A stretch of DNA of 64,000 nucleotides from a virus (Duplodnaviria; Heunggongvirae; Uroviricota; Caudoviricetes), in the IMG/VR virus record IMGVR_UViG_2724679058_000003; one strand, given 5' to 3'. Of the stretch, positions 1-64,000 are shown piece after piece. Position numbers and translations under genes: made by a program. Under the pieces are notes generated by a model, which was not told where the DNA came from, did no database searches, and saw nothing but the letters and a program-made list of their open reading frames with translations. Every line of letters begins with the position of its first letter. Within the stretch, counting starts at the first letter, position 1.

Positions 1-22741: not shown

Positions 22742-23101
22742 TGCGTGTGGCATTTTTCGGCTTGTTACCGTACCCGCCTTGTTTTTGGACTTCTGCGCTA
22801 ATTGCAAAGCCGCATGTCCTGATGGCTGACAACATCATCCCGGCACCAAAGCGCCGCCATACCGGTATTGCGGCTGCACGACGCGAAGCAAAGAAACGCA
22901 GGAGAGCAAAACGATGAAAAACCGTAAAGCAAAGATTCTGTTAGTTCGTAGAAACGCTCCTGGCGTCTGGCAGTGGGTGAGACTCAGCAACCGACGGATG
23001 GGGTTGATGAAATATTACGGGATGATGGATTGTGGTTTTGCAAAAGCCCAGCGCGGCGCAAAACCGCTGGAAAAACCACTTGCGCACTAAAGGAGAGTGA
23101 T

Positions 23102-23320
23102 GTGCCGACATTATTCAGAAAAGAATATCCGCGAAAAAGTAGAGCGACAGAATTTCTGTTTCTCATTCTGTTTATCGTGTTGATGACACCGATATCCCCG
23201 CTAATTTTTGTCTGGGTAATCGGGAAAATAATTGAGCCAGTTATTGAATTGTATAACGACGTGGTATGGGCGTCGTTCAATACACTGCACAATAAAATTA
23301 ATCCATATAAGGAAAACTGA
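23102..23320 (+). CDS. Small membrane protein
   Basis: GTG start after AGGAGAG RBS within ORF 22973..23320; hydrophobic core FLFLILFIVLMTPISPLIFVWVIG. Confidence 0.4.
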   Translation: MPTLFRKEYPRKSRATEFLFLILFIVLMTPISPLIFVWVIGKIIEPVIELYNDVVWASFNTLHNKINPYKEN

Positions 23321-23321
23321 A

Positions 23322-23687
23322 ATGGCACTGACGAAAAAACAACGTGCAGAGCTGCGCATGAAGTTCGGCGGTCGCTGTGCTTATTGTGGCTGTGAACTTG
23401 GCGAAAAGTGGCATGCAGACCATGTAAAACCGGTCATTCGTTTTGCTGGGAATATGCTTCACCAGGAACGTGACGATATATCCAACCTGGTTCCGGCATG
23501 CCACCCATGCAATCTGCACAAGCATTGCAGTAGCCTGGAAGATTATCGGCGAATTATCAGTGATGGTCGTCGTGAATTCCTTGCGTCCGGGAAAGGCAAA
23601 GCGCTGGTTCGTATGGGATTGGTTGAAATGAAATCTGACCCGGTTGTGTTCTGGTTTGAAAAATATCAAGAAGGGGATACGGCATGA
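23322..23687 (+). CDS. HNH endonuclease
   Basis: ORF 23232..23687 trimmed to ATG 23322 after AAGGA; CAYCGC ... HADHVKP ... ACHPCN. Confidence 0.7.
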   Translation: MALTKKQRAELRMKFGGRCAYCGCELGEKWHADHVKPVIRFAGNMLHQERDDISNLVPACHPCNLHKHCSSLEDYRRIISDGRREFLASGKGKALVRMGLVEMKSDPVVFWFEKYQEGDTA

Positions 23688-24070
23688 CCACTATTACCAA
23701 AGAGCGACTGCTGACAATCAAGCAGTGGCGCGAAACATACGGACCTGGTAGCAACGTTGTACTGCCAGCAGAAGAAGCGGAAGAACTGGCACGAATTGCT
23801 CTGGCATCGCTGGAAGCAAAACCAATAGGTGCTTTCCACATTGCAGAACAGCAGGTCGATGGCACAAGTGACTACATCAAGGATGGGGAATGGCCTATTG
23901 ATAATGGAATTATTGAGGTCTACGCCGCTCCACCCGTTCCAGTAGTACCGGAAGAAAAACCAATGCCTAATCCTCTTAGCATGTACGCGGTTGATGCTGT
24001 TGCCGCTATTGCAGAGGTAAGAGGCTGGAACGCCTGCCGTGCCGCTATGCTTGAGGGTAAAGGAGAGTGA
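23684..24070 (+). CDS. Hypothetical protein (shares N-domain with 24280..25164)
   Basis: ORF 128 aa; ELARIALASLEAKP and GWNACRAAMLEG shared with paralog. Confidence 0.45.
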   Translation: MTTITKERLLTIKQWRETYGPGSNVVLPAEEAEELARIALASLEAKPIGAFHIAEQQVDGTSDYIKDGEWPIDNGIIEVYAAPPVPVVPEEKPMPNPLSMYAVDAVAAIAEVRGWNACRAAMLEGKGE

Positions 24071-24071
24071 T

Positions 24072-24269
24072 ATGGACAAAAACACACCTGCTTACTGGAG
24101 TTTATCACTTGATACTGAATGCCCAAAATGCGGCCACAATTTCGATCTGCTTTGCGATGCTGATTTCTGGGAATTTTCTGGAGCAAAACAGGCATGTGAA
24201 GAAATAAAAGGTTACGAAACATGCTGCCCAGAATGTAACCATGAATTTAAAACAGATTTTGTGTATTGA
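24072..24269 (+). CDS. Small zinc-ribbon protein
   Basis: Within ORF 24039..24269, start at MDKNTPAYW; CPKCG...CCPECN. Confidence 0.4.
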   Translation: MDKNTPAYWSLSLDTECPKCGHNFDLLCDADFWEFSGAKQACEEIKGYETCCPECNHEFKTDFVY

Positions 24270-24279
24270 GGCATAACGA

Positions 24280-25164
24280 ATGACCACTTTTACTAAAGAA
24301 CAATTAATAGAGATAATTAAGCGCAATATAACGGTTATGGATCGTTATCCTGATTTAGTAACTGCACAAATGGATCTGGAAGTATACAAAATCGCGCTGG
24401 CATCACTGGAAGCAGAACCAGTTGCTTATATTTTCAAACATCCGGCCGGGAAATTATTCTGGGCTTTAACGGATGAAAGCAATAAAGAGCAATCGGACGT
24501 TATTCCTGTTTATGCTGACTCACCTGCGCCGGTTGTGCCGGATGAAATAGACGTAAACGATGTACCAAGGGCGGTGACATATTTCAAGACACACAGAGAT
24601 TGTTACGCAGATGGCTGGAACGCCTGCCGCGCCGCCATGCTTCAGTCCGGAAACTTTCGGGAAAACAAGAATTCGTCAACCAATAATTTTCGGGAAATCG
24701 CGGAAACGTCAACCAACTATCCGGTAATTCCTAGTGAGGTGTTGTCCGCAATCCTGAAGGTTGCCAAGATTCGTGCCGATTTCGATGATTTTGACGGTGA
24801 CAGGCGAGGTATCGGTGATTGTCTGGATGAGGCTGAGCAAGAGCTTATCGTTACCATTAACAAATATGCCAGTCAGTTGGCAGCAGAACCGATAGCGACT
24901 AATGACGTTCGAGAGCAGACAGCCATTCCGCAAGTTCCGGTAACTCCGGATGGTTGGATAAGCTGTAGTGAGCGAATGCCGAATACCAAAACAGCCGTGC
25001 TTGTTGCCGTGGAGTTTGACAGGAAAGGTGACTGGCGAATGAAATGGGCTACTTACATCCCGGGGCATCCTGACGCTAATGATGGGTGGATAATTCCTGG
25101 TGCGTCGTGGAAACCGTCACACTGGATGCCGCTACCAGAACCGCCGCAGGAGGTGAATCAATGA
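24280..25164 (+). CDS. DUF551-like domain protein
   Basis: ORF 294 aa; C-terminal W-rich ...WMPLPEPP typical of prophage DUF551 proteins. Confidence 0.5.
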   Translation: MTTFTKEQLIEIIKRNITVMDRYPDLVTAQMDLEVYKIALASLEAEPVAYIFKHPAGKLFWALTDESNKEQSDVIPVYADSPAPVVPDEIDVNDVPRAVTYFKTHRDCYADGWNACRAAMLQSGNFRENKNSSTNNFREIAETSTNYPVIPSEVLSAILKVAKIRADFDDFDGDRRGIGDCLDEAEQELIVTINKYASQLAAEPIATNDVREQTAIPQVPVTPDGWISCSERMPNTKTAVLVAVEFDRKGDWRMKWATYIPGHPDANDGWIIPGASWKPSHWMPLPEPPQEVNQ

Positions 25165-25228
25165 GCTGGCCTGAAGCATTCACCACGGTAGGAATTGTGA
25201 TGGCGGCAGCGCTGGGTTTGTATTCAAT

Positions 25229-25480
25229 TTGTCGCTGGTGGTAACGATGGGGAAATTAACTTTTGTAGTCGAATTTGAGGATGGTAAAGAGCCACCTGTT
25301 AGCGCCAATCTTGATGTTGCTGGTGGCAGGCTTGTTTCGGTTCTATTTGGTGACTACCGAGATGACTTCTTCCAACCAGAAGAAGTTGATGTAGTGCGAG
25401 AGGCATTAAACGAGTTAAGTGTTGACAACGATGATGCTCATGCGGAAATCATCCAAAAAATGGAACTGCTAACTCACTAA
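25229..25480 (+). CDS. Acidic hypothetical protein
   Basis: ORF 83 aa. Confidence 0.4.
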   Translation: MSLVVTMGKLTFVVEFEDGKEPPVSANLDVAGGRLVSVLFGDYRDDFFQPEEVDVVREALNELSVDNDDAHAEIIQKMELLTH

Positions 25481-25658
25481 ATTAGAAATTATGGTGCTAT
25501 CACCTACGACACCGAGAGAAAATTTATAATGTCAAAAGTAAATGTTTTGATTTTTTCAGCAATTGTTGGCTTTGGTTTTACTGCCGGAGTGCAGATTTAT
25601 ATTACGTGGGAAAAAATCATCAACTACGCATGGAGTTGTTTTATTAAGTGAGGTAAGT

Positions 25659-25952
25659 ATGTGGAGAGGTAATAGTCATGGCAAAAGCCAGATGATACTT
25701 ACCGAATATCAGCTCGACCACAAAACCAATAAATCACGCTCAGTATATTTGCTCCGGCACAATAGCCGTGTAAGAAATACCGTGCTGGAACAAAATCTGA
25801 CAGTTGAAATGGATAATTACGGGGGCTTCAAGCCAACAATTTCGCTTGATGATTTTCCTCGTGGTTTAAGCGAAAGAGAAGCAATGCTGAAATTAGCAGA
25901 ATGGCTACAAAGATTAAGCATTGCTATTGAAGATAACTGGTCTGAACCTTAA
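25659..25952 (+). CDS. Hypothetical protein
   Basis: Start at ATG after GAGG RBS inside ORF 25563..25952. Confidence 0.35.
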   Translation: MWRGNSHGKSQMILTEYQLDHKTNKSRSVYLLRHNSRVRNTVLEQNLTVEMDNYGGFKPTISLDDFPRGLSEREAMLKLAEWLQRLSIAIEDNWSEP

Positions 25953-25958
25953 ATTTAT

Positions 25959-26333
25959 ATGATGACACTAAAACATTTTCTTGACCGCCCATTATGGGCG
26001 GCAGCCGCAGGCTATGACTTTAATTATATGGATTGCATGTCTTATACTGCCAATGCATACGACCATTCGTTCACCCTGCTGTTTAATTCTTTAAGAATAT
26101 TGCCGGAAACAGAAGTTGGAGAGCTTCATTTATGGCTATTGGGCTTTATCGCGGCTGTCGTTGGCATTGCTGTATGGCCTTTTATTTTCTGGCTGGTGGC
26201 TGTTGTAGTGTGGTTTAAGTGCAAGACATACCGGAAAAAGTATTTCTTGGGTGACGGAATGACTGATATTGCCAAAATGAACATTGAAAAATGGACTAAG
26301 GAATGTGAAAAGAAATGGCGCAAAAAGAAATGA
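25959..26333 (+). CDS. Membrane protein
   Basis: ORF 124 aa with hydrophobic helix LWLLGFIAAVVGIAVWPFIFWLVAVVVWF. Confidence 0.45.
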   Translation: MMTLKHFLDRPLWAAAAGYDFNYMDCMSYTANAYDHSFTLLFNSLRILPETEVGELHLWLLGFIAAVVGIAVWPFIFWLVAVVVWFKCKTYRKKYFLGDGMTDIAKMNIEKWTKECEKKWRKKK

Positions 26334-26995
26334 CTACTCTAACGACAGCATACTTACAGCAATTGGTATTTTTTGCAGGCGAGGCTACTTGTCATCCTGA
26401 CACAAACTATTTATTGGAATTTGAGAGGTTAGCGTCACCCGGTATCGTTCTGGAACTGGCCCAACAGGTACTGGCCTTGAGACAAAAAGAGCAACATGAA
26501 AGTAATACGTGTAGATTGAATTTTGAGCAGTGGCTGGAACAGCAACGCGGAAAAATCGATGTGGACTGTGGTTGTGTGTCCACTGAAACATTCATGCACT
26601 GGCTGCGGGTAGCTTACGAGGCTGGCAACTATCCGGATATTCCGGATAGTTCGGTGTCAGCGCCAGGAAAGGGCGTCACCGGTGGACGTATCCGCATTAA
26701 GCCGCATGTTTATCGCGAACTGGTTAACCGTCTCCACGATACAGCGATCAAGTGTGCTGGCACCCAGCAATTACGAGAAAGAATTAGCCGTGTTTTGGGC
26801 GACGTTATTACGCCAGATCATCATAAACAAGCCGAGAAAAGTGGCTTGGAAAGGTGTCACCTTGAGGCGGCATTAAACATTAAGCCGGGGCATACGCTTG
26901 GCATTATTGATGCACTATTGGTTCATAAGATGGCCAGGGCTTTATTGCCGCTGGTGGCTGAAAAGCATGAGGCGGACCATGCCAACGAAAGCTGA
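26315..26995 (+). CDS. Hypothetical protein
   Basis: ORF 226 aa. Confidence 0.45.
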   Translation: MAQKEMTTLTTAYLQQLVFFAGEATCHPDTNYLLEFERLASPGIVLELAQQVLALRQKEQHESNTCRLNFEQWLEQQRGKIDVDCGCVSTETFMHWLRVAYEAGNYPDIPDSSVSAPGKGVTGGRIRIKPHVYRELVNRLHDTAIKCAGTQQLRERISRVLGDVITPDHHKQAEKSGLERCHLEAALNIKPGHTLGIIDALLVHKMARALLPLVAEKHEADHANES

Positions 26996-27263
26996 GTTAC
27001 AGGCGCGCATAGAGATTCTTGAAAAAGAGAATGCGAGTCTAAAAGGAATGCTGGCGCGGGCGGAAAGGGAATTATCAGGCAAATTATTGCCAGAAGAGCT
27101 GCCACCAGCAGATATACCTGATCGAGTGTCCTGGTGGATGAAGTATTTCCGTGCACCGTGGGAGGCGTTTTGGTGCTACGACCATCGCAGATGGTGTGAT
27201 GAGCTTGATAGCAGTTTCCCCTATTTTGCGGAAGGGAACTCTTGCCCTGAATGTAGGAGTTAA
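26979..27263 (+). CDS. Coiled-coil/zinc-binding small protein (tandem paralog 1)
   Basis: Start MPTKAELQ inside ORF 26898..27263; C-terminal FWCYDHRRWCDELDSSFPYF...CPECRS. Confidence 0.45.
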   Translation: MPTKAELQARIEILEKENASLKGMLARAERELSGKLLPEELPPADIPDRVSWWMKYFRAPWEAFWCYDHRRWCDELDSSFPYFAEGNSCPECRS

Positions 27264-27568
27264 TGATGACCGGCGAGCTTTATTTTAAAATGGCACGGGA
27301 GCGGCGTGTGCATCTGGATCGGATATTTCATCTCCAGAAGAGAGTAGAAGAACTGGAACGTCGTCTGAACTGTTATCCTGTTGATATGGTGTCTGCAATA
27401 CCGCCGATTCCAATAGAAATGCAGATCCGCCTATGGATGGAAGAATATGGAATGCCGTGGGAGATATTTTTCTGCTTCGACCATAAACAGTGGGTAGATG
27501 AGCTGGATAATAGTTTCCCATATTTCACAGAGAACACATGCCCAGTATGCAGGAAGAACGGAATATGA
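27263..27568 (+). CDS. Coiled-coil/zinc-binding small protein (tandem paralog 2)
   Basis: ORF 101 aa; FFCFDHKQWVDELDNSFPYF...CPVCRK. Confidence 0.45.
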   Translation: MMTGELYFKMARERRVHLDRIFHLQKRVEELERRLNCYPVDMVSAIPPIPIEMQIRLWMEEYGMPWEIFFCFDHKQWVDELDNSFPYFTENTCPVCRKNGI

Positions 27569-28089
27569 CAAAATTTGGAAAGCTGGAAGCTCATTTGCTA
27601 ACTCGTAACTACCGCCATGATATACACCCATATAGACAGTGGATCGATGAAAGCGAAGGAGTAGTTACATTCCCTCTATACAGGTTTGATGGGATGTTGG
27701 CTGGGTATCAGACATATAGACCAGGTGCTCCTAAGCAGCATAGCAATCCGAAGATGGCCCGGTATTTCACGCGATCACACGGCAGACAGTTACTTTGGGG
27801 AACCTATCTTCCTTTAAAAGATGGCCCAATATGGATAACTGAGTCTATTTTTAAGAGCGCAGCTGTACACAATGCGGGCGGCAATTCGTGGGCGCTGTTA
27901 GGTTCGACTTTCTCCGCAGGATTACGCCGTCAACTTGCGATGCTGCCGTATGACTTTCGTGTAATAGGTGACAATGATGCGGCTGGTAAATTACTTGTGA
28001 AGTCTTTCGGAAAAGGTTTTGTGGCCCCGGATCTTGACGAGCTACAACCACATGAAGTGTCTCATTTGATTTTTAGCCATAGCAAATAA
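27565..28089 (+). CDS. Toprim-like domain protein
   Basis: Start MTKFGKLEA inside ORF 27538..28089; ITES...GDNDAAGK acidic motifs. Confidence 0.45.
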   Translation: MTKFGKLEAHLLTRNYRHDIHPYRQWIDESEGVVTFPLYRFDGMLAGYQTYRPGAPKQHSNPKMARYFTRSHGRQLLWGTYLPLKDGPIWITESIFKSAAVHNAGGNSWALLGSTFSAGLRRQLAMLPYDFRVIGDNDAAGKLLVKSFGKGFVAPDLDELQPHEVSHLIFSHSK

Positions 28090-28149
28090 GCATCTCTCCC
28101 CTTTGAGGCCACAATTAGTGGCCTTAAACAATGTGTTTTCTACCTCGAT

Positions 28150-28731
28150 TTAGCCTCTATTATCGTTTTGCATTTCTCTAATCCGGTTCAGAACTACTTC
28201 ATGCTGGGCTTGGATAGCGGCTTTTTCGTTTTCAAGTCGGGCAATAGACATCTCTAATTCTTTGCTGTACCAGGCGAGTTGGGCCAGGTTCATCCGGTTG
28301 TGGTCGAGAGTTGGAGACACGTCGACGCGCTCCCTTTCTTCCTGCTTTAATGAGAAGAGATTCATCTCATCCCTTGAGGAAAATTCAGCAACAATTTCTT
28401 GTTGATGATCCGGTCGCTGCGGCATCCTCGCCAGTATAAATGGCGGTTCTTTTGAAAACATGAATGTCGGCTGTGACCGTGTTTTCACCCATCTAGCCTG
28501 CTGCCCTTCGGCAAGTTCACAGGCTTCATCATAGTTATTTGCCAAACCAAGCACGGATGGACGGTCCCACGCGCCACCATTCAGACAATAAACAACAATT
28601 TTCCCGTCAGGTTGTGTAACCCCATAGGGATGGTCCCACCAGACGTCCAGCTGAGCTTTAGAGCGTTTCTCGTTAGGAGTGCAGTCAAAATTTTTGGGCA
28701 ATACAGGATCGAGAGGAATGCGGGCAGGCAT
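28150..28731 (-). CDS. Hypothetical protein divergent from humD, likely SOS-regulated (P1 lxr position)
   Basis: ORF 193 aa; shares the LexA-box intergenic region with humD. Confidence 0.5.
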   Translation of the reverse strand: MPARIPLDPVLPKNFDCTPNEKRSKAQLDVWWDHPYGVTQPDGKIVVYCLNGGAWDRPSVLGLANNYDEACELAEGQQARWVKTRSQPTFMFSKEPPFILARMPQRPDHQQEIVAEFSSRDEMNLFSLKQEERERVDVSPTLDHNRMNLAQLAWYSKELEMSIARLENEKAAIQAQHEVVLNRIREMQNDNRG

Positions 28732-28866
28732 AGCTAATTCCTTATTAACTGATTGGCAACGAGGTTACGCTGATCCGTTGGTGATGAATAGTAGCAAAGC
28801 GCACAAAATCATCAGCGGTGGTTGATGTACGTAACGCGTTTGCACCAAAGGTGTCTCTTTAATGTA

Positions 28867-28886
28867 TACTGTATAAATGAACAGTA
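28867..28886. promoter_or_regulatory. LexA (SOS) box TACTGTATAAATGAACAGTA
   Basis: CTGT-N8-ACAG palindrome 20 nt upstream of humD start. Confidence 0.7.
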
Positions 28887-28905
28887 TTGTTGAGGTGAAA
28901 ACGCT

Positions 28906-29295
28906 ATGGGCTTCCCTTCTCCTGCGGCGGATTATGTTGAAAGCCGAATTTCTCTTGATCAGCAACTAATCAGGCATCCATCAGCGACCTACTTCATGCG
29001 GGCGGCAGACAGCCATCACCGTGAGGGAATATTGCAGGGTGCTTTGCTGGTGGTTGATTCCTCGCTTACTCCGGTTGATGGTTCGCTGCTTGTCTGCGCT
29101 ATGGAGGGTGAATATCGCATAAAGAGATACCGAAAGTATCCGCGCCAGCACCTGGAGGATTTAAGCACCGGGAAGAAAGAGGCGTTACCAGTAGATGACG
29201 ATGGTTACACGGGTAGTAATGCTGTTTTTGGTGTGATCACTCATGTCATCAATGATGCCCGAAGTGGGGAATTTGATGATTGTCCGGTGATTTAA
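28906..29295 (+). CDS. humD: UmuD-prime-like S24 peptidase-family protein
   Basis: ORF 129 aa; UmuD/LexA C-terminal domain-like; preceded by LexA box. Confidence 0.8.
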   Translation: MGFPSPAADYVESRISLDQQLIRHPSATYFMRAADSHHREGILQGALLVVDSSLTPVDGSLLVCAMEGEYRIKRYRKYPRQHLEDLSTGKKEALPVDDDGYTGSNAVFGVITHVINDARSGEFDDCPVI

Positions 29296-29367
29296 GCTGC
29301 AAAGTGCTGGTGCTTTATGCCTGTGAAGTTTATAATTGTGTACACATAACGAGTACACGAGGTGTTT

Positions 29368-29589
29368 ATGCAATCCATTAACTTCCGTACCGCGCGCGGC
29401 AACCTTTCTGAAGTGCTCAACAATGTTGAAGCCGGGGAAGAGGTTGAAATCACCCGCAGAGGCCGTGAGCCAGCAGTAATTGTCAGCAAGGCTACTTTCG
29501 AAGCCTACAAAAAAGCGGCGCTGGATGCTGAATTTGCATCCCTGTTTGACACCCTGGACTCCACCAACAAGGAACTGGTTAACCGATAA
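29368..29589 (+). CDS. phd: Antitoxin Phd
   Basis: [39 protein letters not shown]... recognised as Phd; stop overlaps doc start. Confidence 0.9.
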
Positions 29590-29969
29590 TGAGGCATATA
29601 TCACCGGAAGAACTGATAGCGCTTCATGATGCGAATATAAGCCGCTACGGCGGCCTGCCTGGTATGTCAGATCCGGGCAGGGCAGAGGCCATTATCGGGA
29701 GAGTCCAGGCCAGAGTTGTGTACGAAGAGATTACCGACCTTTTCGAAGTCTCCGCAACCTACCTGGTGGCTACTGCGAGAGGGCATATATTCAATGATGC
29801 CAATAAGCGTACCGCGCTAAACAGTGCGCTGCTATTCCTACGCCGTAACGGGGTGCAGGTATTTGACTCACCTGAACTGGTAGACCTTACCGTAGGGGCT
29901 GCAACTGGTGAAATCGCCGTATCTTCAGTCGCAGAAAAGCTACGTGAACTATATGGTTCCAAGACCTGA
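29589..29969 (+). CDS. doc: Toxin Doc (Fic-fold kinase)
   Basis: ORF 126 aa with HIFNDANKR Fic motif. Confidence 0.9.
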
Positions 29970-29988
29970 GTAGTGGAGTTACGAAACA

Positions 29989-30264
29989 ATGTCGAAAATT
30001 AACTTAAGGACCGAATCTGCGGTGTTCAAGAATCCTACGTTTAACGTACCCAAACAAACGCTTGATGAACTTGTGCCGATTGATAGTAGGTTTGTTATTC
30101 CTGCGGAACTGGTCGAGAACTGCAAAGAGAAGCAAAAGTCGTTAAAGGAAATATCGCTTTCTGAACTCCTCTCCCGCAGTGATGTAAGTAAGGAGGAGAT
30201 TTTAAGGGCGATATCTGCATCTACTGCTACCACGCTACGTAGATTGTATGGTTCCGCGGAGTAG
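29989..30264 (+). CDS. Hypothetical protein downstream of doc
   Basis: ORF 91 aa. Confidence 0.4.
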   Translation: MSKINLRTESAVFKNPTFNVPKQTLDELVPIDSRFVIPAELVENCKEKQKSLKEISLSELLSRSDVSKEEILRAISASTATTLRRLYGSAE

Positions 30265-30475
30265 ATTAATGGCACGTAAATACAACAAATTGTCCCGTGA
30301 AGCGTTAAAGATGCTTCTTGATGGCGTGAGTCGCCGCAAGGTAAAGCAATACCTGGTTGGTAAGCAAATTGGAGCCAGGACTGCTATTGCTGTGTTATGC
30401 CGTCAGGAAATGGTTGTGCTTAAACAGAGAATGCCGGGCAGCAGATAAAGCCCAATCAGTGATGAAAGGTGTGAT

Positions 30476-31237
30476 GTGAAAGCCGTAATTACTCCCTTTG
30501 TACAAAAAGAGCTTGGCGTCGCCACATTCAAAGTGGATCAGGAAGTCAGAAAGCTGGTGGAGGCTGGCCGTAAATTTATTATGGAGCCGGTGCCGCGTGA
30601 GTTAATCGAGCACATGGACGACGGCCTCGTTGTTTCCGAGCAAACTATGGCAACAAATGAGGCGTTGCAGCCGTTTTTTAACAGCGATGAACTGTTTCGC
30701 CGTATTGGTGGAATTGACGCGCTGGTGGCGTGGTTGCGCAGGAAAGAGGGGCAATGCCAGGCCGCAGATCGTAGCTGGTGTGACAACCATATTGTCCACG
30801 CAGAACGAGACAATAGCGCGGTGTTGTTGTGCTGGCATCACGATAACCATTACAGGATGCGTGGTTTTAATGAGCTGAAAGAAACGCTGCATAATAATCG
30901 CGTTAACTGGATACTGGATGTCGCCCGTCAGGAAATGGGGCTTTCAGATGGCCATGATTTAAGTATTCAGGAACTGTGCTGGTGGGCTTTCATGCGCGAC
31001 ATGATGCACCTTATGCCGGAAGAAGTCTGCCGTATATCAATAAATAAGATTAAGGCAGCAACGCAGGATAGCGGACCTCTGAAAGAGGCGGATATTCGCC
31101 CGTATGACGATCGCGCTACAGCATATGTTCAGATGATGGAAGAACGCGCCGCGCCGATGCGAGCAAAAGTATGCCCTGTGGATGTTGACTCCGACCTGGC
31201 ATGGCGCATTTCAAAATACCAAAACTGCAATCGCTAA
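30476..31237 (+). CDS. Hypothetical protein
   Basis: ORF 253 aa. Confidence 0.5.
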
Positions 31238-31518
31238 AATTACCTGAGTACATGGACTTTGTTGCTTCCCGTCCATGCTGTGGGTGTGGAGCTGCGGGAG
31301 CTGGCGCTCACATTACGCCTTATATCGTTCGTCATAGTCGATTATGCGCGCATGACATTTATGCGATTCCTCTGTGCCAGTCATGCCAGCGTGATATTGA
31401 GCGTGACCGCGATAATTGGGAGAAAACACACGGCAGGCTGGCGATGCATCAACGATTGTTCTTTGATTACGCGCTTGGAGTCGGCGCTATCACAAGTCAT
31501 TCGTCGAGCGTTAGATAA
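31201..31518 (+). CDS. Cys-rich small protein
   Basis: ORF 105 aa; CCGCG...CAHD...CQSCQ. Confidence 0.35.
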
Positions 31519-31519
31519 A

Positions 31520-31536
31520 ATTGCTCTAATGTGTTG
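31520..31536 (+). promoter_or_regulatory. C1 operator upstream of lpa-like gene
   Basis: ATTGCTCTAATGTGTTG. Confidence 0.55.
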
Positions 31537-31606
31537 CTATTTCTTTAATCGAGGGTATTATATTCCACGTTGATTAGTTGACATGGGCTAATCAGTAGGT
31601 GACAGG

Positions 31607-32059
31607 ATGTTACTTAACTGGCAGGGACGCCACTTCATGGAAATAAATCACTCACGAATAACATCGTATGAGATTGCGGATTACATGATCCGCACTAAAT
31701 CTCTTCTATCAGCGAAAGAACTCGCAGCAATCCTTGAAAAGGAATACCCGCATCTGGATGTCGATAAGCGCGACGTTTATCTGCGCTTAAAGGCTATCGC
31801 TGTGTCTAAGTATTCGTCTGTTTTGATTGATGACAGTACACGCCCACGTAGATTTCAGATCCACTCTCTGAACCCTGAATTCTTTCGCCGCAGCCGCGCA
31901 CCGCGCCGGTTTGATGAAAAACTCCAGAACGAACTCTATATGACGCAGGACGAAAAGGAACGCCGGGAGCACCAGCCTTGGGTAATGGCGCGTCAACTTT
32001 TCAATAAGGTGGCCCGTCAGCACCGTAATTACGGTAATGCCACATCCGCACGTATCTGA
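31607..32059 (+). CDS. lpa: Late promoter activator-like protein (P1 Lpa position)
   Basis: ORF 150 aa between C1 operator and pacA; assignment by position and size. Confidence 0.55.
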   Translation: MLLNWQGRHFMEINHSRITSYEIADYMIRTKSLLSAKELAAILEKEYPHLDVDKRDVYLRLKAIAVSKYSSVLIDDSTRPRRFQIHSLNPEFFRRSRAPRRFDEKLQNELYMTQDEKERREHQPWVMARQLFNKVARQHRNYGNATSARI

Positions 32060-32144
32060 TTGATTGCTTGCCCGTTCCGGGCCTTTTGACATGTGACTTT
32101 CGTTACCCTCGCGTCAAAAAGAGTTTTTACGAAAGGAAGCATAA

Positions 32145-33338
32145 GTGACCTGGGACGATCACAAGAAGAATTTTGCTCGCCTGGCGCGAGATGGTGGTTA
32201 CACCATCGCACAGTATGCCGCCGAGTTTAATCTTAACCCTAATACCGCACGTCGTTATCTCCGTGCCTTCAAAGAAGACACCAGGACAGCGGACAGCCGC
32301 AAGCCAAATAAGCCAGTCAGGAAGCCACTAAAAAGCATGATCATTGATCACTCTAATGATCAACATTCAGGTGATCACATTGCGGCGGAAATAGCGGAAA
32401 AACAAAGAGTTAATGCCGTTGTCAGTGCCGCAGTAGAGAATGCGAAGCGCCAAAATAAGCGCATAAATGATCGTTCAGATGATCATGACGTGATCACCCG
32501 CGCCCACCGGACCTTACGTGATCGCCTGGAACGCGACACCCTGGATGATGATGGTGAACGCTTTGAATTCGAAGCTGGCGATTACCTGATAGATAACGTT
32601 GAAGCGCGGAAGGCCGCGCGCGCTATGTTGCGTCGGTCCGGGGCCGATGTTCTGGAAACCACTCTTCTTGAAAAGTCTCTTTCTCATCTCCTTATGCTGG
32701 AGAACGCCAGGGATACGTGTATTCGCTTGGTGCAGGAAATGCGCGATCAGCAAAAAGCCGATGATGAAGGTACTCCGCCTGAATACCGTATCGCGAGCAT
32801 GCTAAACAGCTGTTCCGCGCAGATAAGCAGCCTGATCAACACCATTTACAGCATCCGGAATAACTATCGAAAAGAAAGCCGGGAGGCGGAAAAGCACGCT
32901 TTATCTATGGGGCAAGCTGGCATTGTTAAGCTGGCATACGAACGAAAGCGTGAAAATAACTGGTCAGTGCTGGAAGCGGCTGAATTCATCGAGGCGCATG
33001 GAGGGAAAGTGCCGCCCCTGATGCTGGAACAAATCAAAGCCGATCTGCGTGCTCCTAAGACAAATACCGATGATGAGGAAAGGCAAACTGCCGTCGGTGG
33101 CCCTTCTCTTGAAGATCTGGACAAAGTTGCGCGAGAACGGGCCGCCAACCGCCGCGCCGATGCTGCATTGTGGATTGAGCAACGTAGGGAAGAAATCGCC
33201 GATATCGTTGATACAGGCGGTTATGGAGATGTTGATACTGAAGGTGTATCAAACGAACCATGGCTGGAACAAGACCTGGACGAAGACGAGGAGGAAGACG
33301 AAGAAGTTACCCGCAAGCTATACGGGGATGATGATTAA
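32145..33338 (+). CDS. pacA: Terminase small subunit PacA
   Basis: ORF 397 aa, GTG start after AGGAAG; contains pac hexamer clusters; acidic C-terminus. Confidence 0.85.
32338..32496 (+). other. pac packaging site: 4 + 3 TGATCA/G hexamers (Dam GATC sites) within pacA
   Basis: TGATCA at 32338, 32345, 32357, 32372 and TGATCG/TGATCA at 32468, 32480, 32491. Confidence 0.7.
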
Positions 33339-34822
33339 TGGCCAGAAGTTGCGTAACGGATCCACGTTGGCGCGAGCTGGTGGCGCTATATCGTTATGAC
33401 TGGATTGCGGCCGCTGATGTTTTGTTCGGCAAAACACCTACCTGGCAGCAGGATCTGATTATTGAGTCTGTGCAGGAACAGGGTAGCAAGACATCTGTTT
33501 CGTCTGGTCACGGTACCGGGAAATCAGACATGACTTCTATCATGATCATGTTGTTCATAATCATGTATCCCGGTGCCCGTGCCATTATCGTTGCGAACAA
33601 AATTCAGCAGGTAATGACCGGTATATTCAAGTACATCAAGATAAACTGGGCTACGGCCACCAGCCGTTTTCCATGGCTTGCTGATTATTTTGTTCTGACA
33701 GAAACCGCTTTTTATGAAGTTACTGGTAAAGGTGTATGGACTGTAGTACCGAAGGGCTTTCGTCTGGGAAGTGAAGAAGCTCTCGCAGGTGAACACGCAG
33801 ATCATCTTCTGTATATTATCGATGAAGCCTCCGGTGTCAGTGATAGAGCTTTCGGTATCATCACCGGTGCTCTTACCGGACAGGATAACCGCATCTTATT
33901 GCTGTCACAGCCTACACGCCCAAGCGGCTATTTCTACGATACTCACCATAAACTGGCCAAGCGTCCTGGTAACCCTGATGGCGTTTATACGGCGATCACG
34001 CTTAACAGTGAGGAATCACCGCTGGTAACGCCAGCATTTATCAAAATGAAGCTGGCGGAGTACGGCGGGCGTGATAACCCTATGTACATGATTAAGGTAC
34101 GCGGCCTATTCCCTAAATCACAGGATGGCTTCCTTCTTGGACGTGATGAGGTTGAACGTGCAACGCGGCGGAAAGTCAAGATTGCCAAAGGATGGGGCTG
34201 GCTTGCATGTGTGGACGTTGCTGGTGGTACGGGACGGGATAAGTCCGTTATCAATATCATGATGGTGTCCGGCCAGCGAAATAAACGCCGTGTAATCAAC
34301 TATCGAATGCTGGAATACACAGACGTTACAGAAACGCAGCTTGCCGCCAAAATTTTCGCAGAATGTAATCCTGAGCGATTCCCAAATATCACCATAGCGA
34401 TAGACGGCGATGGCCTGGGTAAAGCAACGGCGGATCTGATGTACGAGTATTATGGTATTACCGTACAGCGTATACGCTGGGGTAAAAAGATGCATAGCCG
34501 TGAAGATAAGAGCCTGTACTTTGATAAACGTGCTTATGCCAACGTTCAAGCCGCAGAGGCCGTAAAATCTGGTCGTATGAGACTGGATAAGGGTAATGAA
34601 ACTATTGAGGAAGCGTCGAAAATCCCTGTAGGGATTAACTCCGCAGGTCAATGGAAGGTGATGAGTAAGGAGGATATGAAGAAAAAACTCAACCTGCACT
34701 CACCAGACCATTGGGATACATATTGTTTCGCTATGCTGGCTGATTATGTTCCCCAGGATGAAGTGCTTAGCGTCGAAGACGAAGCGCAGGTTGATGAAGC
34801 TCTGGCATGGCTTAATGAATAA
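33338..34822 (+). CDS. pacB: Terminase large subunit PacB
   Basis: ORF 494 aa; Walker A GHGTGKS; ATGA overlap with pacA. Confidence 0.85.
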
Positions 34823-34846
34823 CTCATTGACCATGCCGGATAGAAA

Positions 34847-35698
34847 CTATTGCGCGCTTTCGGGGTTGTCGTTTACTGGCTGCCCCTTCTTAGTTTTACG
34901 GCTGCGCGTAACTGATGCGGCTGATTTGACCTTTTTCTCTTCGCGAGTGATGGCAATTTGTTTTTTTACATTTTCAATATCTGCCAGGCGATATATTTTT
35001 GCCTGCGGCCAGCGGTCGCAGATGATCGGTTCTATAGAGTCATAAAGGCTAAATTTTGCTTTCTCGAATTCACCGTTGATGATGATTCCATCACGGAGAG
35101 TTTCATCGCAGATAAACACACCACACAGCGGCACATGGTAACTAACTGATTTACCATCATTGTAGTTAGGGCTACTGGAAATGTAATGGACGCGCAGCAT
35201 TGTTTCGCTAAAGCCGTGTACACGCATACGGAATTTTTCATCCTCCGGGTACTGCTTCATTAGCTCTTTTGTTGCTTCCAGGTTCTCTATGTATTTCGCA
35301 CTGTGCTCATTGATCCCCGCGCTTTTCTGGATGCGAATGTCCTTATCAATCAGATGAATAATGCGGCCAGCGGTCATGTTGACGCTGTTCACAGCTTCTG
35401 TCTGATAAGTTGTAACCTTACGCACACCGCGAAGGATGTTAGGCACTGGATATAAAATAGTCTTTGGGATATTGAGGTCTGGGTACTGTTCCAGTTCCCG
35501 CGCCATTAAAGTCCATTTATCAATTTCAGCCTGAATGCTGTCCGTTTCTTTGAACGGCAGAACGACAACCGGGCGTACAGGACGACCGTCGCTGGCGGCA
35601 TCAACGTGTTGGGCGCGTGCAACAGCTTTTTTTAGAAAGAGATCCCTGAAGCTGACGAACTCCTGGTACAGTTGTTCGCCGTAGACATAATTTATCAT
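34847..35698 (-). CDS. c1: C1 repressor of lysogeny
   Basis: ORF 283 aa MINYVYGEQLYQEF... recognised as P1 C1; operator-like motif upstream at ~35793. Confidence 0.85.
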   Translation of the reverse strand: MINYVYGEQLYQEFVSFRDLFLKKAVARAQHVDAASDGRPVRPVVVLPFKETDSIQAEIDKWTLMARELEQYPDLNIPKTILYPVPNILRGVRKVTTYQTEAVNSVNMTAGRIIHLIDKDIRIQKSAGINEHSAKYIENLEATKELMKQYPEDEKFRMRVHGFSETMLRVHYISSSPNYNDGKSVSYHVPLCGVFICDETLRDGIIINGEFEKAKFSLYDSIEPIICDRWPQAKIYRLADIENVKKQIAITREEKKVKSAASVTRSRKTKKGQPVNDNPESAQ

Positions 35699-35808
35699 TG
35701 ATCCTCCTCCAGAATTGACATGGCCAACAACTCACAGCGGATTACACTGGGAGTTGTTGGCCACCATTATAGAAGGATCCAACGAAAATAATAGATTTAT
35801 TAGTGCAT

Positions 35809-36018
35809 TTATTGTGAGTCTGGCTGGTTAGTGGCCATGAGATATTCGATTGTGTCAGTGAGATCATCCAGGTCGTCTTGGGTGATGCGGTACTCCTGAT
35901 TGGATATCTTTGAGTAGTGTTCAGCAATGGCGCGGGCAGCGTCGGTTTCGGCGGGGTCTACAGATAAAGCGTTAGAGCAATGTCTAACGTCGTCGATGGT
36001 TGGTGGAATGAAAGCCAT
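35809..36018 (-). CDS. coi: C1 inactivator Coi
   Basis: ORF 69 aa immediately upstream of c1; contains reverse operator TTAGAGCAAT at 35972. Confidence 0.7.
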   Translation of the reverse strand: MAFIPPTIDDVRHCSNALSVDPAETDAARAIAEHYSKISNQEYRITQDDLDDLTDTIEYLMATNQPDSQ

Positions 36019-36257
36019 AATTATGCCTCACTGTATTGACAACACAGAGCCTGAAGCTCTGACCTACTGTTTCACCCATGATCCATGCTGGGGTAATCTA
36101 ACAACATTGCGCTGTGTGTAAGATGAGCAATGCATAGCTGTAATGCCGTTGTATAAGGTTTCCCTGTTTGCTCATTTCCTTCTGAGCCGCTCTACAACGC
36201 TGAAGACACATTAAATAGTGAATCCAAAGTCGTATTACGAAACGGCGGCAAAACTAT

Positions 36258-36273
36258 AATTTATTAGAGCAAT
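36258..36273 (-). promoter_or_regulatory. C1 operator (reverse orientation)
   Basis: AATTTATTAGAGCAAT. Confidence 0.55.
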
Positions 36274-36339
36274 TGTCAAACAACTATGAAAAACAATCCA
36301 GTTTTTGGCTGGTGGAGTGGGATTTTTCTCTCAAAATTT

Positions 36340-36356
36340 ATTGCTCTAATAATTCT
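36340..36356 (+). promoter_or_regulatory. C1 operator
   Basis: ATTGCTCTAATAATTCT followed by TTGATT. Confidence 0.55.
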
Positions 36357-36399
36357 TGATTTTTATGCGCAGCTGGACGTAAACTCCTCTTCGGACCTA

Positions 36400-36433
36400 A
36401 TAACTTCGTATAGCATACATTATACGAAGTTAT
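36400..36433 (+). other. loxP recombination site
   Basis: Exact ATAACTTCGTATAGCATACATTATACGAAGTTAT (13-bp inverted repeats, 8-bp spacer). Confidence 0.97.
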
Positions 36434-36452
36434 CTTAAGGGTTATTGAACAT

Positions 36453-36592
36453 GATCAATTTACCTGTAAATCCATACAGTTCAATACCTTATCAGGTCAA
36501 ATAGTGATCACTTGATCATTTGATCAAGGTTGCGCTACGTAAAATCTGCGAAATGTTGGCAGTGTTAGTGCTCCAGATTTCGCGTAGCGCAC
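36453..36592. promoter_or_regulatory. GATC cluster and imperfect palindrome between loxP and cre (candidate Dam-sensitive cre promoter region)
   Basis: GATC at 36453, 36506, 36514, 36522; GCGCTACG...CGTAGCGC arms 36532-36590. Confidence 0.45.
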
Positions 36593-36622
36593 TTAGCACC
36601 ACCAATCAATCAGAGGTGAAAA

Positions 36623-36844
36623 ATGGGATATTCAGCTGCTAAAGTGTCCACTCATCTTGAGCTTGAGAAAAATCGTGGTTACTGGCGGGCAAAAGGGTTT
36701 GATCGTGATAGTTGCCAACTGTCATTATCGCGCGGTGAAGAAAAGATAGAACGCACGCGCGGTCGCTGGCGTTTCTATGACGAGAACCATAAACAGGTAA
36801 AGGCAGAGCCGATCCTGTACACTTTACTTAAAACCATTATCTGA
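36623..36844 (+). CDS. Small hypothetical protein between loxP and cre
   Basis: ORF 73 aa with GAGGTG RBS. Confidence 0.4.
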   Translation: MGYSAAKVSTHLELEKNRGYWRAKGFDRDSCQLSLSRGEEKIERTRGRWRFYDENHKQVKAEPILYTLLKTII

Positions 36845-36851
36845 GTGTTAA

Positions 36852-37883
36852 ATGTCCAATTTACTGACCGTACACCAAAATTTGCCTGCATTGCCGGTCG
36901 ATGCAACGAGTGATGAGGTTCGCAAGAACCTGATGGATATGTTCAGGGATCGCCAGGCGTTTTCTGAGCATACCTGGAAAATGCTTCTGTCCGTTTGTCG
37001 GTCATGGGCGGCATGGTGCAAGTTGAATAACCGGAAATGGTTTCCCGCAGAACCTGAAGATGTCCGCGATTATCTTCTATATCTTCAGGCGCGCGGTCTG
37101 GCAGTAAAAACTATCCAGCAACATTTGGGCCAGCTAAACATGCTTCATCGTCGGTCCGGGCTGCCACGACCAAGTGACAGCAATGCTGTTTCACTGGTCA
37201 TGCGGAGGATCCGAAAAGAAAACGTTGATGCCGGTGAACGTGCAAAACAGGCACTAGCGTTCGAACGCACTGATTTCGACCAGGTTCGTTCACTCATGGA
37301 AAATAGCGATCGCTGCCAGGATATACGTAATCTGGCATTTCTGGGGATTGCTTATAACACCCTGTTACGTATAGCCGAAATTGCCAGGATCAGGGTTAAA
37401 GATATCTCACGTACTGACGGTGGGAGAATGTTAATCCATATTGGCAGAACGAAAACGCTGGTTAGCACCGCAGGTGTAGAGAAGGCACTTAGCCTGGGGG
37501 TAACTAAACTGGTCGAGCGATGGATTTCTGTCTCTGGTGTGGCTGATGATCCGAATAACTACTTGTTTTGCCGGGTCAGAAAAAATGGTGTTGCCTCGCC
37601 ATCATCCACCAGCCAGCTATCAACTCGCGCCCTGGAAGGGATTTTTGAAGCAACTCACCGATTGATTTACGGGGCTAAGGATGACTCTGGTCAGAGGTAC
37701 CTGGCCTGGTCTGGACACAGTGCCCGTGTCGGAGCCGCGCGAGATATGGCCCGCGCCGGAGTTTCAATACCGGAGATCATGCAAGCTGGTGGCTGGACCA
37801 ACGTAAATATTGTCATGAACTATATCCGTAATCTGGATAGTGAAACGGGGGCAATGGTGCGCCTGCTGGAAGATGGTGATTAG
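36852..37883 (+). CDS. cre: Cre site-specific tyrosine recombinase
   Basis: 343 aa MSNLLTVHQNLPALPVDATSDEVRKNLMDMFRDRQAFSEH...; Cre sequence with very few substitutions. Confidence 0.97.
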   Translation: MSNLLTVHQNLPALPVDATSDEVRKNLMDMFRDRQAFSEHTWKMLLSVCRSWAAWCKLNNRKWFPAEPEDVRDYLLYLQARGLAVKTIQQHLGQLNMLHRRSGLPRPSDSNAVSLVMRRIRKENVDAGERAKQALAFERTDFDQVRSLMENSDRCQDIRNLAFLGIAYNTLLRIAEIARIRVKDISRTDGGRMLIHIGRTKTLVSTAGVEKALSLGVTKLVERWISVSGVADDPNNYLFCRVRKNGVASPSSTSQLSTRALEGIFEATHRLIYGAKDDSGQRYLAWSGHSARVGAARDMARAGVSIPEIMQAGGWTNVNIVMNYIRNLDSETGAMVRLLEDGD

Positions 37884-37900
37884 CCGTCAATGTACAATAA

Positions 37901-37917
37901 ATTGCTCTAATTATTTG
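37901..37917 (+). promoter_or_regulatory. C1 operator
   Basis: ATTGCTCTAATTATTTG 17 nt upstream of next ORF. Confidence 0.55.
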
Positions 37918-37933
37918 ATATTTATGGTGGCAT

Positions 37934-38245
37934 ATGAGAAAGGATTTCAACATCGACGGAAAATATGTAGTGCTGTCTGTAAGCACTAATATTCAGTCGC
38001 CAGCCGTCATTGTCACTGTAAAGCTGAGCGATAGAATGCCTGATATTGACTCAATATCCGTTGCGTTCCCTGTCAAAAGTATGCGTAGTGCTGAACATTT
38101 CGTGATGAATGCCACCGAGGAAGAAGCACGGCGCGGTTTTGCCAGAGTGATGTCTGAGTTTGGCGAATTTTTGGGGCACGTTGACAAAGCCCTCTCAATC
38201 AGTTCAGCAAGGTCCAAAGCATTAACAGCTTCCATGATGAAATAA
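37934..38245 (+). CDS. Hypothetical protein downstream of cre (P1 cra position)
   Basis: ORF 103 aa. Confidence 0.5.
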   Translation: MRKDFNIDGKYVVLSVSTNIQSPAVIVTVKLSDRMPDIDSISVAFPVKSMRSAEHFVMNATEEEARRGFARVMSEFGEFLGHVDKALSISSARSKALTASMMK

Positions 38246-38376
38246 AAAAAGCCTGGCAAGGAGCCAGGCTGCACAAAAGAGCGGGTTTGTATTCCGCATC
38301 CAATCAATCAAGAAGGAGTATAGCACACAGGTACTGAAGTGAAAAAATGTGATTCGCGATAAACAAAATATCTAAC

Positions 38377-38406
38377 ATTGCTCTAATTGATTGCTATAAT
38401 TGAGCC
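38377..38406 (+). promoter_or_regulatory. Tandem overlapping C1 operators with embedded TATAAT
   Basis: ATTGCTCTAATTGATTGCTATAATTGAGCC upstream of ref-like gene. Confidence 0.6.
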
Positions 38407-38492
38407 GCAGTTTTTGTCAACTACGAAGACGTTGCCATTACTTCACTCCTTGACATCATTGGCGGCCATTAGGCCGCCTTTTTTTTGACCAT

Positions 38493-39053
38493 ATGAAAAC
38501 AATCGAACAAAAAATTGAACAGTGCCGCAAGTGGCAGAAGGCAGCCAGAGAACGAGCGATCGCTCGGCAACGGGAGAAGTTGGCTGATCCGGTCTGGCGA
38601 GAATCTCAATATCAGAAAATGCGGGATACTATCGACCGCCGTATCGCTAAACAGAAAGAACGCCCACCAGCCAGCAAAACGCGGAAAAGCGCGGTAAAAA
38701 TAAAATCTCGTGGCTTGAAGGGGAGAACACCAACGGCGGAGGAACGGCGCATCGCCAATGCTCTTGGCGCTCTCCCCTGCATTGCCTGCTATATGCATGG
38801 AGTAATATCTAATGAGGTGTCTCTGCACCATATCGCCGGTCGTACCGCGCCGGGTTGTCATAAAAAGCAATTGCCACTTTGTAGATGGCACCACCAGCAT
38901 GCAGCACCGGCTGAAGTAAGAGCAAAATACCCCTGGCTGGTCCCTGTTCATGCCGATGGTGTGGTTGGAGGCAAGAAAGAATTCACCCTGCTGAACAAGT
39001 CAGAGATGGAGTTACTGGCTGACGCCTATGAGATGGCAAACATCATGCACTAA
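38493..39053 (+). CDS. ref: HNH-fold recombination enhancement function Ref-like protein
   Basis: ORF 186 aa; CIACYMHG ... SLHHIAGR ... CRWHH; size and position match P1 Ref. Confidence 0.75.
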   Translation: MKTIEQKIEQCRKWQKAARERAIARQREKLADPVWRESQYQKMRDTIDRRIAKQKERPPASKTRKSAVKIKSRGLKGRTPTAEERRIANALGALPCIACYMHGVISNEVSLHHIAGRTAPGCHKKQLPLCRWHHQHAAPAEVRAKYPWLVPVHADGVVGGKKEFTLLNKSEMELLADAYEMANIMH

Positions 39054-39094
39054 TAAATATATTATTTTAATGATAAATGATTGACAACTGACAA

Positions 39095-39883
39095 GTGACT
39101 TCAGTCAGAATCATCACACGCCCGGTACGGATGGATCCCTTTTCAAATATTCCATGGACGGCACAGTCTGAGTACCGGGCGCTACCTTCAGTTGTATTGC
39201 TAAGCCGCCGCTGGTGGCTTTTCTTTTTTGTAGGGGGCGCTATGGATAAGAAAATATGCGTTGTTTCGATGAGCGTCGGCAAACCGGCGTCAATGACTGC
39301 TGCATGGATCAATAACGAGCTGATAATGGCTGAGCGGACCAGCTACCCTGAACGCCGCCGCGACATGGAACTCCAGCTGCTGCGCGAATTGCGAGAAAAA
39401 GAGGAAAAGGGTTTTATCGTGCTGGTGGAAGAGGAAAACAGCTTTATTACTGGTCGAGTTGGCCAGCGTGTAAGGTTGCGCGATCCCTTCATGAACGGCA
39501 GGCCGGTACTAATTGAGGCAATGCAGATTTATAAGGAGCTAGAACGCCAGAAAGCAATCAAGTTACCGCGCAAGGAATCCGGCAAATACATCCTCCACCA
39601 AAGCATCTTCGATTCCGAACACGATAAAAAAGGCGATGAATTTTTCAACATCAACTGGAGCGAAATAACGACAGAGCATGTTCTGACGTTACTATGTTGC
39701 TTTGCGACGGAATACAACAACGTTGCCAGCGCCGACTACATCAGGGCAATGGTTGGAGAAATTGATGCCCGCCAAGAACCGTCGTTACTAAGCTCCCTTG
39801 TGAATATAATTCAAGCTACTCATGAAATGACCGCACGGAAAGTGCCTCAAGGTTCATTAACCGGCAGAGATAATTATCTTTAA
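39095..39883 (+). CDS. Hypothetical protein (P1 mat position)
   Basis: ORF 262 aa. Confidence 0.5.
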   Translation: MTSVRIITRPVRMDPFSNIPWTAQSEYRALPSVVLLSRRWWLFFFVGGAMDKKICVVSMSVGKPASMTAAWINNELIMAERTSYPERRRDMELQLLRELREKEEKGFIVLVEEENSFITGRVGQRVRLRDPFMNGRPVLIEAMQIYKELERQKAIKLPRKESGKYILHQSIFDSEHDKKGDEFFNINWSEITTEHVLTLLCCFATEYNNVASADYIRAMVGEIDARQEPSLLSSLVNIIQATHEMTARKVPQGSLTGRDNYL

Positions 39884-39890
39884 ACTTCTT

Positions 39891-39909
39891 GGGCGCTAAC
39901 TATGCGCCC
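39891..39909. terminator. Hairpin between convergent genes
   Basis: GGGCGC-TAACTAT-GCGCCC. Confidence 0.4.
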
Positions 39910-39925
39910 ACGCCCATTACATTAA

Positions 39926-40876
39926 TTAATCAATAAATACACGGAATGGCTCAAGCATCCCTTCAGGATCTTTATCCTCGTCACCAAGTGATATTAGTCT
40001 TCTGGCGAGTAGTTTTACGTCATCATCATCTTTAATGAAGCCAACCTGATCATTATTAAAATAGATATCGATTATTTTTAGGATTTGCTCTTGTGTAAAA
40101 TGATTGAATTTTAATAACTTTGCTACAACTCGATGTGTTGTGGCAAAACTGCCTGAGCGGCGTAATTCATCTATAGTGAAATTAACTTCCATTTCCGCTA
40201 AGTTACTGGCTTGAGGAAAGTGCTCACCTATAAACTCTGATAAGCGGGCATAGATATGTGGTTCTGAATCTTTCTTCTTTTTCCACTCGTACTTCAAATA
40301 CTCATTCATATCATCCTTTATAAAGGCACTTTTATAATCACCATCTTCAGTTATAATGTATATATCCTCTCCGTTTGGTATCGCCTTTAGCAAACACTCC
40401 CAATTGACTGCATCACCATATGATTTATTTTTACCCGGAGGGTTGCCAAGATCGAATCGGCGTTTCCCTTTTTCTATTGTTTCATCATCAGCCTCTATCT
40501 TAGACGCTGCATCAAAAATCCTTTTAATTACAACATCGGCAGCTAAAGACTCTTCTTTAAATAAGTTCTGTATATCGGTAATAATTTCATTCTTTAGCCG
40601 ACTAGCTTCTATAACCTTATCATTAAATAGTGAATGTTTTTCATGCTGCCTGAAAATCTGTGGTAGCGCGGGCTTGTAGTCTTTTGCAATTTCCTTTATG
40701 GTTTCAGAGAGAACTTTAGAACGATTTCTCCAGAACTCATTCACTAAAAGTTCTGGCAACCAAAGTTTTAAACGACCATATTGATGTAAGGCAAATACTT
40801 TATCTAGCTCATCTAGTTTATCCTTACCCATTCGATAAAATTCCAAATATAGATTTGTATCAATAAAAACATTCAT
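39926..40876 (-). CDS. PIN-like nuclease-fold protein, AT-rich cargo gene in res/mod slot
   Basis: ORF 316 aa; MNVFIDTNLYLEFY and IYIITEDGDY acidic motifs; own TATAAT and AGGA upstream; markedly lower GC than flanks. Confidence 0.6.
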   Translation of the reverse strand: MNVFIDTNLYLEFYRMGKDKLDELDKVFALHQYGRLKLWLPELLVNEFWRNRSKVLSETIKEIAKDYKPALPQIFRQHEKHSLFNDKVIEASRLKNEIITDIQNLFKEESLAADVVIKRIFDAASKIEADDETIEKGKRRFDLGNPPGKNKSYGDAVNWECLLKAIPNGEDIYIITEDGDYKSAFIKDDMNEYLKYEWKKKKDSEPHIYARLSEFIGEHFPQASNLAEMEVNFTIDELRRSGSFATTHRVVAKLLKFNHFTQEQILKIIDIYFNNDQVGFIKDDDDVKLLARRLISLGDEDKDPEGMLEPFRVFID

Positions 40877-40937
40877 ATCACATCCTAATTATAAGTAATT
40901 TAGGCCACTCTAAAAAATAAAGTGGCCTAATAAGAAA

Positions 40938-41186
40938 TCAATCAGCATTCAGAAGCAATGCGTTATCTATGATGATCTGCTCCCATTCTTCGAATGCCCG
41001 ATCGCGGACACCTTGGGGAACACTGTTAGTTTTGAAATCGACGACCGTCCGCCATTTCCCGTCCGGGCGGTACATGCGCAGAGCTTTACTTCCCCCTTCC
41101 CTGCGCACCTCAACGTTATGCTTGTCAGCAAACTCTTGTAATGCTCGTAGCGTCCCATGCTTTACTGTGTAGTATCGCTTTTTCAA
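40938..41186 (-). CDS. lxc: Small protein (P1 Lxc position)
   Basis: ORF 82 aa, last gene of darB-type operon. Confidence 0.45.
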   Translation of the reverse strand: MKKRYYTVKHGTLRALQEFADKHNVEVRREGGSKALRMYRPDGKWRTVVDFKTNSVPQGVRDRAFEEWEQIIIDNALLLNAD

Positions 41187-41623
41187 GTTTTCTCTCCAGC
41201 CTGTGCCAAGGCTTCAACTTCCAAATCGTAAGACTCAAACTCATAGTCCTGGTCGTCAACTTCTTCAGGCACTGGCAGTAAATGCCAGGCTGAGTATATC
41301 TGACCATTATCAAAACGCTCCTGGCTGTAGAGCGTCGCGGCTATGAGTGTTAGCGCCGGGCGGTCATAACGGTAAATTTTGCGAACGTCACGGTCAACGA
41401 GACGACCGAAATTACCATAACCGCGCTCCAGTAATAATTTTTTAATTTCCGGCCAGTATGGACCATAGCTGCGGTACAGGCGGGGATTTTTCAGTAATCG
41501 CCCGCGTAGCCCTGACAGGAAGAAATCAACGTATTCGTCTTCTGTCTTTCCTAACAACGCCGTACGCAGTACCGCCTCAAGATATGTTTTATTCGGTTTT
41601 ATTGTATCAGATAGTGTGGCCAT
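41183..41623 (-). CDS. ulx: Hypothetical protein (P1 Ulx position)
   Basis: ORF 146 aa between darB-like gene and lxc. Confidence 0.45.
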   Translation of the reverse strand: MATLSDTIKPNKTYLEAVLRTALLGKTEDEYVDFFLSGLRGRLLKNPRLYRSYGPYWPEIKKLLLERGYGNFGRLVDRDVRKIYRYDRPALTLIAATLYSQERFDNGQIYSAWHLLPVPEEVDDQDYEFESYDLEVEALAQAGEKT

Positions 41624-41656
41624 ATTATGCGACGCCCGGCGAACCGGGCGCTCCTG

Positions 41657-44600
41657 TTATGCGTATTGTTGGATGACGGCCAGAACGTCCGCCACGTTGT
41701 GTTTTGTCTCGATAATCCACCAGTTACCCGGGAAATCGCTGTTCTTTGCCTTCGCTGGCAGCCAGCGAGCGCCGAATTTCGCCTTGATTGCGTCTTTCGC
41801 ACGGAAAAGAATGCCTTTCATGCCGGACGCCTCCTGAAGCCCAAATACCTCGCCAGCGGCGAATTTTGGTGCGTACATCATCTTCAGGTCGGCGGTGGAT
41901 ACGCGATAATTCAGACCAAGAGACTGAGCTATGCTGGTGGCATCACCCTGTATTGATGATAACTCTTCTTGTTTCTCGTTTCTGGCGGCAATTTCTTCCT
42001 CCGAGATGTTGCCAAGGGCCAGGTTTATCCGATCAGCGTCTGCCTGTTTCTCTTCATCGGTGCGCCCGGAAAGTACCGTGTTAATTCTGTGCAATATCTC
42101 CACATGATTCTTGCGCATGCTGAGTAATTCCGGCGTAACCTCGTTAAGGTCCACCAGCCCAAGGATGGCAAGGTCAGTAAACATTGATACCAGGTTGTAG
42201 GTCATGCGATAGCTGAGTTGGCCATAGGCTGATGGCAACTGCACCGCATCCATTTTATATGCATCCATAAATTTAGAGCCGTCGTTTACGACATCCGCAA
42301 TTGCCGGTGTGATTTTTCCTGTGGTGGCGGCCTCCCTGATTGCTGTTACCCACGATTGAGTCAGCGCGGCGACTGCATGATTCAGATTGGCTTTCCGTTC
42401 TGCTGCAATGCGCGCACTTGCTGCGTCCATTGCCTGCTTGATCTCGTCTTTATTACTGTAAATGCCAATGGTGCCAAGCTGTGCTGTGGTGATCTCATAA
42501 TCTGACGCCCGGAACTCATTGGTACCGAAAATGGCATTGGTGACTTCAAGTTCAGAATCCCCGTTACGAGTAGCCCCCTGGCTTGTTTTTTCCGGCATTC
42601 TGGCGATCGCATCCGCTATTTTCTCCTGAATTGCTTCAGGGGATAGCGTATCTCCGTATGACGCGATTACATCGCCATAATTGGAACCAAACAGTTCAAC
42701 CAGGAATGCTTCTGCCAAACGGACCTGGCGGTTATTCCCTTCCGACATCATACCAAGCACCCATTTTGCAATTGACGACTTCAGCGCTCCGTCACGGCGA
42801 TCCGGATAAACCGCATGCTTCAGTGGATCAGTATAGGTACCAACAAAATCAATGCTGTAGCCTGACTCTGTAGTCTGGATGCCGTACGAGTCAGTGATTT
42901 TGATCATGCCGCGCTGCTGGAAACGGTAGAAATCGTCACAGGAAATGATGTCGTTAATCCCGGCGATGGAGACGCCACCACTGATTTTCTGCATAACAGC
43001 ATCTTCATCGGGAGTTACATCCACCTGTTTATCCAGCGTCTTCACATCCCAGTTACCCGATTTGGTGCCTTTGAAGGTAAAGATGATCTCCACGTCTGCG
43101 CGCTGGCTGTCGAAGTCCAGCGATTTAATGCGAACGATATCACCGGCACAATCGTAGTATTGGCCTACACGCCATGAGCGATCGCCGATAACAAGGAACT
43201 CACTCGCATGGTTAACCAGGTCAGGATCAACATCCAGAATGCCTTTATTTATTGCATCCTCCACCAGCGGGCGCAGGCGTTTGATATCCGTCGCGGCCTT
43301 CTGAGTACGGTTCAATAATTTCTCATAGCGGGAGATGGCTTGAGAGATATTAGCCTTGCGCTGAATGGCGCTTTTCAACGACGCGCGATACTGTGCTAAC
43401 AACGTACGGTCTGTGTGATGGACGCTACCCCAGCGGGCCTTCCAGTCTGCGTTATCAGCTGCTTTGGCCATTACCGCCTGTTTGAATTTAGCTACCTCGG
43501 CGGTGGTCTTTTCAAGTTCCGCTTTGCTTCGCTCTAATTCAGCGGTAAGTACCTCCACATCCTCGCCAGCTGCGTGCTGCGCCTTGATGTAGTTCTGAAG
43601 GTCGATAGTAGCCTGTTCTTTCTGGCGAGCGCGTTGCGCGGCTTTCGCCTTATCCATTTGAACCTGCATCATTGCCAGACGTTCGCCATCATCCTTAGCG
43701 GTATACATCTGCATTTCGATCATATCGTTGGCGTCGGCGTTCTCCATTTCTGACTTATCTGAACGGAGGATATCGGAGATCCAGCCTGCTTTACGCTTCA
43801 GCGTCTTCAGTCGGTATTCATCGAAAGAACCCTTGCCGCAGTAGTAATGAACGCGAACGCTTGCACGGTTGGAGCCAACTCGGGCACCGCGACCGTTACG
43901 CTGTGCGATACTGGCTGGTGTCCATGGCAACGTCAGATGATGGATGTCAGTCGTTCCTCGATGCAGGTTGATACCCACCTCTGCCTTTTTGTTGCAGATG
44001 ATGATCGGAGTCCGGCCCTCCTGGAAGTCGGCTGCAATCTTTTCCAGACCGCCCAACGACATTTCATTTTGCTGCGCGATATAGGCGTCATACAGAGCCA
44101 TTTGCTCGTTGTATTTCGCTATCTGTGCATCTGTTGGTTCATCCGGCAACTCTTTCGGCGGTTTAACAGCTTTCAGTTTCTGACCGGTTTTACCTGCCTC
44201 GGCAACCGTCTGAGCATTCAGGATCCCCACCTTTGAAGGTTCAAGGTTAAGAGCATTGCAGATAATGCGCTTGAGCTTCTGGTGCTGCGTTTTTTCATCG
44301 GTGAAGATGATTTGCTTACCTTCCGGGAAAAACTCCTTCAGCGTGGCGATCAGCTTCGCGTATTTGGGCGTAACGGGGTGAGTGACGGTCTGTTCGTCAA
44401 TGCCAAACCTGGCCAGGCGCTTATTCACTTCCTGCTCGAACGCTTCCGGAACCTGCAACTGAATAAACTCGCCCTTATCTATCAGGGAGTATTGCGATTG
44501 CTGCGTGATAGAATCATCACTGTCGTCGTCTTCGCTGGTGGCTTGTTTAGGCAAACTTTCCGCCAGCTGCTGCACCGCATCGGCGTACTCCGGCAGGAAA

Positions 44601-47600
44601 CGATAGGTGATCCGGCGATAGTACAGGTCCATGTCAGTACATACGCGGTCCATATCCCTGATTATTGAGAAGATCGGACGGGCTTTCTCGTGCTCAATCA
44701 CGCCGTCTTCATTGACCGAGGTCGTTACGCCATTGTTGGCTTTTGCTGCCGCTTCCGCCTGCTGACGCAATTCTTCATACGCCGCCAGTTGTTCTTCAGT
44801 AAGTGGTGCATCCTGCTGGTGTTCGTCCAGCTCCGGGATCTCCACGGTATCCTTAACGTCTTCCGTCCGTTTAGCGTTACCCAGCGATGGAATATACCGC
44901 GCAGCGCATCAAGGTTTTCAAAGCCCACCAGCGCCATTTTTTCTTCAACTTCACCGCTGATTTTCTGTACCGTTTCCAGCCTGGTCTTGCCGAAGAATTT
45001 AACGAAGTCATCAGGACCGTAGATCCCCATCTTCTGCCAGTATTCCTTCGGCAGAACATGAGAAAGCATGTTGTATGCATCGATCGGGGTGTTAACGACT
45101 GGCGTTGCAGTCAGGAGAACCGGCCCGCGCCCGCCATTCTTTTTCATCAGGTACGCGTTTTTAATTGCCATATCCCGCGCCGATTGCGCCACCGCGCTGG
45201 TGGGCAGATAGGCCAGTTGTGACGCTTCGCGACCATTTTTATAGCTATTGCGGTAGTTGTGACCTTCGTCGGCGATCACACTATCGAAGCCCATATCCTC
45301 AAAGTACGGATACTTCTCTGCTTTTTCGGTGCCGGTATCTGAATACTCCGACAATACCCGGCGACGCGCGGCCTCTTTGCGGTGGGAGTCGGAGTCCATT
45401 GCGCTGGCTACGCGCCCGGCGGCAACGAAGTCATAAAGCATATCCTGTGCATGCTCATCTACGGTGTCATCACGTAGCGGAATGCGGGCGTATTGTTCTT
45501 TGGTAAACACGACTGCACGGTAATTTGAGTGCGGGATCGCGTTCATCCGCGCCGTGATAGTGGCTTCATCTGCCAGCTTAAGAGCATCGCGCATAACTGG
45601 AGTGCCATCAGTACCAAGAACTGGTTTACCGTTCTCATCGAGCACCGGCACCTGGCGAATCTGATCGCCATCCATCAGCACATCAAGACCGACGAACAGG
45701 TAGTTACTGAATGCCTCTTCACTCAGGAATTCTTTTGCTTCGTAATACCAGTTTTCCAGCACTGATTTAGGCACTACATACGCAGTACGGGTGGAGCGAC
45801 CGTTCTCATAGTTGAACGCCTCAAGCGCCAGTGCGGTCGTAGTTTTACCCAGCCCGGTGCCGAAGCCCAGGATGCCGCGCCCATCTTCGGACAGTCGGCG
45901 CACCTCGCTATTCTGGTAATCAAATGGCTGACGCTTACCGCTTAATCCCTTCAACCCAAGCGGATCACCAGAGTGTTCATACGGAATATTGCTATTGAAA
46001 ACATCGTTGTATTTGGCAACCAGCTCATCGTAGCGATCGTGCGTCTTGATCCACTTATTGAACTGGTCCTCAAGCAGTGCCATCTGCTCGCGGTAGCCGT
46101 TCGCCGTCGCGCTATCTTTGCCACCAATACGCGCACCATTGAGATACTTTTCCAGCTGTGCCGGGAACCCGGTCGCGTTTTCACCTGATTTACGGTCCCA
46201 CTCGTAGCGGATCTCGCCTGTGTCTTTGTCCTTGCGCTGGACGACACCGTATCGGTGCCCGACGAACAGGCCATCACCACCGTGATAGGTGTCAGAAACC
46301 ATTTCGTCGCCTTCCAGCTGCACTGACTGCACATAGCGCAGATCCGGATAGCCGTTTTCCTGCAAAAATTCCAGAATGACGGAACGGTCGAACCAACGGC
46401 TATTGAGCTTAAACCGGATATTCTCTGCTGGCGTCTTGATGCGCTTCTCTTCGATCGCTGCCAGCTGATTAAGGACGTTGTTCTTTACTGGACCGTCGGG
46501 GAGCGTGGCGAGGAATTCCTGTTTTGGAGCCACTATCTCGTTAATGTCGCCGCTGGTGGCGCGGGCAAACGGAACAATCCCGCCATACGATGAAACCGCA
46601 ATGCCAGGGGTGCTGGCCAATAAATTAAACAACTCGTCATCACTGGCTGGCAGTTCGCCGGTAAACGCAAGGCGGAAATCATCGAGCTGGATTGGATCGC
46701 GAGTGAGATCACTGTAGAGATAACGCAGGGTGTCCTGATAGCTGGTGGAGTCATAACTGGCGCTGGAATCATGCGTAACCAGCTTTCCTGTCAGCTCGTC
46801 AGAAATAGTGCCATCCAGCTTAATTGCACCACGGAAAGCAAACCAGGCGCGCGCACCGCTCCCCGACAATTTCGCTATCGGACCGCGACCGGGGTTACCA
46901 AAACGGTCAATCTCTGCCTGCAAACGGGATACCAGGGAAAGGCGCTGCTGTTCGATTTGTTCAGCACTATGCCCGGCGGCCTTCATATCCTGATATTCAA
47001 TTAACATCCGGCCAATCATCGCCCCGCGATACAAGCGTTCACGGTATTTTTCAGGCTGGCTGTTAATCCAGTCCACCAGCTGCACCATATCGTCGCTGAT
47101 TGATGTGGTGTACTTATCGCGGACATTTGCCATCTGGGTAAATGTCATACCGAGACGACCTTCTGTTGTAGTCAGGTTACGCTGAAGAGCCTCCCAGCTG
47201 TCCGCGCCATAACTGGCAACATCAATCTTCAGCTCCTTCCCGGCATCAGATTCAATCCAGCGACCACCAGCATATTTTTGCCATACGCCATTAATCAGGC
47301 GCATTTCCCCTTCATCAACAACGTCTGCGGTCGGTGACGGTTCAGCCATATCGAGCAAAGACCAGTCGATACGACTTTCGAAACGATGAATCAGCTTCGC
47401 TTTAAGAGCCTGGTTATCAATCTGCCCGTCGGCACGAACCTCAATACGCCCCTGGAATCCCTTCTCCTGGGTGCCATGAACAAACCGGCGGCCGTCCTTT
47501 TCAAACCACTTGCCAGAAATAAACGTTGGCCAAAGCACATTTGCCAATTCAAGAGTGCTCTCATCCACCAGGGGGATTTTCTCAGCCATCTCTGCCGGAT

Positions 47601-48423
47601 GTTTGCGCATCAGCACCACATCTACGACCGTACTGGTCCCGTTTGCGTCAAAAGTACCGGTAGGCAAGCGGTGGGCACCAAGAAATTCAGCTTTCCGTGA
47701 TAGGCGCAGGCGTAACCGCTTCATGTTTGAACCTGAAACAATGGACGGCGGCACAATCACGCACATGAATCCGCCTGGCTTTATCTTGTCCAGCATGCGG
47801 AGCATGAAGTAAGAACCCATGTCCGTTTCTTCTGCGTAAGGCTTATCGATATTGCGTGTGTTATCACGACCACCGAACGGAACGTTACCCACAACATGGT
47901 CGAATGAATCGTTAGGCGTGCTTACAGCCAGCTGTTCGAACGGGGAAATCTGTACGCTGTCTTCCGGGTGTAACAGCTGGTTTATACGACCGGAAACACT
48001 GCTGATCTCAGTCGCGGTCATCACCGTACCAACCGGTTTTGTCTCATTAAAAACGCCGGTGCCCGCCGATGGTTCCAGAGTGTTACCTACGTCCGCGCCA
48101 TAGAGCTTCATGATCTCCCAGACGCCTTCAGCGATAGGCTTTGGTGTGTAATATTCGGAGACGGACCCGCCAATGCCGCCTTCGCCGGTGTACCCAGCCA
48201 GGATCTGGCGCTGTTCATCTGTCAGTGTCGCGCCGTCCACCAGCGAATTAAGCAAATCTATCGCCTTCTGATTCGCCTCCCGGCGCAGCCGGTCATAGCT
48301 TTTGCCTTCCACCTTTTCCACGCCGTATCTAATCGGCGCTCGGTGAGATGTTATTGCCCTAATATATTTCAATATTTCGCTGACACTTGAACAGCGAAAT
48401 ACCCCCATAGATAGCTTGTTCAT
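41657..48423 (-). CDS. darB: DarB-like antirestriction protein: N6-adenine methyltransferase plus SF2 helicase; frame discontinuity near 44850-44910
   Basis: ORF 44725..48423 (EPSAGTGVF, NVPFGG MTase; GFGTGLGKTT, ADEGHNYRN helicase) and ORF 41657..44845 (QRNGRGARVG helicase motif VI); total 6767 nt, one short of 2256 codons. Confidence 0.8.
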
Positions 48424-48489
48424 TGGTAATCCTTAACAAGTGACTAGTGTTAAATTCCGTTCAAACACGATGCGAATTATTCTAATTAA

Positions 48490-51220
<2,731 letters not shown>

Positions 51221-51511
51221 CCACCAAAAATAACCCCGGCGGCTGCCGGGGTTATCGTTAACTATTATCGCCTTCGTCTGCGTGCCATATATTTGCGCAC
51301 CGCGCGACGTGGGCAATCTGAAGCGGTTTCTTTCTGCTGCATCAATCTTGCAGCCATGCTCAAAAATGTCAGGCACAGCCGAAGCCCGGCATATAATAGC
51401 GGTTCCAGTGGCCACGTCTCATTGAGCACATATACCGCCATGAAAATCGAGTCAAAAACTATCGCCGCCAGCGATAACTTCATTGTCGAAAGTCGGCGGA
51501 GCTGCCGGAGT

Positions 51512-52069
51512 TTATTCATTGACAAGCCCCGTCAGGCAAAGCTGGCGTTCTTCTTCACGGCGAATCTTTAACCCGGGCAGGGGGACGCCGTTACTGTTCA
51601 CAAAATCAGGGAGATGGTTACACATATTCACCCATTCCCCTTTCTGCGCCCACTTGTGGATGGACGTTTCGACTCGCATGCCTCGCGCTTTGCTGTAGTA
51701 GGTCCGTAAACTATTGCATCCCATATTGAATGCCGCGCTTGTCATTGCGCTGAAGGCATTATCGGGCATGTCTTTGCCCCGGAAGTGCTGGTTAATACAG
51801 CGTTCAGCGATCAGGATATTCTTTTCCCAATCAGCGGCGATTTGCTGGTCGGTTTTTCGCACGCCAGGCGTTACCCCGTGTGTATTACCGATCCCGTCGG
51901 TCCATACACCCGCCGGGCACTTGTATGGATCACGTCGGCAACCTTCAGCGTTTCCGATAAGCTCAAGCCCCGCCTGGTTGGTTCGCACATTGCCATTATC
52001 CATCACGATGGTAATCATCATCGCGATAGCGCAAATTGCACCGCCTCCTGCGGCTGTTTTTCCCTTCAT
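51512..52069 (-). CDS. lyz: SAR endolysin (T4-lysozyme fold)
   Basis: Start MKGKTAAGGGAICAIAMMITIV (signal-anchor-release segment) inside ORF 51512..52168; GVWTDGIGNTHG catalytic region. Confidence 0.9.
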   Translation of the reverse strand: MKGKTAAGGGAICAIAMMITIVMDNGNVRTNQAGLELIGNAEGCRRDPYKCPAGVWTDGIGNTHGVTPGVRKTDQQIAADWEKNILIAERCINQHFRGKDMPDNAFSAMTSAAFNMGCNSLRTYYSKARGMRVETSIHKWAQKGEWVNMCNHLPDFVNSNGVPLPGLKIRREEERQLCLTGLVNE

Positions 52070-52202
52070 AAAGACCTCATAAGCGAATTTTTTACGCTCC
52101 AGGACAAACACCCATTCACAGCCAATACCGACTGACTCGATCCCTTTAGAAGGCACAGGATAATGCAAATCACTTGTTAGCTACGTTTCAAAGATATACA
52201 TT

Positions 52203-52219
52203 ATTGCTCTAATTAATTT
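52203..52219 (+). promoter_or_regulatory. C1 operator between lyz and ssb
   Basis: ATTGCTCTAATTAATTT. Confidence 0.6.
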
Positions 52220-52238
52220 ATTTTATTAGGTAAGATAA

Positions 52239-52727
52239 GTGGCACAACGCGGTGTAAACAAAGTCATCCTGATTGGTACCCTGGGGCAAGACCCGGAGAT
52301 CAGGTATATACCAAATGGCGGAGCGGTCGGAAGACTCAGCATCGCAACGAATGAATCATGGCGCGACAAGCAAACGGGCCAACAGAAAGAGCAAACAGAA
52401 TGGCATAAAGTCGTTTTGTTCGGAAAACTTGCTGAAATTGCGAGTGAGTATTTACGAAAAGGTTCTCAGGTCTACATCGAAGGGAAACTTAAAACCCGTA
52501 AGTGGACAGATGACGCCGGTGTAGAACGTTACACGACGGAAATTATCGTCAGCCAGGGCGGCACCATGCAAATGATCGGCGCTCGCCGCGACGATTCACA
52601 GTCCTCAAATGGCTGGGGGCAGTCAAACCAACCTCAAAACCACCAGCAATACAGCGGTGGCGGCAAACCTCAGAGCAGCGCCAATAACGAACCTCCAATG
52701 GACTTTGAAGACGATATTCCGTTTTAG
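52239..52727 (+). CDS. ssb: Single-stranded DNA-binding protein
   Basis: GTG start; [20 protein letters not shown]...; C-terminal DDIPF tail. Confidence 0.9.
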
Positions 52728-52809
52728 AGTTTATGAGTAAAAAACGACTGAAAGAAAAGCGGTGGTCCAAACGCCAACAAAAGCACGAACTCGCTAAAAA
52801 ACGCCAAAG

Positions 52810-53718
52810 TTGGCAATGGAACGCGCTTTTCACGAAAAGAACACCCCGAGATATTGCTTTCGCTGGTGGGAAAACATTCCTGACCCACCTGAAGGCGCAA
52901 TACATCAGTTTTTAAGCAGAGAAAAGACTATGGCAGCACAAAATACTAAAGCAATTCAATACCGCCTGCGTAATGGCCAGAGTGTCGAAGTGACCATCAA
53001 TAATGATGGTGTACCTGGCGAAAAGGTTTCTATCTCCGATCTGGCTATCGAAAAAACCATCATGTGCCACCTTGGCTTTACTGAAGAAGTGAGCAAAAAG
53101 CATGGTGTAGCAATCTGGAGCGCAATGGATACTGGTATGCGCAAATTCATTACTGCTCGCACCCCAGGGATGACCATGATGGACCTCATGCAGATTGCGC
53201 CGCTGTTTGAATGTGAGCCTTTAGATGTATTCAGCAATCCAGCTATCTGCCAGCAGTTATATGGTGAGATGAAACTCGCGGTTACCCCCATTGTGCTGCA
53301 TGAAGGATCGCTTGCTGGCGTGTGGAAAGTGGAGCGTATTTCAAGCTACATGCCTTTCCATGTCAACGGCGTAATCACTGGTGAAAATCAACCTGTTTCC
53401 GTTATAAAGTCAGACCTCAAGCGCGCAATTCTTGAAGCAAGTTGTCGAGTTGTCGGCCTGGGCAAACAGTCTTATGTTTCCTTCCCGGCTGGCCCTGAAG
53501 GCCCGGCAGAAATTCTGATTATGGATGCCGATCTGCTATGGCAAATACAGTTTCTGATTGGCAAAAGCATCATCCGCGCTGAAGAACTCGATCAGTACAT
53601 TACCTGCACGATGACGGATGAAGTCAAAAGTGTGGCTATAGCCAATGCCCGGAACCTATGTCGTGCTGCATTAACAGAACTGCAAGAAAACACCACGGAA
53701 GAAGTGGAAAGCGATTAA
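52810..53718 (+). CDS. Hypothetical protein
   Basis: ORF 302 aa; start may be Met 52930. Confidence 0.45.
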   Translation: MAMERAFHEKNTPRYCFRWWENIPDPPEGAIHQFLSREKTMAAQNTKAIQYRLRNGQSVEVTINNDGVPGEKVSISDLAIEKTIMCHLGFTEEVSKKHGVAIWSAMDTGMRKFITARTPGMTMMDLMQIAPLFECEPLDVFSNPAICQQLYGEMKLAVTPIVLHEGSLAGVWKVERISSYMPFHVNGVITGENQPVSVIKSDLKRAILEASCRVVGLGKQSYVSFPAGPEGPAEILIMDADLLWQIQFLIGKSIIRAEELDQYITCTMTDEVKSVAIANARNLCRAALTELQENTTEEVESD

Positions 53719-53747
53719 AAAAAATCCCGCCGACTGGCGGGATTTCT
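53717..53747. terminator. Bidirectional rho-independent terminator
   Basis: A-tract, TCCCGCC-GACT-GGCGGGA hairpin, T-tract between convergent genes. Confidence 0.6.
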
Positions 53748-54056
53748 TCAATATACGATCTGGTCTACATGATCACCAAAATCATCGTCGTCGTCCTCAT
53801 CGCCACCATCTACTGCTGGCCAATCAACAAACCAGCCAGCGTAAAGATGCAGCGTTCGGAGAACATCACTTGCGGGAGCATCAAGGGTGTTAACGAATCC
53901 CATATAGCTATTGGGATTTGCCCCAGCTATGGCTTCAGCGATCATGTCCTCGGTAATGTCACCGGAGATAATGCTTAAACGCCCGGAAACTTCTTCATTA
54001 TCATCAAATTCGATAATGGCATCTCCACCTAATGGCGCTGCGATTTTAATCTGCAT
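53748..54056 (-). CDS. Acidic hypothetical protein, last gene of darA-type operon
   Basis: ORF 102 aa, overlaps upstream gene by 11 nt. Confidence 0.4.
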   Translation of the reverse strand: MQIKIAAPLGGDAIIEFDDNEEVSGRLSIISGDITEDMIAEAIAGANPNSYMGFVNTLDAPASDVLRTLHLYAGWFVDWPAVDGGDEDDDDDFGDHVDQIVY

Positions 54057-57033
54057 TATTTAGCTCCTTTGCCACACCTAATAACAGTTCCAGCAATCCG
54101 TCACCATTCATCAGTGATGCGGCAGCGGCCTCTTTGTCATGATACAACTGAAGAGCCATAGAGAATACTTCCGTTGCTGACGTTTTGGAAATAGTCGGTG
54201 ATTTCTGCCGAATTTTCCCGGTGTTACTTACTGAGGCTGGCGGGTATACCTTCGCCATATAAATATTACTCAATCGAGATCTGAAGCACCATTCAGGCTT
54301 GCCACGCCCACCGATATTGACGAAAGATGGCTTATCCCCTTCAACATTGGCCTTCAGGAATGACCGGGCTTTCTCTAACAAACCAGGGTTACTGTACTCA
54401 AGATGATGACCCAGCTCGTGCCACAGTGCACTTGCATTTTCATCGTTCAAATTGACAGCAACAACACCATTAAGATTTGCATATGCCCTTCCCTGGTGGT
54501 GAACTACCTTTGATAAGGTCGATATTTTCCCGCCGGTCAGGCGATAAATATCAGCAAGTTCCTTGCGCAGGTCTATCCCACCATTCTGTCCAGCGCGGGC
54601 TTCTTCCACTTCTTCTGTGATAAAAGAGTCGGCCCACTCAAGAGCTTTTTCTTCAGATACGGATGAGTTTGCGATCGCACTGTTCATGGCAGATAACACT
54701 TTCTCGTGGACCGAACCCATACTTCGCTGATTCATTTGCCAGCGTATCTGCGGGTTATATGAGAATCGCTTAAGTAGTTGGTCAAGCTGCTCAAGTTCTT
54801 CTTCACTGACATACTTTTTAGCCTCACCAATAATGCCAGGGAGAATATTGCCGTTAGGATTAAACGCTCGCGAAAGGAAGAGTTTCAGCGCCCCCATGCC
54901 CTCCGATGCTTCAATATCACCAATAACCCGGTTAACAATGGCCGCACTCTTCGGATTAGCATCCGCCAACGCTCTGGCTACGATTTGCAGGGACGATACG
55001 ACCTCACGCTGCATATCCGTCCTGATCTCATCAATATACTCTGGCGTTATGCCGTGCTCTTTAAGGATATCCCTGCCTTCCGCCGTTACCCCATCGATAT
55101 CACCGACATGTTTATTAACCCGACTTTGCAATGCCTTAAATGCCTTCAGAATTCCACGGGCATCATCCGCTTTACTAACGGCCTTCCTGAATGCTGGCAA
55201 GAAGTCTGAGTTAACCTCATTTTGTTGATCGGCCCACTGAATGGAGGCTTCTTTCATCTCGTCCAGAGTCAGATCACCCAACGCGGTATGGTCTGTGAAT
55301 ATGAGCGACAACCTCTGAATCATTTCTGCCAATGGTGATGCCGAATGCGCCGCGCTAAGGAATGCTTTCACCCTGGTTGGGCGAATGGAAAACCAGTCAA
55401 TAGCTGGTGGCATATCTCCGTTTTTTATCGCCTGCGCTATCTCATCAAAGCCGTCGCGCCCAAGGGAGGATGCGTGATTTAACAATCCGCGAAGTAACGA
55501 ATTGCTGATACCGAATAATCGGCACCATTTATTCACGTCGGCAACAGGAATTCGAACAAAATGCGCAAGCACTTGTACAAGCTGTTCATCCTGGGGATCT
55601 GTACGGGAAAGCAGCCTGATCAGATGAATAATGTCTTTGATGCCGGATGCCCGATGTAATAGCAAACTGGTATATGGAGCAACACCGTTGTAACTACCGC
55701 CGGAAACGGACTCGAAAAGACCGCCGGATATCCCTTGCATGCCTTCGTTTTCCAGTTCCTGAGACACCTGGCGAAGGATATCCTGTAACGACACATCACC
55801 ACCGCCAAACATATCCCCCAGCGCCTGGCCCTGGTGCTGTAACTCATCATTGATACGTTGAGCCATCAATTTAAAGGCGGTGGCCATACGCTTCGCGCTA
55901 CGGTTATTCGCGACGATGAACAACGCGAGAGCTTTCACTTCCGGGGCTGTTTCGCTGAACATATCCCCCTGAGCAATAACATCGGTAATATGTTGGCCTG
56001 ACTCCTTCGATTGCCTTACCAGGTCTACCGCATCTTTCAATGCCGCCAGCGCCTTTTTATCGAGACTATCCGCTGTCTCAATACCATCAACAATAGTTGT
56101 CACAGCCTGCTTGTGCGCTTCTCCTGATAAAGCCTGCATCTGGACAAAATCATTGGCTGCCGCATTAAGCGCCGTCAGAACATTACGCATATCCGGATCA
56201 GGTTCTTCTGCAACCATTCTTACCAGGCGCGCATCCTTATATGCCTTGGCAAAGATCGCGTTTTGTATACGGTCAACAAGTTGCCGTGTTGGTCGCCCAT
56301 CTTCCGTTACAAGGCCAGCAGCCTGTGTGGCACCAACTTGCGTCATGAATCCGCGAATAAACGCGTCATTACTGCGGCTAAGCAGATCTCCGCTTTCTGA
56401 TGGGTTAAACAGCGCCATCATCGCCGGAGTTATGCTGTCGGCATCAACAAAAGCCTTTTCACTGGCTGCCATTTCCTGGAGATCAGAAATATTTGAGTCC
56501 TTGGCAAACTGAACACGGTCAACCTTCGTTAACCGGCGGCGCACCAGTACCGGAGCCGTCATTGATTCAACCTTTTCAGGTCGTATTCCGAATTCGGTCG
56601 CATGTTCAATCAGGTATTCACGATACCGATCCGCATTGCCGTCCTGATAGGCTTTGATGATCCCCATGGTCCGTCCATTACCTGACTCAACGGCATTGTC
56701 CTCACCAATTATCGGCGCACCATGGCTGGATAAACCGGAATCAGTAAGCTGAGCTGGCCGCAAATCTTTGGATATCTGGTTAACCTGAAGAAGGCTGGAT
56801 GCGCGGGTCCGGTCGCGCGGCTGAAGTTCCTGGGGATAGTCAGGATTAATTTTCCCATCCAGAGTATTGGATACCAAAAGAGCTGAGGCATCGACGATAT
56901 CAAACGCTGTTTTTACCTCGTCTCCCTTCGCTGTCACCACATACGAAACCCGCCCATAATCGGGCAGGTTCTTTAGCAGCTCGATCAGCGTTTCTATGCT
57001 GGTGGCCATTACCACCTGATCGCTTAAGCTCAT
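54046..57033 (-). CDS. ddrB: Large DdrB-like virion/antirestriction protein with HExxH motif
   Basis: ORF 995 aa; LWHELGHHLE near C-terminus; position after ddrA-like gene. Confidence 0.55.
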   Translation of the reverse strand: MSLSDQVVMATSIETLIELLKNLPDYGRVSYVVTAKGDEVKTAFDIVDASALLVSNTLDGKINPDYPQELQPRDRTRASSLLQVNQISKDLRPAQLTDSGLSSHGAPIIGEDNAVESGNGRTMGIIKAYQDGNADRYREYLIEHATEFGIRPEKVESMTAPVLVRRRLTKVDRVQFAKDSNISDLQEMAASEKAFVDADSITPAMMALFNPSESGDLLSRSNDAFIRGFMTQVGATQAAGLVTEDGRPTRQLVDRIQNAIFAKAYKDARLVRMVAEEPDPDMRNVLTALNAAANDFVQMQALSGEAHKQAVTTIVDGIETADSLDKKALAALKDAVDLVRQSKESGQHITDVIAQGDMFSETAPEVKALALFIVANNRSAKRMATAFKLMAQRINDELQHQGQALGDMFGGGDVSLQDILRQVSQELENEGMQGISGGLFESVSGGSYNGVAPYTSLLLHRASGIKDIIHLIRLLSRTDPQDEQLVQVLAHFVRIPVADVNKWCRLFGISNSLLRGLLNHASSLGRDGFDEIAQAIKNGDMPPAIDWFSIRPTRVKAFLSAAHSASPLAEMIQRLSLIFTDHTALGDLTLDEMKEASIQWADQQNEVNSDFLPAFRKAVSKADDARGILKAFKALQSRVNKHVGDIDGVTAEGRDILKEHGITPEYIDEIRTDMQREVVSSLQIVARALADANPKSAAIVNRVIGDIEASEGMGALKLFLSRAFNPNGNILPGIIGEAKKYVSEEELEQLDQLLKRFSYNPQIRWQMNQRSMGSVHEKVLSAMNSAIANSSVSEEKALEWADSFITEEVEEARAGQNGGIDLRKELADIYRLTGGKISTLSKVVHHQGRAYANLNGVVAVNLNDENASALWHELGHHLEYSNPGLLEKARSFLKANVEGDKPSFVNIGGRGKPEWCFRSRLSNIYMAKVYPPASVSNTGKIRQKSPTISKTSATEVFSMALQLYHDKEAAAASLMNGDGLLELLLGVAKELNNAD

Positions 57034-57045
57034 CCCTGTTACGCC

Positions 57046-57411
57046 TTATGCTGCCTCTTTAATGTTGGCGGCTATCCATGCCGCCGTGTGCTGTTTAACC
57101 TGGTCCAGGTCGATGTATGTGCCAACATATTGACTCAAATCCTGCAAGGTACCGATAAATGCATCGGTGCTCTGATCGACGAATTTATCAGCCAGGAAAT
57201 CAGCAACCAGTTTTGGCACACCATCATGTACCGAAGGTTGTTTTTCCTCGCCACTACTGCCGCCGGACACACCGTACCCCATCTGTTGCATGATCTGGTC
57301 AATTTCATCGCTGATATCCAGCAACTCCATGCCACTCGCGGTAGCCGCTTTGGACATCAGAGCATCCAACTTATCGCTGAGATCCATTAACTCAATAGCT
57401 GATAGTGTCAT
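57046..57411 (-). CDS. ddrA: DdrA-like small acidic protein
   Basis: ORF 121 aa; ATGA overlap with reconstructed darA stop. Confidence 0.45.
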   Translation of the reverse strand: MTLSAIELMDLSDKLDALMSKAATASGMELLDISDEIDQIMQQMGYGVSGGSSGEEKQPSVHDGVPKLVADFLADKFVDQSTDAFIGTLQDLSQYVGTYIDLDQVKQHTAAWIAANIKEAA

Positions 57412-59104
57412 GCCGCTACCCCCGCTTTCTGGATTGCTACCAACAGATCAGCCAGGTGGCGAGCTGCGCCGTTAACCAGCTCTTCGTTTTCCTCAAAACG
57501 TCCGGCAGCCTGAAGGCTGCAATCGCTTCCCGGACATTGCCCCGGGCGTACGGATCTCCGCCATGTCAGTGCTTTGTATATCCATCACGTTATTGAGATA
57601 TTCAATGGCTTTATTAGCCTCTGCATCTGCTTCGCTAACCGTTTCATCAGGCTGTGCCGGGGCCGGTTCTGGCTGAGTAATCTCACCGACTTCGGCCTGC
57701 AATGCATTGATCATGCTCTGCACCATTTTCTCGGTGCCAGCGCCCCCAGGAAACGCAATATTGGGGAAAGTTTTTTTGAAACTGAGTTTTCAGCATTACG
57801 CGGAACTCGTCTGGTGAGCTGGTGGCCAGCTCCAGAGCTTTTTGTGCATATTTGCCAAACGGACCATTAGTAAGTGTCTTCGCCAGGAAGTCGAAAGAAT
57901 CCTCGCGAGGCAATAACTTCAGGTCGTACTCACTCATTTGCTGATCAGAAAGCGGGGTATCGTAAGTAGCAATGCCGTAGCGTGCATATTCATAATACGG
58001 GTCACCTTCATCAGGGCGCGGCAGAATTGCTTTGTTACCTTCAGGTATTGCGCCAGGGGCCGCCGGACGCATTTGCAGGGCATATCGATATGCACCTACA
58101 GAGACTTCTGGTTCAGGCGAAGAGCTACCGGTATCCTCCGCTGGTTCAGGTTCGACGTTTTCCGGTTTATGTTCTTCTGGTTGGACCAGGTATTCCGATA
58201 CATTACCCGCTTTATAGGCTTTAAACAGCTTGCCGATCGCATCTGCCATGTCCACACCCTGTATGGATTTAGCCTTGATCATGTATACGCTGCCATCCGG
58301 ATCGGTTAACTGGATATACCCTTCGCCGCCCCCAATGAATTGCTTCATTGATGCACCATTACTGAGCGTCACTTCCCCGTCCATATGCATACGATTTTTG
58401 ATACTGGCAAGGCGATCCGTCAGCGCGCGAGAGTGCCCACCAGTCATCCCCGCTGGAGCAATGGTACCGCGCCCACCAGTGCGATTGAGCTGATCAATCT
58501 CCGTCTGCAAACGCTCATTCTCTTCATAAAGAGAATCCGCTTCCGATGCAACAGCGTTAATTTTCTGCTCCAGATCTGCCTTCTGCCCTTCTACCGCTGC
58601 CACCTGATCCGCGAGGTCGCTCATGGCATCCTCTTTCTGGTCACTGTCAGCCTGTAGTTGGGTTATTTCATCAACAAGGGCTTTTTTCTTCTTCTGCGCA
58701 CGCTGGAATTTTGCCGAGTTTTTCTCTGCAAGGTTGGCAAGTTTCATGGTGACCTGCGCCAGCGTCATATCACGTCCACTCATCGGAGCAACGGTGTGAG
58801 TAACGTCTTTTTTATTCAGTAAGAACTGGAAAGCAACCAGCGTATCGCTATTGGTGATCCGGTTTTCCGCTGTCGGGCTATGAAACAGAATGCTGATAGT
58901 CTGACCATCACTGAGCGGAATAATGGCTGGCAAGACCGGCAGCCCGTTAACGTTACGTGCCCGGCCAATTTCAGCGCCGCCGATCGCGCGCGCGCCGCTC
59001 TGGGCCACATCCCCCGTTTTATCACTCCCCGCAGAGATTCCGGTACCATTCAGCTTCTGGTTCAATGCCCGGACAAATGCCTGCATGGTCCGGTGTAACT
59101 GCAA
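57408..59104 (-). CDS. darA: DarA-like antirestriction/capsid-associated protein, two frame breaks in homopolymers
   Basis: ORF 57683..59104 continues through ORF 57493..57726 and a third frame to a stop overlapping ATG 57411; breaks at A7 (57773-57779) and C3G4 (57519-57525). Confidence 0.55.
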
Positions 59105-59326
59105 ACGAGTAGAACTAATCGCCTCCAGTAAATCCGTAGCACACCAGTGGATCGGCGTGTCATAGAAGAACGTAGCTCGATTTCCTCCAGGGTGTTGGAT
59201 TCCGTCATCAGATAGCGGTCCTCACCGGCCATTAATGCGCGATATTCATCATCAGTCACTGGCGGGGGAAGCACGTCAAGCCCAGGCTTGATCGTCACCC
59301 CTTTATTGATATTGAACTGTTCCATG

Positions 59327-59938
59327 TTAATTTCCTGCTTTCAGTTGCTTAAGACGGCGTTTGAGTTCGCCATTTCGGGCCTTTTCGTTATTGAGTCGGC
59401 CTGTCTCCTTATCCAGCTTCGCCCGCAAATCAGTGATCTGCTGTTGATTGAAAGACACCGAGTTCTGCGCTGATTTATAAGCGGCAACCACCTGAGCATT
59501 CCGCTGTTTTGCCTCTTGCAGGCGCTGAAAGTTGGATTTTACTGCCGGTTTCTTGTCTACCGGATTGGCAACACGTTTCGCTTTGGCGATCAGTGATTTC
59601 TGGAATTTTGCGGAGTTTTTGCGGGCCGCTTGCCCCATGACGGTACCAAGCGTCTTGATATCCGGCGATTGAGCGTTAGGAATAGCTTTTCCATTCAGCC
59701 TCACAGACGATATATCGCCAGTATCGTTTACCTGTATGGCAAGAATTTGTCCGTCGTTAAGAACCAGCTTTGCGGTTTTAACTTTAACGCCATCTTTCGT
59801 TGTTGCGCGGTTGCTGGAGTCAACCTCAATTACCGTAACACCGGTTTTATTGATCGCCGCGATAAGGGATTTCAGCCCCTTTTCATTAACCTGGTCAAAA
59901 TCGACCGTTGCATACTTATTTTTCGTCATCTGACACAT
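59327..59938 (-). CDS. hdf: Hdf-like protein (paralog of DarA N-terminal region)
   Basis: ORF 203 aa sharing KNSAKFQ-containing region with darA-like protein. Confidence 0.5.
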   Translation of the reverse strand: MCQMTKNKYATVDFDQVNEKGLKSLIAAINKTGVTVIEVDSSNRATTKDGVKVKTAKLVLNDGQILAIQVNDTGDISSVRLNGKAIPNAQSPDIKTLGTVMGQAARKNSAKFQKSLIAKAKRVANPVDKKPAVKSNFQRLQEAKQRNAQVVAAYKSAQNSVSFNQQQITDLRAKLDKETGRLNNEKARNGELKRRLKQLKAGN

Positions 59939-60359
59939 CCTGTGCGAGATTTATTACGTAACTTCTGCGGATTTGCTGAGTAACAGGGAAAATCCGATAC
60001 AACGGGTTAATGAACGAGTCGCCATGCGTAACCATGACGTTGAAATGCCACAGTCGCTCTCCTTTACCCATATATTCAGTGGGTATGTACAACCATTCAC
60101 TGTTTTCGCCCTGTTCAGCCGACGTCAAACAACGTTGTTCGCCTTCAATCACTGTCGTCGGCTTCTGAACATCGCGGATCCAATATCTGACCGTTGCGCC
60201 GCGCAAAAACGGGAATTTAGACCGGTATTTGAACGGCACCCGGATGAAACCCGGTTTAATTTCCACATCACCAAGTTCTAAATGCGTGATGTCCTTGCGT
60301 TTTAGCAAATAGCGATCGGCTAAGGCTAACGCAAGAACGCATACACCCCAGCCAATCAT
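59916..60359 (-). CDS. Putative antiholin/lysis regulator (P1 LydB position)
   Basis: ORF 147 aa, ATGA-coupled to upstream holin-like gene. Confidence 0.45.
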   Translation of the reverse strand: MIGWGVCVLALALADRYLLKRKDITHLELGDVEIKPGFIRVPFKYRSKFPFLRGATVRYWIRDVQKPTTVIEGEQRCLTSAEQGENSEWLYIPTEYMGKGERLWHFNVMVTHGDSFINPLYRIFPVTQQIRRSYVINLAQDVSDDEK

Positions 60360-60607
60360 TTCCCGCCTCCCTTTTTCACCAAACTTGTAAGAACATTCAG
60401 AATGCTATCGATATTCACTCGTTTCATCCCTGAAATCACCTCATGACCGTTATTGCTGGCTATCGTTACCATTAAGTACGTAATTGATAACTCCCAGCCC
60501 TCGTGTTGCCCCAATAGGTACGCCACCGCGCCAGCTGTCACTGCAACAAAGATCTCCGTAACCAATCCCAACAAATTGCCAGACTGCCGACCGTCTCGGA
60601 CATCCAT
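60356..60607 (-). CDS. Holin-like membrane protein (P1 LydA position)
   Basis: ORF 83 aa with two hydrophobic segments. Confidence 0.45.
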   Translation of the reverse strand: MDVRDGRQSGNLLGLVTEIFVAVTAGAVAYLLGQHEGWELSITYLMVTIASNNGHEVISGMKRVNIDSILNVLTSLVKKGGGK

Positions 60608-60758
60608 CAGGAACGTGCTATCCCACCAATTACTGAAAGCAGGAGCGCAATAGCAACTGGAGCTAATTCCTGTGTGTCAAGCACAAGTTCCCTCCTACGT
60701 TGTCAGGAGGTAATGGTATGCAAAGTAACTTCTCAACCGGTTATGTTGCATAAGAGAC

Positions 60759-61022
60759 TTACCTATTCAACCGACTTTTGGAACCTTCAATAATAAGCCT
60801 GCTATTGGCGCTGAAAATAAGAACCATGCAGCTCTGAAGGCTTTCATTCATATCCTTATATTCCGCGAGATACATGCCAATAAAGCCAGCAAGTACGGCG
60901 GAAATACATTCGGCCAGCAATTTCTTGCATGAAGACTCGTAACGGTTTTCACATAGCCCACTCAAATACGAATACACCCCACCAAGAAGGGATAACATCA
61001 CGATATGTACATAAAATGTCAT
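60759..61022 (-). CDS. Second holin-like small membrane protein, AT-rich
   Basis: ORF 87 aa with two hydrophobic helices and charged tail. Confidence 0.4.
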   Translation of the reverse strand: MTFYVHIVMLSLLGGVYSYLSGLCENRYESSCKKLLAECISAVLAGFIGMYLAEYKDMNESLQSCMVLIFSANSRLIIEGSKSRLNR

Positions 61023-61149
61023 TTTTTACCTATACAACAGTAAGTTGAACAACATCTGAGAACGGTATGCACTTTGTGATTTCCACACACACTGGTTTTG
61101 TTAATTAAAACCTGTAGCTTGCAATAAATAACGATAGTGGGCAGAAAAT

Positions 61150-61445
61150 ATGCTAATAGGCTATGTACGCATATAGACAAATGAACAAAACACAGCTATG
61201 CAGTGAAAAGCACTTGAAAGCGCAGGATGTGAGCTAATTTTTGCGAATAAGGCGAGCAGCAAAAAGGCTGGGCACCCTGGGTTAAAAAAGGTTCTGCGTA
61301 TGCTTTCCAGAGGTGATACCCTAGTCTCGGGCTAGGGACAACATTTCGAGGACAGTTTTCATTAGCGGTCAGCAGGCGCTAGATACATCGAATTGATGTG
61401 CCGCGCGATAAATGTACCTATTCTATCAAGATAAATTACACCGAC
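61150..61445 (+). pseudogene. Decayed serine-invertase N-terminal fragment, convergent with cin
   Basis: Translation MLIGYVRI*TNEQNTAMQ*KALESAGCELIF...GLKKVLRMLSRGDTLV... parallels invertase catalytic domain but has multiple in-frame stops. Confidence 0.55.
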
Positions 61446-61457
61446 GCGGCATTAGAA

Positions 61458-62030
61458 TTACAGCTCAGATTGAGTTTGGCGCTTCTCTACAGGATGGTAA
61501 CGATAAATCGTCGATACACCGATATCGTAAATAATTGCCAACTGTTTCCTGCTGTAGCCATTTTCGATCAACCTCGCTATTTGCTCATGTTGTTCTTTTG
61601 TCAACTTCGGGCGACGTCCGCCAATGCGTCCCTGTTCGCGTGCAGCTGCCAGTCCGGCCAGTGTTCTCTCAACAATTAATTCACGTTCCATTTCTGCTAA
61701 AGCCCCCATGACGTGAAAAAAGAAACGCCCCATGGGTGTTGATGTGTCAATACTGTCTGTCAGACTACGGAAATTAACACCTTTTTCCCGCAACTCCTCT
61801 ATAAGCGTGATAAGGTGTTTCATACTTCTGCCAAGCCTATCCAGCTTCCAGACAACCAGCGTATCTCCTTCTGATAACGTTCTGAGCAGCTTTTTCAAGC
61901 CTGGTCTGGCTGACTTTGTTCCGCTTATTTTATCTTCAAAAATCAGTTCACATCCTGCGCAGTTCAGTGCATTTCTTTGTAAATCTGTGTTTTGGTCATT
62001 TGTTGACACACGAATGTAGCCAATTTGCAT
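61458..62030 (-). CDS. cin: Cin DNA invertase (serine recombinase)
   Basis: ORF 61458..62039; IGYIRVSTNDQ, VVWKLDRLGRS, C-terminal HTH; start set at MQIGYIRV. Confidence 0.85.
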   Translation of the reverse strand: MQIGYIRVSTNDQNTDLQRNALNCAGCELIFEDKISGTKSARPGLKKLLRTLSEGDTLVVWKLDRLGRSMKHLITLIEELREKGVNFRSLTDSIDTSTPMGRFFFHVMGALAEMERELIVERTLAGLAAAREQGRIGGRRPKLTKEQHEQIARLIENGYSRKQLAIIYDIGVSTIYRYHPVEKRQTQSEL

Positions 62031-62083
62031 GAAAAACAACCTCTTTGTTTAGTTAAAAATACATCGTTGGTATAGGTAGGGAT

Positions 62084-62109
62084 TAAGACTAAAACGTTGG
62101 TTTGGGGGA
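62084..62109. other. cix-like crossover site at cin-proximal border of the invertible segment
   Basis: Start of ~200-bp inverted repeat TTGGTTTGGGGGAAGGCTCTGCA shared with 63668-63693. Confidence 0.5.
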
Positions 62110-62560
62110 AGGCTCTGCACTGCCTGTTGGTGTGCCCGTTCCGTGGCCCTTAGAAACACCACCAACGGGCTGGCTAAAATGTAACGGAGCAGCATTTTCT
62201 TCTGAAAAGTACCCAAATCTGGCAAAGGTTTACCCAACGTTAAAATTACCTGATTTACGCGGTGAGTTTATCCGTGGTTGGGATGATGGGCGAGGTGTGG
62301 ATGCGGGAAGGGTCATCTTAAGCATACAGGGGTGGTTAACAGGAAGTCATTATCATAATATTCGGTCATGGGACGCGTGGGATAACACGGTATTGGTGCC
62401 AAATGACAGAGGGGGGGATAGTCTGTTGTCGACAGATAACGCCGTCCAAGAAGGAGCGATTAATGGTAAATTTACCAGTCAATACAGAACGGAGTTATCT
62501 GGGGGGAATGAAACCCGCCCACGTAACATTGCCTTCAATTATATTGTGAGAGCAGCATAA
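62102..62560 (+). CDS. Tail-fibre variable C-terminal segment (Sv-prime), silent in current orientation
   Basis: ORF 152 aa; GEGSALPVGVPVPWP ... DLRGEFIRGWDDGRG shared with Sv. Confidence 0.7.
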   Translation: MGEGSALPVGVPVPWPLETPPTGWLKCNGAAFSSEKYPNLAKVYPTLKLPDLRGEFIRGWDDGRGVDAGRVILSIQGWLTGSHYHNIRSWDAWDNTVLVPNDRGGDSLLSTDNAVQEGAINGKFTSQYRTELSGGNETRPRNIAFNYIVRAA

Positions 62561-63171
62561 TGGATAATGCGATATTAAATAGCGAACTTATAGCCATACA
62601 GGCAGGAAACATTATCGTTTATAACTATGATGGTGGTAATCGGGAATATATTTCTGCATCAACTGAATATCTTGCTGTTGGCGTTGGTATTCCGGCACAT
62701 TCTTGTTTGGATGCTCCAGGCTCACATAAAGCAGGTTATGCGATTCTCCGTTCAGAGGATTTAAGTTCATGGGAGTATGTGCCAGATCATCGTGGCGAAA
62801 CTGTCTATAGCATTGACACTGGGAATCCCGAAGAAATCACGGTGTTGGGTGACTATCCGGAAAATACAACCACTATCGCCCCGCTAACACCATACGACAA
62901 ATGGGATGGAGAGAAATGGGTGGTTGATACTGAGGCTCAACATAGTGCAGCTGTAGAGGCAGCAGAAACAAAACGTCAGTCATTGATTGATACTGCGATG
63001 GATTCCATTAGTCTGATTCAGTTGAAATTACGGGCTGGACGGAAGTTGACGCAGGCAGAAACCACGCAGCTTAACTCCGTGCTAGATTATATAGACGAGC
63101 TGAACGCGATGGATTTAACCACGGCACCAGATCTCAACTGGCCTGAAAAACAACTTTCTACAGCCAGTTGA
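62560..63171 (+). CDS. Tail fibre assembly chaperone (U-prime)
   Basis: ORF 203 aa, ATGA-coupled to Sv-prime. Confidence 0.65.
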   Translation: MDNAILNSELIAIQAGNIIVYNYDGGNREYISASTEYLAVGVGIPAHSCLDAPGSHKAGYAILRSEDLSSWEYVPDHRGETVYSIDTGNPEEITVLGDYPENTTTIAPLTPYDKWDGEKWVVDTEAQHSAAVEAAETKRQSLIDTAMDSISLIQLKLRAGRKLTQAETTQLNSVLDYIDELNAMDLTTAPDLNWPEKQLSTAS

Positions 63172-63176
63172 TATAA

Positions 63177-64000
63177 TTAATCCGCCCTCACAATATAATT
63201 AAATGCAATATTACGAGGGCGGGTTTCTAAGCCAGCAGTACCTAAATTAGCTACGGACTGTTTATATGTTTTAAAAGTTCCATAATTAGGGGCTGGCAAT
63301 CCTGCATCGCTTGTGTTCCCCCATCTGATAACTCCCGTATTACCACTAGTAGCCCATGCCTCGTCAAAGTAGAAATTAATTGAGCTGTCAGTTGCTACGG
63401 TTGATTTTGACGGTAATCCGTGAGCATGATCCTCCGTTGCATATCCTTGCTCGCTTAAAATAGAGCGACCTGGATCAATCCCGCGCCCGTCATCCCAGCC
63501 ACGAATGAACTCACCACGTAAATCAGGCAATTTATTTGTCGGGTAAGCCTTTGCCAGTTCCGGGTATTCTTCAGCAGAAAAAGCCGCACCGTTGCATTTC
63601 AGCCAGCCTTTTGGCGGAGTGGCTGAAGGCCACGGAACAGGGACACCAACAGGTAATGCAGAGCCTTCTCCCAAACCAAGGTAATCAAGAACGCTCTGAA
63701 TACTGGTCTTACCAAGAATGGCGCGTCCAACACTTGTCAATGCAGTTAACGCGGCACGATCAACACCTGTGAAATAAGGGAGTTTATCTGCTGCTGTAGC
63801 TAGTGCCGCTAGAGCAGTGAGCGTAGCGTCTGCCGCTTGCTTTCCATTAGCCAAATCATATGCACCTTGACAGCTTTCGGTGTGGCGGCCAGCACTTCGG
63901 ACGTGCTATTGGTAGCACTGCTGAGTTGGACTATCCCTTTTTGAGCCGTGGTTGCATCCTGGGCTGTATACTTCCCGTTAGCCAGGTCATATGCAGCCTT
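63177..64000 (-). CDS. Tail fibre gene S (constant part entering from right edge, fused to Sv inside invertible segment); partial; frame break near 63855-63870
   Basis: ORF 63177..63854 plus upstream frame reading KAAYDLANGKYTAQDATTAQKG...; 5' end lies beyond the window. Confidence 0.65.
63668..63693. other. cix-like crossover site at S-proximal border
   Basis: Inverted copy of 62084-62109 region. Confidence 0.5.

Follow-up and report, generated by a model that had tools for sequence, protein, structure and literature searches.

A PIN_12/DUF4935 gene in the mat-lxc slot of a P1-like phage-plasmid: a candidate single-gene anti-phage defence

The analysed window (the entire stretch of 64,000 nucleotides) carried, in order, mat (+), a PIN_12/DUF4935 gene (-) and lxc (-), followed by ulx and darB (Table 1). 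A first-pass annotation, made from the sequence, had described a single opposite-strand gene of 316 aa between mat and lxc, and the ORF list agreed; the intergenic gaps on either side of the gene measured just 61 nt and 42 nt. Its product (RefSeq label 'PIN domain-containing protein') had the N-terminus MNVFIDTNLYLEFY and the internal stretch IYIITEDGDY in the ORF translation. The cassette was also AT-richer than its surroundings, as had been noted, with a GC content of 0.36 (0.33-0.38 across 39800-41000) vs about 0.48 (0.44-0.55) in the flanks.

Table 1. Features of the mat-lxc interval, in coordinates of the window.
Feature	Position	Strand	Basis
mat (maturation control) ORF, left flank of the hotspot	39095..39883	+	
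Exchangeable AT-rich cassette, GC 0.36, including the last ~30 mat codons	39793..40937	.	Junction comparison
GC-rich hairpin where mat and the PIN gene converge	39890..39910	.	Folding
PIN_12/DUF4935 CDS including stop codon, 316 aa	39926..40876	-	ORF list
C-terminal all-helical domain, residues 211-316, predicted small alpha-helical-repeat fold	39929..40246	-	
N-terminal PIN nuclease domain, residues 1-210	40247..40876	-	Pfam, AF2 model, Foldseek
Predicted long helical insert after PIN strand 2, residues about 62-123	40508..40693	-	AF2 model
AGGA Shine-Dalgarno (40886-40883) and abutting TATAAT (40893-40888)	40883..40893	-	Sequence
Strong hairpin immediately past the lxc stop codon, in or before the PIN gene 5' leader	40900..40930	-	Folding vs shuffled sequence
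lxc (modulator of C1), bounding the hotspot on the right; last in the darB-ulx-lxc operon	40938..41186	-	

Residues 3-181 of the product were matched to Pfam PIN_12/DUF4935 (PF16289) over the full profile (positions 1-172 of 172) at 65.9 bits (cutoff 32; E 7.6e-18). Across 117 homologues the acidic residues D6, E47, D114, D155, D178 and D180 were invariant, as were N8, R50-N51-R52, R140 and GNPPGK (144-149) within the PIN domain. D6 falls in DTN, and D178 and D180 in EDGD; the PIN-like acidic motifs proposed earlier were thus upheld by the invariance of these three residues and by the full-profile match. An AlphaFold (AF2) model (pLDDT 91.3, pTM 0.76) predicted a PIN domain that carries inserted helices, followed by an all-helical C-domain. 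The best Foldseek matches of the model were the VapC-type PIN structures 1w8i, 1y82, 5h4g, 3zvk and 5ecw (probability 0.95-0.99, with weak E-values of 0.06-0.3 and 8-16% identity). By Pfam, residue conservation, model and Foldseek, the product is a PIN-like nuclease whose acidic site is intact.

DUF4935 has been described as a VapC-like, mono-cistronic group of the PIN-like superfamily in which 4-5 acidic residues are conserved, strand 2 is followed by a long helical insert and no function has been assigned (Matelska et al., 2017; PMC5499597). The two helices after strand 3 and the additional C-terminal region, to which no solved structure is related, were likewise shared with PIN_12/DUF4935, and the protein had the two-part layout typical of PIN_12 (about 320-350 aa, single cistron). 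Homologues of 314-345 aa covered >90% of the query, and the protein, which differed from the family in no respect, is a full-length member. The helical insert was its fastest-evolving part (mean pairwise identity 0.35 vs 0.52 for the PIN core). Because the family is without an assigned function, membership names the protein without explaining what it does. Profile searches placed it in no characterised non-defence family, a check that the first-pass annotation had set. Whole-protein matches to a named system or defence model were likewise absent from PADLOC, NCBIfam and PHROGs, the PADLOC match being limited to 72 residues, and the searched literature held no functional report or phenotype for DUF4935, PIN_12, PF16289 or PDC-S34.

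The 72 residues matched by PADLOC (226-297) lie in the C-domain (about 105 residues, with the conserved motif N275-x-Q-x3-I-x2-D-x-D) and correspond to positions 298-369 of 384 in the PDC-S34 profile (PDLC05001). This match was found in 117 of 117 family members (best E 3e-17). PDC-S34, an untested single-gene 'phage defence candidate', thus has a C-domain core of ~70 residues in common with the protein; its first ~297 profile positions were matched by none of the PIN_12 proteins tested, so its N-terminal module is different or very divergent. The PIN_12 protein of RSA1 ended in a different C-terminus. On sequence comparison the C-terminus is therefore modular, being common to PDC-S34 and swapped in the RSA1 protein. 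The strong conservation of the motif suggests that the C-domain may help to bind substrate rather than act as a variable sensor.

A profile of the C-domain recovered ~1,300 clusters at 50% identity. When 1.8 billion representatives were searched with it for other C-domain fusions, the best 150 matches all had the same architecture or were fragments of it. Stand-alone C-domain ORFs were present in metagenomes; one (L022), checked at the DNA level, was a frameshift-broken fusion. The candidates for split toxin/antitoxin versions proved to be frameshifted fusions or short-contig fragments, and no natural unfused pair of PIN and C-domain was found among them. Domain charge was considered as a hint of nucleic-acid mimicry and was uninformative, the entire protein being mildly acidic. 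About one third of PIN_12 family chains carried, at their end, a DDDIPF-type copy of the SSB C-terminal tip; the P1-type copy had no SSB-like tail.

Cassette junctions were set against the empty site in RCS47 and eight other cargo types. The right end was fixed at the lxc stop codon and the left end varied within mat. P1 homology stopped at about 39812 and restarted at 40940, and between two PIN alleles the cassette was 85-93% identical vs 97-100% for the flanks. The corresponding interval of P1 (NC_005856) holds the EcoP1I res and mod genes, as stated in the first-pass annotation; the IS1 also placed there proved to be an IS5 inside mod, and IS1 marks a separate hotspot, RD-2. The res/mod hotspot has been termed RD-1 (PMC6906374). 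The slot is occupied by CapRel-SJ46 in phage SJ46 and by SIR2, DUF2971, YaaC, EAL or GNAT genes, or by nothing, in other P1-like elements, all cargos being AT-rich with the same right junction. The SIR2 cargo matched the ThsA, Dsr and PDC-S25 models and the DUF2971 cargo matched PDC-S31. No defence model was matched by the EAL, GNAT and YaaC cargos, so defence genes are not the only kind of cargo in the slot. Its designation as a known defence hotspot was sound, with EcoP1I in P1, CapRel-SJ46 in SJ46 and SIR2 and PDC-S31-type genes elsewhere. The PIN_12 gene has the attributes of RD-1 cargo: an AT-rich gene found in some P1-like elements only, it takes the place of res/mod in the interval from mat to lxc. 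It resembles EcoP1I, the type III R-M system of P1, in position, strand and exchangeable AT-rich character, but EcoP1I is an unrelated two-gene system of ~5 kb that marks self by methylation, whereas the PIN_12 gene has no modification partner.

Several homologues had defence-island neighbourhoods. A distant homologue adjoined Hachiman HamA/HamB, another overlapped the end of an MmeI-like R-M gene, a third adjoined EndoU and a fourth lay in a CP4-like island with type I R-M, HNH, Mrr and CbtA; further neighbours were Abi, Eco29kI R-M, SIR2+ATPase and HEPN+ATPase. Some homologues were located at prophage edges, and relatives were enriched at prophage ends. The location and relatives of the PIN_12 gene suggest that it is a candidate anti-phage defence, as judged from genomic context.

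No adjacent antitoxin ORF (vapB) was present, the PIN_12 ORF being alone in the cassette, and no neighbour gene was conserved across eight contexts of homologues. Rfam RNAs and tandem or direct repeat arrays were absent from the locus, and an RNA antitoxin or known ncRNA was rejected on these grounds. These results bear on the possibility, raised earlier, of an addiction function, in which a VapC-type addiction or competition toxin with an unrecognised antidote (RNA, host factor or distant gene) would act through post-segregational killing to keep the P1 plasmid stable, the effect that res/mod has in P1. The protein resembles the VapC of VapBC type II systems in its PIN fold and acidic metal-binding residues, the gene replaces an R-M system, a type with addictive properties (PMC6906374), and in E. 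coli it is confined to plasmids. It differs from VapC in having no VapB gene, in being twice as long (316 aa in two domains vs 130-150 aa) and in its helical insert and extra domain, and some of its relatives reside in chromosomes and prophages, where stabilising a plasmid would serve no purpose. Classical addiction is unlikely, since the locus leaves no space for an antitoxin gene and no such gene is conserved in any of the contexts; the broader version with a hidden antidote was judged quite improbable. An active VapC-like toxin carried alone would therefore need to be either restrained in cis or specific for a foreign substrate.

The gene was carried by 22 of 711 P1-like plasmids (3%), which bears out the earlier view of it as single-gene cargo and not backbone of the P1 relatives, and by JL22, an isolated viable phage. 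Among 5,426 E. coli genomes it was found in 30 (0.55%), always on plasmids and never on the chromosome. Because dN/dS between the two alleles compared was 0.072 (dS 0.43), the gene is, by this measure, functional and under purifying selection. Such strong purifying selection across a dS of 0.43 argues against a neutral or niche passenger of a recombination hotspot with a non-conflict role, for instance in RNA processing or turnover of the Fcf1/Nob1 type. That account would suit the name 'rRNA-processing protein FCF1' given to a homologue by one source, a family officially of unknown function and the EAL and GNAT cargos, which look regulatory or metabolic and match no defence model. It fits poorly with a gene that is sporadic, AT-rich and always on mobile elements, and with defence genes that recur beside homologues across phyla, in addition to the enrichment at prophage ends, and we regard it as very unlikely.

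Both hairpins in the intergenic DNA were more stable than shuffled sequence. The 40900-40930 hairpin had a 13-bp stem (dG -23.7, z -5.8) and the one at 39890-39910 had a dG of -14.2 (z -3.9, + strand). Each alternative cassette had its own, different GC-rich hairpin right after the lxc stop, and the empty site had a single hairpin between convergent mat and lxc. In the sister (91%) allele the hairpin was retained, its change being G-U compatible. Because every alternative cassette has its own hairpin there, the 40900-40930 hairpin is most likely the terminator of the lxc-ulx-darB operon; the 39890-39910 hairpin is probably a bidirectional terminator. The hairpins reported in the first-pass annotation are thus real, but as ordinary terminators they do not bracket the cassette ends. 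Mobile-element ends or recombination sites were ruled out, since the lxc terminator differs from cassette to cassette and the two hairpins are dissimilar.

Both translation and transcription signals that had been assigned to the gene were present, and the first of these held. The AGGA lies 6 nt upstream of the ATG and was kept in the 91% allele (GAGGA), in which TATAAT was replaced by CTTAAT. The TATAAT ends 1 nt before the Shine-Dalgarno, so a transcript started from it would be without one. It was not called in a promoter scan and, being unconserved as well, was rejected as a dedicated promoter. The P2mod promoter of P1 was not conserved at this locus. No C1 operator was found within about 1.5 kb of the gene; control by the C1 repressor was rejected on this ground, and the absence fits expression in the lysogen.

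Since the gene's own promoter is doubtful, read-through from the darB-ulx-lxc operon is possible, and its transcription may rely on it. This would be in keeping with a nuclease for the phage-plasmid's own infection cycle, used in host takeover or counter-defence (e.g., degrading host or defence RNA) and perhaps expressed or delivered together with ulx and darB, the anti-restriction genes nearby. The gene is directly downstream of, and co-directional with, this anti-restriction/regulation operon, and its carriage by JL22 agrees with such a role. However, the strong terminator hairpin lies between lxc and the PIN gene, the characterised cargos of the slot are defences and not anti-defences, the gene is in only 3% of P1-like elements, and homologues occur in non-phage chromosomal islands beside Hachiman, R-M, SIR2 and HEPN systems. 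An own-cycle role was accordingly considered unlikely.

A close parallel is CapRel-SJ46, which is encoded by Salmonella phage SJ46 and has been validated as a fused toxin-antitoxin protein with anti-phage activity (Zhang et al., 2022; PMC9712102). Like the PIN_12 gene, its gene is the sole occupant of an AT-rich cassette in the mat-lxc slot, and it is similar in size (373 vs 316 aa). In both proteins a toxin-type enzyme at the N-terminus and a non-catalytic C-terminal domain share one chain, and a separate antitoxin is absent. The proteins are not related by homology. In CapRel-SJ46 the toxin is a tRNA pyrophosphokinase (toxSAS) joined to a pseudo-zinc-finger C-domain, whereas the PIN_12 protein combines a PIN nuclease with a helical-repeat C-domain; the CapRel-SJ46 gene is on the opposite strand, and CapRel has natural unfused relatives, whereas none were found for the PIN_12 protein among the candidates examined. 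The PIN_12 protein gave no RelA/SpoT or PDC-S33 match, while CapRel-SJ46 scored 7e-87 on PDC-S33. Autoinhibition and a phage trigger were proven for CapRel and are only what we infer for the PIN_12 protein.

On this basis, about an even chance was given to the gene product being a single-chain, self-restrained PIN ribonuclease that acts in CapRel-like abortive infection or defence and is carried as RD-1 accessory cargo. The N-terminal VapC-like PIN domain (D6, E47, D114/D155, D178, D180) would be a metal-dependent effector that most probably cleaves RNA (tRNA, rRNA or mRNA), and the fused C-terminal alpha-helical-repeat domain would restrain or target it. An infecting phage would supply the trigger that releases the PIN domain, and the lysogen would shut down before the competitor phage matures, a logic resembling that of CapRel-SJ46 in the same slot of SJ46.

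A broader proposal, which we hold to be improbable, is that PIN_12/DUF4935 constitutes a large, phylum-spanning and hitherto unrecognised class of single-chain abortive-infection nucleases. In such a class the C-domain would serve as in-cis restraint and infection sensor, and the SSB-like tip as bait or decoy that may couple activation to phage proteins that engage the network of host SSB interactions; the P1 copy would represent a variant without the tail.

If the self-restrained ribonuclease reading is true, a function would be assigned to a widespread domain of unknown function, and the CapRel paradigm of one-protein toxin-plus-sensor immunity would gain a PIN-nuclease counterpart. The mat-lxc slot of P1-like phage-plasmids would then be a compact, easily mined source of single-gene defences. 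Such phage-plasmids are frequent among clinical E. coli and Salmonella (S. Typhi among them), and what the slot holds may influence which phages, therapeutic ones included, can infect those strains.

The window is a P1-like phage-plasmid. The single 316-aa gene that the first-pass annotation had placed between mat and lxc, on the opposite strand to mat, was recovered, and the cassette (39884-40937) was 100% identical to LT905089.1, plasmid 1 of S. Typhi ty3-243. GC content was 0.33-0.38 in 39800-41000 versus 0.44-0.55 to both sides, in agreement with the AT-rich cassette described, and the P1 reference carries res and mod in the same interval, as had been claimed. IS1 was misplaced there: the P1 reference strain has IS5 within mod instead, and IS1 marks the separate P1 hotspot RD-2 (PMC6906374). 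The 107-aa antisense ORF was considered spurious, its composition being what the opposite strand of any AT-rich gene would be expected to encode.

Features of the window and of the comparison loci
Sequence	Feature	Coordinates	Strand	Remark
Window	cre	36852-37883
Window	ref	38493-39053
Window	mat	ends 39883		left of PIN cassette
Window	PIN gene	39926-40876	-	316 aa; sole ORF from mat to lxc
Window	C-terminus of PIN protein	39929-39958
Window	antisense ORF	40356-40679	+	107 aa; opposite PIN gene; S/L/F-rich
Window	upstream hairpin	40900-40930		directly follows lxc stop codon
Window	lxc	40938-41186	-	then ulx, darB on minus strand
Phage SJ46 (L010)	RelA/SpoT cargo	2472-3593		occupies exactly the mat-lxc slot
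NZ_CP023381.1 (L013)	YaaC-family cargo	1573-3122		abutting 169-aa gene; annotated start 2613 is last base of YaaC gene
NZ_CP091927.1 (L014)	ORF in EAL cassette	2452-2964	+	170 aa; opposite strand; in ~1 kb without listed gene
NZ_CP013030.1 (L017)	darB	3268-3950		annotated as frameshifted, partial
Metagenome locus L022	PIN_12 gene	3347-4564		two ORFs
Metagenome locus L022	TIR_2 gene	2120-2941		adjoins PIN_12 gene

The protein was matched by Pfam PIN_12 (formerly DUF4935, PF16289) at residues 3-181, over the whole profile and at twice the gathering score, and more weakly by PIN_8; NCBIfam returned no match and PHROGs only a family of unknown function. Database searching yielded 157 homologues sharing the full-length architecture (314-345 aa), with identities to the window protein of 63-95% in Enterobacteria, ~43% in Vibrio and ~36% in Bacteroidota. 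In a 117-sequence alignment, D6, N8, E47, R50-N51-R52, D114, R140, P146-P147-G148-K149, G154-D155, W159, D178, D180, W198 and N275 were invariant. The DTN (D6/N8) and EDGD (D178/D180) motifs had been correctly read as PIN acidic motifs, and the GNPPGK motif (residues 144-149) was nearly invariant, its PPGK part fully so. An AlphaFold2 model built from this alignment (pLDDT 91.3, pTM 0.76) comprised a PIN domain of alpha/beta type (residues 1 to ~210), interrupted by a long helical insert (~62-123), and an all-helical C-terminal domain (C-domain, 212-316). Foldseek against the PDB ranked VapC-type PIN structures first (probability 0.95-0.99, with weak E-values and 8-16% identity), so profile and structure searches both upheld the PIN-like nuclease assignment; sequence searching detected no relative of solved structure. 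This picture agrees with the sole literature on the family, which places DUF4935 in a VapC-like group, notes the insert and an unassignable C-terminal region, and describes mono-cistronic genes of unknown function (PMC5499597).

Mean pairwise identity was 0.52 in the PIN core (the most conserved part), 0.41 in the C-domain and 0.35 in the insert, the latter two evolving faster than the core; the C-domain nevertheless kept the motif N-x-Q-x3-I-x2-D-x-D. Two PIN alleles with 91% nucleotide identity were found among P1-like plasmids (dS 0.43, dN 0.031, omega 0.07; omega 0.055 in the PIN domain and 0.11 in the C-domain), and the comparison indicates a working gene under strong purifying selection. 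Divergence was restricted to the cassette (85-93% identical, flanks 97-100%), which together with this selection suggests old, selected alleles recombined into near-identical backbones. In NZ_CP013030.1, a carrier of the sister allele, the state of darB suggests that the element is short of part of its anti-restriction function.

Both hairpins said to bracket the gene were far more stable than shuffled sequence (upstream -23.7 kcal/mol, z -5.8; downstream -14.2 kcal/mol, z -3.9), but the upstream one does not mark a cassette boundary. In every cassette type (window and L010-L017) the lxc stop was directly followed by a GC-rich hairpin, and the hairpins of different types were unrelated, so the upstream hairpin is most likely the darB-ulx-lxc operon terminator; the sister allele has a single change in it, with pairing retained as G-U. 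The last ~10-45 mat codons, the number varying between cassettes, likewise come in a cassette-specific version. The cassettes thus appear to contain the neighbouring operon's terminator as well as the 3' part of a gene that belongs to the backbone. The reported TATAAT and AGGA were both present upstream of the gene, but the TATAAT ends 1 base ahead of the SD, so that a transcript begun from it would have no SD; it was neither kept in the sister allele nor called by a promoter scan. In P1 the P2mod promoter overlaps the end of lxc; it was not conserved in the window. Leaky read-through from lxc and a weak promoter are candidates for transcription of the gene. No Rfam families or repeat arrays were found.

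The mat-lxc slot corresponds to RD-1, a hotspot described by Venturini et al. (PMC6906374). It holds type III R-M (res/mod) in P1 and nothing in RCS47 (mat-lxc gap 39 bp); other P1-like elements carry SIR2, YaaC plus a second gene, EAL, DUF2971, GNAT, or RelA/SpoT with or without DUF4145. GC was 0.33-0.39 in every cargo compared, and the right junction was the lxc stop codon in all, with left junctions varying within the last mat codons. The RelA/SpoT cargo of SJ46 is CapRel-SJ46, an experimentally established fused toxin-antitoxin defence in which the N-terminal toxin is inhibited by a C-terminal domain that is also the sensor of phage capsid protein (PMC9712102). Against PADLOC-DB v2 it matched candidate PDC-S33 (E 7e-87), which is still labelled a candidate. 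The SIR2 cargo matched ThsA, Dsr, LmuA and PDC-S25 models and the DUF2971 cargo PDC-S31. Candidates that neighbour each other in numbering, S31, S33 and S34, each touch a slot cargo. Surveyed clinical P1-like elements are likewise reported to carry type III R-M, CapRel, dGTPase and PrrC (bioRxiv 10.1101/2025.09.12.675607). The slot is thus a defence hotspot, as had been stated, but not exclusively: YaaC, EAL and GNAT cargos matched no PADLOC model. A passenger with no role in conflict would fit such cargos; set beside the purifying selection on the PIN gene, it is the least probable alternative here. The abutting 169-aa gene likewise matched no model, and with YaaC it forms a further uncharacterised two-gene candidate in the hotspot; the 170-aa ORF may make the EAL cargo a two-gene unit.

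The PIN gene was present on only 22 of 711 PLSDB plasmids matching the flanks, and is not conserved backbone of P1 relatives. It occurred in 30 of 5,426 complete E. coli genomes (all on 90-108-kb plasmids, none chromosomal) and in one isolated phage, JL22; relatives were encoded on 30 IMG/VR viral contigs, 23 of them non-P1. Carriage by JL22 would suit a nuclease that works in the phage's own cycle, an alternative that we regard as unlikely. The P1 C1-operator consensus ATTGCTCTAATAAATTT (<=3 mismatches) had 13 matches in window 3333-52219 versus 0.23 expected by chance, with none in 38394-48352 (mat, cassette, lxc, ulx, darB) and the nearest to the gene at 38377. Non-P1 relatives lay <=2.5 kb from a contig end in 15 of 23 cases versus 6.4 expected (P ~3.5e-5), a count in which some loci are related and the provirus ends are themselves predicted.

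A 63%-identical enterobacterial homologue lies in a CP4-like island with type I R-M, HNH, Mrr, KlcA and CbtA/CbeA genes, a variant of which has IS66 in place of the upstream neighbour. Other copies adjoin a serine recombinase at a prophage edge (Pantoea) or Hachiman HamA/HamB (Serratia), overlap the end of an MmeI-like R-M gene near Fic (metagenome-assembled), follow an EndoU toxin gene (Salegentibacter) or a 1,915-aa Upf1-like helicase-nuclease (Vibrio), or are surrounded by Abi, integrase, Vsr-Dcm-Eco29kI, SIR2+ATPase and HEPN+ATPase genes (Paraburkholderia plasmid); the Ralstonia phage RSA1 copy is an opposite-strand insert inside the tail-gene cluster. No conserved partner gene was found in any context examined. 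A plasmid-addiction toxin would need a hidden antidote, and we consider it slightly less likely than a role in the phage cycle. A search for natural unfused PIN and C-domain pairs yielded no genuine one, and apparent split genes were broken fusions; the two ORFs at L022 look like a split toxin/antitoxin pair but arise from an out-of-frame stretch and align end-to-end with the fused protein. The L022 gene itself ends in DDEDVIPF.

A ~70-residue C-domain core matched positions 298-369 of 384, the C-terminal end, of the PADLOC candidate PDC-S34 in 117/117 family members and in a 389-aa Paraburkholderia relative; the remainder of the profile matched none of them. The PIN_12 protein of RSA1 has a different C-terminus, which suggests that the domain is joined to alternative C-terminal modules. 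An acidic stretch plus [I/L]PF (DDDIPF, DEDIPF, EDLPF and similar) ended 39 of 117 homologues, mostly longer sequences with 33-38% identity to the window protein (P0031-P0118 in homologue alignment A1), and was absent from the enterobacterial and Vibrio clade, the window protein included. A few others terminate in a proline run (PPPPPPF, PPPPPPL). The acidic tail matches in form the tip that is conserved at the C-terminus of bacterial SSB (PMC5872125). A literature search turned up no defence protein with a tail of this kind; speculatively, it may tie part of the family to the SSB interaction network.

An intact VapC-like site, no antitoxin gene, purifying selection and a largely defence-associated slot and neighbourhoods point to a single-chain effector, harmless until infection. 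We give about even credence to a PIN effector of CapRel-like logic that would abort infection. The most economical model would be that logic with another enzyme, in the same slot of a P1-like element as CapRel-SJ46: the PIN domain would cleave RNA, by analogy with VapC toxins, for which this is established; the helical C-domain, or the insert, would restrain or direct it; and a phage product would release it, aborting infection. No phenotype for the family was reported in the literature searched. The initial observation is confirmed with minor corrections, and the defence interpretation, though well motivated, is unproven. The annotation (PIN domain-containing/DUF4935) and the hotspot were already known; the novelty lies in the case made here, offered as a proposal, that the DUF4935 family constitutes a PIN-based single-chain defence in the slot that yielded CapRel.

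Follow-up and report, generated by a model that had tools for sequence, protein, structure and literature searches.

A pseudogene fragment of cin beside a Min-type DNA invertase in a P1-like phage-plasmid, probably stranded when the end of a Mu-like phage replaced the ancestral invertase region

Functional serine DNA invertases of the Din family (Cin, Gin, Hin, Pin and Min) are encoded by uninterrupted genes of ~185-195 codons, which specify a resolvase catalytic domain and a C-terminal helix-turn-helix (HTH) domain, and the N-terminal serine of the YxRVST motif is the catalytic serine of serine recombinases. The cin genes of P1 and P7 are members of this family with an internal Fis-dependent enhancer. 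In the stretch of viral DNA analysed here, 64,000 nucleotides of IMGVR_UViG_2724679058_000003 (the window), a first-pass annotation described a decayed invertase fragment at 61150-61445 lying tail-to-tail with an intact invertase gene. This raises the question of which invertase the fragment comes from, how it came to lie beside another, and whether it still does anything today.

A DNA profile of three intact cin genes was searched with nhmmer, at maximum sensitivity and E ≤ 100, against both strands of 61000-61457. The single match lay on the plus strand at 61150-61326 and corresponded to cin nt 1-177, i.e., 59 codons, with an E-value of 4.5e-54; as 49 of the 59 residues are also identical to Cin of P1, the resemblance to a Cin-type recombinase noticed at first reading is far beyond chance. 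Translation of the plus strand from 61150, which had been quoted exactly, gives MLIGYVRI*TNEQNTAMQ*KALESAGCELIFANKASSKKAGHPGLKKVLRMLSRGDTLV. The several stops and frame changes described at first come down to two in-frame stop codons, TAG at codon 9 (61174-61176) and TGA at codon 19 (61204-61206), with no frameshift anywhere in 61150-61326. Codon 9 is TCA (Ser) in every intact invertase compared and is the position of the catalytic serine. With this serine codon lost, only codons 1-59 present and two stops among them, the relic fails as a functional Din-family invertase, lacking the uninterrupted reading frame and the two complete domains of such a protein, and no plus-strand ORF of at least 30 aa is found at the locus.

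Homology had been proposed to run over ~95 residues, but it covers the 59 codons only, and nothing invertase-like follows 61326: nhmmer (E ≤ 100), Smith-Waterman comparison against shuffled sequences and tblastn all found no invertase similarity on either strand of 61327-61445. Candidate extensions of the relic were tried and rejected. MAFFT aligned 61416-61448 with cin nt 262-295, where nhmmer at maximum sensitivity was blank; Smith-Waterman scores of 61327-61457, and of the leading 67 bp alone, against the 3' portions of cin, gin and min in both orientations did not exceed the shuffle means; and six invertase proteins gave only short, chance-level matches in tblastn, which fell on the wrong strand or broke the expected order, the best having an E-value of 0.019 in a target of 131 nt. 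An inverted duplication at the breakpoint was also considered from a minus-strand 'PLMKTVLEMLS' match (E 0.019) and rejected, as a repeat search gave it no support.

The relic is nearer to cin (49/59 residues) than to the neighbouring invertase (37/59), and is therefore not a duplicate of its neighbour. Its surroundings are also those of cin, since it occupies the ancestral P1 position and orientation beside lydC and is preceded by the cin promoter region. In a Megablast search against phage records, window positions 60903-61326 matched P1 31416-31836 at 83%, an interval which in the P1 record comprises lydC, the cin promoter region and the 5' end of cin. The holin gene lydC (60759-61022, minus strand), an ORF that matching records annotate as LydC/holin, lies to the left of cin in the ancestral order and fixes the place of the relic among the P1 genes; within the interval for which the P1 record lists a p15B match, it is 85.1% identical to P1 lydC. 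Between lydC and the relic lies the homologue of the lydC-cin intergenic region with the cin promoter (61023-61149, plus strand), onto which the features of the P1 record were mapped by pairwise alignment. The relic derives from a cin gene of the P1/P7 kind, of which it keeps nt 1-177 with the start codon and the enhancer homologue, as well as the promoter region upstream, while the rest of the catalytic domain, the HTH domain and the adjacent cixL are missing from the relic. The stretch 61150-61326 is evidently a genuine pseudogene fragment of a P1-type cin.

The convergent neighbour (61458-62030, minus strand), taken at first for cin, turned out to be a Min-type serine DNA invertase instead. 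It is an intact ORF of 190 aa with homologues assigned to Pfam PF00239 and PF02796 (resolvase and HTH), and its identity is 74% to Cin of P1 and 72% to Gin of Mu, against 96% to the invertase of a Mu-like prophage. Its sequence is exactly that of the UniRef100 representative Q05517_ECOLX, named 'DNA-invertase'; the database names of this protein do not contain 'Min', and the label rests on the p15B coordinates in the P1 record, the accession Q05517 and a published plasmid comparison, in which the P1-like plasmid pJIE250-3 carries, in complement orientation, a Min-like invertase 98.5% identical to Min of p15B (PMC6906374). The tail-to-tail arrangement of the relic and this intact gene was confirmed; the relic does not end where the intact gene ends, as had been thought, but 131 bp before its stop codon.

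These 131 bp are composed of two parts, a 67-bp filler (61327-61393) between the cin breakpoint and a Mu-like phage end, and the 64-bp Mu-like end itself (61394-61457), which starts TGATGTGCCGCGCGATAAATG and lies directly downstream of the invertase stop codon. When 61327-61457 was compared by BLAST with 5,426 complete E. coli genomes (28 Gb), the whole stretch was found on P1-like plasmids only, and its last 60-odd bases also matched chromosomes at 81-84% (E 3e-8 to 1e-6). In three of these chromosomes the match lies at a prophage edge, ~76 bp beyond the 3' end of a Min-like invertase gene, and the three prophages interrupt different host sites, namely wzz(fepE), a site next to yehR, and a 4Fe-4S protein gene next to torS. 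When the three were aligned with the window, homology started in all four at the same nucleotide, 5'-TGATG(C/T)GCCGCGCGATAAA, and the sequence before it was unrelated; the terminal sequences are at 2427-2504, 3501-3581 and 445-522 of the loci L004, L034 and L059, respectively. Inward from this point the window and the prophages are contiguous at ~87% from 61394 to 62301, a stretch that takes in the invertase, the crossover site and the initial 200 bp of a tail-fibre cassette, and 61394-61457 has a 14-bp deletion relative to the chromosomal copies.

The annotation of the prophage at L059 names a DDE-type integrase-catalytic-domain protein, an ExeA family (MuB-like) protein, Gam, Mor, a DUF935 protein and phage head morphogenesis genes, and this gene set, as far as annotation names go, marks it as Mu-like and transposable. 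GTCGT is repeated at both of its junctions and a GAGATAAAT(T/G)ACA motif lies near both ends, the terminus at the far end being ambiguous. In the donor-like prophages the invertase lies ~76 bp from the phage end with no com/mom genes between the two, a difference from Mu. From the shared boundary at unrelated host sites, 61394-61457 is identified as what appears to be the terminal 64 bp of a Mu-like transposable phage. As a separate observation, L059 corresponds to 1072444-1109560 of the E. coli MS20655 chromosome, where a complete-looking Mu-like prophage sits in the 4Fe-4S protein gene next to torS.

The filler is homologous to most of a 73-bp filler in plasmids of the pGA_Eco1 type. Elsewhere it was found on P1-like plasmids only, with no copy in any E. 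coli chromosome by BLAST of the 5,426 complete E. coli genomes and no second copy in the window, and a pattern scan of genome contigs returned 22 chance matches and one P1-like contig. No structured RNA was indicated, there being no Rfam match at E ≤ 1 and a spacer fold no better than those of shuffled sequences (z = -0.58).

On its other side the invertase gene adjoins a module of invertible tail-fibre DNA. A mix-like crossover site (62083-62110, minus strand) lies next to the 5' end of the invertase, and exact matches to TTCYCCCAAACCAASG at 62095-62110 (minus) and 63666-63681 (plus) form inverted partners that bound a tail-fibre-tip cassette. The visible part of the invertible region (62102-63854) contains a tip cassette at 62102-62560 on the plus strand, accompanied by a tail-fibre assembly gene at 62560-63171, and a second cassette at 63177-63854 on the minus strand; both cassettes encode GEGSALPVGVPVPWP just inside the crossover sites. 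Two crossover-site-like sequences, 62053-62076 and 62083-62106, were also seen in tandem between the invertase start and the first cassette, 30 bp apart and 75% identical, and only the second fits the site consensus that is also found at 63666-63681.

The layout is that of the G segment and gin in Mu, where the constant part of S reads into the cassettes and the invertase lies beyond them, reading away, near the phage end. As with gin in Mu, the 5' end of min faces the invertible DNA, whereas cin of P1 reads toward the C segment. The incoming module differs from Mu in having several short cassettes rather than a single G segment. In a sister plasmid 99.9% identical to the window (p50579417_1, L005) several short tail-fibre cassettes lie between the invertase and gene S, which is a multiple-inversion pattern. 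The order of the cassettes in the window differs from that in this plasmid, as is expected for different inversion states. Gene S of the same plasmid (L005 8048-9565) contains ~5 tandem repeats of ~300 bp, related to the a1/a0 repeats in gene S of P1, the last copy being the point at which homology to P1 sets in again.

Plasmid p15B was compared with the window through the homologies to X62121 that are listed in the P1 GenBank record. There, P1 31570-31832, covering the cin promoter and the first 173 nt of cin, is matched to p15B 7147-7408 (89%, one gap); P1 31684-31754, the enhancer region, to p15B 6463-6533 (83%, no gaps), which maps to min in the window; P1 31346-31499, in lydC, to p15B 7483-7638 (84%, no gaps); and P1 37152-38867, comprising part of S, R and part of gene 16, to p15B 1-1712 (96%). 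The window matches the first three of these P1 intervals at 90.1% with one gap, 83.1% with no gaps and 85.1% with no gaps, and the spacings of the blocks, 614 nt to the min enhancer and 75 nt to lydC, are exactly those of p15B. The numbers of gaps are also the same, and each identity lies within ~1 percentage point of the recorded value. The p15B breakpoint is essentially that of the window, the listed match ending at cin nt 173 and the homology here at nt 177. The position beside lydC and the convergent min are likewise shared, and no difference was detected between the two at the level of the matches listed in the P1 record. The window thus carries the p15B arrangement, collinear with it to the nucleotide, and we infer that the two are alike in sequence and that the name psi-cin would apply to the relic of the window. 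The relic is presumably the psi-cin of p15B (E. coli 15T-; GenBank X62121), a truncated cin next to min which was reportedly described, and named so, by Sandmeier et al. in 1991 (Nucleic Acids Res 19:5831). The arrangement is thus already known from p15B and is ordinary among P1-like plasmids; what appears to be new, and modestly so, is that the start of the foreign module coincides exactly with the end of a Mu-like transposable phage.

The extent of that module can be read from the sister plasmid, in which homology to P1 breaks off after cin nt 177 and is regained 5.9 kb further on, at P1 37095 within the gene S repeats; the right flank is 96.8% identical to P1. Within the intervening 5.9 kb only the invertase resembles P1, at 70% and in reverse orientation. 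From these boundaries we infer the following order of events. The ancestor would have had lydC reading leftward, followed by cin reading rightward, cixL, the C segment and S, and a module of ~5.9 kb would have replaced everything from cin nt 178 through the middle of gene S. The donor would have been the invertase-proximal end of a Mu-like transposable phage, contributing its terminus, the Min-type invertase, the crossover sites and the tail-fibre-tip cassettes. The right junction would have formed in the tail-fibre gene S and the left one, an illegitimate junction, inside cin, where it would have brought along ~70 bp that are neither cin nor phage and that flanked the end of the donor phage. 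The incoming invertase would have made cin dispensable, and the orphaned 5' end would then have drifted, acquiring two nonsense codons, a damaged predicted promoter and damage to one Fis site of the enhancer, and would persist for want of any selection to remove it and by virtue of its place next to lydC.

We regard it as very likely that 61150-61326 is such a non-functional relic of cin, stranded by replacement with a Mu-like module and drifting neutrally. The same had been suggested in outline by the first-pass annotation, which saw an older recombinase copy left behind when the present invertase and its segment were acquired, and the ancestral position, the break at cin nt 177 and the foreign module bear this out; its alternative, that the older copy had been inverted, found no support. 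With regard to the route of entry, the ~70-bp filler seems to fit the capture of a phage end together with its flank, from a resident prophage or from virion DNA, better than direct transposition into cin, and transposition followed by deletion could be an alternative to capture with flanking DNA. The coincidence of the module boundary with a Mu-like terminus suggests that transposable phages donated the p15B-type multiple-inversion tail-fibre system. The relic matters little in itself, but it is a fossil by which a known exchange of modules in P1-like phage-plasmids can be dated and oriented.

The first-pass annotation had proposed looking for the same remnant in other P1-like genomes, and it is present there. 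The whole arrangement of relic and invertase was found in 158 of the 486 plasmids with any match, most of the others matching the cin 5' region only, and the same stops and junction occur in more than 100 plasmids at ≥99% identity. The spacer was present in ~172 of the 5,426 complete E. coli genomes, almost always on plasmids of ~90-100 kb. Both stops and an identical junction were seen in all 24 other window-type copies that were aligned (22 IMG/VR contigs, a phage record and a RefSeq plasmid), which excludes sequencing error and indicates a single ancestral event. The succession of cin nt 177, the 67-bp filler and the Mu-like end therefore offers a precise marker for typing P1-like plasmids by their host-range module.

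Two related forms of the locus were found, both with a 5' cin remnant in the same place by the holin genes and convergent with a different intact invertase, as in the window. In the pGA_Eco1 type, represented by plasmid pGA_Eco1 and one IMG/VR contig, the remnant is longer (cin nt 1-307) and heavily decayed, with a 2-nt and a 9-nt deletion, and is followed by the 73-bp filler, the same Mu-like end and an identical invertase; PGAP lists it as a frameshifted, incomplete recombinase pseudogene. The substitution G22A is common to this relic and that of the window, and the window type is most simply read as a deletion derivative of the longer pGA_Eco1 form. In Salmonella phage SJ46 (NC_031129.1, L007 1292-1516) the remnant extends from cin nt 1 to ~295 and its first 59 codons are free of stops; the record lists it as a 'DNA invertase' CDS of 74 aa, convergent with a different invertase annotated 'pin'; a different spacer follows it, and this invertase is only 55% identical to that of the window. 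The SJ46 remnant is probably a younger pseudogene that has been mis-annotated as a gene. Taken together, the SJ46 and window types indicate that the cin locus has been overwritten at least twice, with a 5' stub left each time.

The relic differs from P1 cin at 19 of 177 positions, and the 15 differences unique to the relic are distributed 5:4:6 over codon positions 1, 2 and 3. Ten of the 59 residues are changed, including the two stops, against only two differences between Cin of P1 and Cin of P7 over the same stretch, and this substitution pattern has the appearance of neutral decay. Among 12 haplotypes the density of segregating sites was 0.023 in both the relic and the spacer, 0.031 in the intergenic region, 0.015 in lydC and 0.009 in min, a direction that hints at relaxed constraint on only four sites in the relic and five in min. 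Taken at face value, these patterns suggest a neutral relic that does nothing today.

A broader reading would make the cin locus of P1-like plasmids a recurrent landing pad for host-range switching modules taken over whole from other phages, in which the stub is kept each time for a function in cis, either as a partly active Fis enhancer or in the control of lydC, and would not be neutral. At least two captures are visible, the Min type from the end of a Mu-like phage and the Pin type of SJ46, and we nevertheless hold this reading to be unlikely. The narrower proposal, that the relic is retained as a second enhancer in cis for Min inversions, acting through Fis at 61168-61239 some 0.9 kb from the nearest crossover site, is in our judgement unlikely, although it has the enhancer homologue itself in its favour. 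That homologue (61168-61239), located by alignment of the P1 feature, corresponds to the whole 72-bp P1 enhancer (cin nt 19-90), and the suggestion that enhancer-like sequence may survive here is correct to this extent, but one Fis site of the pair has been damaged. Two Fis-like 15-mers, with a spacing of 48 bp, are found at nt 23-37 and 71-85 of every intact invertase gene in the comparison. In the relic, the site II homologue (61220-61234, GCGCAGGATGTGAGC) is identical to that of cin, and the centres of the two sites are still 48 bp apart with no indel between them. The site I homologue (61172-61186) reads TATAGACAAATGAAC in the relic and TATCAACAAATGAAC in cin. Here C26A places a thymine at -4 of the bottom strand and removes the Y-R step, A27G is a further change, and in the alternative register (nt 22-36) G22A removes the guanine at -7. 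The binding rules for Fis are G/C at +/-7 and a Y-R step at +/-3-4, with no thymine at -4 of the bottom strand or at +4; Asn84 of Fis strongly discriminates against that bottom-strand thymine, and the -7 guanine is contacted by Arg85 (PMC4784862). Site I therefore carries Fis-disfavoured core changes in either register.

Seven further substitutions lie between sites I and II of the relic. On the side of retention, replacing the sequence between the sites of the Hin enhancer lowered its activity only 2.5- to 5-fold (PMC3798978). The enhancer part of the relic is, however, conserved no better than the rest, with ~10 of 72 positions differing from P1 against ~9 of 105. None of the four polymorphic sites in the relic among the 12 haplotypes falls inside the enhancer, where ~1.7 would be expected, and this is a point for retention. 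Against it, the pGA-type relic has a 2-bp deletion between its Fis sites, so the enhancer is not being maintained across the lineage. That deletion should misphase the two Fis dimers, an effect that Johnson, Glasgow and Simon are said to have established for the Hin enhancer in 1987 (cited in PMC3798978). Min also has an enhancer homologue of its own (61941-62012; 83.1% identical to the P1 enhancer with no gaps), in which both Fis-like sites, at 61994-62008 and 61946-61960, are intact. Judged by its sequence, the relic enhancer is probably inactive or weak, in keeping with a stranded and neutrally drifting relic.

Transcription offers another possible role, in which the relic promoter still fires and transcription through psi-cin into the 3' end of min tunes the invertase by antisense RNA or interference. 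The geometry would allow this, since the relic and min converge, the stop codon of min lying only 131 bp from the relic, and no intrinsic terminator was found on the plus strand between them. Moreover, the -35 hexamer of P1cin, TTTCCA, is conserved at 61080-61085. Both predicted -10 hexamers are damaged, however, TAAAAT of P1cin having become TAAAAC (61106-61111) behind a spacer shortened by 1 nt, and TATCAT of P2cin having become CAACAT. A consensus promoter scan found no sigma-70-like promoter in 61023-61149, with the reservation that P1cin and P2cin are themselves only predictions in the P1 record, and the intergenic region has the highest polymorphism density of the segments compared (0.031). 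The ribosome-binding site upstream of the relic has likewise changed, from GAG to GGG. We consider a regulatory role of this kind very improbable. That the stops are sequencing or assembly errors in what is really an intact cin or an unrelated gene, which a corrected sequence would restore, can be dismissed with near certainty, as the same stops and junction recur in the 22 IMG/VR contigs, the phage record and the RefSeq plasmid and in more than 100 plasmids at ≥99% identity, cin homology ends abruptly at nt 177 so that a 59-codon N-terminal stub would remain even without the stops, and no alternative ORF exists at the locus.

The annotation of these remnants is inconsistent, being absent in one RefSeq plasmid, a recombinase pseudogene in another and a 'DNA invertase' in SJ46, and a clear description should help. 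The intact partner is affected too: in vB_EcoM-813R1 (ON470617.2, L002 5559-6130) the Min-type invertase has been split into two overlapping CDSs, 'Hin2' and 'Hin1', which suggests a frameshift or a sequencing error in that record.
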